Assembly (NCBI GenBank): GCA_002104905.1
Contig: MCFE01000387.1
Location: 19,321-83,320 of the forward strand
Direction: 5' to 3'
DNA: 64,000 nucleotides
Source: Basidiobolus meristosporus CBS 931.73
Lineage: Eukaryota; Fungi; Basidiobolomycota
Each line of letters begins with the position of its first letter. The first letter of the stretch is position 1. A program made the translations under genes and the position numbers. The notes below the pieces were generated by a model. It had not been told where the DNA came from. It was given only the letters and a program-made list of their open reading frames with translations, and searched no databases. Shown here in pieces: positions 1 through 64,000 of the stretch.

Positions 1-594
1 CTTTAAGCGTACTTATTTTGCAATTTATCAGTCAAAGGGGTCACTGGTCTGAATTTCTACTTTCTATCTTGTACATTTCCAAAGCAAAATCATTGTTAAT
101 ACCTCCTATCCATGAAGACCACACATAGTGATTTTTTTGTACCGTCTAGTACTATTTGCACAAATATACAATAAATACTATTATTCAGCCTCAAAGATAT
201 CCCAGATAGACAGTCATGAATAGCCTGTTAACAAGAAAGGGCAGCCCTTCCCACTCGAGCTGCCTACCTCAACCATTTATGAGGGTAGATTTAGCTATAG
301 CAGAGAACCAAATCGCCACCAAAAATACGAAATATCTGGTTACATTAAATCATCAACACCATCCGTTTTATCTGTAAAATGGGGGGGGGGGCTGTGGGTA
401 ATCGATATATCGAATGAAATGGCTGAATGTAGAGCACAAAAAATACACACTGTAAATGAAAGACGCATGGAGGCAATAATGTTACGAGAATCGAACGAGA
501 GGTCAATAGTATTCACAATTTGAAGAGAGGAAAATAGATTTGGGAGAAAGGTATCCAAGGCAAAGCAGGGGTAGGTCGGGATCAGGGATAGATA

Positions 595-3201
595 TTAACG
601 TCGACGTCTGCTCCTCTTTCGTTTGCGGTTTTTCACTCTCTCCAAAGTATTTGGTGGGTCCTCCAACATATCATCATTAGCAGGCACACAAAAAAGAGCC
701 AGAAGCGGGTCGGTGTCCTGACCAACTTCTCTTCCTTCCTCGTATTCGTTCAAATTATGACTGGTAGCATAATTATGAACATGCGAATCAAGTACAGGGT
801 ACAACAAGGGTGAGCAGCCATGGTTGATGACAATCTTTCCAGTTGTATTTCTTTTGGCAACATTCAGCGTATGATCACTCAATAGGGTGGTGTTTGGCGT
901 TTTCATGGCAGAAGACACTGAAAGCTTTGGCGCACTTGTACGACGACGACTGCGTCGGAAAGTTCCAATGGGGATGCGATCCCATCGTGATAAAGCTTGC
1001 AAATACTCCTGGTACTGCTTAGAGCTTGGCTCGGGTGAGGGTGACCGAGACGAAGACGAACTATAGAGCTTTTCGGTATCGACCACCTCATCGATTGGAA
1101 TAATCGTAGGTGGATCAGTCTCGCTCACCTTGTCCGAACCAGCTCCAACGGAACTGTTTCTTCGCCGCTTTCCTGCGGATGACTAAAGTGATATGAAAGT
1201 CAGATTCTTACAATTTGGCTCGTAACAGAATTCAATTGGAACTTACAATAGAATTAGAAGTCAGGGATGAAATGTTTGATGTCTGATGTCTTGATTGAGC
1301 CGGTGTTGGCAATGGGCTCGGATCTTCATTAGTGCCGTTGGGCCTAGAATACAGCTGCTGATTTGAGAGAGATGTGGATAGTAACGAGGGCGGTGGTGGA
1401 TTAAGCGGTACGGTATTTATAGCACCAAGTTGATGCGATGTCATAAGGAGAGGGTCTGCTGGGGACGTTAAGGCGGAATGATTGGCGTTGGCGGTCGTAA
1501 AATCCGAGAGCGACGAAGACGTGGAGGCTAGCCCAATCAAGGCTTTTGGAGGGGTTTCTAACTTCGGCACAACAGCATGGCTCGCAGAATCATAATCAGA
1601 TAGGAGAGTCAGCGAGTAAGCGTTAGCCATAAGTAGTCGCGTCATGTCGGTCTGGGATCCAGCACTATCTGACGACTCGGTATCAGACCATCCTGATGGA
1701 AAATCCGAGTACTCTTCAAAACTGGAGGACTCCCATCCTGTCCTTGTGAAAGGTGCTTCTTCCACCAAATCCTCCATAGTTTCAACCGCAGTTTCGTTGA
1801 ATTCCATTGGAATCTCCGGCATGTCATCAGATTCCGCTTCATCTGAGCTATCGGTCAATCCCTCAATGTCCACGAAATCCGAAGAAACGCAGCTGAGGGA
1901 CCCGAGTTCATCCTCACGAGAGTCGTCGACCACTATGTCTATCATCAACGTCGTATCACTCTGGAAGAATGTCGCTGAATGGTTAACACCGGGCAATCAG
2001 GAAAAGAGTCGAATTGCCGGAAACGCTGCTTACCTCTGCTTCGAGAATACTTGGTTTGACATTGTTTTTGGATTTGCAATCGATGACTTCGTCCTCTGCT
2101 TCTTTTTTTTCTTTTGCTGGGAGCTTTTTGCTTTACTCCTCTTGTTGTTTTTGGCTTTCCTTTGAGATCTCACCCACTCCTGCTTGTTATCCGAGTCCTC
2201 CGAGTCCGTTGTTATGGATAATGCGCTAATAGAGAATCGACGCCTACGTGTAGGCATTTTTTTCCGGGATATCAAACTAGAATCCGGTCCGTCGCTTTTG
2301 TGCGTTTGGGCCTTTTTGACGTTGCTTCCCATCCCACACGTGCATTCAAGTTCACACACGGGGCATATATCATCGCCATCCAAATCATCTTCGAGCACAT
2401 CTATAGTTTCTTCTATATCAGAGCTTGCCTCTAGTTTAATAATAGACCCGGAGAACTCCGGTGATTGGGGTCGTTTAGAGCCTAGAATGCACGGTTGGTT
2501 AAATTGATAATTGACATAGGTACCCTGTCTTCCTCCACTATACCTGGTATACGTTTGGCTTGTATTTTGTTGTCTTCGCTCAGAATCACTGAGCCAGGGT
2601 GTAGCATAGATCTATTTAACGAAGTCAAACAAACTGTGCAATAGTGATGCTGATCAACACTACTATCATCGGGAGTCAAACCTACACAGTCTCCGTGAAA
2701 CCATTCTAAATGTGAGAAACTACATTAAGTATGGCGGTGATATTGAGTAAAAGGATAGTTAGATCAACTACCTTGACAACCATCACATTCCACCATCAAT
2801 TCAACTCCGTCGTAGCCATTCCGACAAAAACAATAGACAGGCTGACCCTGTGCGTCAGCCTTTATGGGTCGAGACACCGCTCTAGGTGAATATTCCAGCT
2901 CTTCATCGGAGTGAAATAAATTACGGGTGGTGGACGATTGGGGAACCGCCTCTTGGGGGAAGAAACTTTTCGTAGCAGACATGCTCGAGGTGTAAGGAGC
3001 TTTTCTTGGGTAGTTTGAGGGGATTTTGCGAGGGAGTATTTGGAGGTGTGGTTCGGAATCATCGTCTTCATCGTCGGAAGAGAGGGACGAATTGGACGAC
3101 AGCTCACTACCGGAAATATCGACATCTTCTGGCGAGTACGTACTTGCGTGGTTACGAAACCGGGTGTTATTTGTGTGGAAATTGATGTCTCGAGTGCTCA
3201 T
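595..3201 (-). CDS. PHD-finger-containing, largely low-complexity nuclear protein (5 exons)
   Basis: YCFCRNGYDGVELMVECDGCQG continues after a GT-AG intron as WFHGDCVGL...HHYCTVC, a C4HC3 PHD. ORF pieces 2764-3216, 2482-2679, 2030-2398, 1232-1996 and 595-1128 join in frame through plausible introns. Basic C-terminal NLS-like tail. Confidence 0.75.
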
Positions 3202-4077
3202 AGCAGCAACCAACATTTCCGTTCGAAACTCTATCCACTTTATTGACGCTTGTAATGCCTGACAAACCTCTTATTAAAGCCGTGCTGTTCGGTGGAAAAT
3301 ACGATGAGCCTGGTAAGGAGGGCTTTCGGGGGGAGTGTCGTTTTCTTAGCTTTCAATTGAACTGTAGCGTCTTATGTGACGAAAACTATGGGACTTGATA
3401 TTTCCAAGAGAAAGCCACCTAGCCATCAAAAAAAAAGTGGAACTACGACGATTATAATCATGTTTAACGAAATTTGAAATACCTAAAGATCTCCAGATAA
3501 AAGAAGTAATGTAATTCGTTGGCTCGAGATTACCAGAGAGATTTTTTTATTTGAAAGGAACGTTTTCGTCGGATTTCTTGATTAGCGCTGTGAGCTCTTC
3601 ATCCACCCAGGCCAGTCCAAATTAGTTCTCGATAATTGGCTACTTCGTAACTCTCTTGATCGAGGAAAAAAATGGGAGCTGCTTCCACCTTGAATATAAT
3701 ACAATGGCAAAAGGCATGGTTTAATTGTAATCATGGCTCAGTTTAAGCCAACCTAGACCCATATTTTTAATCAACTTGTCCAAATTTATCGCTCTTATTA
3801 ATGAATATCCCATATATCAGTATCATTTGTAATATTCGAGTGCCAAATTTTTACATGTGGTAGTCGATAAGCTCAAGCTTAGAACTTATATAATACCTAC
3901 CTTGGTTCGTTTGGTTTACGTTATCAGATAGTTATGAACTTCACTAGCAAACGTATCGGCTCGGCTCTATGGAGTCTTGGAAGGTAAGATGGGTGATGAG
4001 TTTCCCCATCAACGTCACTTCCTAACCTTCTTGCTATCAAATATAGCCGCCAGTCCACACATACCTTGAGAAGGGGC

Positions 4078-5331
4078 ATGTTCAGAGCAGGCCTCCATAC
4101 TAGGCCAAATATCGTGAAATCGGGCATCTCGATTCCGGCAACTATTGCTGCCATAGCGCTTGGTGCTGGCGTTGGGTATTATCAGCTGGTTAGTGTATTT
4201 ATGCGGCAGTTGACTCCATGTGCCTTTTATGTATATTGGTTCAGAATAGAGTATCTTATTCCGAGCAACAAAAAGCACCGGGTGCTACTTCAGTGAAGGG
4301 TGAAGCATTGCCGGTACTACCCTTTGCATTAGCTTTTATCATGCATGTTCTAACTCGAGCTTTAGACATACGAGGAGCTTCTTCCTAACGTAGAAGTCAG
4401 CGAACACTCGCCTATGCGCGAGCGGATGTCAAACTATATCCACACCCTACAATACAACATTGTAAAGAAACTCTCCGAAATCGACGGAAAACCCTTTCTA
4501 GTCGATAAATGGACACGCCCCTCCGGGGGAGGCGGTGTTACGTGCGTTATCCAGGATGGTAATGTTTTTGAAAAGGGAGGCGTTAATATCTCCTTGATTA
4601 CCGGAACTCTTGCTGACGGAACCGTGCGCAATATGCGTTCACGTGGAAAAGAGTTGAAGGGAGACGGGCCATTTCACTATTTCGCTGCTGGGCTATCTTT
4701 GGTGCTTCATCCACATAATCCCATGGCACCCACCGTGCACTTGAATTACAGATATTTCGAAGTGAACGACGAGAAAGGCCAATTGATCTGCTCATGGTTC
4801 GGTGGTGGCTCGGATCTTACACCGAGCTACCTGTTCGAAGAAGATGCCACCCACTTCCACAATGTTCTCAAATCCACCTGTGAGAAGCACGATCCGGAAT
4901 ACTACCCAAGATTTAAGAAATGGTGCGACGAATACTTCTACCTGCCACATCGTGGTGAATCTCGAGGCATTGGTGGGATCTTTTTCGATGATTTAGCCTC
5001 AGCCAACCAGAATCAAACCTTCAGCTTCTTACGCGACTGCGGTGACTCTTTCCTTGACGCTTATGTACCAATTTTGGAACGCCGCAAGGATATGGCATTT
5101 ACTGAAGAAAACAAGCGCTGGCAACAGCTTCGACGAGGCAGATATGTCGAATTCAACCTGGTCCATGATAGAGGCACCAAGTTCGGCCTTCTGAACCACG
5201 GCACAAGAATCGAAAGCATCCTTATGTCTTTACCGCTCACCGCTAGATGGGAGTATGAGCACAAGCCGGAGCCCAACTCAAGAGAGCAGGAGCTACTAGA
5301 CACATTAAAAGCCACCAAGGAGTGGGTCTAG
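4078..5331 (+). CDS. HEM13: Oxygen-dependent coproporphyrinogen III oxidase (exons ~4078-4188, 4245-4313, 4366-5331)
   Basis: Hallmark motifs FEKGGVN, HPHNPMAPTVHLNYRYFE, WFGGGSDLTP, RGIGGIFFDD, RRGRYVEFNL, RIESILMSLP. Two short upstream exons splice in frame. Confidence 0.95.
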
Positions 5332-6217
5332 GTTTCTACGGCATACCATGTATCTAGCATCACCAATTCATCAAATGAAATGTATACAAGTTTACCTTGG
5401 GTCCCGGATTCATATACAATATTAAACGCGGCTCGGTTAAATGCGTCAACAAGGCCCATTGTTCCGGTTTCTGTGGGATGGAAATAGCAATCGGGAATTT
5501 CTTGGAAAATCAAGCAGAATGCCAAGACTTAACCACTGGATTCAACCACTTCCGAAATATGCGGGAAAACTATGCAACATTCCCCGGTAGCTAGGGGGAT
5601 TTCATTTGATATAAACTAGTTTAATATGGAAATTAGTTTAGCTACTTCAAGTCACAGCCAAGCCCTGACGAGAATACCTCTATTCCTTGGCATACAACCT
5701 GCAGTGGCCAATTCCAAACAAAGTATGAATCAGCTTCGAGAGGCTTGGACCATGAAAAGTATGTGAAACGTCGCTCAAGGATCCAGTTGATAATATGACA
5801 ACCAACCATATCCCACTAAACGCGACCTTACCACGGTGCAAAAATATCGAGTACCTTGTAAGAATGATCGAATGAGATGCGATATGTCGTCATTGGGATC
5901 AGAAATCCATGGTTTTTGATGACTAAGTGATCGATTAAATGACCCTTATTAGCCAATGGTTACCTAATGCCATATCATTCACCTTAATCAACAAATCGAT
6001 CCTATTTTTCGAAACGAGCCTGGATAAGGTTAGAGATCATGAACGGGACCATTTCTAGAACAGTATCCGCAGAAAAGCTTTGAATCGAAATCTAGGGCAG
6101 ATGAAAGCTGTCAAAAAACTATAAAAGAAAAAGGTTGCACTTCGCCATACTCCAACATAAGATTTCCCAAGATTTCGATCCTGTTGAAATTGCCAGTCCC
6201 AACAGCTAATATTCAAA

Positions 6218-7054
6218 ATGAATACATTATATTCTTATCCAAACGCCATGACAAATCCATTTATCACAATGCCTTCACAAAGACAACCCACGGCAACGGT
6301 CTACCCGACTTCAGCCCGAAGCCTTCAATACGACCTACCAAATAGCTATTCTGGTTCTATTGAACAAATTCTCGAAACGACTGCCCAGAATTGTCCGGGT
6401 GTGCTTGCTGACCTCGTGTCCAGCCTGACCTACTCCCTCAGCTATTCAACCATTGTCCAGTGTGACTCGACAAATACAACGGGCATGGAGTTCCGTGAGT
6501 TTTGCCGTGGTTTGCTTCGCCGTGCACAACTCTCCACACGAAACATTATTATTGGTCTTCAATACCTATATCGTCTTCGAAAACGCGCACCAGAGCTATG
6601 TGCTCAGGTTGGATCGGAACGCCAGCTTTTGACGGTGTGTCTAGTGCTCGGAATGAAATATCATGAAGATATTCCTTACTTTAACGGAACCTGGAGCAAA
6701 CTATCCGGAATCCCACTGTCCATATTGAATGGCTTGGAGATGCAGGTGCTGGAAATCCTAGGGTTTGACTTGTACTTCTCTGGCGAGGAGTACGAAAGAT
6801 GGGTTTGTGAGCTGGAAGGAATGGTCCGATTGATCAGAAATCCATTCTCGCAAATCGTCTACCAACAAGAACAGTACGCTGCCCAGTGCATGCCTGGCGG
6901 CGGATATCCTATGCCATTGCCATACCAACAAACCAGCATGATGCCGGAGTATCCACAGCTTGGCAACTCGGAATCATGTAACTGCAAGCTGGACTCCTGC
7001 AACGATCTAGTGCCATGCCCATTACACCTGGCCGAATACCACAGTCTGGTGTAA
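6218..7054 (+). CDS. PHO80/Pcl-type cyclin (cyclin box), intronless
   Basis: Cyclin-box pattern FCRGLLRRAQLS...IIGLQYLYRLR...LLTVCLVLGMKYHEDIPYFNGTWSKLSGI...LNGLEMQVLEILGFDL. Confidence 0.8.
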   Translation: MNTLYSYPNAMTNPFITMPSQRQPTATVYPTSARSLQYDLPNSYSGSIEQILETTAQNCPGVLADLVSSLTYSLSYSTIVQCDSTNTTGMEFREFCRGLLRRAQLSTRNIIIGLQYLYRLRKRAPELCAQVGSERQLLTVCLVLGMKYHEDIPYFNGTWSKLSGIPLSILNGLEMQVLEILGFDLYFSGEEYERWVCELEGMVRLIRNPFSQIVYQQEQYAAQCMPGGGYPMPLPYQQTSMMPEYPQLGNSESCNCKLDSCNDLVPCPLHLAEYHSLV

Positions 7055-7485
7055 TGGCTTTTTCAATTCTTGTATTTTTAGTATTTTCCTCTACATACTC
7101 TTTCTAATGTAATGTTAATCAACCTTGTAATTTTTTTGTCCAACTGACCATTATAATCCTATATAAATGACAAATCCAAACAACATTTCAAATTGACCGA
7201 ACCGCCGATTTCTCCATGACCCGGTATCATCCGAAGTAATATTGGATGCGTCAACTTGGAACATGACAGGGTAGATATCCTGACCAATGGGTGTTGGACC
7301 AATTTACTGTTGCCATATAGACGGAAGGGCATACTAAATATAGATTTTTGGCGATGCTTCTTAATTTCTGGTGTATTGGATAATGATATGTGTACAAGAA
7401 CATGTGATTGTGAGATGAATGGGTTCATCTCCTAGTGAATTCTAATCAGTAAGTATAAACAAGTATCTTTCAAGATGGTAAAAGG

Positions 7486-9129
7486 CTAAGCGGAATCGTG
7501 GCTAATTGCTGTCTTGGTTCTATTGGGAGCACCGATGTTGCGTACATCATATCCGTTCTGTGCCAAGTACTCCTTGAATGCCTCATCCTCTTCCTCGAGA
7601 CAGTCCTTGGAAAGATTCGGAACGAAGAACCATGTGAGGATGGCTCCTAATAGTGCCAAGCAACATCCAATAATAAAAGGTGAACGTTGGCCGTTAGTCG
7701 TGTTCGGTCCCCCAAAGGCATCGACAATCGGTTTGAACGCGGCGGTGCCAACACTAGCCCCAACTTTTCCAATAGCAGCTGAGATACCGTACGCAGTTCC
7801 ACGCACTGCAGTCGGGTAGCTCTCGGCACTTATGAGGCCTATGCAGTCACCAGGTCCGAACTCGCCAAATGCAAGGTAGATCCCATACAGAACCTAAGAG
7901 TATATTTAGATGTCTATTCGTTCCGTTCCATTCGTTTTGAACACTTACCACGAACAATGGGAAAGCGTTTTCAATCAACGGCTTGTAGGCAACTCCTATG
8001 GCAATTCCAACAATCCCTTGAAGGGCAAAGCCAATGGCCATGGTTCGCTTCCGTCCAATCTTGTCGGAAAAGATGGCACCGCCAACCACACCCGGGAGGT
8101 AGAAAGAATAAAGTAGGAGGTTCCAACTAGTGATCTTCATCAGTGAATCGTCAGGCACCGCCTTACTCAGAATCGTCGAGGAAAACACTCCAGATGGATA
8201 GGATATGAAATCGTAAAAGAACCACAGGCCAGCAGTGGTCAATATACGGGGCCAATACCTCTTGAAGATGAGTATATATGGGACATTCCGTTTGATTCCA
8301 TCGGATTCATATCGAGCAGAATTATTCATCTTCATTCGGACTACAACATGCATGTTAGCGACTAGCTTCAAGGTAGAGGTTGAGAGAATCCTACTAACAG
8401 TAAAAAACGGAAAGCGGGGGGATCGCACCGAGCCCTAAGGCGATTCTCCAGATGGCCTCGAGGTTTTCATGGAAAATAGCTAGCAAGATGATAGGGACCA
8501 AAGCAGAGAGAACGTATCCAAAGTCGATGACAAAGGCGGTTACCTATACGAACAGAATTGATTCAGCGCTGCCGGACGGCCGAGAAGTCAACAGTTGCTC
8601 TTACCATCACAAACAAACAGCCTCGATTATTCGGCCTAACTTCATCTGCAGACTCGCTGGCACTTACCGAGCTGCATGGGTACTCTCCTCCTACTCCCAC
8701 TCCTAATATACCACGGCAGATGGTCAACATCCAGAAAAGTCCCGATACAGAACCACCAGCACCATAAGATACAGCAGATAGAATGGCACCAATGATGACC
8801 AGTGCTGTCGTAGACATCATTCCTACTTTTCTCCCAATCCTATCGCACACCAGACCAAAGCCCAATTGCCCAATGATCATTCCTACAAAGAGAGCATTGC
8901 TGATCCTGGCTGAGATTTCACTGGTGTATTCTGTAGGATGAAGTTTGGTCAAAACAAGATTCACAAAACTAATGACACCAGACTGATATCCGTCCGATAG
9001 CAAGGCAAATCCGGAGAATATGACGGTGAAAAGAGCTGAAATACGACTCTTTCTTCTCGAATGATAAGCAACTTCTTCGCTCGTCGGCTTCGAGTTTACA
9101 GTGCTGTACTCTGACTTGAAGTCGGACAT
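7486..9129 (-). CDS. GIT1: MFS glycerophosphodiester (glycerophosphoinositol) transporter, multi-exon
   Basis: ALLSDGYQ, DRIGRK, GVGVGGEYPCSSVSASE, RGTAYGISAAIGKVGA motifs typical of the GIT1/PHS branch of MFS; ~12 TM segments across exons. Confidence 0.85.
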
Positions 9130-10170
9130 TTTCAACCGCTGGGTAGGAACGCTGTTTCAGAAGCCAGCCTAGGGTATATATATGTTATTCCCCAATGTGA
9201 CCAGCCTTAGGGATTTTTGGACAGGGACTTCGATCGGTCTGTACACGAGAAAATACCAGTCTATCGATTGGTGCTTGAATCACCATAACATCACCAATTC
9301 CATAAAAACTGTCTACTCTCCGACCTCAACCAATACTCTGCGGTCACGTAACACCAAACTTGTAACAGTTTATCCATATCGATCACAAGCGAAAACTCCC
9401 TATTTTGGATGCTTGCCAACTGCAGCCACAGAATTGTAGCTATTCCAAAGACTCGCCAGATAACTTTGCTATGGAAGATGAAAGAATGCCGAAGTAGTGA
9501 ACCCTGGAGGTTACGGAAAATTCCATGCTACCGTTGAGGATTGGGGCGCCTGTAATATATGTCAACCGTTGGCCTTTATCTGTAGGTTCTATATAAAGTA
9601 TACGACAGGAAAATAAGAAACGGCGATTAGTTGCTTGTCACACTGAAGCTTCGAGAAATTTTGTTGTTTCCAAGTGCCCCAACCTCATTTTTTCCTTTGG
9701 TTGTCCTTAAGTAGGCCGAGATTGAGGACTGCAGTCAATGTAATATAGCCAATTTCTGAATGCGTTAATGGATATGATATCGGTGGGACCTGATGCCTTA
9801 ATTAGTATTTGTTAGTAGATTAGGCTTGCCAATTTTCGAGCTACCACGCTTTCACGTGAAACTGCCCGGGTTTGTTGTTTACGTAAAATACAGACCAATT
9901 TCGACCGAATGTGAGTTTCGATTCTACATTTCGGCTTTTCGGCACATGGTGGCTAGACCTGTGACAGCTCCTAATGAATTCGTACATATTCCATTCAAAT
10001 TGCTACAATGTGGTGTATTGTGTAAGGTATTAGCCAAGGTTTATTCTTCATTATATTGCATGTCCACAAAATGGACCATTCCAATTGACTACTAAAAATG
10101 ATACAAGAAATTGACTGATTACAAAAAGGACGACCGTTGATAATAAATAGCCAATGGAGATTAATCAGCA

Positions 10171-11689
10171 TCAACGGCGAGAGTTTCTATTAGGTGCGCT
10201 ACCGGCTGAAAACAACTGTCTGGGTGGGTTGATCAGCCTGGAGGTCGCTTCGTTATCACGGGGCTCCTCTTTGATGAATTGAACGTCATCTTCAGAAGAT
10301 TCACCTCGCGGCTCGCTCTTAACCACTACGTTCTCATCTGGTGGTGCAATTCGACCGGGCGTGCGCACGGCGGTTTGAGGCTTTTTATGGGATTGCGGGC
10401 GGGGTGGACTCTCAGGCTCCATATCATCGCTATGATCTCTAGAGCGCTTCGTTGGTGGAACCCGGTTTTTCATGTGAGCCGGCATGCGGTGCTTTCTGCT
10501 TACCAGATGAACTTGTTCGTAATCGTAGTTGTCGATGTTTAGGACGAACTCCATCATATGGTTGTAAGTTATAGTGTTGAAGCGAATGTCGATAAATTCG
10601 CTACGAACATGCTTGCGCATCTGCAGAAGGTCATTCTTCAATTGCTCCAGTGTTCTCTCCGGGTAGCGAGCGATGATGTACCCGAAAATTACAAACTCGA
10701 TGGGCGCCATGATCGTCGGGACGAAGAAAATGTCCAAGGAGTCCTCCACGAGCTTGCTGTACTTCCTGAAGGTATCAGTGCACCTGGCTCGAAAGTCAGG
10801 GTCGATGGTGATATTGGTCCTGAGGAACTTCTCGATATTGCTGGAGCTGGATTGCATTTTCATGGGCTCGTAATAGATCATGTGGATGGTTTGCGCTGCA
10901 AGTAAGTAGGGACGTGCACGACGATTGTCCATGATCTCTAATACGCGAGGATACTCGTCCAGCAACGTACGTACAAATTGCGCCATGGGGGTGGCAACTG
11001 CCTGAAGCTTTTCCGCAGCAGTAAGGGCGACGCCCATTTGTACTCTTGAGAAAATCTCATTCTAAAAATGGATTAGTCAGCCGTCGCGAGAGCTAAATCC
11101 TGGCTCATTCACAGTACCTCCTGCTCCATGGTTAGACCGTAATATTCAACGCAGATAAGCTCAGAGTAACGGAAATCTTCGCGCTCACGTTCAGTCAACA
11201 CATGTCTTCGGCTAACGGTAGGGTCCTCGTTGAACCAACGTTTGACAGCAACTGGGCTGTTTGGATCAATATGAGGAATGTCGTTATTCATAAAGCTAAA
11301 TGTCGATTGTGAGTATCAGTGCTTCTAGTGTGTAAAGGAACACAAATGAAATACCGTCTAATGGAAGACAAGCGCTGTTTTCCATCAATGCATACTTTCA
11401 AAAGTCTGCCATCAGGTAAACGCTTGCAAGAGAAGATAACCGGAGGAACATAGAAATTCTTCAGGATGGAATCTATCAGGTAACTCATTCGCTTTTCGGG
11501 CCACACAACGTCACGCTGAAACTCCGGACCTTTGGTAAGAGGATTAATAAGTGTGAAGTGGTGCCTAGATCAAATAAGCCACTTACAAAGATCGATAAGA
11601 TTATTCTCCATCATTTCGTGAAGCTTGTAAAGTTGATGCGTGACATTCCTCGGTTTGTTGAGAGCCTCTACGGCAGGAAGGCTTGACAT
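10171..11689 (-). CDS. DUF262 (GmrSD/SspE N-terminal, ParB/Srx-like) domain protein, multi-exon
   Basis: Spliced sequence gives LIDL-CPEFQRDVVW...YLIDSILKNFYVPPVIF...CIDGKQRLSSI and EIFSRVQMGVALTAAEKL, matching the QR and DGxQR motifs of DUF262. Confidence 0.75.
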
Positions 11690-11996
11690 AGGAAACGAGA
11701 AGGCTGATTTAACGGTCTTGGAAGAGGATATTCAATCACAATCTAAGAAAGAGTATCTCATTAAAAACAGCCAGGTCGAGGAAAATAAAAATAATCAGAA
11801 TATGACAATGTGGAGCAGACGTCTTTGATGGAATGTTTTCCTATCGAATATAGTCAATAACTTGTATCCCCATTGTTCATAGCAACCAATGGCTTTGGTT
11901 AACTGATTTAAGTGAGATTGAGTAATTTCATTTATTGTATCATCCATTGTCGCATGTTTCCTGAGAATTGCCTGGGGACTGGATCCTCTTCAAGAA

Positions 11997-13184
11997 ATGA
12001 TCAAATTTGGGTGTGCATTTCTCTTTGTCTGCCTCGCCTACTTTTGGGTCGACTTCGATTACAGCAATAGCCAGCCAAATATGTCCGCAAGAGCATTGAC
12101 TTCAGTGATTCAAGCAGCTAAAGGAAAGCACAGCGCTACGGTTATCTTTCTTCACGGATTAGGGGATAGTGGAAATGGATGGTAGAGAGATACGCTTATA
12201 TACGAAGCTACTTGGTATACCAACCTAGTTTTTTTTGTTAGGGCGCCTGCCACCGCCGCAATCGCACCGCTACTTCCTCATGTAAAGTTTGTCTTGCCTA
12301 ACGCGTATGTATTCTATACAGACATATCTTCGAGGTGTATGTTGCTTATTCATTGAAATAGCCCCGCCCAACCGGTAACCCTCAATTTCGGGATGGCCAT
12401 GCCTTCATGGTAGATTTACATTCATGTCTTTTTGTATTCAACACAAGTGACCTTTATCAAAACCACGACAGGTACGACATTTACTCTCTTGATAGTATCA
12501 ATAGAGAGGAGGATGAGAAGGGCTTGTTGGAGTCTTCCAGAATCAGTTAGTGATGTAGCCGCAAAGTTTGGCTTTTGAGCACATTTGGCTAACATCATTG
12601 TATAGTCAATACCCTTATCCAGAAAGAAATCGATAATGGAATCCCTGCTAATCGCATCGTGTTGGCTGGGTTTTCTCAAGGTATTTACTGTAAATAGCCC
12701 TCTAGGCACGGGTCATATTTAACCATGAGATATTGCCTAGGATCGGCCATGTCTTTGCTGACTGGATTGACCACCGAGTACAAGGTTGCCGGTATTATTG
12801 GGTTGAGTGGTTACCTGCCAATCCGCAACAAAATTTTCTCCGTAAGTAATCGTCAAACAGGATGTCGCGAGCCCGTACTAAACCACTGCGATTCCCTGTA
12901 GATGGTATCCGACAACAAGCCGCCTATTTTCATGGGCCATGGTACCTCAGACCCTGTAAGTTTATTGCCAGTTTCTTGCAATCCCTATGAACCATTCTGA
13001 CCAGTGATTCTCTCCTGACCACCAGGTCGTTCAATTCCAATTTGGCCAAGGATCTAGCGAGCTGCTTGAAGCCAAGGGCTACAATGTGGAGTTCCACGCC
13101 TACCCTGGAATGGCTCATAGCTGCTGTGACGAAGAGCTGAGCGACATGGCCAAGTTCTTGGAAAAGGTCATTCCACCTGAATGA
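11997..13184 (+). CDS. APT1: Acyl-protein thioesterase 1 / lysophospholipase (alpha/beta hydrolase), multi-exon; alternative start at 12081
   Basis: ATVIFLHGLGDSG, FGMAMPSW-YDI, RIVLAGFSQG (GxSxG), IIGLSGYLP, FMGHGTSDP, YPGMAHS motifs across exons. Confidence 0.9.
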
Positions 13185-13461
13185 TTCTGAAACCCTGATT
13201 TTGCATTCTGTTCAATAAAACCAAGCCATTCAGAGTTTTTTATTCACGATGACGTGATTCCCGACCACCCGACCTCTGTCAGGGACCAAAAAATTGAATA
13301 AATTGATTGCACGAACACGGTGTGCAGCGCATCTCCTCTTAGATTCCTTCCTTTTCGTTGGTCGATCGGAAGACGTGTCGAGGAGTAAAGAATGAGCAAC
13401 CCGAATCATTCGTCTCGTGCCAACTTCACTGGTGTTTTCACGGGTTTTCGGGTGCTCGAAA

Positions 13462-13487
13462 CTACATCTACATCTACATCTACATCT
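13462..13487. repeat. (CTACAT)n microsatellite, ~4 copies
   Basis: ctacatctacatctacatctacatct read directly. Confidence 0.7.
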
Positions 13488-13641
13488 CGACCATGGGAAA
13501 GTTTGGCTGTGTTTATTCGTTAGGCTATTAGACATTGTGTTGGTATTTATGCGGTGATTTGGACTTGATGGATGCCCGATCTAGTTTTGTTTATCCTCTC
13601 TATATACTACCGCCCAATCAAGTCCCATCCGATGGCATGGT

Positions 13642-16600
13642 TCACGAAGCGCCAAAGCCTCCGTTATTAAGGATACATAGACATCCACAGCCAGTAGGGC
13701 ACATCTGGTTGCTGCTAAACCAGTCACGTATGTGGTTGCTGTGGCCACCATGGAGACAGAGTAGACAGAAATTGGTCAAGCCTAGTGGGAGTTGACGATG
13801 GCCATTAGCAGGGTGTAAAGAAATTGGATGATTTGAATCGCTACCTTTTACAGTTACTCGACATATGACACATTTCAATCCCGCCCGTTTTCTATCGCAG
13901 ATAAAGCATTTGCTACCAGGTGGAAGCTCTTTGTTGCACTCGGAGCAGTAGGTTGCAAATTCTGGAGAAGAGTTTCAATAAGATGAGTATATGGTCCAAA
14001 AAACACAACCACGAACCAAGTCCGATTTGTCTACTCTCCGCTCGAATCAGTGAGTTCCAGGGCTTGTGGATGGCAATGAATTTGAGGACCTCTGCTCGCG
14101 CATCCAACAGCCCCCAACGATAAAGCGTTTCCGCGTATGCAAGACGATAGCAGTCGTAGCGAGCGCCTAACGCAGGATCCAAGAGTGTAACTTTGGCTGG
14201 GCTAATATTGTGTTGAATGGTTTGGTTAGTAGCTATGCATTGAGCGATGTATCTAACAGCTTGTACCGTTTGTCCTCGTCGAATTCATCTTCATTCATCA
14301 TGACAACCTTGACCGTCTCGATAGGTACTATGCTGGGGGCCGGTCTTCGTTTGAACACAGATAACGAGGAGCTAAGGTTGTCGTAGTTTAGTGATCCCCG
14401 GCGGCTTCTGTTGCCCAAAAAGGGCGTATACATGGGTTGGTTGTATGCAGACATGGTAGAGTCCTTTCTAAATGGATGTAACGGTCCATTGCTAGCTGCA
14501 CTGCTTCCACCACCACTTCCAATTCCCGGAGGGACATGACTTTGACTTGAAAGCGCACCACGAGGGGTCATAAAGCTCTGTACTAAAAAGTAGGGAAAAT
14601 CAACATTAGCTTCGCTATAATACATCAAATGAAGTAGGGGCTGTTTAGAACCTTCGTACTGCTGGTATCCTCGAGGCGAGTCATCTAAGGTTGGGTAGGC
14701 TGGTCGACTGGAGAATTGGGATGAAAGAGAGCTCGATCGAGGTATCTTGGCAGGAACAGTAAACGGAGTTCTCAAAATATGATCTATAGCGGAGTTTCCA
14801 TTGCTATCGCCCCAAGAAGGGTTGTTGAAATTGGACCGGTAGCTTCTGATGTTAAAGTAATCCGTAGATCCCAGCAGATCCGGCTATATCAATGGAAGTA
14901 AGGATAAATCTCCCAAAAAAATACTCATTGATGAGCGTTACCTGTGCACGTTCCAGTACCATGTTGTCTCGTGGTGGGAATGGTTGTGAGAATACGCACG
15001 CCAAAAGCGCAAGAGTTTGAATGTCCCCTAGTTTCTCAAAGTGTTGCATCCTTTCCAAATCTAAATGTTAGAATCCATTTTGAAGAACCCCAAGTAGACT
15101 TAACCTACAGACTCTGGACCATAACCCGTCCAAATGGGTGTCCTCCCCAGCCAGACATTTCCAAAATTCTCTTGCCGTCAATGAGAGAGCTCATGCTTTC
15201 ATGCGCCCTCTCCTCATCTAGTAGACCTTGTATTTTGGCAGGGTTCTCTACGCTGCCGACGCACTCGGTTAATATCAAAGCCGCCAATGACCAGACCTTA
15301 AACAGATCATCTCTGTTATGCGCAAGCGCTGCCTTCGCGTTGTGTCGGCATACTTTGACGGGGTCATCACCGAGTAAACTAAGAGGTATGAGTATACGAG
15401 TGGGGGAGCGCAAAGCTATCAAGACACAACTAACGTGTAATGTGGAGCCAGTTCCCGATTGATTGGTAATAGCCCACTCACATCCATCGTGCTAACAAAG
15501 TTTCCAGAACTTTGTTGCTTTGCACCTGGATAGAGTGCAACATCACCCGGTGTCTCAGCGGTGGATATACCCCTGGTAGGTTGTAAATTCTACAGATGTC
15601 GTATGGTTAGTTGGAGAGAAAACGCACTGTTCAGATCCGGGGTTACCTTTGGTTTGAAAAATAGTGACGGAATAGTCAACAGCTCGTCTTCATCTTGGTC
15701 CTGGTCTTCGTATGGTGTATCTTCTTCCAATCTACGAGTGGTGATGCGCTTTGGTAATCTCGACACAGCCTTGAATTGTTCTAGCGAATCATAGGAGCGT
15801 GGGTGTACGTATGTGTACGAGGACTTCATACTACTCTTCGACTTTCCAGGTTTTGATCCCATTGTCCCCAGATTGGGCAAGCGCAATGAAGAGAAAAAGT
15901 AGACGAGTTTGTCTTACTTTCGGTTAGTGGTGAATTCAACGGCAGTTCTGGATACATTATGCTTACCGTTCCCGGTGAATACTGCACCACACATGCGCGG
16001 AAACGGGACACTCTGGTCATCTTTGTCAGCAATCACTGACGCCAGCCTTCTGCCCTCACGGTGCTGTATAGATTCGTCATCAGAATCATCCATGTTAAGT
16101 TTATCCATGCTATCATCTGGGAACGTTTCTCCCAAAAGGAAGCTGATGCATTCATCAAGGCAAGATGTCTTGTGGGGCACGTGAGCGGCAGAGATCTGTT
16201 GTAATTGCTAATAAAAAACCGACTTCAGTCATAGTCCACAGGGTGATAATGTTCTCAAAAGGGAGATACCTCCAGAAGATGAGCCAGACTCGAGTCCTGC
16301 AATACCCCAGTTTTTTGAATGTCGAACAAAGGCGGCGTATCGTCGGGATAGTCAGTAGGGAACGTGATGTTTACTCGTAAAAACGCCGAACCATTGTCAG
16401 ACCAGGGGCCATTAAGTGTGAGAGTACATGTACGATTGGTCAAGTTAATCTTCTCAAACTTGACCAGGTCTTGATACTTCTTAGATATCCAAGCAAACTC
16501 TTCTGCCAGGTTGTGTGGATTGCCGGAAAACACCTCACTATCTTCGCCACCTGCTTTTAGCATACGTACGCCTTGCATCCAGCCTAGGGGCGACATTGAG

Positions 16601-18402
16601 CGTCTTTCTCGGTGGAGTATTGAGCTTGTATTTCCGGGTGAAAATCCGGCGGTACCACGAGTTAAGGCTGCTAAGGTTGAAGGGCGTATGACCGAAAATG
16701 TAGGACCGATATTCCGCTCATGGCCATGGCCAGCAAAATACGAAGACAACGGCGGAGAAACAACATGCCCTGAGCTTCCTCTGCCACTTCCTTGTCTGTA
16801 GGAAACAGTCTGCGCATTTAGCGTAATGGGAGAGACAGGCTGGGAGACAGCAGATTTATGACCTACAGCCTGGAGAGCAGCTAAGTATATAAACGATTGG
16901 TTGCCATTTCAGCACCTCTTACTTACAACGAAGTTGGGATCATCGATGGGCCATAGTCGGAGGTGTTGATCATTTGACCAACTCACTAACTGAAATTCCC
17001 GAAAATCTTGAAAGGTTTCTTCATGTTAGACAACAGTGGAATTGGGTGCGAAACAACAATCTACCTTTATCGCCCATCGTGTCGCCTCGAATGCGCCATA
17101 CAAACTCTCGAATGGTGTCTGTGTGGCCCTCGAACTTACATACAGGTTTGCTGAGGTCGCTACGGCTCCACATATACAGGCTGGGGTCACCGCGTTGCGG
17201 CATCGTAATAATACCGTCTCCGAATGGCTGGTTGATTTCAAGAAATGTTAGAAATAACATTTCATACCCGGATTTATGAAAGTACAAGTACTGACTGTAA
17301 ATCTTGCCCGACGTATAGGTGAATTCGTAGTGATGGTTCCGCGACATACGGATGGATCATCGATGTTCCAGATCTAACAAAACGTTCGTTCCATGCGATA
17401 AGGATGGAACGTCCCAAGGTTTCTTCACTCATTAATAAGCTTACCTTGACGGTCTTGTCTAAACCGCACGTTAATATTTCCTTCGGGTTGTGTGTGTTCC
17501 AGTTAATGCCGAAAATTCGATTGTTTTGGGGCGAAAACTTTATAACTGGTTCGGTTCCTTTCTAGAAGACATCAGCAATCGATTAATAACCATCTTTCAC
17601 CAAAATAATGATGGATACGTGCTCTGCAATCCCATATGTTAAGCTCTGTTTCATGCGAGGAAGCGATCATATATTCGTTGTTTGGGTTGAAGTCAATCTG
17701 TGTAGCACCAGCTTCGTTGTAGATGTTATTATTTGTCCCTAGTAAACGTGGCAGCTATGTTCGTATTGTACCTGTCCATGCGCAAAATGACTGGCTTGGC
17801 TTGGAAGGGGTTCTCAAATCCCATATATGTACAAAAGTATCGATTGAGGAGGTTCCGAGAAGCTGTGGATCAATCGGGGACCAAGAAACATCGGTGATGG
17901 CTCTCGAATGACCATGCAGAACATATTCGATAGATCTTGGTGCTGATGAGGCCACATTCCAAACAAGCGTTTTTTGGTTGGCCTGTGTGGTTAACAATAC
18001 AGTGAACAATAATTCGTGGCAATCTGATGTTATAAATGAGTACCGTGGAGACAATCCAAGTATCTCGAGAATTATGGGGATTCCACATAACATCTGCCAC
18101 ATCCCATCGGGAATAATGGTGAATGACTCTAGGCGGCTTATAAGGCGTTTCCAAGTCCAATATGTACAATCCTACACGACTTTCACATATTTATCAGCAC
18201 TGAGAACCTGAAACAAATTACGAAGCAACAACACCCACGAGGCGAGCACTATATCTCGGCCAGACGGTGATATGGACATATTCCTGACTGGCGTATCAAT
18301 GCGTATGGAAAGCTGTTGATAAAAAGAGGACACTGCCGACGAACTTTTTCGCCTAAACGGGGGCTCCTCCAATACCGGTTGTTTTAGTTCCTCCACTGTC
18401 AT
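13642..18402 (-). CDS. WDR59: GATOR2/SEACAT subunit WDR59 (Mtc5/Sea3): WD40 + RWD + C-terminal RING, many exons
   Basis: N-terminal SISPSGRDIVLA, YILDLETPY, WNPH, LHGHSRAITD, FEGHTDTIREFVWR; RWD-like FLRVNITFPTDYP; C-terminal CVICRVTVKG...CLLCLHGGHSNHIRDWF...CPTGCGCLC. Confidence 0.9.
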
Positions 18403-18914
18403 TTCTCGCCTTTATGATGTGTGTTCCTCCTATTAAAATCTTGCAATAATCCAGCTATCAGGGCATTAACGTATAGAGCAAGGTGACTGGGAATTCGTTT
18501 TAATAGTAGAGCCGTATCCACGTGATGAAAGTATTTTATCCACACATCCATTAGATGTCGAGAAATAATCTCGTTGGAAATAATTCCTCACAATATTAGC
18601 GAACCCCCGCAAATAGAAGATAAACATTGCCTGCCAGAAGTACGCACTAATCACGAAGGCGATCTTGGATACATATTCAATAAGCCTCCATAGCCCAGAG
18701 TCGATTCATTTCATGAATACTAGGATTATGATTTGTGAAATTTATTTTTACACGGACAACATAATGAGCCCAATACTGCAAGAAATCTGCTACATTTTCC
18801 GATTCGGACTTGGCGAACGAATTATACAAAACTCATTCAATACAGAAGACGAACATCACTACTACGTACTAATTCTAATGGGGTTGTAATGGCACGTTTT
18901 GTGCAGCCGAAGGT

Positions 18915-19527
18915 TTAGAAATCCAAGTCGGCAGCTTCGGTATCCATTCCGGTGTGCATGTCAACAAACTCGGCACCACCAGCAGCTCTGGCTTCTTGTT
19001 CCGCACGAGCGCGAGTTAGATCATACTATATTTTCGACCATTGTTGAGTTTATGAAGCACGTAACAGGTAACCTGGATCAAGTGCTTACCTCAAACCTTT
19101 GTCTAATAGTTCCGTATTCCCCGATCAATTCGTTGATGGCATCTGACAGGGCAGCGACTGGGGTTGTTTCGGGTGTAGTTTGGATTTTCAGTTGGAAAAG
19201 ATGTTCCAATGGATGTGGGGCCTTGTAGCCAGCGAACAATACACGGGGATCTTTTAGAAGTTGGCTACACGAGATACATATTATTAGATATAGCTCCAGC
19301 TAAGCATCAATCCTTCACTGGCACTTACAAGCGCAAAATATTTGCTAAAGTGTGATCTTCCTTTTGGATCGTAATAGTCGCGGCATTGGGAATTTTGTTA
19401 TCAGGCTCTACCGAAACCCTACAAAACGAAGTAAGAATCACGGGAGAAAATTTTCAGAGTCTGGAGGCAAGTACTTTTTAACGCCCTCTGGAAGAATAAA
19501 TAATTCGAAACGATCTGGTGCGTTCAT
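18915..19527 (-). CDS. RPB11: RNA polymerase II subunit RPB11 (4 exons; not in the ORF track)
   Basis: Manual reverse-strand splice: MNAPDRFELFILPEGVKK / VSVEPDNKIPNAATITIQKEDHTLANILR / QLLKDPRVLFAGYKAPHPLEH... / YDLTRARAEQE...; canonical GT-AG introns. Confidence 0.95.
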
Positions 19528-20150
19528 TGTAGTAGTGAAGTTGTCTGGGAAGAGTTAATACACTCTTTAGGAAAACCTTATTGCTGGGATGATATCGAAA
19601 TATATCGTGATTATTCAATCGAAATCATGTTAAATGTTGAGTAAAATTTTGTGATGGTCATTATTGAGATAAAAATGAGCCTATAAACAATACTACGTTT
19701 AAGCAGAGAGCAACTTTCAACAAGCATCCGCTTTTGATAAACCACTTCCATTGGCATGTTTTCCTTCGTGATATTACTTGATTGTTACAAATACTTCATA
19801 TTCTGGAGATATAATAACATCATTCAGAGTATAAGTAACTCTCAGAAAACAGTATTGCTTTATGATAATATGTCTGATGGCGAAGTTCAAAGTACATGTG
19901 CCAACATATATTGTGAATTTCCCTCAAAGACTTGGTTGTGCTAGACATTGAACATGAATACAAATATGTGTAATCGTTAAAACACATTCAGTTGTATTGA
20001 CCACGTTGACTTGTTGGATACTATATGATGTAAAATCTGGTGATAATGGGTCACTGAAGCTCATATATATCGAAGTTGATCAAAGCGAATGTCATTAAGT
20101 CAAAGATTCCGCAGGTGGGTGTTCACCATGAAGAATACGTGCGCTCACAT

Positions 20151-21171
20151 TCAATCAATCTGGATAGATTGCTTGGGTGGTCCGTCTTCAATTTGGACAA
20201 CTCCGTTGATCTCAGTTTGTGAGTGTCCATTGGGAAAAACGGTTGTGGTTGTTACGTTGCCCTGAACACACACATTATTAGTAGTTATTTCTACGTTGCT
20301 GCTGCAATGAAATGGCAAGTTACCTGGGCATCGGTTGTTCGTGTTACGGTCGTTCTCTGGCCGTTTACGATACGAGTTGAAGTTGACGACGATACTCCCC
20401 CACCGTTGAAGGATCCAAAATTACCGAACGAGGAGAAGTTAGAGAACGAGTTGTCGAACCCAGAGTTGTGGAATCCGTTCATTGGAAAGGGCGGCTGAAA
20501 CGCATTTCCAAAGAAACCGTTGTTCATCCCCCCAAAGGGGGCCATGGGTTGCGCAAAAAAGGGATCTCTGCCAAACATGCCACCATCTGTGTAACCCGGT
20601 TAGTAAAGCCTCGCGCTCCCTATTTTGTTGAAGCAACTTACGGTTTCCAAAAAAGTTGGCGAACGGATCCTGGCCATTGAAGAAAGTTCTGAAGATTTCG
20701 TCAGGAGAATGGAACTATTCAAACACGATTAGAAGCACCCCAGAAGTTGATTAGTGAGTTCAAAAATACCTGGAAGCCACCAGAGAAACCTGGGTTTGTA
20801 CCATATCCACCAGATGAGCCCCCATTTTTGAGGCCTTGCTCTCCTACATAGCAATATTTAGCGCACTGAATGTACTAGAAGAAATTCTGGAACTTACCGT
20901 AGCGATCATAGATAGCACGCTTCTCCGCTATACAAAAAATGGGTCAATGCAAGGGTTTACGTGAATAAAAATAAATGGCGACAATACCATCTCCCAGCAC
21001 TTCGTATGCTTCTGCCAGTAGTTTGAACTTATGCTCTGCTTCTTCCTTGCGATCTAGATTTCTATCTGGGTGCCACTGCAAAGAACCCTTACGATAGGCT
21101 TTTTTGATGTCGTTTTCAGTGGCATCTACAGAGACGTTGAGGATTTCGTAGTATCTGGTTTCAATTGCCAT
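20151..21171 (-). CDS. Class B J-domain protein (DNAJB6-like: J domain, G/F region, S/T-rich beta C-terminus)
   Basis: YYEILNV...WHPD...[12 protein letters not shown]; G/F-rich middle; C-terminal [21 protein letters not shown]. Confidence 0.85.
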
Positions 21172-22122
21172 GGCTACTATGAATTACGAGTGTAAATTAC
21201 AAAGGATAAGCGACATGTAGGGCACAGAGGTAATGTTATCCTTAAACAACAAATGCTGCAATGACATCACAGTCGCAATCACCATGCAATCAATCCTGTA
21301 TCAGGAATGAAGGCAATCAATGCCGGCTTCAATATTATTGGCTAGTAGAAATATACGGATCAAGTGGCATTTAACCTTGACAGTCCAAATTCTCGATACG
21401 CACCCACACTTTGAAAAGCAGGCCGGCAAATGTAAATGTGGAGCCCCTCCCCAATATTCCCCACCAATCCTCTAACACAACATCGGAGCAGAAAGTATAA
21501 CCAAATGATATTAAACTACGCATTGATTTGTAGGTATTATAAGCAACATTTCCCAACAGTTCAGGGAACAGATTCATCCCGTTATTATTTATATGATTCC
21601 CGAGATAAATGCTGGACTTGGAGACCTGCTGCTGGCGACAAGATCAAGATGAAGATGGAGTATGACCAATACTGACGCCTCCATCAGGGCCAATGGGAGT
21701 TCAAGCTCATTTTTCGTCACATGGGGATTTTGGAAATGATCATTGTGAGTCACTACTTCCATGCTCCAGGTGTGGTAACAGCCGATTAATACGTTTCACG
21801 AGAAGGGCTTTCGAAGAGGAACCGGTATATTTATATTCATTTGTGTTCAGAGGAGTAGGCTGATTGTACTAGGCAGTGGCCAACATGCGTTCCACATATA
21901 GTACGGGATTAGCTTTGACAAACTATCAAGCCACATGACTCAAGAATCATGAGTTCCTTTCTTGGGTATAGCCTTTGATTATCAGTGCTGGTCATTGTGA
22001 TTTGCATAATATTCTGCAAAATGCTACTTATTACTGGGTCTCGAGAGAGTACTTAAATTCAGCACCCCCACTGATTTATCAACCATTCTTGACCTTTATA
22101 CAATCTCTGTTGTAACTGCGTC

Positions 22123-24222
22123 ATGTCGCACCTTACTTCTATTCTAAATTCAACAAAATGTTGCAACCTGTCTCAGACCGCCAAAAGGTATGTTCAGTTT
22201 TGGATTCCAGCAATCTGGCTCCTCATTAAAGTGTGCCTTTTGCAATTCAGAGCGTGCTGTGCCTTGCCTACAGCTATCTCTAGCACCACTCGTGCCTACT
22301 CTTCAGACAGCAAGCCCATCAACAGGTTCAGCGCCAAAATTACCCAGCCCAAATCCCAAGGCGCCTCTCAAGCTATGCGTATGTATCCCCTTCAATACGC
22401 TCAAGTAACCCGATCCAATATCAATTATACGTTGCTCTAGTTTATGCAACCGGTCTCCAGCCTGAAGATATGAACAAGGCACAAGTTGGTATTTCCAGCG
22501 TGTGAGTACATGTCCCTTTTTGTTATGACAGCATGGTTATTAAATTCCTATTCATCTTAGCTGGTATGAGGGAAATCCATGCAACATGCACCTTATGGAT
22601 TTGGCCAAAGTCGTGAAGGACGGAGTCGCACAAGCCGGACTTATTGGATATCGTTTTAACACCATCGGTGTAAGTGATGGTATCAGTATGGGGACCAGAG
22701 GCATGTCATACTCTCTACAATCTAGAGATATTATTGCTGATTCCATTGAAACCGTCATGAACGGACAATGGTATGATGCCAACATCTCCCTTCCCGGTAA
22801 GCATTTCCCGTTTTTGTATCCTGGCTACTTTGGCTGACGTCTAGCTAGGCTGTGATAAGAACATGCCCGGTTGTTTGATTGCCATGGCCCGCGTCAACCG
22901 CCCCTCATTGGTAGTTTATGGTGGAACCATCAAACCTGGTAAATCTGGTTGTGGTGGTGGCTCCCTTGATATCGTTTCTGCATTCCAATGCTATGGCCAA
23001 TATCTTGCCGGTTCTATTACTGAAGAGCAACGCAGTGACATCGTCAGAAATGCCTGTCCTGGTGCTGGTGCTTGCGGAGGAATGTACACTGCTAACACAA
23101 GTAATATGATTGTATATGTAGTTTTCTGATAGCGCAATATGCTAAACCTTTACTTTAGTGGCCAGTGCTATTGAAGCTATGGGAATGTGCCTTCCTTACA
23201 GCTCCTCCACCCCTGCTGAGTACCCTGAGAAACTTCAAGAATGTCTTCAGGCCGGTGCTGCTATCCGCAACCTTTTAGAGAATGATATCAAGCCTAGAGA
23301 TATTATGACCAGAGAGGCCTTTGAGAACGCCATTACTTTGATCATGGCATTGGGTGGCTCTACCAACGCTGTTCTGCACTTGATTGCTGTTGCTAGAGCT
23401 TGCAATGTAGAGTTAACTATTGATGACTTCCAGAAGATCAGTGACAAAACTCCATTCATTGCCGATTTGAAGCCAAGTGGTAAATATGTCATGGAAGACG
23501 TTCATACCATTGGTGGCACACCAGCCATTCTCAAGTACCTGATGGAAGAAGGGTTGATCCACGGTGATTGTTTGACAGTTACCGGAAAGACCCTGAAAGA
23601 AAATCTTGCTGAGGTTCCTGGATTGAAGGAAAATCAAGATGTTATTCTGCCACTTTCCAAGCCCATCAAAGCCACAGGCCATCTCCAAATCCTTCGTGGT
23701 AACCTTGCTCCCGAGGGATCTGTAGCCAAGATCACAGGTAAAGAGGGATTGAGATTTGATGGTACCGCTCGTGTATTCAACTGTGAAGAAGACATGTTGA
23801 GCTCTCTCGAACGTAAGGAGATTCAAAAGGGCGATGTCATCATCATTCGCTACGAAGGTCCAAAGGGTGGACCAGGTATGCCAGAAATGTTAACACCTAC
23901 CAGTGCCATTATGGGTGCTGGTCTTGGTAACGACGTTGCCTTATTGACTGACGGTCGATTCTCTGGTGGAAGTCACGGATTCATTATTGGTCACATCACG
24001 CCCGAGGCTCAAGTCGGTGGACCCATCGCTTTGGTAGAGAACGGCGACAAAGTTACCATTGATGCTGAAACCAAGAAGATGACTGTTCATGTCAGCGATG
24101 AGGTGTTTGCCGAGCGTCGTAGCAAGTGGACGCCTCCCGCCCTGAAAACCAACCGTGGTACTCTTCATAAATACATCAAGAATGTCAAGTCTGCATCTGA
24201 AGGATGTGTTACCGATGAGTAA
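22123..24222 (+). CDS. ILV3: Mitochondrial dihydroxy-acid dehydratase, multi-exon
   Basis: [90 protein letters not shown]. Confidence 0.97.
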
Positions 24223-24701
24223 TTTTTTATGACTCCATCTTCCGAAAGCATAATGGCCAAGCACCCATCCATGATTATTAGTTAACACGTTGTTGATTTT
24301 ATATTTCGGATTCAACATAGCATCTTTCATCACATCCTTCATGTAAACATTTCACCTAATAAACTTATCTAGAAATCCAATACCGCTTACCTGGTCATTG
24401 ATTGGTTGGATAAGGGTGGATTTGCAACCACTCTGGAAAATATAAATGAGGATAAACTCTCCATATCGATCAAGAACAATTCAAATTCCATTACTAAATC
24501 CATGCAGGATAGCACACCAATGGAGCAATGATACGTTGCATCATATATCCTTTGTGACCGGCATTAAAAACCAGCCATAAATTCTTAAAGCTTGTTTGGT
24601 TTGAAGACAATATTTATTGTGTGTATTCAAACAGGATATGGGAATTTAAGAGTATGTATGAAGGCATGCCTTGATTATTTAACTACTTAAGGGCATGTAG
24701 C

Positions 24702-25298
24702 TTATTTGGACATCTATATGAATGGATGGGAGGTATTAGTTTTCGCGCTGAGGAAAGAGGAAGCAATAGTGCCAAGAATACATACCATCATCTTGACGAA
24801 TTCGTCATAGTTGATTTGACCGTCACCATCGACATCAGCTTCGCGGATCATCTCGTCAACCTCCTCATCAGTAAGCTTCTCTCCGAGGTTGGTCATGACG
24901 TGACGGAGTTCGGCAGCAGAGATGAAACCGTTGCCATCTTTGTCGAAAACTTTGAAGGCCTCCTTAATCTCTTCCTCGGAGTCGGTGTCCTTCATCTTGC
25001 GAGCCATCAAGGTCAAGAATTCGGTAAAGTCAATTTGACCGTTGCCGTCGGCATCAATCTCACTGACCATATCTTGTAGCTCGGCCTCAGTTGGGTTTTG
25101 GCCAAGGGAGCGCATGACAGTTCCTAGCTCCTTGGTAGTGATGCTGCCATCACCATCTTTGTCAAAGAGAGAGAAAGCTTCCTTAAATTCGGCAATTTGC
25201 TCTTCGGTAAGTTGGTTGGCCTATAGGATAAGGAGAGCTTAAATCAATACACTGATACAGAGACTGTGGAGGATGACATGGTGGTCAACACATACCAT
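24702..25298 (-). CDS. CMD1: Calmodulin (ATG-only first coding exon, 12-nt last coding exon)
   Basis: ATG|intron|[25 protein letters not shown]...; four EF-hands; final exon ATG TCC AAA TAA. Confidence 0.97.
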
Positions 25299-25902
25299 AG
25301 TGATAGAGAAAAGCAAGAATGGGATTCTACTCTTGCATCATGAGAATGGTAAGCTCTATAAAGGGGACATGTGGGCACATTTCAGACAACAAATCAGCTA
25401 CGTTCAATGTTGGCAGCCCAATCAGAGGGAATTCAGCAAATCTGGTACATAAACTTCGTTCAACTCAAAGCTGCACACTTACGTTGGCTTTGTGAAAGGC
25501 TCAGTAGAATGGAGATATATATGTATAAATGGACATACATTAAAAACTCGATCAATCTCAGCCTAGTTTCAATTGCAATGGTTATGCTGTGGGCACCAAT
25601 TAATGGGGTAAGCCGAAGACACGTACTGTAGGATTTGCCAAAATTATGATGTGCTGACCCGAATCAGATGATCGGAAAATTTTGGAATCGGCTGGCTCAG
25701 AGGGTTGGTGAGGAAGAGTATTGAGATGGGTTCAACAGCCATTGAAATTCCTTCTCCTTCAATTTCTACTTTTGTTGACCACGGTACGTTAGCATATCAT
25801 CAAAGGATGAGATCCATCCAACAAGTAGCCGTAGCTAGTTGGGATCTAAAGGACGAAAATGACAGCGTCAGGACTAACTCTCTTTAAATAAGGATAGCAA
25901 TC

Positions 25903-26437
25903 ATGAACCCCGAAAAACTTGCCAAGCTTCAATCCCAAGTTCGTATTGGTGGTAAGGGTACTCCTCGTCGTAAGGTCAAGAAGGCCACCAAGGCCTCCGG
26001 TACCGACGACAAGAAGCTTCAAGGTGTTATCAAGAAGTTGAACGTCCAACCCATCCCTGCTATTGATGAGGTCAACATGTTCAAGGATGATGGCAAGGTT
26101 CTTCACTTCACCGCTCCCAAGGGTACATATACGCTCCAACAAGATCCACACGAAGTGCCCATGACTAACGACGAATTTATTTATAGTTGCTGCCTCTATC
26201 CAATCCAACACCTTCGTTATCTCCGGAAAGGGTGAGGACAAGGAACTTACTGAGCTTATTCCCGGAATCCTCCACCAACTTGGTCCTGAGTCCCTTGCTT
26301 CCCTTCGCAAGCTCGCTGAAGCTTACCAACAAGCTGAGGGTGCTGCTGGTGCTGCCGAGGATGATGAGGATGTCCCTCAATTGGTTGAGAACTTCGAAGA
26401 GGCTTCCAAGGATGAGGAGAACAAGGAATCTGCTTAA
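25903..26437 (+). CDS. EGD1: Nascent polypeptide-associated complex beta subunit (BTF3), 1 intron
   Basis: [26 protein letters not shown]...[20 protein letters not shown]; second exon gives [33 protein letters not shown]. Confidence 0.95.
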
Positions 26438-27043
26438 ATTAGCATAATTCCGGTCGGCACATTGTTGTTTTATAAAAGCTCATAAAAACCATTTGTAGAT
26501 GCTAATATTGTGCCTAGTTGACCCTTCTTGAAGTAACTCGTCAAATAAATTTGCAATTAGCTCGAGTCTTTATTCATTGGCCATCGCGGCGTGTTGTCAT
26601 TAATGCTCCTTAACGTATAGCCCTCCAATTTGCCAGAATTCAAGTCTCACCTCAGGTATTATTATTTCTATTCTGTCCAGATATATATATACTGCCTTAC
26701 GCCATCATTCAACCGGTGAAGTGGGCATCAACCAATTTAGGAACCAGCCCAAGGAGAGTATATGTACGTGTATTTGATAGCATATATGATGATTGACGTA
26801 TTATGTATAAATATTATGGTGATAACGATTATTTTGGGATATTTCGATTTTTTTGATGTGTGCTTTGCTATGATGTTTATTGCTACAATTGGCTTGTTAT
26901 CCATTTATTGATTTTTATAGCTGGATTCGCAGTGTCCACTCATAGAGTTCTCATATCATCAATATACAAACGAGTCTTGGATTTGAACTCTTCCCCACCC
27001 ACTATCTCCGGCTGCTTTAGGTTTCACATTATTCTGAACTTCA

Positions 27044-28508
27044 ATGTCAACCGTCAACTTTAAAAAGGTGCTAGCTGATCTTCAAACGCAAGAAGGGAAC
27101 AAGGTATTACTATGTCTACTTGCCATTTTTCGTAGGCCATCTTGCTTACGTTTGACTCAAATAGAATTGCATTGACTGTGGAGCTCCCAACCCACAATGG
27201 GCTTCAGTGACCCTAGGGATCTTCTTTTGTCTAGAGTGCTCTGGTGTTCATCGCTCTCTAGGCGTGCACATCAGGTAGTTTTTTAATGAGTTTGTTGTAG
27301 TAGCCATACATTAACAAAGAACAGCTTTGTCCGCTCTGTAACTATGGATAAATGGTCAAAGGAACAGTTGAAGCGTATGGAGGTACAGTTACTTTCAGTG
27401 AGACTTTGAAGTTCACCTTCACTCAATGGGTGCCTTTTAGTTGGGTGGAAATAAGAGAGCCTTAGAGTTTTTCGAGAGCCAACCTGATTATCGCGAGGGA
27501 ATGTCAATTCGCGATAAATACACGAGTCATTTTGCCGATCTGTACCGTGAGAAGGTATTTGCTAAGGAATGTTTAAGGATGTTCGTACGATTAGAGTATT
27601 GAGTGTTTTTGTAGCTTTCAGCAGAATGCGAAGGTCGTAAATTCAGCGTATCGTCAGCTCCAGTTTCTCGTTCAGCCTCACCACGAATTGCGAGCAAAAA
27701 GCAAACAGCAACTTCACCAAAGCTAGGACATTCACAGCGTTCATTTTCGAGCTCCTCTTTCAATAGTAATCCTGCTAGCGAGGTGGAGCAAAGCGATTAC
27801 TCTCAGAAGTCAAAGAATGAGGACTACTTTGCTCGCATGGGAATGCTTAATGAGAGTCGTCCTGATAACCTGCCTCCTAGTCAGGGCGGTAAATATGGTG
27901 GGTTTGGGAATTCCGCATACCAACCAGTCGATAGATCTACTTCAATGAACCCTCAAGATATTCTTGCAGACCCTATGAGCTATCTCTCGAAGGGTTGGTC
28001 TATGCTATCAGTTGGGGCATCGACTCTTGCCTCCGAGGGGGCTAAGCTTGCCGCCGTTGGTGCAGAAAAATTGCAAGAGCAAGTGCTTAAGCCAGCCACA
28101 GAGACTGTCACTGATCCCGATTTTACGAGAAATGTATCCAACTATGTGTCTACTTTTGGCCGAACTGTAACTGAGACCGGATCTCGCGGTATCTCAATGT
28201 TTTCTGATTATGTTAATTCAGTCTCTCAAGGAGGACAGAGATCAACCAGCTCTTACGAGTATTCAAACCCTAATGAGAGCCATGATTATGATTCGTATCA
28301 GAGCCAGTCGAGGAATAATTACGATCCTAACCCTAGCTACAACTCCAATACTCATGATGAACCAAACAATGAAAACCACGGCTTACTGACCTCTAAAAGT
28401 AGCAGCAGTCCTCGTGCAGGCGCAGCCCGACTTTCACCTAGAGCTAGAAAGAAGACCCCCGTCAACAAGAATGATAGCTGGGATAATGAAGAATGGTCGT
28501 CATTCTAA
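27044..28508 (+). CDS. GCS1: ArfGAP1/Gcs1-like ADP-ribosylation factor GTPase-activating protein, multi-exon
   Basis: Spliced [46 protein letters not shown] zinc finger; [10 protein letters not shown]...[13 protein letters not shown]; KGWS ALPS-like region. Confidence 0.9.
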
Positions 28509-28955
28509 GGCATCATTTTATCTCGCTGCAAGATGAGCAACCCCGTTTTTTCATTTCTTTTCTTATGTTTGTGTTGGGCAAATATCCACCAATTTGATAC
28601 CAGCGAGCATTTACCTGACTTTTTATGTAAGTTCCGAATACACACACTACTTCCCTGGGCCACAACTATATTTACCTCGTTATTGTTTGTAAAATTGTAT
28701 TAATCTATTTAAAAGCCATTTGGTTCCAGTAATCATTGCTTTACAATCTCCTAATAAATGATAGTGTTTGGGTAAGTGGGATTTTCTAGATCAGGGCCTA
28801 GCCTAACAGTGACTAAATTTCGAAGTCAATAGTGTTGCTCCACTAATGATTATTCAAGCAATAATGAATTTTTTGGGATAGTTACCGATTACTGATATCA
28901 TATCGTTCTTTCAAACGAATTTGTAGGTTTCGTTTCATCATTCTCTATAGCTGTT

Positions 28956-29497
28956 ATGCTTACTACCTCCAAACCCCTTGACTCTCAGTTAACTCCTGAG
29001 AATTGGGAGGCTCCTTTGTTAACCTGGGAACTGATTCGGAATCGTATTGGTAGTGTCTAGTATTTTTCATCTCACTGAGTGCACTTGAGCTTAGTATTAT
29101 TTCTGTAGAGACCGATTCAGTCCATCTACTACGTCGCTCGCTAAATGCCGAAAGAAAATACCGTGACTGGATTGTGAAAATTAAGGAGGAATATGGGAGC
29201 ACAGATGTGTATGTCCAACAGGTTGCCCTTGGTTGGCAGGATTCCGAGGGACGTACAGTAAAGGGACCTGACTATAAGTTTGTTCCGAACGACTTCCCTT
29301 ATAATATGGAGGAAGGCCTAAGCCATTGGGTATTCTGGTATCGGAAAGACTACTCTTTGGAGGACATAAAGAGAATCTTACAGCATGAGCTACCCGGCAA
29401 AGAATTCCAGTTTTTCATTAATCCCAAAGCTAGACAATCTGTCAAAACTGTTTCTCATGCACATGTCATGTTCAGAGAGAAAACTGCCGAAGAGTAG
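28956..29497 (+). CDS. DUF3605/GIG1-like HIT-related protein, 1 intron
   Basis: LTWELIRNRI...LRRS...YRDW, FVPNDFPYNMEEGLSHWVFW, FINPKARQSVKTVSHAHV pattern. Confidence 0.7.
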
Positions 29498-29807
29498 GTA
29501 CCTGGTCTATTGAGCTCCACTCCACTGAATATGTATATGTATATAGTCGTGTATCATACAGATAATATACCGACATCATAATACATTGTAGTGTATTGCC
29601 AGGTTGAGCTCGACACATCTTAAACATTAATAAAACACTGATGATTAAAGTAAAACCAAAATTCCACGATCATCCAAGGAAATTTCTGGGAAGTGAATAT
29701 TGGCTATGGCGCAAATCGGTAAATCGTCGAATCTAGACAGTGTGATATTAAAGGAAAGTTGCTTCTAATGTCCTTGGTCCCACTCAACTTGGTCTTTCTT
29801 TTGCAGT

Positions 29808-30522
29808 ATGCCAGAAACAAGAGTGCTTTTCGTGTGCCTTGGTGGGTGTTTTTATTGTTTCTAGCTATATGTTTAGTTTTTAATTCTTCTTCTCAGGCAA
29901 CATATGTCGCTCACCCATGGCCGAGGCGGTGTTTGCACACACCGTAAAATCAAAGGGCCTAGGTGACAAATTCTTTATCGATAGTGCCGGTACTGCAGCT
30001 TATCATGTCTGGATATTTCTTAAAAACCGAATTTTGTTAAGCAAATAATTGACACTGACGAGACAGGTTGGAGAAACTCCTGATTCAAGATCGGCTGCAA
30101 CTTGTAGAAAGCACGGAGTTCCAGTTAACTCACGGGCTAGACAAGTTAGTGACACTATTTTTGCCGTGTTTTCGAAGATCCCTAGGGTTAACCAATTAAC
30201 TTCTATAGGTGAGCGCGAAGGATTATACTGACTTTGATTACATCCTGTGCATGGACGAATCCAACCTGGCCAATTTGAAGGCGCGCAAACCCAAAAACTC
30301 AAAGGCTACAGGTAATCTTATATAGAAAAGCTTCCTATATCACAAGGTACCAGTTAGTTCTAATACCCTTGTCTACACACAGTTGAGATGTTTGGTCGAT
30401 TTGACCCTGAGGGCGAGTTGGTTATTGAGGATCCTTACTACGGAGGTCAAGATGGCTTCGAACACAACTTTAGACAGGTCACTCGCTGCTCTCTGGGTTT
30501 CTTGAAGAGCTTAGGGTATTAG
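29808..30522 (+). CDS. LTP1: Low-molecular-weight protein tyrosine phosphatase, multi-exon
   Basis: VLFVCLGNICRSPMAEAVF (CX5R), IDSAGTAAYHVG, FDYILCMDESN, IEDPYYGG. Confidence 0.95.
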
Positions 30523-30615
30523 GGCTTTTAGATTATTTATTTATCATCCATTATGCATACAAGCTTGAAAATGCAAATAAAGTACGTCTAGTGTCTATAT
30601 GCTCTGGTGGGCGTC

Positions 30616-32406
30616 TCAAACTGACAATAGTTTCAGAATGTAAACAAGTGCACCCACCATGGTGAACATTCCAAATAAATATTGGAAGACCAATATAGTG
30701 GCCACTTCTTTAGCCTCACCGGTTGGGCTAAAAAACTGCGACAAAATCATTATCGAGGTTGCAGTAGGTACACAGGATGCAAACATGGCCAGGAAACGCA
30801 ATGGCTTGTCCTCCACGGGGATCCAGTGTATCGTGTAAGTAAGAAATTGAATGGTTAGAATCCCGATTATAGGCGTGATGATTAACTTCACCACGACGAA
30901 AGATAGCGAAATATACAGCGGTATCGCGTCAATACTGAATTTTGCTAATGCTCCGCCCAAGTTGGCTAACGACAAAGGCAAGTAGGCCGAGCCTATCATC
31001 GAGATAACCTCGAACAAGAATTCTAGCGGTGGCTCGAATGGACTGTTGGGGGTTTCTCTAATCCACATACGTTTCAAAATCGGTATTAGCCCGATCACTA
31101 TCCCCGCGATCACTGCGATGTTGGGTGGTGAAAAGATGACCGACAAAATGTCAACCATGCGAGTGCTTAGCTTCGCTGAGCGTGGTGGCATTGCCTTATC
31201 AAAGTCTGTTATACCACTAAAGGTGGTCCGTGTGCGTATTGGGTGCCCTATCACACTTGGATCAAGACCCTCCTCTTCACTGATGACATGGAAGCTGGAA
31301 ATAGTGGTGCATGTTCTTTTGAGATTTCCCGGTACACTGATTGGGTTCGTTAGTATACTGCTGTTGGAGTATTTTCGACTAATAGGAATGTTAGCCGGTT
31401 CTGATGAATGTCGTATCATCGGTTGTCTGGTGGAGATACACTTGGAGCTCTCCGTATCGCTGAAAGTTACTCTGGAGCATCTTCGTTTACTGGAGGGCTC
31501 CGAATATGTTGGGGGACCCATTTTCTCACACGAAGGGTATCCTTGCGCCATGTCATCAGTATCCATCTTGTCTAGCGTGGCGGTCCGGCCCTCCTCATCC
31601 AACTCTGCGTCTTTATAATCATGTTCTACCAATTTGTATCCCCCTAGTGTGAACAGACTGAGATTGAACAGCATGATCAGGACTGACATGTAGGCAACCC
31701 CGATGGAGCTATCCCCTGGCTTGAAAGGCGGACTGTCTCCCACTGAAACCATTACCGCCAAAGGCAGATCGCCCTATCAAATCATCGTCAGGAAAATAGA
31801 AGAAACGGTATATCAATGATGGAATTATACCCAGTTAGCCCAAATCGACGCCGCTTTGAAGACAAAAGTCGGTTACTAGCACAGTTGAATTGTAGGGGGT
31901 TGAATGATTTACCAACAAAGCCATTCCGAAAGTTCTTTGGCAATGGCACAAAGGATTTATAGGCCAGACCAAACACTCCCCCTAGGAAGATATAGAACAG
32001 CACCACGCAGGCCAACATTCTTTCGCTTAGTTAGCTGCGGCTCAATGTCGAAGTGGGCTTGTAAAAGCTCTTACCCCATTTGTGAGAGATTGTCTACATT
32101 TATGCTGGTCACCATTTTTGAGAACAGCAAGCATGGTAGCAAGAAGTTGACAATGATCTGGTTCAACCCAAGTTAGCCTATATCAACGAGGAGGTAGATT
32201 GGACTGGCTACCTTTGACAATCCCTTTGATGTAACCGGATTCAGAATACCACTTCTCGCCAGAAACACGCCAAAACCTACATTCGAATCTGTACAGTATT
32301 TGAGCCGGCATATATGCTTCTACATATTCTTACCAACATTGATTACTAGCTTTAATATGGGTTTCAGAGCTATCCAGACTATATTCAACGTGTTAGTAGC
32401 GGACAT
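30616..32406 (-). CDS. Auxin-efflux-carrier/PIN-LIKES (ECM3-like) membrane transporter, multi-exon
   Basis: MSATNTLNIVWIALKPILKL start; GDLPLAVMVSV, G(V)AY, long cytosolic loop, FSPPNIA, GSAYLPLSLANLGG, CVPTATS, FQY motifs. Confidence 0.85.
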
Positions 32407-32870
32407 GATCTCAACTCCGCCCTTGTTCAGATGAAAGAAACCAGCAAACAATAGAAAGGCTGCTTTCTTATATTTGCAGGTACGGTAGATCATGATTAAA
32501 CATCGTTTCAAGAAGAGCACTCGCTATTGTTGTCACCCAGTGATCGTAAATCATTTCGTCCCCTCCTAAGCTTTAGGGCGACGATGGAGGATGGGGATGG
32601 GGGATTGGAAACAATAGACCCATACTTCACTCATCATGCGCTTTGCCACACTGCCCTGGGATGACACATATATTTGAAACAGACATAATAAGTGGCAAAG
32701 TCATTTGTAATTTACTAGTAGACAACCTAGATGGATACAGACCATCCAGTGGGTAATTAATGTAGTGGATCTTCCAAACAGTCCTTGATCAACAAGTGCA
32801 TATTCAGGCCGAAAAAAAATACAAAAAAGAAAGGAGCGTGACATTATACTAGAAAGCACGACAACGTTGA

Positions 32871-33140
32871 TTACATCGCAAGACTGCTTGAGGATCGGTC
32901 GCCCCGGGGAGTGTTCGCTCTTGCCATATATTCCTCGAGTCGCATCGACAAATCCACCATGGAAGGCTTGTTATGGATGTGTTGACGTCTGTTATTGAGG
33001 CAAAAATTCTTCGCCTGCTCCATGTTCCTTCGATGTTGGATTCTTCTAAGAGGGGTATATGTGTTGTTCGTTCTTTGCGATAGCAGAAGGAAATATCTTT
33101 GGGCGTTATCGAGAAAGTGGCGCGTTATTTTATCGTCCAT
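32871..33140 (-). CDS. Hypothetical 89-aa basic protein
   Basis: ATG-initiated ORF only; no recognised domain. Confidence 0.3.
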   Translation of the reverse strand: MDDKITRHFLDNAQRYFLLLSQRTNNTYTPLRRIQHRRNMEQAKNFCLNNRRQHIHNKPSMVDLSMRLEEYMARANTPRGDRSSSSLAM

Positions 33141-33713
33141 AATAGTAAGGTGTTAAGTGAATTATGCGGGTTCGTTTATTTGATTTGCCGTGGCAAAGGA
33201 TTCTGGATATGACCTTGGCGGTTTGTTCCCTTCGAAGAGATTTTATATTGACTTGAAACTTCGTCTTGGGACTATCTCACTAATCGGCTAACCCTAACCG
33301 AGCCGTTTCTCAAGTGAAGTCTAATCCCATTGGCTGAATTCCTACAGTGAACTGATGTTATCTCTCAGCCTAATACTGAAATCCGGACCATGCCGGTTTT
33401 AAACTTGCCAAGCGATAGAGAAAGTCGATGAATTCCACATGGAGCCATTGATTTTGTCGATACTTTCAATACGTGTATTCTATCTTGTAACCTTCTTAAT
33501 TTTTCTTATGGCAATTCAACTTTTTTGTTCCCACATTGAATTCCCCCCCAAAACAACTACTTGTATTGGCCATTTCTACCATCACAAATTCACCCACAAA
33601 TGACTGCCCATGATTTCTCCGGAAGTTGGCCAGGTTACTCACCCAGGTCCCCTAGCCCTAAATCCTCGACCATGAAGGTGGAGAAACTTGTAATCTTATG
33701 ATTACCAAGGCGT

Positions 33714-33922
33714 CTAAGCCACCAAATGATACCACTGCTGTCAAATAAATTACCACACGAAATATCTACCCAATTTGAAAATTCCGTCTCTAGAAAATCC
33801 CGAAAACCTTACCAAACTCACTAGTATAGGCAGAATTATGGTTAGATAGCCCAAGGAGGTTTGATAATCGCGTAGATTCAGTCAGTGGCTTAGATGCCTA
33901 CTATGTTGCAAGCAGTATAAAA
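33714..33922 (+). promoter_or_regulatory. Promoter of solo repeat gene: two CTAAGCCAC sites (33714-33722; 33885-33893 reversed) and TATAAAA (33916-33922)
   Basis: Motifs read directly; the same motif/TATA arrangement precedes the paralogs at 56-63 kb. Confidence 0.65.
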
Positions 33923-33987
33923 GTATCCACCTTAGTCCTTGAAAAAGTGTGCTCAACTTCGCATTGAAGAAATCCTCCTTTGAAAAC

Positions 33988-35037
33988 ATGTCCTACAACC
34001 GCTCACCTCTTTCCCGTTCTCGCCAAAACGTTGGAAACAACTACGATGAGGAGCAGAACCGTAATCAAAATCGCTATGGTCGTGGATTAGGTCGTCAGTA
34101 CGACAATGAATATGAGCAATATCCTCGCAGCGGTCGCTATGGTCGCAACTTGGGTCGCCAATATGAGGATGAGGAAGAGCAAGAATATCCTCGTAGCCGT
34201 CGCTATGGCCGCGGCTTCGGTCGTCAGTATGAGGATGAGGAGCAAGAATATCCCCGCAGCCGTCGCTATGGCCGTGGATTTGGTCGCCAATATGAGGATG
34301 AGGAACAAGAATATCCTCGTAGCCGTCGTTATGGCCGCGGTTTCGGTCGTCAGTATGAGGATGAGGAACAAGAATATCCCCGCAGCCGTCGCTATGGCCG
34401 TGGCTTAGGTCGCCAATATGAGGATGAGGAGCAAGAATATCCTCGTAGCCGCCGCTATGGTCGTGGCTTTGGACGTCAATATGAGGATGAGGAGCAGGAA
34501 TATCCCTACAGCCGCCGCTATGGCCGTGGACTTGGTCGCCAATACGAGGATGAGGAGCAAGAATATCCCTACAGCCGCCGCTATGGCCGTGGACTTGGTC
34601 GCCAGTACGAGGATGAGGAGCAAGAATATCCCTACAGCCGCCGCTACGGTCGTGGCTTTGGACGTCAATATGAGGATGAGGAGCAAGAATACCCCTACAG
34701 CCGCCGCTATGGCCGTGGACTTGGTCGCCAATACGAGGATGAGGAACAAGAGTATCCTCGTAGCCGCCGCTATGGCCGTGGCTTTGGACGTCAATATGAG
34801 GATGAGGAGCAAGAATATCCCTACAGCCGCCGCTATGGCCGTGGCTTAGGTCGCCAATATGAGGATGAGGAGCAAGAATATCCTCGTAGCCGCCGCTACG
34901 GTCGTGGCTTAGGTCGCCAATATGAGGATGAGGAGCAAGAGTATCCCCGCAACCGTCGCTATGGCCGTAATCTGGGCCGCCAGTACGAAGGTGAGGAGCA
35001 ATACCCCCGTAACCGCCCATACGGCCGCCAATACTAG
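33988..35037 (+). CDS. Tandem-repeat Y/G/R/E-rich disordered protein, 349 aa, 15 units of ~21 aa
   Basis: ATG 66 nt after the TATA box. Units YGRG[FL]GRQYEDEEQEYP[RY]SRR differ mainly at third codon positions, which supports this frame. Confidence 0.85.
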   Translation: MSYNRSPLSRSRQNVGNNYDEEQNRNQNRYGRGLGRQYDNEYEQYPRSGRYGRNLGRQYEDEEEQEYPRSRRYGRGFGRQYEDEEQEYPRSRRYGRGFGRQYEDEEQEYPRSRRYGRGFGRQYEDEEQEYPRSRRYGRGLGRQYEDEEQEYPRSRRYGRGFGRQYEDEEQEYPYSRRYGRGLGRQYEDEEQEYPYSRRYGRGLGRQYEDEEQEYPYSRRYGRGFGRQYEDEEQEYPYSRRYGRGLGRQYEDEEQEYPRSRRYGRGFGRQYEDEEQEYPYSRRYGRGLGRQYEDEEQEYPRSRRYGRGLGRQYEDEEQEYPRNRRYGRNLGRQYEGEEQYPRNRPYGRQY

Positions 35038-35742
35038 GCGATCTTATCATATTGCCAACGTAAGAAAACCCCGTTATATAACTATTGTACCTAACTAAGC
35101 TTTTTTATCAAAACGGTAACGGTAACTGTTCATTCGAGATAAAATAAAATCCCAAAAAACCAATTCTGCCCGGGTCCTAGCAACTGATTTTCCACATCTT
35201 CACCGATTCCTAGACCGCAAACAGATTAGCATTGCATGTGCATGCCTTATCTAATCATCTAAGGAACCGTGAATTGGCAAATAGCGGTAAATCCACCATA
35301 CCTAGCTGTAATGAGCTGTCAAATAACCATCCACTCCGGTATGTCGGAATATAGGCTATTTCCATTAACAGAGCCTCTGTAGCTAGAATGGTACTGTTTC
35401 AAAAATTCCCATACATACCTCCAGGAATGATTCGGTATAATAGTTCATCTATATTCCGATATTCAGTTCAAAGGAAATGACATGCAAGAAACACTGTAAT
35501 TTGGCTTGCGCTTAACAACATAGGTATCTTGGATGACAAGATCATTCGAAACAAATGAATTATACAAGGAAACGGAGTTGTTTATTTGCTCCGTTGTGGA
35601 TTTCTCATTGAACATTAGTTATTATGGATAAATAAACTGGAAAAATAATAAGTACAAGCAGGCAGAAGAAGGTCACATCGCAAGCAATTATAGCTCTATG
35701 CTGGGACAAAACGATATCTATGTATAATCCACGCTACTGTCC

Positions 35743-35991
35743 TCACGCTTCAGCCATTTGTGGAACGGAGGTGCGATTCATCAAAAGAGAGTAGAGGTCC
35801 TTCGAAAGGACTGGCTTTCTTACTATGTGGGTGTGCTTTTCTCGAACCATTGGCACACCTCCAAGGTGAATATTTCGAAGTGATTTGACAGAACCATGTG
35901 GGAATTGCGGATTGGACTGGGAAGAAACCTGGCTTGGTAGGTTACTTGGCTGGGTGTCAAGCGTATTAGCGTCCGAAGAGAAAGGTGCCAT
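35743..35991 (-). CDS. Hypothetical 82-aa protein
   Basis: ATG-initiated ORF with a TTTATATAAA box ~75 nt upstream (36063-36072); no recognised domain. Confidence 0.4.
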   Translation of the reverse strand: MAPFSSDANTLDTQPSNLPSQVSSQSNPQFPHGSVKSLRNIHLGGVPMVREKHTHIVRKPVLSKDLYSLLMNRTSVPQMAEA

Positions 35992-37303
35992 TGAGATATT
36001 ATTATAAGTTTAGGTTGTAATATACAGTGATATGAGCGATGCGAACTTCGAGGCCAGGCAGGATTTATATAAACCTCAGTGCACCCGCGGGTAGAGCTGT
36101 ACCGTCCAATCAACTTTCAATGTCTCACATTCTACATTGAGCAATTGTTCTAAATATAGTAATAGAAGTGTCACCACCAAAAGTATTACGGATACACGGA
36201 TGTGATTCTGGAGAATTTTACTACGATTTATACCAGTTCATGCAACCTGGCTTCAGTAACTAGGTTCCATTTTTCCCGTTCTACAATTGTAATAACGAGA
36301 CAATCGCGACGTAGATGTTACCGAACGAAGGTAAAACCACACAATCACACTTCCGTGTCCTTCATAATCACATTAAATCACATATATGTAAGGGTAGTGA
36401 CTGTAGTGTAGTGGTAATGTGTATACCGTTTGTTGAAGTTTTTAAGGTTTTCAAGATTTTTGGTTACTTTAGGAATATCAAACCGGTACTGACGAATCCC
36501 TCAGATCGCTGGATAATGCGATCATTTAATGGAATACTTCCAAATGTGTGCATTGCCCGTTACAATATGATGGTTACTTTGATAAAAACCAAACTCATTA
36601 TGCTAGGTGTTGTGTATGGAAGCTAGCCCTTTCGTATCGTTTTTTAGCAGACATAATTCAGCTCATATGCTTATCAGCTGATCATTAGAAATTAGACCCA
36701 ACTTACGTATAATAAAATAGAACGACTGTTTCATGATGGTGCTAATTTAGGAGGCACTTGTGCCTGGCAGCATGCACTTTTTCCAGTGTCTTTTCCAACA
36801 TGTGGCTTTAACACACATCTATTTATATTTATAAAAGCTTATTTAGCCGCAAGTCATGATTTTCATATGTCGGGCAGATAATAAAAGCCTATAATTCGCA
36901 AGGCAAACCATTGGTCAACAAGTCGCTTCTCCTCAGCCAATATTGAACGCATTCGTTCATATTCTATTTAATCATCTTGATTAGCATTTGAATCAAAGTA
37001 TGATTAGATTCGCTATCCCTCTCAGCATCCGCTGCTAAGCCAAGAAATCCGGAAATTGTATCTCTGGTAGAAAGATTTTCTTCGATCTTTAGGGCCAAAT
37101 AATTTTTGGAGAATCATTCCAATGAATTCGGTAGATAGTCACGTGTCGATGCGAGACGATTAACCAATCAAGTCTCGTGTAATCAATACAAAGTGAGGAC
37201 GTTCAAATGCAGGTTCAATCCTTTTCCGTTAACTCTCTTCGCCTGTGGTATCAGACGTTAGTTAATTGCTCATCAGCAATAGAGGAAACTTACACTATCC
37301 AAT

Positions 37304-38315
37304 ATGGCCGCACAAATTTCCAAGAAAAGAAAGGTAACTAATCATTCACAACCCCCTCCACTTGGATGGATGGCACAGAGAAGCACGATTGGATTCACCC
37401 ATCCTTTCGAACATCGGCCATTGTCATAATGATGAGATTTTGATTTCTGACACCTCTTGTTTGAATGCCTGCCTTCGGGAATGTGGCATAATGCACTGAA
37501 TTTTATTTATATCTCTGATATGACATTATACATCCAATCCTTACCTCAACCGCCACTTTATCACACAAGGAATCCGCTTTACTAATTGATCTGTCGTTTA
37601 GTTCATCGCTGATGGTGTTTTCTATGCCGAACTTAACGAGTTCTTCACCCGCGAGCTCGCCCAAGAAGGTTACTCCGGTGTCGAAGTTCGTGTCACCCCT
37701 GCCCGTACCGAAGTCATCATCCGTGCCACCCGTACTCAAGATGTTCTCGGAGAGAAGGGACGTCGTATTCGTGAATTAACTGCCGTCGTTCAAAAGCGTT
37801 TCAACTTCCCCGAAAACACTGTCGAGCTTTATGCCGAACGTGTTGCTAACCGCGGTCTCTGCGCCATCGCCCAATGCGAAGCTGTTCGTCACAAGTTGCT
37901 CGCTGGTCTTGCCGTTCGTCGTGCTGCCCACTCTGTTCTTCGTTTCGCTTTGGAATCCGGAGCCAAGGGTGCTGAGGTTGTCATCTCCGGTAAGCTTCGC
38001 GCTGCCCGTGCCAAGGCCATGAAGTTCGCCGATGGTTTCATGATTCACTCTGGTCAACCCGTTCGCGACTACATTGACACTGCTGTTCGTCACGTTCATC
38101 TTCGTCAAGGTGTTCTTGGTATTAAGGTCAAGATCATGTTGGATTGGGATCCTTCTGGCAAGATTGGACCTAAGAACCCTCTTCCTGATATGATCACTGT
38201 GATGGAACCCAAGGAGGAAGCTCGCATCACTGAACCTATCTCTGAAGATTTCCAAAAGAAGGTCGAAGCACCTGTTGAGCCCGAGGTCGCTGAACAAGCC
38301 ACTGAAGCCCAATAA
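37304..38315 (+). CDS. RPS3: 40S ribosomal protein S3 (uS3); intron 37334-37601
   Basis: [10 protein letters not shown]|[33 protein letters not shown]...[23 protein letters not shown]. Confidence 0.98.
37423..37524 (+). ncRNA. Intronic box C/D snoRNA in RPS3 intron 1
   Basis: GTCATA-ATGATGA (C box 37429-37435) ... CTGA (D' 37447-37450) ... CTGA (D 37515-37518)-TATGAC with a perfect 6-bp terminal stem; internal CC-TTCG-GG hairpin; ends ~57 nt before the branch point. Confidence 0.85.
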
Positions 38316-39372
38316 ATATTGAAGCTCAATAAACAAACACCTTCACGTATCATAAATTTCAAAGTAATAAACCTCTCCAATTTATTTTGTTTCAACTTGC
38401 CTATGTGTTTCCAGCGTTGCTGAGCCCTGAAGTATGCACAAAGGTCTTTCCCTGCATGTATCAAATTTACGCCAGGCAGGAATCCATCCGCGTGTTTGAG
38501 CCTCTGTAACGCGCTTAGTGTAACATTTCATAAGAACAAATCAAAAATTGAACGCGTATAACGTGAATAGTGAAGGTTACCACTTGTATATAGGGTGTGC
38601 CAACACTCCGTCTCAATATACAAGGAAGATAACTTTGTTCCTTGTGCCATCTACCATCCAGAGTGTAATGGGTTGTTTCGCTCGTTAACACTAACCGTTC
38701 CATTCCATTATGGCAATATTCTACGCAATGATGCCTAATATATTGATGTAGGTCGCCTTAGGATTATGGCAACTCTATCTATCTAGGGCTGCAAACGGGG
38801 TAAGCTTGAACTCCATTGGACACGGGGAGGTACACAATTTAATGGGATGTATTTAATGTTACATCGATTAGATAGTGTACTTAGGGGCATCCAGAGCAAC
38901 GTTCCTCAATTGAGGTTAATTTACGAATCAAGTTTATTTATGAAATGGCTAAACATTATTTCCCTTGATAACTCAAGGAAATCTCCAAGGGTAGGATTCT
39001 AAAGGAGGGGTGGCTTTAAAATCCATTTCACCTTTTTTCAACTGGTGGGCTGAAATGGAATTGTACAATAATAACGCAATGTCGGTGATAATATACTGTG
39101 AAGTCAAGTTATTTTACTACAGAGTAAACGAAAGTCTATGGATTGTGATAGCGTGTAAGGAGTTGAAACAAGTTCACCAGGCTATTCTTTTTTGACTCAG
39201 TCAATAGCGAATGGCTGCGATCGTGACTAGATGATGAAAGCCAGCTGAAACAATGACTCGTCACGAAAGCGCATAGGGAGAGGTTTGATCTTAGTATGTA
39301 CAGGGTCGAGGATATATAGATGGAATTCAATCGATGAAACCTATAAACATCAGGTGGGAAGGTAGAGTAGCT

Positions 39373-40164
39373 TCAAGCACATGCTGTAGAAGCTCTACGG
39401 GTCAAAGTGGGGGTATTCGGCTCCGCGAATTCGACCCCTTTGTGTTCGAGATTCAGTGTCTTTTCAAGATCAACCAGTTGATAAACCAAGCTCATGTTGG
39501 GCGAGATGGTAGAACTACGGGCCTTTACGAAAGAATACGCTTCGTTTACGTTCATTCGAAGAGTGCGCATGACGTAGGCAATGATCAAACTAGCCGATCG
39601 AGACACTCCACATTGACAGTGAACCAGCACTGATAATCCACGAGAACGAGCTTCGTCAATGTAAGAGAAAGCTGTTTCGAAAAAATCAGATAAATTCTCT
39701 TGATTATGTCCCCAGGCAAATTTCTTATAGCCCAATCGACGAACATCTGAACCATCTTCTACCGTGAAGGTCGCATCTACACTCTGAGGATCCGCCAACA
39801 ATGGGTTTTTCACCTCCTTCGCCACATTGAGAATAAAATGTATGTCGCATTTGTTCAAGTTGTCCTTACTGGAGGCATTCTGCTCAGTTCCAAGATAGAG
39901 ATAAGGAAGGATGCACACAGGCCCATTGACATAAGGTGAATCGTAATTGGACAAATTCTCCTTGGTTGGAACTTGGGAGATTGAACGGCGGAATGATGTG
40001 GCTGGAGTCCTTGGGGTTGCGGGAACAACAGAGTTCGCGACGGAACCAGAGAGAGCCAAGGATAAATTCTTGGAGTTTCTGTTTTTCATCGACATCAAAG
40101 GTTTTTTAGGCAAAGAGGTTGAGGAGAGGCGGTTTGTCGAGTGGTTAGATAAGGTAAAAGTCAT
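39373..40164 (-). CDS. Dual-specificity (MAPK) phosphatase, Msg5/Pmp1-like, intronless
   Basis: GPVCILPYLYLG, ILNVAKEV, VLVHCQCGVSRSASLIIAYVM (HCX5R), TISPNMSLVYQL. Confidence 0.9.
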   Translation of the reverse strand: MTFTLSNHSTNRLSSTSLPKKPLMSMKNRNSKNLSLALSGSVANSVVPATPRTPATSFRRSISQVPTKENLSNYDSPYVNGPVCILPYLYLGTEQNASSKDNLNKCDIHFILNVAKEVKNPLLADPQSVDATFTVEDGSDVRRLGYKKFAWGHNQENLSDFFETAFSYIDEARSRGLSVLVHCQCGVSRSASLIIAYVMRTLRMNVNEAYSFVKARSSTISPNMSLVYQLVDLEKTLNLEHKGVEFAEPNTPTLTRRASTACA

Positions 40165-43100
40165 GATAGGACAAGAGATCAAGCTACGAATCTATGAAAT
40201 AATAATCGTGGTGAATAGAAGTCAAGCTGAAGTATCAGCGACACTTGGAAACTGTTATATAGAAAATGGAAAGCGGCAGTCATTGGCTGGGGAAATTACG
40301 AAACAAAAATAGACAAAGGGCTGCATTGCTGAATAAATGAATCAAGTATTATAACATGATGCATTCTGTGCTGTATCGAGAAAAGTACCGAATCAAATAA
40401 ACCCAGAACTGCCCCCCTTTGGAGATGTTTAATTGTCTACCATATATGGACGCGAATAATAATTGTGCCACGAATATAGATTAATTGCCTCACAAAACCT
40501 ACGGACGGATGCTCCTTAATAAGCTATTAATACGAATGAATTAAGTAAAGCTGACAACATTGAAACATCTCTTGTTTGTGACAGACGCGATAATCGTCGG
40601 TGGATTAATGACTTCCCTCTATGTCGCAGGTTGTGGCATATGGCTTAATGATGTCCATTAATCCCCAATACTTACCACATAGCGGAGCTCGCTACAAGTG
40701 CTTTGTGGTCGAACTTTCGATAGAAGAACATTGATCGGCCTTGTGACACAGCAGGACATATTCGTATTACTGAACTAAGGGGTAAGGCTTGGTATTCTGC
40801 TGAACGTCTGATTGTTGGTCTCTTCAGCGTTCTGTGCGTTTGATTCAGAGAATCACGCTTGCTCAGCAAATCAACATGTCCATTATGTGAGTTGTGGCTT
40901 TCTAGAACTGTCTCATTAACTAATTAGAATCTGAGTTGGTGAACAGTCACTGTCAGAATGGATTGAATCAACCATTTATAAGCGCCAATACAACTTGCAA
41001 TACATGACTCTTACACTGCCCAGAGTCGTGGTTTCAATTGACTTGATTGGGCCTAAAAGGTTTCCAAGCGTGGCATATATTTATATACATTAACTATTGA
41101 TCGACAAATTATACAACCGAAACAGAGTGTTTCCTATTAATGATTATCGGACCAACAAGATTTCCCAAGCCTAATTTGATTATTGACTGGGTGCGCCGAG
41201 TGTTGAAAGGAAAGCTAGTGAATGGATGGCAAATGAGGTTAGCAAGTAGCACAGATCTTGTGCTGGTTTTTCCAGAGGCCTAGACCTTTTGCTCTTCTTC
41301 TACAAGCAATCTTGTCAAGAACCTTCCCAAACGACTTGGCTTACGAATTAGGAAATGTATTTACACTCCATCTCCATATGCACGCACAGCAATATCCACT
41401 GTTTTCTGCACAATCTATACTGCTTGATTAGGAAAAAAATCTCGATATGAGGAGGTACTATGCACGAAATTTGTAGACCGCACAAGGTTGCAACTGGAAT
41501 ACTCCGGAGGACATTAGCCCTAACTGTATGGGATTAAGGGAGATAATTGTAGGAGGGCAGCATCGAGGTGGATGATAGTCAAAGCAGTGCAGCGGGGGAT
41601 CTATTTTGTGTGGGTTGCACATGAAGGCATCCTACACTAGGCGATGATTAGAGGGAGACTAAGCTTAATTGAGCCACGATCAGTTAAGCATGGAGCTATC
41701 CCATCAATGATATGATGCGCGAAATTATTTTGCTGCGCAATCTTGTGAAAATGTCCCTGAAGACAATGAAAGCTGTTGTTCCAGCACCAACCAGCTGGGT
41801 GAATTAACTGAGTGAGTGCACGTATGTATGTGATGCACCGCACCTGCCTGCTTATTGATTTCGAAAAACTTCATCCTACCTCGATTCTTGATGTTGATGT
41901 AATGATATACATACGGCTAACAAGACTACCCCAGACCTATCATTGGAGGGATTCTTTTTATATTTGTCCACTAAGCCAAACTAACCAGTAAGGCGTATGG
42001 CTGGTTTCGCGCCTTTATCCCCTGCTGCGTTCTTTTCGAATAAAAAAGTAAAGGGAATTTTGCTAGGCCATCTCAAAGCTGCAATATAATAAAAAAACAA
42101 TTCTTTCAGCATCAAACATTCCATCGTACTAACTACGCCCAAGGAGGTGTTGGTGTTAATTATTTGTAACGCAAACAAGTTGTGCACGAACTTTTTGATC
42201 TCCCACTTACATGTTAGTCGATAATATATCCTTGATGATGCAGTCGGATTGCCACGGCATCAATCAATTATTTCCCAATGCAGATTTATTGGGTTTTATT
42301 TCCCAAAAATCAGCTGTTTGAGTTCAGTCCCTAGAAAATATCACATTGCATATCTTAGCATCAAAATATTTACTCAAGCTGATACTGTGACGAGGCAGTG
42401 ACCAAGTGAAATGGGCAAACAAATATGAAATACAAGCATGTACTCGAATTACTGAGCAAGTGAAGCCCTCAATCTTGGGGATTGCCAATCATTGCAAGAG
42501 ATTAGGGTTAGACCTAGTTATGCATCTATGCCGAGAAAGATTCTTTCAAGTTCATCAGAATCGTGAAAGTACCGAAATATCCCAAGTATGACATACATGC
42601 CTACGCTTGGTGAATGAGTTCAACTGAAAGCATGTTCATTTCTTTTTCTAAATACACTAAGAAGCGATAAACCTTTTTCTTTAAATAAGCCAAATCACTT
42701 TCATTGTCTGCTAAATTTGGCTGAATTTAACGAGACCCCTGGTGAAGGGAAGTGTGAAATGTGTGGATTGATGCATCGTTGTATTAAGAATGTTTAGGTA
42801 TGCACTAAATATTCATATGGTGACCTCATATTTGAAATTAATAAGCAGTTTCCATATCGTCCAAAAGCCCCCATAATTACAAACATTCTTTCAAGACCTT
42901 TTTTCATAGTTGATTTTTCAGTACCTAAATTAAATGAATAATTTACCAACTGAATATCATGTTTTCTTGTAGCCCCAGCAAGTTTTCTACTTGCTTTATC
43001 TATCCCATTTAAAATATACACACTTCTTTCCATGAATATGGCTATTGGCTTAATACTCTGAGATGGTGTGAATGTGGGTTCAACAAACCTTTTTTTGGTA

Positions 43101-44345
43101 TTCTAAACATACACCAAGTTGGGGGGGGGTGGCATATTTCATTTGACATCACAACAGTTCTAGATGAACCTTGGTAAACATTGGATACCGAGTCAATCAT
43201 GAGCTCTAGCGAAAAGCCATTTACTTTCCAAATCTTGATCATATTTACCGAATATGGTGATAATTTCCGGAAGTATTGCATGTATTTTCAGAATCAATTT
43301 TGATTTTCATCGACTACTCGATCAGCCGATCAGGACCAAGGTAGTCGATATCTGGAAAAACGTTACCTTGATATAGGCAGGAGGTCGGCACTGGTAGGTG
43401 GCCCCCGTATTTCCCCCGACCCTCCACATTGGGAGGAAAGAGGCCCTCACCCATGTAAAGGGTGGGTGGGGAATCGATGAGTTAGACCTGCTTAGCCTGT
43501 AATGTCAGTTTTATGTGACTCTACCAAGTTGGTTACTTAAACTAATCGACTCAGACCACATTGAAATTGCAACTAGAAGCAACTGAGCAACCTTATGATT
43601 CTGAAAAGACCACACTAAATTTTGAATTGACAAGAGTTTCTGAAAGGCTTCTTTAAGCCTTAGCTTTGCTAGTAGATGGGTGGGCCGAGGTCTCATATAT
43701 TTTACATTTTAACATATTTATCTAAAGCAGAGGGGGGATGATACCGCTATGCTATATATTTGCGGGTTGTTTTTGTACTCGAGGGTTTTATAGAAGGGCT
43801 AAAGCGCCACATTTATTCTTACTGCTCGGATGATATTTATACAGTAATAGGTCAAGGTAAACAAGTTAGAGTAGTCATATGATAGCTCTTATTGAGGTTA
43901 AGTTTGAGGTCATGGAAATCTATTGACTACTTTTGGGAATAGCTTGGTGTGCGTTCGCTCCGGAATGACCATTGCACTAGAAGGCTTGCTCCGTGAATGA
44001 TTATACCGGAACTCACATATGTATCGCGGGGAATTTAGGAAAAGATGAACGGCTCTCTAACTTGGGGAATTCTTGAAATAGGCTCACCTGATGGAATTAC
44101 CGTTATTGGTTTCCAGGTGTTACCACTATCCTAATCCGAGACCATGAAGGGTGGCTAAAATGTGGAACGAGGATTTCACAATAAAAATGACCATACGATC
44201 GGAGGAGAACGGGTTATCATGAGGAAAAGTAAAAGATCTCCAGATAAACCACCCGAAAACTATAAATACTAGCCCAACAGCATTCCCATTCTCAGTTTCA
44301 TCTCAACTACTGTATTGTACATCTGTCCCTCGCTTCTCCAACTCA

Positions 44346-44615
44346 ATGATCGCTTTACCTGCCAAACATTACACCGGAAGCTCCCAGTGCTCAGACAAAG
44401 GGCCCTCCGTGAAGTCGTTTTTTGGAAATGCTCCATTTTATCAACAGGAGCTGCCAGTCGATCTACTCCGGTGCCCGAAATTATCCCAATTCAAGAAACA
44501 GTCCCCTCCTACCAAGGTCGAGTTCAGTAAACTCAACCAGGATGAAGCCATTGATGTACTCTACGATTTGCTTAGCGATACATTCGACAAACTCGTTGAG
44601 CTCGCTCACTCCTGA
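44346..44615 (+). CDS. Orphan 89-aa protein, paralog A
   Basis: TATAAA ~80 nt upstream; shares FFxNxPFYQQxLPxD and EAIDxLYDLLSDTF with 45327-45596. Confidence 0.7.
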   Translation: MIALPAKHYTGSSQCSDKGPSVKSFFGNAPFYQQELPVDLLRCPKLSQFKKQSPPTKVEFSKLNQDEAIDVLYDLLSDTFDKLVELAHS

Positions 44616-45326
44616 GTCTGAAGTTGCCTAATCCATATGCCAAATAACACTTGTTTATCATGGATCGGAGCTCTTCTTTAGTCGTATATTGTGCCATTGT
44701 AACATATAATAGAAAGCATTGTAGAATAATAATAAACTCAGCGGGTTTGCCTCGACAAAATTCTATTATCATCATGTTACTGAACTCGGGGCGTGCAGTT
44801 GATTATGGTTGTTGTCCATCTATTATAATCTGGACTCCTCGGTTGTTTACGAGCGTTGACCAGAACAGGATCGTATCAATATCTTCTGCTTGTGAATGGC
44901 CAAACTGGTTGTTGCAATAGATTTGGCCAATATCAATGCAGTCGTGTTTATTTCATCTTGTGCAATAATAATTACATGATTGGCCTTTATAGGGGCACCT
45001 CTGAATCATGTGGTCTTGGGCCTGCAAAAAGATAAGGTTTAATCCTGGATAGTCTGGTAAGACGGGTGATTTCGTTGATCAGATCACGGACAATCACGGA
45101 CAATATTTGATGGGCCTTCCTAGAAATCCACTGATGATCAACGGAACAGTTCTATAGATACGTTATCTGCAAAAGGTTCGGACCCGTACGAAGATAGGGT
45201 GATGCACACTGATAACCGATGTAGAACACGGGGTCCGATAAACACTCTATAAAAATGGGCAGGAGTCTTCTTGTCATGCAACATTTGATTCATCTCTATC
45301 GCAGCTATTGCCAACAACCAAGCACC

Positions 45327-45596
45327 ATGAATCGTACAGACATACCCAACTTTTTCAACAATAAACCCTTCTACCAACAAGACTTACCTTGTGACCAAGA
45401 GCAAGAAGGCAGAGATATTTTACAAAAGAAGGTGCAGCCAAAGTGCAAACCAACACACCGGGAGAGACTCTCTGTCGAGGAGTTCGGCCTGCTCGATAAA
45501 GAAGAAGCGATTGACGAGCTTTATGATCTATTAAGTGACACTTTCAATCAGTTTGGCCGTTTGACCGAAGGCATGGGAAAATCATTCATCGTATGA
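45327..45596 (+). CDS. Orphan 89-aa protein, paralog B
   Basis: TATAAAA at ~45248; ATG 45327 gives the same length as paralog A and the same two motifs. Confidence 0.7.
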   Translation: MNRTDIPNFFNNKPFYQQDLPCDQEQEGRDILQKKVQPKCKPTHRERLSVEEFGLLDKEEAIDELYDLLSDTFNQFGRLTEGMGKSFIV

Positions 45597-46132
45597 CCGA
45601 GCTTTTTCAGATTTAATGTAATATATTCCCTGAACTGAGTAGATTGGTGTGATAGCTGTTTACATATATTGTATATTTTCATTGGTAATTAATAAATTGT
45701 AAATATTCCGGTAATATCTCTGACTGAGCGTAGCTAGCTTTTCCGATATCATGGTATTGAGTAACCTTGATAAACTGCACGGGATGTGCTCAAGAGGCTT
45801 GAAGATAAACGGCCAAAATCGGATTCCTTATGAGTGCCATCTAGCGTCATTCGGAAAATCGCTTGATTATCACTTTGTGAAAGAAATGCACCTTGCAAGC
45901 CCAGAGAGTACAGCTCTTCAAATGATGCAAAGCCACTGATTTAGATAACCGGGTGACGTTTTGGTAAAGGTGGCAAGGTGGCAATTCCAGGAATGAATCA
46001 GCTGGCTTTTATTTATGGTTCTTAATAACGGGAATTTTCCAACATATGTGAAGTCTGCTTCTAATTTCATAGATACATGTAGGATATACTGTTGATATAA
46101 TGGAAAGCTACTCAACAAAATCTGGGTCCTAA

Positions 46133-46944
46133 TTATGAATGTATGCTGCGTCTTCTTACTCCTTGTAGGCATTTTATCTCCAAGTGCTCGATTTTCATGT
46201 CGAGGCGACCTTCATTGTTGATACCTTCATCATTCCACGGAACAGGTCCACCAGCCCACTCACTGGTGCCATCCTCTGTACTATCACCACCGTCCCAAAT
46301 TGAAAAGTTAATCCTGGTAGGGCCGGCTGGGAACTTGTAAACTCCCGAATTACGGTCTAAAGTTCGACTTTTGCTCAGTGTGCGTATAACTTTGTCGTTA
46401 ACTAACCATGTCAGAGAATCTGGTCTCCATTCCAGAGAGTATGTGATGAACTCTTTAGAGCTATCACTACCGACATACGTTCCGTTATTACTATAGACAA
46501 GCTCTCCTTTATAGAAGTAATTGCTTAGCGTGTCTCTTGGATTTCCTCCAAGCCACTCAAAATCCACTTCATCCTTATCACTGGCCATAGTGAACATTGC
46601 ACTGACAACGCCTTTGGTACCCGCAGTTCTTATGCGAGCATTGACCCGGCCGTATTTAAAGAAACTTTTTGTAGTTGCTTGAGCGCCAACTCCAAAGAAT
46701 TTCCCATCTGCCTGGGGAGTTTTCTTTAGGCGGAGTACCAGGCCATCTTGAAAATAATGCTCCCCTTCAATTGTCATACTACCAGTATCTTGCTTAAAAT
46801 CGTCATACAAGTCAGTACAGTCCTCTGATTGACAATAAGCACCGAGGGACACCAAAAGGAATATATAGACCTATAATAAACCCTTAGCCACAGGCGTTAA
46901 AATAACTTCATGTCTGCTGCTCTAACCTTAAGCAAAGCTGGCAT
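46133..46944 (-). CDS. Secreted GH16 glycanase/transglycosylase (Crh/Utr2-like); 3' end uncertain
   Basis: MPALLK|intron|VYIFLLVSLGAYCQ signal peptide; FKYGRVNARI, GVVSAMF, catalytic DEVDFEWLG, WRPDSLTW, FSIWDGG. Confidence 0.85.
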
Positions 46945-49267
46945 CTCGGAAAAGCTAGTATGGTCTCCTGGAAGGTTAATGCCCAGAAAGTTACCGACAG
47001 TCATCGTTTTAAAGGATTTCTTCAGAGCAATATCATCGGGTCAACTTTATCGATGTGGAGTCGACTGCATCCCACAATTCAAAATTATCCCTGACCAAGG
47101 GGTGCTTACATTCATTGTAGCCTAATACGGAAAGCAATTACTCTTTGCTACCTTCGAAATACGATAATGCTGGTAGTTCACTGCGAAGGTGGGTTAATGC
47201 ATTTATCTGTACTCCTCAAGCAACATAAAGGCGCAACAAATCACCCGAAGCTGTCAAAAAATACAAGTTCGGTGAGTAGGTACAATATGAATAGATACCG
47301 ACCTTGCTTTATGCATACTTCCATTACGATATATTTCCACACACCGATGACCATTCTTTCACAGATATGTAATCTATTGTTCGTTTTAGAAGTAGTCCAG
47401 ATAGCGCTAAGTAAGGGGAGTACTCTTTGTTCATTTAAATTTTACATATTGTTGGGCTTAAATGAATCGCACCTACTTGGCTCTCCACGAGTTCAAACAC
47501 AACGAACCCGAAAATCAGGCCATTGCAAGTGTTCCTTATTGTACCTAGTTCTCTACATATTCCTATAGCCTAGTTGCTGATCGCATGTTTTCAATATTTT
47601 TCAGAATTATATTCCCATATCTACTCCGGGATGCTTTACAAACATTGTTAATACCATGTTGTGTCCAATCAAACCAGATGCGCAAAAGCAAGTCTTCTTC
47701 TAAATCCCCCAAATCACATCAAAGTTTGTACCTCCACCTTGGAAATTCTTCCAGAACTATTGGCTCCAGTATAGCACGACTCGATATCTTGAGTGTTTAC
47801 ATATCTTTAGTTGGCAGTGCTGCCAGAATTCTTGGAGATATTGGCAGAGATTGAGAGAACCAGTAGATTGTGTTGTTTTCACTTAATGATTTGCTATATG
47901 CAATGGTGGCATTTATACATTTCCAGGTCTTGGTAAAATAAACATGTTGAATATGCTACCAAAGGACCCAGCAACATGTATACATTTGGGGTCTTAAGTT
48001 TAGTAATTATTTAGTTTATACATAAACTACACAAATATATCATGATTCTATTTAGTTTATTGCCAAGCTATCAATTGTTAACTCGGGATTTAGTTTGTAA
48101 AATATTAGCTAACTCTTTGAATTAGTCAAGTCCTAGATGTTGTCAGAATTTCAACCTCGTCGAACTTTGCACATTATTTTCTGGGACCTTTCTTACAGCA
48201 TCTCTTTCGTTTGAACTCAACAAGACAACATGGGAGCATCAGGTAACTCCTTTGGTTTGATCTATCAGGCTTAGGAATAAGTAAGTATAAATTATTCCAG
48301 CATATATTCATGATGTATTCATTACTCAATTCTAGGCTTCCATATCTACTGGCCAGAATATGAAACCAGGAAGTCACATGGATGTTTGAACACTAGGTAA
48401 AGTGGGGATATTGTTGGTGACTGTTTGTGAACCTGTGCCTGCAGCCAAACTGTAAATCCTAAAAAATCGTGACCAGTCATTCCAAGTTAATGATTCCATG
48501 AGTTCCCACCATACCACAACTACTTAACAATATCATGAATGAAAGAAAAGATAAACCCTATATTCTCATAGGGTGTACATGAAGCAACCAGAGATTGGGT
48601 AAAGTAAGGATATACTGTGGCTTATTGGGGGAGAGTAGGGTATTAATGCTTTCGGTAGAGCTTGCAAAAATAGAGACAAGCATGCGGATCAAGCTTCACT
48701 AGAATCATACTAGCAAAACTTAACATGTAAGAATGGAGATAAATACTGCCGGAAAGTAAGAGGATGAGATTCAGGTGGGGATTTCTTCACACTTAATAAG
48801 TCCACTATCCGGTATTACTTATGGTGTAACCCACCATATGTAACCTACTCCACCCATTGAGTAGCCGAGTAATATCATGGATGCTACCAACTCTGAAACA
48901 ACTGGGATGATGGAGAAACAGATGAATTATCTTTCATTTGTCCAAGGCGTAGTCTGGCTCCTAATGTGACATCGGGCAAATTCTTGTGGCTTGCAAGGGT
49001 TTGCACTTGTACTACTGATGCTACAATTAGTTGGAATTAATCCAAGAAGTTTACGAACGAATACTATGTTATGGATGTAGTTGCTGTGTTATACACTGTA
49101 ACTTCAGTCCATTTCGAAAAGTCGATGCACTACGATATGTTTCATATTGTACCTCTGTAGATAGGTGGTGTGGAGCACATTTTCTAGAATCCCGATGGCC
49201 CTTTTTGTATATAAGCGATCGGAGTGCGCTTGCCAATGAAGCATCCTCAAACCATCCCTCTCGAATC

Positions 49268-50220
49268 ATGCTATCCAACTATTCAAATGAAGAGGAGCCT
49301 ACCTCAAAGTTTGAGGAAGTTCCTTACGTATTGCCAAATAACATAGCGGAGCTTAGTAGGTCAGCTCCTGTGACTCTCCAAATTTAAAGGAACAATGTTT
49401 AACTGTTTGCAATCAAGATTGAACATTCAACACTATATCTTCCGGTATGTTCGCAAAGGTAATTATGGTGCACCGATTAGTAAAGACGTCAAGCGTATTT
49501 TGGATGTGGGATGCGGTACTGGAATCTGGGCAAAGGTATTCCGGCTGAATGATTTTTCTTGAATAGCGTTTTGCTGACATGCGCAATTCATAGGACATGT
49601 CTCTTCTGTTTCCCGACACCATGTTTGACGGGATTGATGTCAACGGTGGCATTGACCCTGAGAACGACTTTCCAAATTTCACCTTTACACAGGGCGACAT
49701 TTTAAAAGGACTCCCATACAAAGACAACACTTTCGACTTCGTGTACCAAAGATTACTAGTTGCTGGCATGCCTGCTACAGCCTGGCCGAAACTATGCGCG
49801 GAATTGATACGAGTGGTTAAGCCAGGTGGTTGGATAGAAATCATCGACACGGATATTTACTTCCGGGATTACGGTCCGGCCTGGAAACAGCTGGAGCCAT
49901 ACTTTACCGCCTTCATGAAGAAAAGAGGAATCGATCCCTACGTCGTTCAAGAAATCCCAAATTTTGTGAAGCAAGGAGGGCTAAGTAATATCCATCACTC
50001 GCGTCACGTTTCGCCTATGGGAATTAGCAACAGTGAAATAGACAAATTCATGGTGAAAGATCTGAGCATGATCTTTGCTAACATGATGCCCTTGTTTGTT
50101 GCAGCCTCTGGGAAAACGGAGCAGCAGATATCTCAGCTACTGAAGGAATTTGAGAAAGAATGTTTCGAGTATAAAACCTACGGATTCGCTTACTATACTT
50201 GGGGGCAGAAGCCACTATGA
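49268..50220 (+). CDS. Class I SAM-dependent methyltransferase (LaeA/TdiE-like fungal family), 2 introns
   Basis: PYVLPNN...RLNIQHY, ILDVGCGTGIW, FDGIDV, LPYKDNTFDFVYQR, RVVKPGGWIE. Confidence 0.9.
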
Positions 50221-51096
50221 CCATTGTTGGAGCGCGTTGGCATGAATAATACAATCAAGAGCGAGGGGAGCTAATCACAAAACCACCTAAAATAGTATCT
50301 GATCTCCAATCTGGACATATTTGCCTAGAACGACTACAACTTAATAAATACAGTGTATTCTAACAATGATATTATATAGATTTAGAAGCTCGGGATTTTT
50401 GTCATCTCTATTGCATCGTGCAGGGATGCGAATTTGTTGGGGCGCATTATGGTAGATTATCTTCATCAAATATATATTATAATGACCATAGTATGGGCAT
50501 TTATGGCTACGAATGTTGACCTAAGGTAATTTACCACACTACCTGCTAGATACATGGATCTATATCACCGAGTCAATTGGTTCACAAAAGTCATTAATCA
50601 TGAGGGCGGTATGGAACCTAGACCCTACAAACCTGATTGTAATTTACTAATGACTCTGCTGACCTGATCTGTTGAGTTGTGGACAAATAATATTTCGCTC
50701 CTTGGAAAAGCTTGTTTCGACCCAACACAACTCCTTTATCCCCAAGCCAGCACACATCGCATTTGGTACTCTTCCCCTGACAACATTTAGAAGCCGTAGT
50801 AATTCATGATTTAGATAAGTTTAGAACCTAAGTTGTTGAATTAATTAGAATGATTTCTGTGGCAGATATCAATGGCCGAGGTTCAGTAGTGCATTCTTCA
50901 AATAACTGCCGAGTCTATTTAATACCAATCGAATGGGGATACGAGAATTAAACTTAAGTCCAATAGTTCAAACAAGTATGCTTTATAGTGACAGATTACG
51001 TGGATGAGATTGGTTTCTGCTCAGATCCTTAAGCTCATTCCACCTAGTACAGTAGTCACTCCATCAATACATGATTCAGTAATAAAGATTGGTATT

Positions 51097-52003
51097 ATGA
51101 AAGTTGTCAGAATAAGCCACCCAGACGGAAGATTTTTCTCACTATTTCAACTTTGGTTATGGTAAATGTTGGCCTGTGAGTAGCCGCTATGCTTGTCTTG
51201 TGATCATATGATGGACTTTTAGGCTGCTCCACGGTCGTGGCTATAGCAGCCATTGGCATAAGTTCCCCGCATTCCAGGATGTGAGTGGGGTGATCGGGAC
51301 TTGTGTATCTGGTGCATTCTTACTGCTAATCGGTATCATGAACGCAATTGTCCTGGTTAGCATTTGGAAACAGCTGCAGACACTTCGTCGAGAGAAGGTG
51401 TACAGAGAGATTGATGTGGAGGAGATGCTCAACTCGGGAGGAGTCTTGTCCAGGTTCTTCAGACCAATCTTCAACTTCATCGATGCTAGCTGGAAGATGT
51501 ATCCGTTGGGGGTGTTGTTCGGGTTCGGGTTCGACACAGCCACCGAGATCACATTATTGGCGCTGTCTGCTACACAAGCCAACAACGGACTCAACATTGG
51601 ACTGATCCTATTCTTCCCGTTCCTATTCACTGCCGGAATGTCCCTGATTGACACGCTGGATGGCATGCTCATGTTGTGCACCTACAGCTGGGCCTTTATC
51701 TCGCCCATCCGCAAGATCTACTTCAACTTCACCATCACCTTCATCTCCGTGCTGATTGCCATCCTCATTGGACTGGTTCAGGTGTTCAACATTCTTGGTG
51801 ATAAGCTAGAGCTGACCGGATCATTCTGGGAGCTCTTTGGCACCATTGGAGATAATTTCGACATCGTTGGCTACTGCATCGTATCGTTGTTCGTGGTTAT
51901 CTGGATGCTGGCGATCTTGATCTACAAGTATGGTGGATTTGGGAAGTTCGAGAAGGACATTATGGTGGTGCGTGAGAAGTTGAAATTTAAGGTATTCTCT
52001 TAA
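51097..52003 (+). pseudogene. Probable pseudogene copy of NiCoT with a degraded 5' part
   Basis: 51097-51257 is a stop-containing, deleted version of the copy-2 N-terminus and lacks RHALDADH; 51258-51940 is near-identical to 53254-53936. Confidence 0.75.
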
Positions 52004-52849
52004 AACAGGTATACATATGGATAACTTGGGTACTTACAAGACTCTATTGAAAGGTGTTTGTAAACACGTATGAACAAACTTTTTACAGTGGTAGTAATAT
52101 TTTAATCTTCCATTTTGTTAATATAGGGTGTAAAAGACAATATAAGGGTTATTGCATATAAAAGTATATAGAGATCACCACTAATGTAGAATTAGTTCAG
52201 ATGGTGTAATATCAAAAGCAAGATTATCTAGCTAACCAAATCCAGGAATTGGGTATATTGCCTCATCCGATACAAGCTAGAATGGTGAGGATACAACTTG
52301 TACCAATGTCGGTTCTTTGAAATCCAATTGGATCAGCATGGGGACACTATCTAGCATGTGGCAAGAGAGTCACATGTTTATTATCACGTACTTTAACAAT
52401 CAGCAAACCGCCTCTTATCTTTGTGTGAAAATTTCCAACACTGGGTAACATAGCACAGGTGATATACCCCAATAGCTTTTCCTGCTAGACGAGATATTTC
52501 CACTACAACCGAATTTTTGTCCACATACTTGGTAAAATGGTTATCGCAATGATGCTGCTGATCTTACCACAATGATCAGTTGCAAAAGTCAGGTAAAGAG
52601 CTTTTTGATTACATTCGTACCCAGTTCCATTGTTGGAGCCCCTATCATCCGTGGATGGTTTAGCCTTAACGTTGATTTATTGAAACAGGAAACACCTACC
52701 CTGGGTCCTACTCACTACCCCAGGTGATATGAGAAAACTTATAAATATGGGTACGTAAAGTCTAACCTCTGCACCGATCACTACCTCATTCAACTATTAT
52801 CTTCCACTCAAAAAGTATATCCGCACTCCAATAATACAGAATTGGCGCT

Positions 52850-54017
52850 ATGGAGGTTTACAGGGCATTCATGACAGCTGAGAACAAGCCGCTTAGACGG
52901 AAGATCATCATTACTATTTCCACTTTGGTTGTGGTAAACATCGCCTTGTGGGTAGCTGCTATCCTTGCTTTGCGGCCATACAATGGACTCATCAGCCAGG
53001 CAGTTCTGGCATATACTCTTGGACTTCGCCACGCTTTAGATGCTGATCATATTACTGGTAGGTAGATCATCATCAGTTCTAATTGCTTACCGATTCGTGA
53101 CTAATGGATATCCAGCAATCGACAATGTCACGAGAAAGTTGATCCAGTCTGGCAAGAGACCATGCCTTGTGGGACTCTTCTTCTCTTTAGGCCACTCGAC
53201 AATTGTGGTTGTAGCAGCCATTGCCATCGCAGCCACGGCTACAGCAGTGGCCGATAAGTTCCCCGCATTCCGGGATGTGAGTGGAGTGATCGGGACTTGT
53301 GTATCTGGTGCATTCTTACTGCTAATCGGTATCATGAACGCAATTGTCCTGGTTAGCATTTGGAAACAGCTGCAGACACTTCGTCGAGAGAAGGTGTACA
53401 GAGAGATTGATGTGGAGGAGATGCTCAACTCGGGAGGAGTCTTGTCCAGGTTCTTCAGACCAATCTTCAACTTCATCGATGCTAGCTGGAAGATGTATCC
53501 GTTGGGGGTGTTGTTCGGGTTCGGGTTCGACACAGCCACCGAGATCACATTATTGGCGCTGTCTGCTACACAAGCCAACAACGGACTCAACATTGGACTG
53601 ATCCTATTCTTCCCGTTCCTATTCACTGCCGGAATGTCCCTGATTGACACGCTGGATGGCATGCTCATGTTGTGCACCTACAGCTGGGCCTTTATCTCGC
53701 CCATCCGCAAGATCTACTTCAACTTCACCATCACCTTCATCTCCGTGCTGATTGCCATCCTCATTGGACTGGTTCAGGTGTTCAACATTCTTGGTGATAA
53801 GCTAGAGCTGAACGGATCATTCTGGGAGTTCTTTGGCACCATTGGAGATAATTTCGACATCGTTGGCTACTGCATCGTATCGTTGTTCGTGGTTATCTGG
53901 ATGCTGGCGATCTTGATCTACAAGTATGGTGGATTTATGCAGCTCGAGAAGGACATTGTGGTGGTGCGTGGGGAGAAGGATACCATGATGATTGAGGAGG
54001 AAGAAATCAAAGTGTAA
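52850..54017 (+). CDS. NIC1: High-affinity nickel/cobalt transporter (NiCoT family), 1 intron
   Basis: GLRHALDADHIT|AIDNVTRK, FFSLGHSTIV, LFGFGFDTATE, LFTAGMSLIDTLDG signatures. Confidence 0.93.
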
Positions 54018-54962
54018 TTAAGCAGCAATGTTGACATAAGAAATGAGGCTAGGTTCTACCCAACCTGTAAAATATAATTTGTCATTGTTTTGTAAGTAAT
54101 CTAACTTGAGATGAATAAAGCGCCTTTCTAGAACTTGATGGCAAGAATAATGCTTACAAAACATTGATGGCCTTTGGATTAAGTCGCTAGAGTACAAATC
54201 ATTTTCACTAGGACAGCAATTGAAATCATGGGCATACTTTACATGTGAGTGACATTATTTCCATATATACGGCGTGTGAATGTTTGCATTAGGATAGTTC
54301 TGATATTGCCATTGGAGAAACAATTAAAACGTATGCTTCTAGCGTTGGTTCGTTTGTATATATCTTCTCTTACCATCAAGATGGCCAGTTTTATTAAAAG
54401 ACACTAATCGATAGTGGTCAAGCCGCGGCATCGAACTACATTACTGTAAATGCTACAACGAGCCTGAATAGCAATCAAGGTCACATTCATAGCGCTATTA
54501 ATAGGTTTACTCATGTTACTCACTATCTTTACATTGACGACCTAATCGTCAGCCATGATGCTAAAATATCCCTGTATATTGATGGTATACTTCTACCGAA
54601 TATTTTGTTAATCACTATGTTGTTCGACCAATCATTGAACTATAGAACTATTAAAGAACTAGAAGTAATGCTGCAATCTCCGATCTGTACCAAATCGTTG
54701 ACAGCTATTACTCACGTGCTCCTCACAAAAGCTGACAATATATGGCTCGTGTCTGAATAAGTCGGCATATTGAGCATTGTGCTACCCTCGCTGAAGTGGG
54801 GTTTGCCACAATACATGTTGTACTTACTACACGATGAATTAATGTGCAAATAATAAAAAAAGTTAGTCATGAAATATCAACTTTGATTTCACCGATGTTT
54901 TAGAGGCATGTAGCGTTTAGCCACAGTACGTAAAATGTGATGTAGCCAGTAAATATGAACAC

Positions 54963-55216
54963 CTAGTACTTTCCAGATTGACGGCCAAAGTTAAGATCAT
55001 ATTGACTGTTGCGTGGATATTGCAGCCCTTCGCCTTCTTCATATTGTCGTCCTAAGCTTACGGTCATAGAGAAGGTTATGAGAGTATTCGAGTTCTTCGT
55101 CATCTTCATATCGTCTTCCTAAGCCACGACTATAGTGACGATTACGGGGAAACTCAGGATCTTCATCGTTCTCATATTGGCGACCAAATCTACGACTGTA
55201 ATGGCGACTGCGGGAT
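54963..55216 (-). pseudogene. 5'-truncated, frameshifted relic of the repeat-protein family
   Basis: SRSRHYSRRFGRQYENDEDPEFPRNRHY... then a frameshift to GRQYEEGEGLQYPRNSQYDLNFGRQSGKY*; no N-terminal exon or ATG region. Confidence 0.75.
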
Positions 55217-55728
55217 GTTGTAATCTTTGATGAATAACCACCCACGCTCTGCTGACAAATATTGTTAAAATATGTGTTGGTACAAGAGCATCGTATTCAG
55301 TACGGCTTCACTAATGTAATGGTGGACTTTGTAGAGAATAGAATAGCATATGTGTTTGAACGATGATATCAATCTATAGGGGAGGAGTGCTTGGCGAGGC
55401 TAAGCCACTCAACGATTTGATGATCCCAGCATATAATTAATGATATCGAAACAATGTGACAATTCCGGATCTCTACTGGGCCAATGGACATTCACCCTCA
55501 TGCAACTGATAAATATTGCCGAAAAATGGGTCGATGCAAAGCTTCATACACAACAGGGCTTCACTGTAATAGTGGTAGATTTTACTACTTTAAGTAGCAT
55601 CAGCTAGGCCAATATCCTTTGGAACTTGGTTGTGAAATATCAACTTTATTTTTACCAATCGTTTTAGAGGCGCAGAACATACCATTTAATCACCATGTAA
55701 AGTGGGATATAGCCAATACATACGCAGC

Positions 55729-56658
55729 TTAATACCATCCAGTTTGGCGACCTGAGCTACGGCCATAGTGGCGGCTACGAGAATATTCAAGCTCATCATC
55801 GTTTTCGTATTGACGACCGAAACCACGGCTATAACGACGGTTACGAGGATATTCGAGTTCTTCGTCTTCTTCATATTGACGGCCAAAGCCACGGCCATAA
55901 CGACGATTGCGAGGGTATTCAAGCTCTTCTTCACGACCGTAGCGGCGGCCGCGGGGATAGTAAGATTCCTTGCCATTTTCGTATCGACGACCTAGGCCAT
56001 AACCGTAGCGACGGCTGTGGGGGTATTCGAACACTTCATCGTTTTCATATTGACGACCAAATCCGTGACCGTAGCGCCGGCTGCGTGGATAATCAAGCTC
56101 CTCATCATCCTCATATCGACGCCCGAAGCCACGACCGTAGTGACGATTGCGGGGATACTCTAGCTCTTCGTCATCTTCATATTGACGTCCTAGACCACGG
56201 CCATAGCGACGATTATGTGGATATTCGAGCTCCTCATCATCTTCATATTGACGGCCAAAGCCACGACCATGGCGACGGTTGTGAGGATATTCAAGCTCCT
56301 CATCATCATATTGACGGCCAAATCCTCTGCCATAGCGGTGGTTGCGGGAGTAATCGGGTTCCTCATCATCTTCATGTTGACGGCCAAACCCGCGACTATA
56401 GCGACGATTGCGAGGATATCCAGGCTCTTCTTCATCCTCATATTGACGTCCAAATCTGCTCTCGTAACGATGGCTATGAGGGTATTCACGCTCCTCTTCA
56501 TCCTCATATCGACGATTGAGGCCACGTCCATAACGGCGGTTGGGAGAATACTCTTGTTCCTCACGTTCGTAGCGGGGTTGTTGCTGGTTGTTACGTTTGT
56601 TCAAGTCTTGCTGGTAACGAGAATCGTGGGTTTGACGAGGTTGTTGATAATTGGCCAT
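55729..56658 (-). CDS. Tandem-repeat Y/G/R/E-rich protein, array copy 1 (309 aa)
   Basis: MANYQQPRQ... then ~22-aa units YGRGFGRQYEDDEELEYPRNRR, ending GRQTGWY*; TATA at ~56740. Confidence 0.85.
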   Translation of the reverse strand: MANYQQPRQTHDSRYQQDLNKRNNQQQPRYEREEQEYSPNRRYGRGLNRRYEDEEEREYPHSHRYESRFGRQYEDEEEPGYPRNRRYSRGFGRQHEDDEEPDYSRNHRYGRGFGRQYDDEELEYPHNRRHGRGFGRQYEDDEELEYPHNRRYGRGLGRQYEDDEELEYPRNRHYGRGFGRRYEDDEELDYPRSRRYGHGFGRQYENDEVFEYPHSRRYGYGLGRRYENGKESYYPRGRRYGREEELEYPRNRRYGRGFGRQYEEDEELEYPRNRRYSRGFGRQYENDDELEYSRSRHYGRSSGRQTGWY

Positions 56659-57409
56659 GGTAGTAGAGAAAGCAAGGTCTTCGGAAGCTAGAGAACAAGT
56701 CGACAGAAGAATATGAAACAGATTTACTTCCTCCTTACCTTTTATACATTGAGGGCGACACATATGCCAAATGGTGGTGTGCTTGACGGGGCCAAGCCAC
56801 TCGATGATCCAAGCATATGGTCACAGACATCAAAGGGATGTTGCAATCCTTAATCTATAGCGGATCTTTGTGGAATGTTCATCCACAATCGATATTGGAT
56901 ATTGACAAATATTGTCAAAGTATGAGTTGGTACAAGAGCTACACATTTAGCACGAAATCCTTAAAGAGGTGGTAGAGAATAAATCAACATATGAGTCAGG
57001 GACTGGTATACTTCCACCGGAACTTAAAAGTAGTAAACGGGACGTACATCTAAAAATGAGCAGTGCTCGACGAGGCTAAGCCACTTGACGATTTGATGGT
57101 GCCAACATATGATTAACGATGTAGAAACAATGTAACGATTCCGGATCTATGCTTGGCTGATGGGCATTCACCCTCATGCTACTGATAAATATTGTCAAAA
57201 AATGGGTCGATGCAAAGGTTCATATACAACAGGGCTTCACTGCTACAGTGACGGATTTTGTTACATTGCGGCAGGTAACGTCAACTATACCAATATTCGT
57301 TGGAACTTGGCTATGAAATATCAACTTTATTTTTACCAATCATTTTAGAGGCGCAGAGCATACCATTTAATCACCATGTAAAGTGGGATATAGCCAATAC
57401 ATACGCAGC

Positions 57410-58408
57410 TTAATACCATCCAGATTGACGACCCGAGCTACGGCCATAGTGGCGGCTACGAGGATATTCAAGCTCATCATCGTTTTCGTATTGGCGACCG
57501 AAACCACGGCTATAACGACGGTTACGAGGATATTCGAGTTCTTCGTCCTCTTCATATTGACGGCCAAAGCCACGACCGTAGCGGTGGCTGCGGGGATAGT
57601 TAAGTTCCTCATCACCTTCATATTGGCGTCCTAAGCCACGGCCATAACGACGATTACGAGGATATTCAAGCTCTTCTTCACGACCGTAGCGGCGGCTGCG
57701 GGGATAGTCAAGTTCTTCATCATTTTCGTATTGGCGACCTAGGCCACGACCGTAGCGACGGCTGTGGGGGGATTCGAGCTCTTCATCATTTTCATATTGA
57801 CGACCAAATCCGCGACCATAGCGCCGGCTGCGTGGATAATCAAGTTCCTCATCATCCTCATATCGACGCCCGAAGCCACGACCATAGTGACGATTGCGGG
57901 GATACTCTAGCTCTTCGTCATCTTCATATTGACGTCCTAGACCACGGCCATAGCGACGATTATGTGGATATTCGAGCTCCTCATCATCTTCGTATTGACG
58001 GCCAAAGCCACGACCATAGCGATGGTTGCGGGGATACTCTAGCTCTTCGTCATCTTCATATTGACGGCCAAGCCCTCTGCCATAGCGATGGTTACGGGGG
58101 TAATCAAGTTCCTCGTCATCTTCATATTGACGACCCAAGCCACGGCCATAGCGGCGGTTACGGGGGTATTCAAACTCTTTGTTATCATCATACTGACGTC
58201 CAAATCTGTTCTCGTAACGATGGCTATGAGGGTATTCACGCTCCTCTTCATCCTCATATCGACGATTGAGGCCACGTCCATAACGGCGGTTGCGAGAATA
58301 CTCTTGTTCCTCACGTTCGTAGCGGGGTTGTTGCTGGTTGTTACGTCTGTTCAAGTCTTGCTCGTAACGAGAGCCGCGGGTTTGACGAGGTTGTTGATAA
58401 TTGGCCAT
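57410..58408 (-). CDS. Tandem-repeat protein, array copy 2 (332 aa)
   Basis: Same N-terminus, units and GRQSGWY* tail; intact frame. Confidence 0.85.
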   Translation of the reverse strand: MANYQQPRQTRGSRYEQDLNRRNNQQQPRYEREEQEYSRNRRYGRGLNRRYEDEEEREYPHSHRYENRFGRQYDDNKEFEYPRNRRYGRGLGRQYEDDEELDYPRNHRYGRGLGRQYEDDEELEYPRNHRYGRGFGRQYEDDEELEYPHNRRYGRGLGRQYEDDEELEYPRNRHYGRGFGRRYEDDEELDYPRSRRYGRGFGRQYENDEELESPHSRRYGRGLGRQYENDEELDYPRSRRYGREEELEYPRNRRYGRGLGRQYEGDEELNYPRSHRYGRGFGRQYEEDEELEYPRNRRYSRGFGRQYENDDELEYPRSRHYGRSSGRQSGWY

Positions 58409-59216
58409 GATGGTAGAGAGAGGAAGGTCTTCGGAAGTCGGTGGATAAATCGACACAAGAGTGTGGAACTGGTATGCCTTCACCTTACCTTATATACAGT
58501 GAACACAACTCAAATGCCGTGTGGCGGAGTGCTCGATAAGGCCAAGCCACTCGACGAATTGATGATCGAGGCATATGATTATGAAAATCACAGGATTTTG
58601 CAATCCTTGGTCCATACTTGATTTTTGATGAATGACCACTCACGCTCTACTTACAAATATTGTCAAAATATGGGTCGATACAAGAGAACCATATTCAACA
58701 CGGTTTCACTAATGCAGCGGTGGGGAATAAAGGGTCATGTGAGTCTGGCATACTTCCACCGGAACTTAAAAATAGCAAAGGCGAGATATATCTAAAGAGA
58801 GGAGTGCTTGACAAGGCTAAGCCACTTGGTGAATTGATGATCCTAACACATGATTAATGGCGTCGAAACAATGTGACAATTCCAGATCTATGCTTGATCT
58901 TTAATAAGCATTACCCATGTGTTACTGGCAAATCTTATCAAAGAATAGGTTGATGCGAGAGCTTCATATCAATGGGCCTTCACCCTCATGCTACTGACAA
59001 ATATTGTCGAAAATGGGTCGATACAAAAGCTTCATATTCAACAGGGCTTCACTGTTGCAGTGGTGGATTTTGCTTCATTATGCAAGTAATGTTAAATAAA
59101 CCAAAATATTTGGAACTTGATGAAATATCAACTTTATTTTTACCAATCATTTGAGATACGCAGAGCATACCAATTTATCACTATGTAAAGTGGGACATAG
59201 CCAGTACATATTCAAC

Positions 59217-59927
59217 TTAATACCATCCAGATTGACGACCTGAGCTACGGCCATAGTGGCGGCTACGAGTATATCCAAGCTCATCATCGTTTTCGTATTG
59301 GCGACCGAATCCACGGCCGTAACGACGTTGCGGGGATATTCAAGCTCATCATCATCTTCATATTGACGGCCAAAGCTACGACCGTAGCGGCGGCTACCGG
59401 GATAGTTAAATTCATCATCATCTTCATAATGGCGGTTGCGGGGATATTCGCCTTCTTCGTCATCTTCGTACTGATAGCCAAAACCACGACCGTTGCGGCG
59501 GCTAAAGTTCCTCATCGTACTCATATTGGCGACCTAGGCCACGACCATATCGACGGTTGCGGGGGTATTCAAGATCTTCAATGTTCTCATATTGACGACC
59601 TGAGCCACGGCTATAGCGGCGGCTATGTCGATATTCGAGTTACTCGTCATCTTCATAATGACGGCCTAATCCACGGTTGCTGGGATATTTAATCTCTTCA
59701 TCATCTTCATACTGACGTCCAAATCCGTGTTCGTAACGATGACTATGAGGATATTCATGCTCCTCAACATCTTCATTATGACGACTGAGGCCACGTCCAT
59801 AACGGCGGTTGCGAGAATACTCCTGTTCCTCACGTTCGTAGTGAGGTTGTTGCTGGCCGTTGCGTCTGCTTAGGTCTTGCTTGTAATGAGGACCACGAGT
59901 TTGACGGGGTTGCTGATAACTGGCCAT
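59217..59927 (-). pseudogene. Tandem-repeat protein, array copy 3, disrupted
   Basis: GAA>TAA nonsense at 59640 plus a later deletion/frameshift; homologous tail GRQSGWY* retained. Confidence 0.8.
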
Positions 59928-60384
59928 GATGGTGTAGAAGAAGTAAGTCTTCAGAAGTCAGATAGTAAGTTGACAGAAGAGTGTAGAACTAGTAAGCCAC
60001 CACCTTACCTTATATATAATTAAAGTGACATAGATGTTAAGTGGAGTGACTGCTAAAACCAAGCCACTCGATAAATTGATAATCGGAGCATATGATTACA
60101 GATATCAAAGTGATGTTGCAATTCAAGATCTCTACGGCATCCTTGATGGATATTCACTCACACACTACTGACAAATTTTGTGCAAGTTCGGACCGAAACT
60201 CTAGCTGAAAAATTTCGTGGATGCGCCAGGATATTATTCAGGGTTAGGTTTTATTACAGTATGAAAGCATCAATTCGACCATCAGCATATTGTACTTGAT
60301 TATGACATAAATTTATTTTCAATCGATATGTATCATTTAATCACAATACATAAAGTGAGATATGGCCAGTATATATGCAATTTA

Positions 60385-61332
60385 CTACCATCCAGATTGG
60401 CGACCTGAGCTACGGCCATAGTGCCGGTTACCGGGGTATTTAAGCTCTTCATCGTTCTCATATTGGCGACCGAATCCGCGGCTATAACGACGATTACGGG
60501 GATACTCGAGTTCTTCGTCATCTTCATATTGGCGTCCCAAGCCACGACCATAGTGACGATTACGGGGGTATTCAAGCTCTTCATCTTCATATTGACGACT
60601 GAATCCCCGGCCATAGCGACGGTTGCGGGGATACTCAGGTTCCTCATCGTCTTCATGTTGACGGCCAAACCCGCGACCATAGCGACGATTGCGAGGATAT
60701 TCAAGGTCCTCATCATCTTCATATTGACGGCCAAAGCCACGACCATAGCGACGGTTACGGGGGTATTCGAGTTCCTCATCATCTTCATATTGACGACCAA
60801 ATCCACGACCGTAACGACGGTTGCGGGGATACTCAGGCTCCTCTTCATCTTCATATTGACGGCCAAATCCTCTGCCATAGCGGCGGTTGCGGGGGTATTC
60901 GAGTTCCTCTTCATCTTCAGAGCGACGACCAAATCCACGACCATAGCGACGGTTGCGGGGATATTCGAGCTCCTCATCGTCTTCATATCGACGGCCAAAT
61001 CCTCTGCCATAGCGACGGTTGCGGGGGTAATCGAGCTCCGCATCATCATCTTGGTGACCAAATCCACGTCCATAGTGACGGTTGCTGGGGTATCCAAGCT
61101 CTTCATCATGTTCATGCTGACGTCCCAATCTATGCTCATAACGATGGCTATGAGGATATTCACGCTCCTCTTCATCCTCATATCGACGATTGAGGCCACG
61201 TCCATAACGGCGGTTGCGAGAATACTCTTGTTCCTCACGTTCGTAACGAGATTGTTGCTGATTGTTATGTCTGTTCAAGTCTTGCTCGTAACGAGAACCG
61301 CGGGTTTGACGAGGTTGTTGATAATTGGCCAT
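60385..61332 (-). CDS. Tandem-repeat protein, array copy 4 (315 aa)
   Basis: Intact frame from MANYQQPRQ; ends GRQSGW* (terminal Tyr codon changed to a stop). Confidence 0.85.
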   Translation of the reverse strand: MANYQQPRQTRGSRYEQDLNRHNNQQQSRYEREEQEYSRNRRYGRGLNRRYEDEEEREYPHSHRYEHRLGRQHEHDEELGYPSNRHYGRGFGHQDDDAELDYPRNRRYGRGFGRRYEDDEELEYPRNRRYGRGFGRRSEDEEELEYPRNRRYGRGFGRQYEDEEEPEYPRNRRYGRGFGRQYEDDEELEYPRNRRYGRGFGRQYEDDEDLEYPRNRRYGRGFGRQHEDDEEPEYPRNRRYGRGFSRQYEDEELEYPRNRHYGRGLGRQYEDDEELEYPRNRRYSRGFGRQYENDEELKYPGNRHYGRSSGRQSGW

Positions 61333-61860
61333 GATGGTAGAGAGAGGAAGGTCTTCGGAAGTCAGTGGATAAATCGACAGAAGAGTGTGGAACTGGTATG
61401 CCTTCACCTTACCTTATATACAGTGAATACGACTCAAATATCAAGTGGAAGAGTGCTTGACAAAGCTAAGCCACTTGATGAATTAATGAATCAAGCATAT
61501 GATTGATACTGTAATGGAAGATTGTTATCTAGGATCAATTGATTCGATTCATTTACTCCTTGCGAATATTATCGATGAGTATATTGATGTGCGAAATTGA
61601 ATGAATGCCACAGTGGCCAGCTTAGACTTCTTCGCAAATTCTATTTCTCTGCTAGGGAAGTCACCAGACATTATACACTCCAGCTTTTTACGACTTGTTT
61701 GCTCAATAATATTGAGTCGCGTTGTAACTAGCTATATTAGCACACATTGTTTGGCTCGTTAAACACGCCAAATAGATCATTGAGGTTAAAGCAATACCCC
61801 AGTTCAACAACACTTTTGCATTGCTTAATAGCGTCAATATCTGCTATAAACATATTGAAC

Positions 61861-61964
61861 ATGGTTGTGGCGAGGGCTATGGGGATATCTTGGTTCATAG
61901 TCATTCTCATATTGATGGCCGGATATTAGACTTCATCATTACTTTGATATTGACGACCTATGCC
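61861..61964 (-). pseudogene. Short, heavily decayed relic of the repeat family
   Basis: Reverse strand reads GIGRQYQSNDEV* and QYENDYEPRYPHSPRHNH in broken frames. Confidence 0.5.
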
Positions 61965-62331
61965 ATTAGGTGAGTGATCAGTGTTCATCTGTGACAGGTA
62001 GTGTGGATGTAGCAGCCAATGGTAGTCGATAATAAATGCTCAAGGGAATGTTAAACACAGCAATTTCATGCAGCATTCCTCACATGAATAAACTTTACGA
62101 GGTAGAGATGCGTTGTTTATATTTGAAATACAGACTAGTATGAGATCGGATTTGGGCAATTTTTTTTGTAGTACTACTTGATCCGTACAGTATACAGACA
62201 TTAGAGTAGAATATTAGCTATGCTCACTGTTTATGTTTTGAACATTTATTGTTAATCGTTTGTTAGGCTAATAGATATTTTTTCTTCCTTTAGACTCAAG
62301 TGCATCGCTATAACGATTGATACAAGATCAT

Positions 62332-63403
62332 TTAGTAGGCCTTGTCATTCTCATACTGACGGTTCCATCCACGTCCATATCGGCGACTGCGAGAGTATTG
62401 CTCCTCCTCGTCCGCATTGCGACCGAATCCGCGACCATAGCGACGACTGCTGGGGTATTCGAGTTCTTCGTCATCCTCATATTGACGTCCCAAGCCGCGA
62501 CCATACTGGCGGCTGCGAGGGTATTCAAGCTCCTCGTCATCTTCGTATTGACGATCAAAGCCACGACCGTAGCGACGACTGCGGGGATATTCGAGCTCCT
62601 CATCATCTTCATACTGACGTCCCCAGCGCGGCCATATTGACGGCTGCGAGGGTATTCGAGCTCCTCATCATCTTCATATTGGCGGCCTAGGCCACGACCG
62701 TAGCGACGGCCAAGGTTACGGCTCCGGCGACCACTACGAGGATATTCGAGTTCCTCATCGTCTTCGTACTGACGTCCCCAGCCACGGCCATACTGACGGC
62801 TGCGTGGGTATTCGAGCTCCTCATCATCTTCATATTGGCGACCTAGGGCCACGACCGTAGCGACGGTTGCGGGGATATTCAAGCTCCTCGTCGTTCCCAT
62901 ATGACGACCGAAACCGCGGCCATATTGGCGATTGTGGGAGCGCTCCCACTCACGGTTGCGGGGATATTCGAGCTCCTCGTCATCTTCATATTGACGTCCC
63001 AAGCCACGACCGTACTGGCGGCTACGAGGGTATTCGAGCTCCTCATCATCGTCATATTGGCGTCCCAAGCCACGACCGTAGCGACGGCTGCGAGGGTATT
63101 CGAGCTCCTCGTCGTTCTCATATTGACGTCCGAATCCACGCTCGTAGCGGCGGCTACGGGGGAGTTCCAACTCCTCATCATCTTCATATTGACGTCCAAA
63201 TCTGCGGCCATATTGGCGATTGTGAGAGCGCTCCCACTCAGCATCCTGTTCGTGACCGAATCCGCGGCCACGCTGGATGTTCCTGGATTGTCTCTCATTG
63301 TTACGCTCATATTGATCGTTGTGCTGGTGATGATGGTTATGTGCTCCCTGCTCTTGTTCATAGTTAGAGCCACGGAGTGAGAAGGCTGTTGAGAGTAGGA
63401 CAT
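62332..63403 (-). pseudogene. Divergent repeat-protein copy 5 with several 1-nt frameshifts (pseudogene or uncorrected sequencing errors)
   Basis: ATG TCC TAC TCT CAA (MSYSQQPSHS...), repeat units distributed over three frames, ending ENDKAY*; TATAAAA and CTAAGCCAC intact upstream. Confidence 0.65.
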
Positions 63404-64000
63404 GTTGATGGCTCGATAAGGATCTGTTCTCAAATCAGAAGAGATTGATGCACTTTGACGCTATCGTCAAGTATTTTATACTTGTCGGATTCCTACTGTC
63501 AGTAGGTAAAGAGCTAAGCCACAAAAGCATGGCCAGGAGGTCTAAGATGATTAGTGATGTGGGGGATATGTTGCAATTTTGGTTCAATCGTTCAACTGTG
63601 CACTGAGAAACCCAACCCGACCATTCAATTATACGGTTGGCATGACGTATTCAAAAAATGGGAAGATTCGAGGAGCCTGTACGATAACGAAACCTGCACT
63701 CCATGCTTTCCTCATAACGTTGTTGATCTTACCATCAAGTGCCTATCCTCATTCAGATACCTCACAGATACATGTTCTACCATGTTCTCTCTTCTAAATC
63801 TCCCGGTGGCTTAGGAGGCTGATTGAAACTTGCAAGTCGATGCATGTCACTTACTCTCTTACGGTGTTGTTGATTGTGGCCAGATAAAAATCATGATTGT
63901 TAAGCTAAGCCACTTGGATTGTGTAGTCTCGTGTATGCTTGTTTTCCACTGAACAAATCCAGTGAAAATATACAGCAGCCGATTACCGAAAGCCGAACTC

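Follow-up and report, generated by a model that had tools for sequence, protein, structure and literature searches.

A tandem array of arginine- and tyrosine-rich repeat-protein genes in Basidiobolus meristosporus and its possible relation to self-associating hydrophilins

The N-terminus of Ddx4 is a phase-separating disordered region that combines Arg and Tyr stickers with blocks of charge. In the RGG domain of LAF-1, charge segregation and the content of Arg and Tyr both increase the propensity for phase separation (bioRxiv 10.1101/2020.01.06.894576). Another group of highly hydrophilic proteins, the hydrophilins, comprises by definition proteins with more than 6% Gly and a hydrophilicity index that exceeds 1; its members are induced by osmotic stress (PMC11277543). 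Here we describe a gene family from Basidiobolus meristosporus CBS 931.73 that resembles both groups in composition. The window, that is, the whole stretch of DNA that was analyzed, comprises 64,000 nt of contig MCFE01000387.1; the array occupies positions 54963-63403 and runs on up to the contig end. The organism is a fungus of the frog gut. The explanation that best accounts for the locus as a whole, namely a Basidiobolus array encoding a self-associating, hydrophilin-like protein, appears to us slightly more probable than not.

Layout and history of the array

The array consists of seven head-to-tail copies of one gene, three intact (B, C and E) and four broken (A, D, F and G), all of which lie at the positions and on the strand given in the original prediction (Table 1). 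Since the array runs into the contig end (base 64000 of the window is the last base of the 83,320-bp contig), the number seven is a lower bound. The neighbors of the array, two NiCoT nickel/cobalt transporters, a methyltransferase and a GH16 glycoside hydrolase, give no hint of function.

Table 1. Positions of the gene copies, the duplicated spacer and the promoters in the window
Feature	Position	Strand	Remarks
Relic A	54963..55245	-	last 3-4 units and tail GRQSGKY kept; one frameshift and a stop
Copy B, intact	55729..56658	-	309 aa, 12 units and tail GRQTGWY; single-exon gene model in the public record
B-C spacer	56801..57409	-	tandemly duplicated upstream module, 280 nt apart
Copy C, intact	57410..58408	-	332 aa, 13 units; recombinant as judged by sequence comparison
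Copy D, pseudogene	59217..59927	-	in-frame stop near 59640
Copy E, intact	60385..61332	-	315 aa, tail GRQSGW; central units reshuffled
Candidate relic F	~61861..61964	-	about two decayed unit-like peptides with a stop and a frameshift; weak candidate
Copy G	62332..63403	-	most divergent member; head MSYSQQPS, tail NDKAY; at least four frame changes
Solo paralog S	33988..35037	+	349 aa, 21-aa units; syntenic ortholog of B. ranarum KAK9720696.1
Promoter of B	56739..56800	-	GTGGCTTGG, 45 nt, TATAAAAG, ~80 nt to ATG
Promoter of C	58489..58550	-	GTGGCTTGG ... TATATAAG
Promoter of D	60009..60067	-	composite pattern still matched
Promoter of E	61413..61474	-	GTGGCTTAG ... TATATAAG
Promoter of G	63473..63522	-	GTGGCTTAG, 33 nt, TATAAAAT
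Promoter of S	33885..33923	+	GTGGCTTAG, 22 nt, TATAAAAG

Copies B, C and E, predicted to be intact, are indeed open reading frames, each beginning with MANYQQPRQT. Copy D had been described as a nonsense pseudogene; the in-frame stop is there, and the damage goes further than claimed, including, in comparison with C, frameshifting deletions of 11 nt (~59505) and 1 nt (~59328) and in-frame deletions of 12, 24 and 240 nt. Copy G is the divergent, frameshifted member it was said to be. Interpreting its frame changes as introns was rejected because the resulting 322-aa solutions need a 23-nt 'intron' and retain out-of-register stretches; the public spliced model of the same length can be reached solely via very short pseudo-introns. 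Public annotation is wrong at two places in this locus: one gene model, of 861 aa, is a fusion, and another, of 322 aa, is patched. Of the two proposed relics, A is solid: it aligns with the 3' ends of C and E over 283-358 nt (70-73% identity), its 3' flank extends down to ~54869, and it is truncated at the 5' side by a deletion that also took away the proximal promoter. Relic F is a weak candidate, for which a single 38-nt blastn match (79% identity, E = 3e-4) can be named beside the two peptides listed in the table. The regular spacing of 1.5-1.8 kb that had been claimed does not hold, the stop-to-stop distances being 0.77, 1.68, 1.81, 1.17, ~1.48 and ~0.47 kb.

Self-similarity comparison shows that what was duplicated is a ~1.7-kb cassette encompassing the gene and its flanks, with ~80% identity. 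Copy C is, judging by sequence identity, a recombinant: its 5' end resembles that of E (98% identity to E in the promoter-proximal and 5'UTR stretch, 74% further upstream), whereas its body and 3' flank resemble those of B (80-100% identity to B); this mosaic bears out the proposed recombination at the level of genes. For the level of repeat units, the corresponding proposal is supported by unit comparison: the edge units are orthologous among B, C and E, and B and C correspond unit by unit and share, as predicted, a shortened unit of 14 aa that contains YGREEELEYP, while the center of E is reshuffled (E4~E6, E5~E7, E9~B3). With three intact and four dead copies in one orientation and homology across the whole cassette, the characterization of the locus as a birth-and-death tandem array stands. 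Taken together, these comparisons demonstrate, at the level of sequence, that the array was built by segmental duplication within the lineage of B. meristosporus and was afterwards altered through decay and through unequal crossover or gene conversion. This structural and evolutionary part of the explanation is very probably correct, and the array provides a dated case in which genes were born, recombined and died.

Selection, promoter and relatives

Between the intact copies, dN/dS is 0.23 (B-C), 0.15 (B-E) and 0.11 (C-E), with dS ranging from 0.26 (B-C) to 0.77 (C-E). Among the units within one gene, pS is 0.66-0.73 and pN 0.12-0.16 (dN/dS 0.05-0.08), and heterozygosity at the three codon positions is 0.11, 0.13 and 0.48, respectively; low pN/pS and the absence of stops are combined in the frame given here alone. 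By these measures, strong purifying selection is demonstrated on the peptide sequence of every unit. Long hydrophobic antisense ORFs were considered as real genes and ruled out, with pN/pS of 1 or more. Because the synonymous sites of the units are saturated, the units must be old and without recent homogenization; given this and the dS values of the intact copies, the description of the family as rapidly turning over seems overstated. Arg is encoded by CGY in 90% of cases, and Tyr, Phe and Asp favor T-ending codons, unlike in background genes; a codon-usage comparison yielded no clear mark of high expression, the 'RPS3' reference ORF probably not being the true coding frame.

The family members that retain a start codon, six in all, share a composite promoter, GTGGCTTRG-N(22-45)-TATAWAAK, which occurs nowhere else in the window (6 occurrences against 0 expected, each 64-80 nt ahead of the family ATG); AGTGGCTTRG by itself occurs 10 times against 0.2 expected. 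The upstream module that is duplicated in the B-C spacer consists of the inverted repeat TTGACAA-N3-TTGTCAA and a GTGGCTTRG element. A like arrangement of GTGGCTTRG and TATA is found upstream of the B. ranarum syntenic ortholog of the solo gene, so that the predicted shared motif is not only present but kept in a second species. Such a conserved signature offers a direct handle on when the family switches on.

The same observations bear on the most skeptical interpretation, under which there would be no functional gene family at all, the ORFs being accidental products of a satellite-like repeat or the array an error of assembly. Repeats of this kind do leave several frames open, the array lies at a contig end, and the public gene models are inconsistent. 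However, purifying selection is specific to a single frame against a background of saturated synonymous sites, the promoter and an ortholog are conserved in a second species, and the copies, being ~20% apart in DNA, are therefore no duplicated reads or assembly duplication artefact; this interpretation is close to refuted.

The solo paralog S is located 19.9 kb from the array, in agreement with the predicted distance of about 20 kb, and the predicted shift in unit length is real as well: array members have units of 66 nt (22 aa), S has units of 63 nt (21 aa). A library-wide HMMER search produced seven matches, among which P0002, from B. ranarum, is the one true relative and, in the sequence libraries searched, the sole relative outside the B. 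meristosporus genome; P0003-P0007 are unrelated repeat proteins. The dS between B. meristosporus and B. ranarum is at least 1.7, and the array appears, on sequence comparison, to postdate the divergence of the two species. There is no array beside the B. ranarum NiCoT gene nearest to the array-flanking one, at a locus of unproven orthology where the assembly breaks inside repeats, and family members are absent both from the paralogous NiCoT locus of B. meristosporus (L003) and from the orthologous-type locus of B. ranarum (L004).

Exact look-ups found none of B, C, E and S in the protein libraries searched, and because these libraries are without even those proteins, restriction of the family to Basidiobolus, as far as known, is a weak claim. 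Being absent from large protein libraries, the family is easily overlooked. In a word-indexed protein search, copy C, swamped by low-complexity candidates, had no match, and the N-terminal head gave one candidate and no match. Peptide patterns run against JGI metagenomes gave 212 candidates, with 0 confirmed; at the DNA level, a degenerate pattern encoding YGRGFGRQY matched JGI data 10 times, each time singly and by chance, with no repeats. The literal motif strings were not found in the literature text searched.

Properties of the proteins and their putative function

The proteins encoded in the array are made up of 12-14 units of 22 aa each (consensus RNRRYGRGFGRQYEDDEELEYP), and each unit joins RNRRYGRGFGRQY, its basic/aromatic half, to the acidic half EDDEELEYP, with 3 Tyr, 5 Arg and a charge ratio of about 1:1; the tails end in aromatic residues, as originally listed. 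The live genes encode proteins of ~40 kDa that contain 20-21% R, ~22-23% D+E, 12-13% Y, 11% G and less than 1% K, with a net charge per residue of about -0.015; they are nearly Lys-free and have no Cys and no Ile, with one Val left in B. In B, C, E and S, the fraction of charged residues is 0.43-0.45 and the net charge per residue is between -0.003 and -0.016. The charges are strongly segregated, with kappa of 0.40-0.43 in B, C and E (0.167 +/- 0.026 in shuffled sequences) and 0.40-0.46 when S is included, ~9 sd above shuffles. The GRAVY score (Kyte-Doolittle) is -2.30 to -2.37 and the pI 6.1-6.4. AlphaFold2 gave a mean pLDDT of 36.6 and no secondary structure, low confidence being expected anyway with only four paralogs as input, and the live proteins are predicted to be fully disordered. 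A high charge fraction, near-zero net charge, segregated charges and the lack of a stable fold place these proteins among block polyampholyte disordered proteins. Searches with B, C, E and S identified no Pfam family below E = 0.3; a PDB search gave nothing below the same threshold, and the ESM Atlas gave no usable match.

From composition and charge patterning, we tentatively suggest that the proteins could be self-associating, hydrophilin-like formers of a condensate or gel. Each chain would act as a multivalent block polyampholyte, the Arg/Tyr blocks of one chain binding the acidic blocks and Tyr residues of other chains via electrostatics and Arg-Tyr contacts. When concentration rises or the water or salt content changes, self-association would produce a reversible droplet or gel, and the assembled state could be a hydrophilin-like cytoplasmic protectant, for example in conidia or zygospores, during gut passage or upon drying, with several co-regulated copies raising the dose. 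If this mechanism holds, the family would represent a natural, near-ideal block polyampholyte with a fixed 22-residue period kept by selection, and a model, in a culturable fungus, for the in vivo use of charge patterning and Arg-Tyr contacts.

The abundance of Arg would also suit a scaffold that binds RNA or DNA through its GRGFGR blocks, perhaps with Arg methylation and with the acidic blocks as competitors, and that organizes a nucleolar, RNP-granule or chromatin compartment. Each protein contains 9-12 RG and 20-24 GR dipeptides flanked by aromatic residues, proteins of this type phase-separate too, and repeated basic-acidic motifs drive the assembly of the RNA-binding protein U1-70K (PMC6834393). 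Nevertheless, the dipeptides occur as single RG and GR in each unit, with zero RGG triplets and zero di-RG motifs (RG-x0-4-RG); Pfam searches revealed no RRM, KH or other RNA-binding domain; and acidic blocks in 1:1 proportion, with a net charge of about zero, should weaken the binding of polyanions. We estimate such a scaffold to be rather unlikely.

The contents of Tyr (12-16%) and Arg (20-21%) also raise the prospect of a structural or storage protein of spores: an Arg-rich nitrogen reserve, an adhesive, or a Tyr-rich material cross-linked through dityrosine in the wall of conidia or zygospores. Such a role would be in line with the presence of multiple copies and with the canonical TATA promoter, as often seen in genes for abundant stage-specific products. 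However, no signal peptide or hydrophobic N-terminus was found (by a heuristic measure, hydropathy over 12-residue stretches of the first 50 residues peaks at -1.3 to -1.9), which makes classical export to the wall or as an adhesive unlikely, and an amino acid store would not need strict conservation of the whole 22-residue pattern; we regard this role as quite improbable. The lack of a signal peptide likewise counts against a precursor of repeated peptides, cut at RR sites in a Kex2-type or RiPP-like manner. There are 11-13 dibasic RR/KR sites at unit borders per protein and the repeated cores are near-identical, yet no genes for tailoring enzymes adjoin the array, Cys is absent, and the 22-aa units are rich in charged residues; a peptide precursor has very little probability.

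Returning to the self-associating protectant, one may extend it, as a speculation that we consider doubtful, to a Basidiobolus regulon of self-coacervating proteins comprising the solo gene and several arrays, in which a dedicated factor would bind GTGGCTTRG upstream of the TATA box and the periodic Arg/Tyr and acidic blocks would reversibly gel or vitrify the cytoplasm, thereby protecting spores during drying and in the amphibian gut. Should this be true, the regulon would be a fungal counterpart of the tardigrade CAHS and plant LEA systems, built from unrelated sequence.

Comparison with known systems

The best HMMER match, P0001 (E = 1.4e-19), is a prokaryote- or phage-like protein of 619 aa from ENA/Logan contigs with alternating RRYGRR and acidic blocks (SRRYGRRF/acidic repeats); it differs from the Basidiobolus proteins in its globular N-terminus and zinc-ribbon-like CxxC pairs, and composition-adjusted BLASTP reduced the similarity to a gappy alignment with E = 0.006; we take it for a compositional look-alike and not for a homolog. 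In the low-complexity domain of U1-70K, too, alternating basic and acidic motifs mediate self-assembly; these (PMC6834393) are short mixed-charge dipeptide runs (R/K-D/E) in an RNA-binding protein, whereas the Basidiobolus blocks have 9-13 residues, bear Tyr and form a stand-alone protein.

With hydrophilins and LEA proteins (yeast Hsp12, Sip18 and Stf2; plant LEA), the family shares extreme hydrophilicity, disorder, a repeat-based structure and a multigene organization. At 11.3-13.5% Gly and a mean hydrophilicity well above 1, it falls within the hydrophilins by composition; these are an operational class and no homology family. It is rich in Arg and Tyr, in contrast to the Lys/Ala/Thr-rich LEA proteins, and none of the Pfam profiles LEA_1 to LEA_6, dehydrin and SMP was matched by B, C, E or S. 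An amphipathic helix induced by drying is unlikely because every unit contains Pro and Gly.

Disorder and an abundance of Arg, Gly and Tyr/Phe also mark the LAF-1 RGG domain and Ddx4, whose self-association is set by charge segregation and Arg-Tyr contacts; by analogy, self-association of the LAF-1 type, through stickers and charge blocks, is the expected working principle of the Basidiobolus family. Unlike LAF-1 and Ddx4, to which it has no homology, the family comes without an attached helicase, an RNA-binding domain or RGG triplets. The LAF-1 RGG domain is described as well mixed, whereas charge blockiness in the Basidiobolus proteins is far higher; compared with both systems, the 22-aa period is far more regular, and the entire protein is repeat.

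Array members and coding frame

Translation of the minus strand recovered all seven of the array members claimed in the original prediction, designated here A to G (see the table; window coordinates equal contig coordinates minus 19,320, and base 64000 is the end of the 83,320 bp contig). Tandem Repeats Finder detected arrays with a 66-nt period in four blocks of the window at 55.7-63.2 kb and a single 63-nt array at 34.1-35.0 kb, and the repeat units, as stated there, comprise 22 aa in the array and 21 aa in the solo paralog S. Long ORFs are scarce in the window and tRNA genes are absent, the pattern expected of intron-bearing fungal DNA. The three genes described as intact, B, C and E, are free of interruptions; D carries the expected nonsense codon, near 59640, along with two deletions relative to C that shift the frame (11 nt and 1 nt) and three others (12, 24 and 240 nt); and in G, the in-register frame switches at least four times, in line with its designation as frameshifted. 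The two putative relics fare differently: A is a clear 3' fragment (283-358 nt, 70-73% identity) that has lost the 5' part and the proximal promoter, and F is weak because its support consists of a single match of 38 nt and a pair of decayed peptides that resemble units. The shortened unit common to B and C (14 residues) and the aromatic C-termini are present as described. The spacing, given as 1.5-1.8 kb, actually varies from 0.5 to 1.8 kb and is less regular; the duplicated block is a cassette of about 1.7 kb, with about 80% identity, that encompasses the gene and its flanks.

Repeat-protein genes, associated elements and neighboring genes in the window
Feature	Coordinates	Strand	Description
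S	33988-35037	+	solo paralog, 349 aa
AGTGGCTTRG match	46548-46557		in GH16 coding exon
NiCoT gene	51281-52003		nickel/cobalt transporter (Pfam NicO)
NiCoT gene	52850-54017		nickel/cobalt transporter (Pfam NicO)
A	54963-55245	-	relic
Inverted repeat	55253-55268		TTGACAA-N3-TTGTCAA
B	55729-56658	-	309 aa, uninterrupted
Inverted repeat	56900-56935		TTGACAA-N3-TTGTCAA
Inverted repeat	57180-57215		TTGACAA-N3-TTGTCAA
C	57410-58408	-	332 aa, uninterrupted
Public gene model	57410-61332		861 aa, spliced (L002, the locus of the public models, 14540-18462)
Inverted repeat	58651-58666		TTGACAA-N3-TTGTCAA
Inverted repeat	58995-59010		TTGACAA-N3-TTGTCAA
D	59217-59927	-	pseudogene
E	60385-61332	-	315 aa, uninterrupted
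F	~61861-61964	-	relic
G	62332-63403	-	frame-changing copy
Public gene model	62332-63403		322 aa, spliced (L002 19462-20533)
Extra element	63905-63914		AGTGGCTTAG

Pairwise comparison yields dN/dS of 0.23 for B-C (dS 0.26), 0.15 for B-E (dS 0.69) and 0.11 for C-E (dS 0.77). Among the six frames, only the one encoding the Arg/Gly/Tyr-acidic repeats combines low pN/pS with the absence of stops; the long hydrophobic antisense ORFs were rejected as coding (pN/pS of at least 1), and the antisense frame that shares the wobble positions contains about 40 stops. The array genes are a real coding family, and the alternative that they represent non-functional DNA appears extremely improbable. Within a single gene, the units differ at 66-73% of the synonymous sites and at 12-16% of the non-synonymous sites (dN/dS 0.05-0.08), with unit heterozygosity of 0.11, 0.13 and 0.48 at the three codon positions. 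Thus, the units are old, and what keeps them alike is selection at the peptide level, not recent homogenization of the DNA.

In the public record, B is modeled correctly, C, D and E are fused into one spliced gene, and the frameshifted G is patched into another; both of these models look like gene-finder artifacts. For G, the two-intron solutions that we obtained with a 322-aa product require a 23-nt intron and leave out-of-register stretches, and the spliced model was rejected. Directly beside the array lie two NiCoT genes in tandem, and at least two more are found on other contigs of the B. meristosporus genome (P0013, P0015).

Promoter signature

The motif AGTGGCTTRG has 10 matches in the window, compared with 0.2 expected, and the composite GTGGCTTRG-N(15-45)-TATAWAAK has 6, compared with 0 expected. 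Each composite match ends 64-80 nt 5' of a family start codon (S, B, C, D, E or G), with none elsewhere in the window; the pseudogene D retains its proximal promoter. The same arrangement is found 74 nt 5' of the start codon of the S ortholog in B. ranarum, surrounded by DNA that has diverged, and represents a phylogenetic footprint.

The long spacers contain a second, distal copy of an upstream module composed of the inverted repeat TTGACAA-N3-TTGTCAA and the GTGGCTTRG element; the two copies are 275-343 nt apart and share 78-82% identity. The inverted repeat is found about 100 nt upstream of every GTGGCTTRG element, and both the B-C and the C-D spacer contain a tandem duplication of the entire upstream module. 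In B. ranarum, a TTGACAATATT half-match precedes the motif by about 85 nt (contig L001, ~9795). An extra AGTGGCTTAG, 500 nt upstream of G and 95 nt short of the contig end, is not followed by a TATA box; it may represent either G's distal module or the margin of another copy lying beyond the contig. The sole AGTGGCTTRG match outside the family encodes E-W-L-G and was dismissed as a promoter element, being a chance match inside a coding exon.

Relatives and history of the array

KAK9720696.1 of B. ranarum, modeled as 88 aa and likewise built of 21-aa units, is the positional ortholog of the paralog S. It is situated at the terminus of a contig collinear with 24.8-34.4 kb of the window, with 70-80% DNA identity. 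The stop codon of this model (JASJQH010007005.1, 10001-10301) is 34 nt before the contig end, and past it the repeat units go on in another frame; either a lesion or faulty assembly of the repeat could be the cause. Beyond B. ranarum, no credible relative was detected among 1.84 billion representative proteins, a set from which B, C, E and S themselves are missing, nor in Pfam, PDB, the ESM Atlas or JGI metagenome contigs. The data show, short of proof, a family restricted to Basidiobolus, as judged from protein libraries that lack B, C, E and S. One library protein, P0001 (619 aa, prokaryote- or phage-like, from ENA/Logan contigs of 14-31 kb), combines a globular N-terminus and CxxC zinc-ribbon-like pairs with a long SRRYGRRF/acidic repeat run; we rejected it as a relative, considering its resemblance to the fungal unit convergent.

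The units of B and C correspond one by one, with 83-100% identity, and B, C and E have orthologous first, second and last units; the center of E is reshuffled (E4 resembles E6, E5 resembles E7, and E9 resembles B3). When the full cassette was compared in sliding windows, C and E shared 98% identity over the promoter-proximal/5'UTR stretch, whereas in the body and the 3' flank C is 80-100% identical to B and 50-84% identical to E. Hence C arose through unequal crossover or gene conversion. Synonymous sites in orthologous genes of the two species are saturated (dS of at least 1.7), so that, given dS of 0.26-0.77 among them, copies B to E look younger than the B. meristosporus/B. ranarum split, with the caveat that gene conversion would lower the dS estimates. 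The 5.8 kb downstream on the B. ranarum contig with the closest NiCoT gene contains no family member. In its head (MSYSQQPS...), G falls between S (MSYNRSP...) and B-E (MANYQQP...), and it accordingly seems to be the most ancient copy in the array.

Protein properties and predicted function

The consensus unit is RNRRYGRGFGRQYEDDEELEYP. The proteins contain 20-21% R, about 22-23% D+E, 12-13% Y (16% in S), 11% G and less than 1% K, with no Cys or Ile; the charged-residue fraction is 0.43-0.45, the net charge per residue about -0.015, GRAVY -2.3 and pI 6.1-6.4. Charges are strongly segregated, with kappa of 0.40-0.46 compared with 0.167 +/- 0.026 in shuffles. AlphaFold2 predicted no secondary structure for four paralogs (mean pLDDT 36.6), which fits disorder, albeit from a shallow alignment. 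Because every 22 residues include five Arg, three Tyr and an acidic run of eight residues, we infer that the chains are block polyampholytes of high multivalency.

These features, together with conformity to the operational definition of hydrophilins, favor the tentative prediction that the array protein is a protectant that would self-associate reversibly into a droplet or gel, this state being the protective one, with expression turned on via the shared promoter and the multiple copies adding dose. A nucleic-acid-binding RG scaffold is a less likely alternative for these Arg-rich proteins, which lack RGG and di-RG motifs. Spore storage or wall material seems unlikely, and a peptide precursor is hardly plausible for chains with no hydrophobic N-terminus. 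The original observation is thus borne out, and its interpretation as a dosage-selected, rapidly turning-over and possibly inducible family is supported in part only. This is a real gene family, apparently lineage-specific, with an unusual, strongly conserved design, a conserved promoter signature and a putative function. A comparison can be drawn with the RGG domain of LAF-1, in which more charge segregation and also Arg and Tyr each increase the propensity for phase separation (bioRxiv 10.1101/2020.01.06.894576); this domain is far less charge-segregated than the Basidiobolus family.
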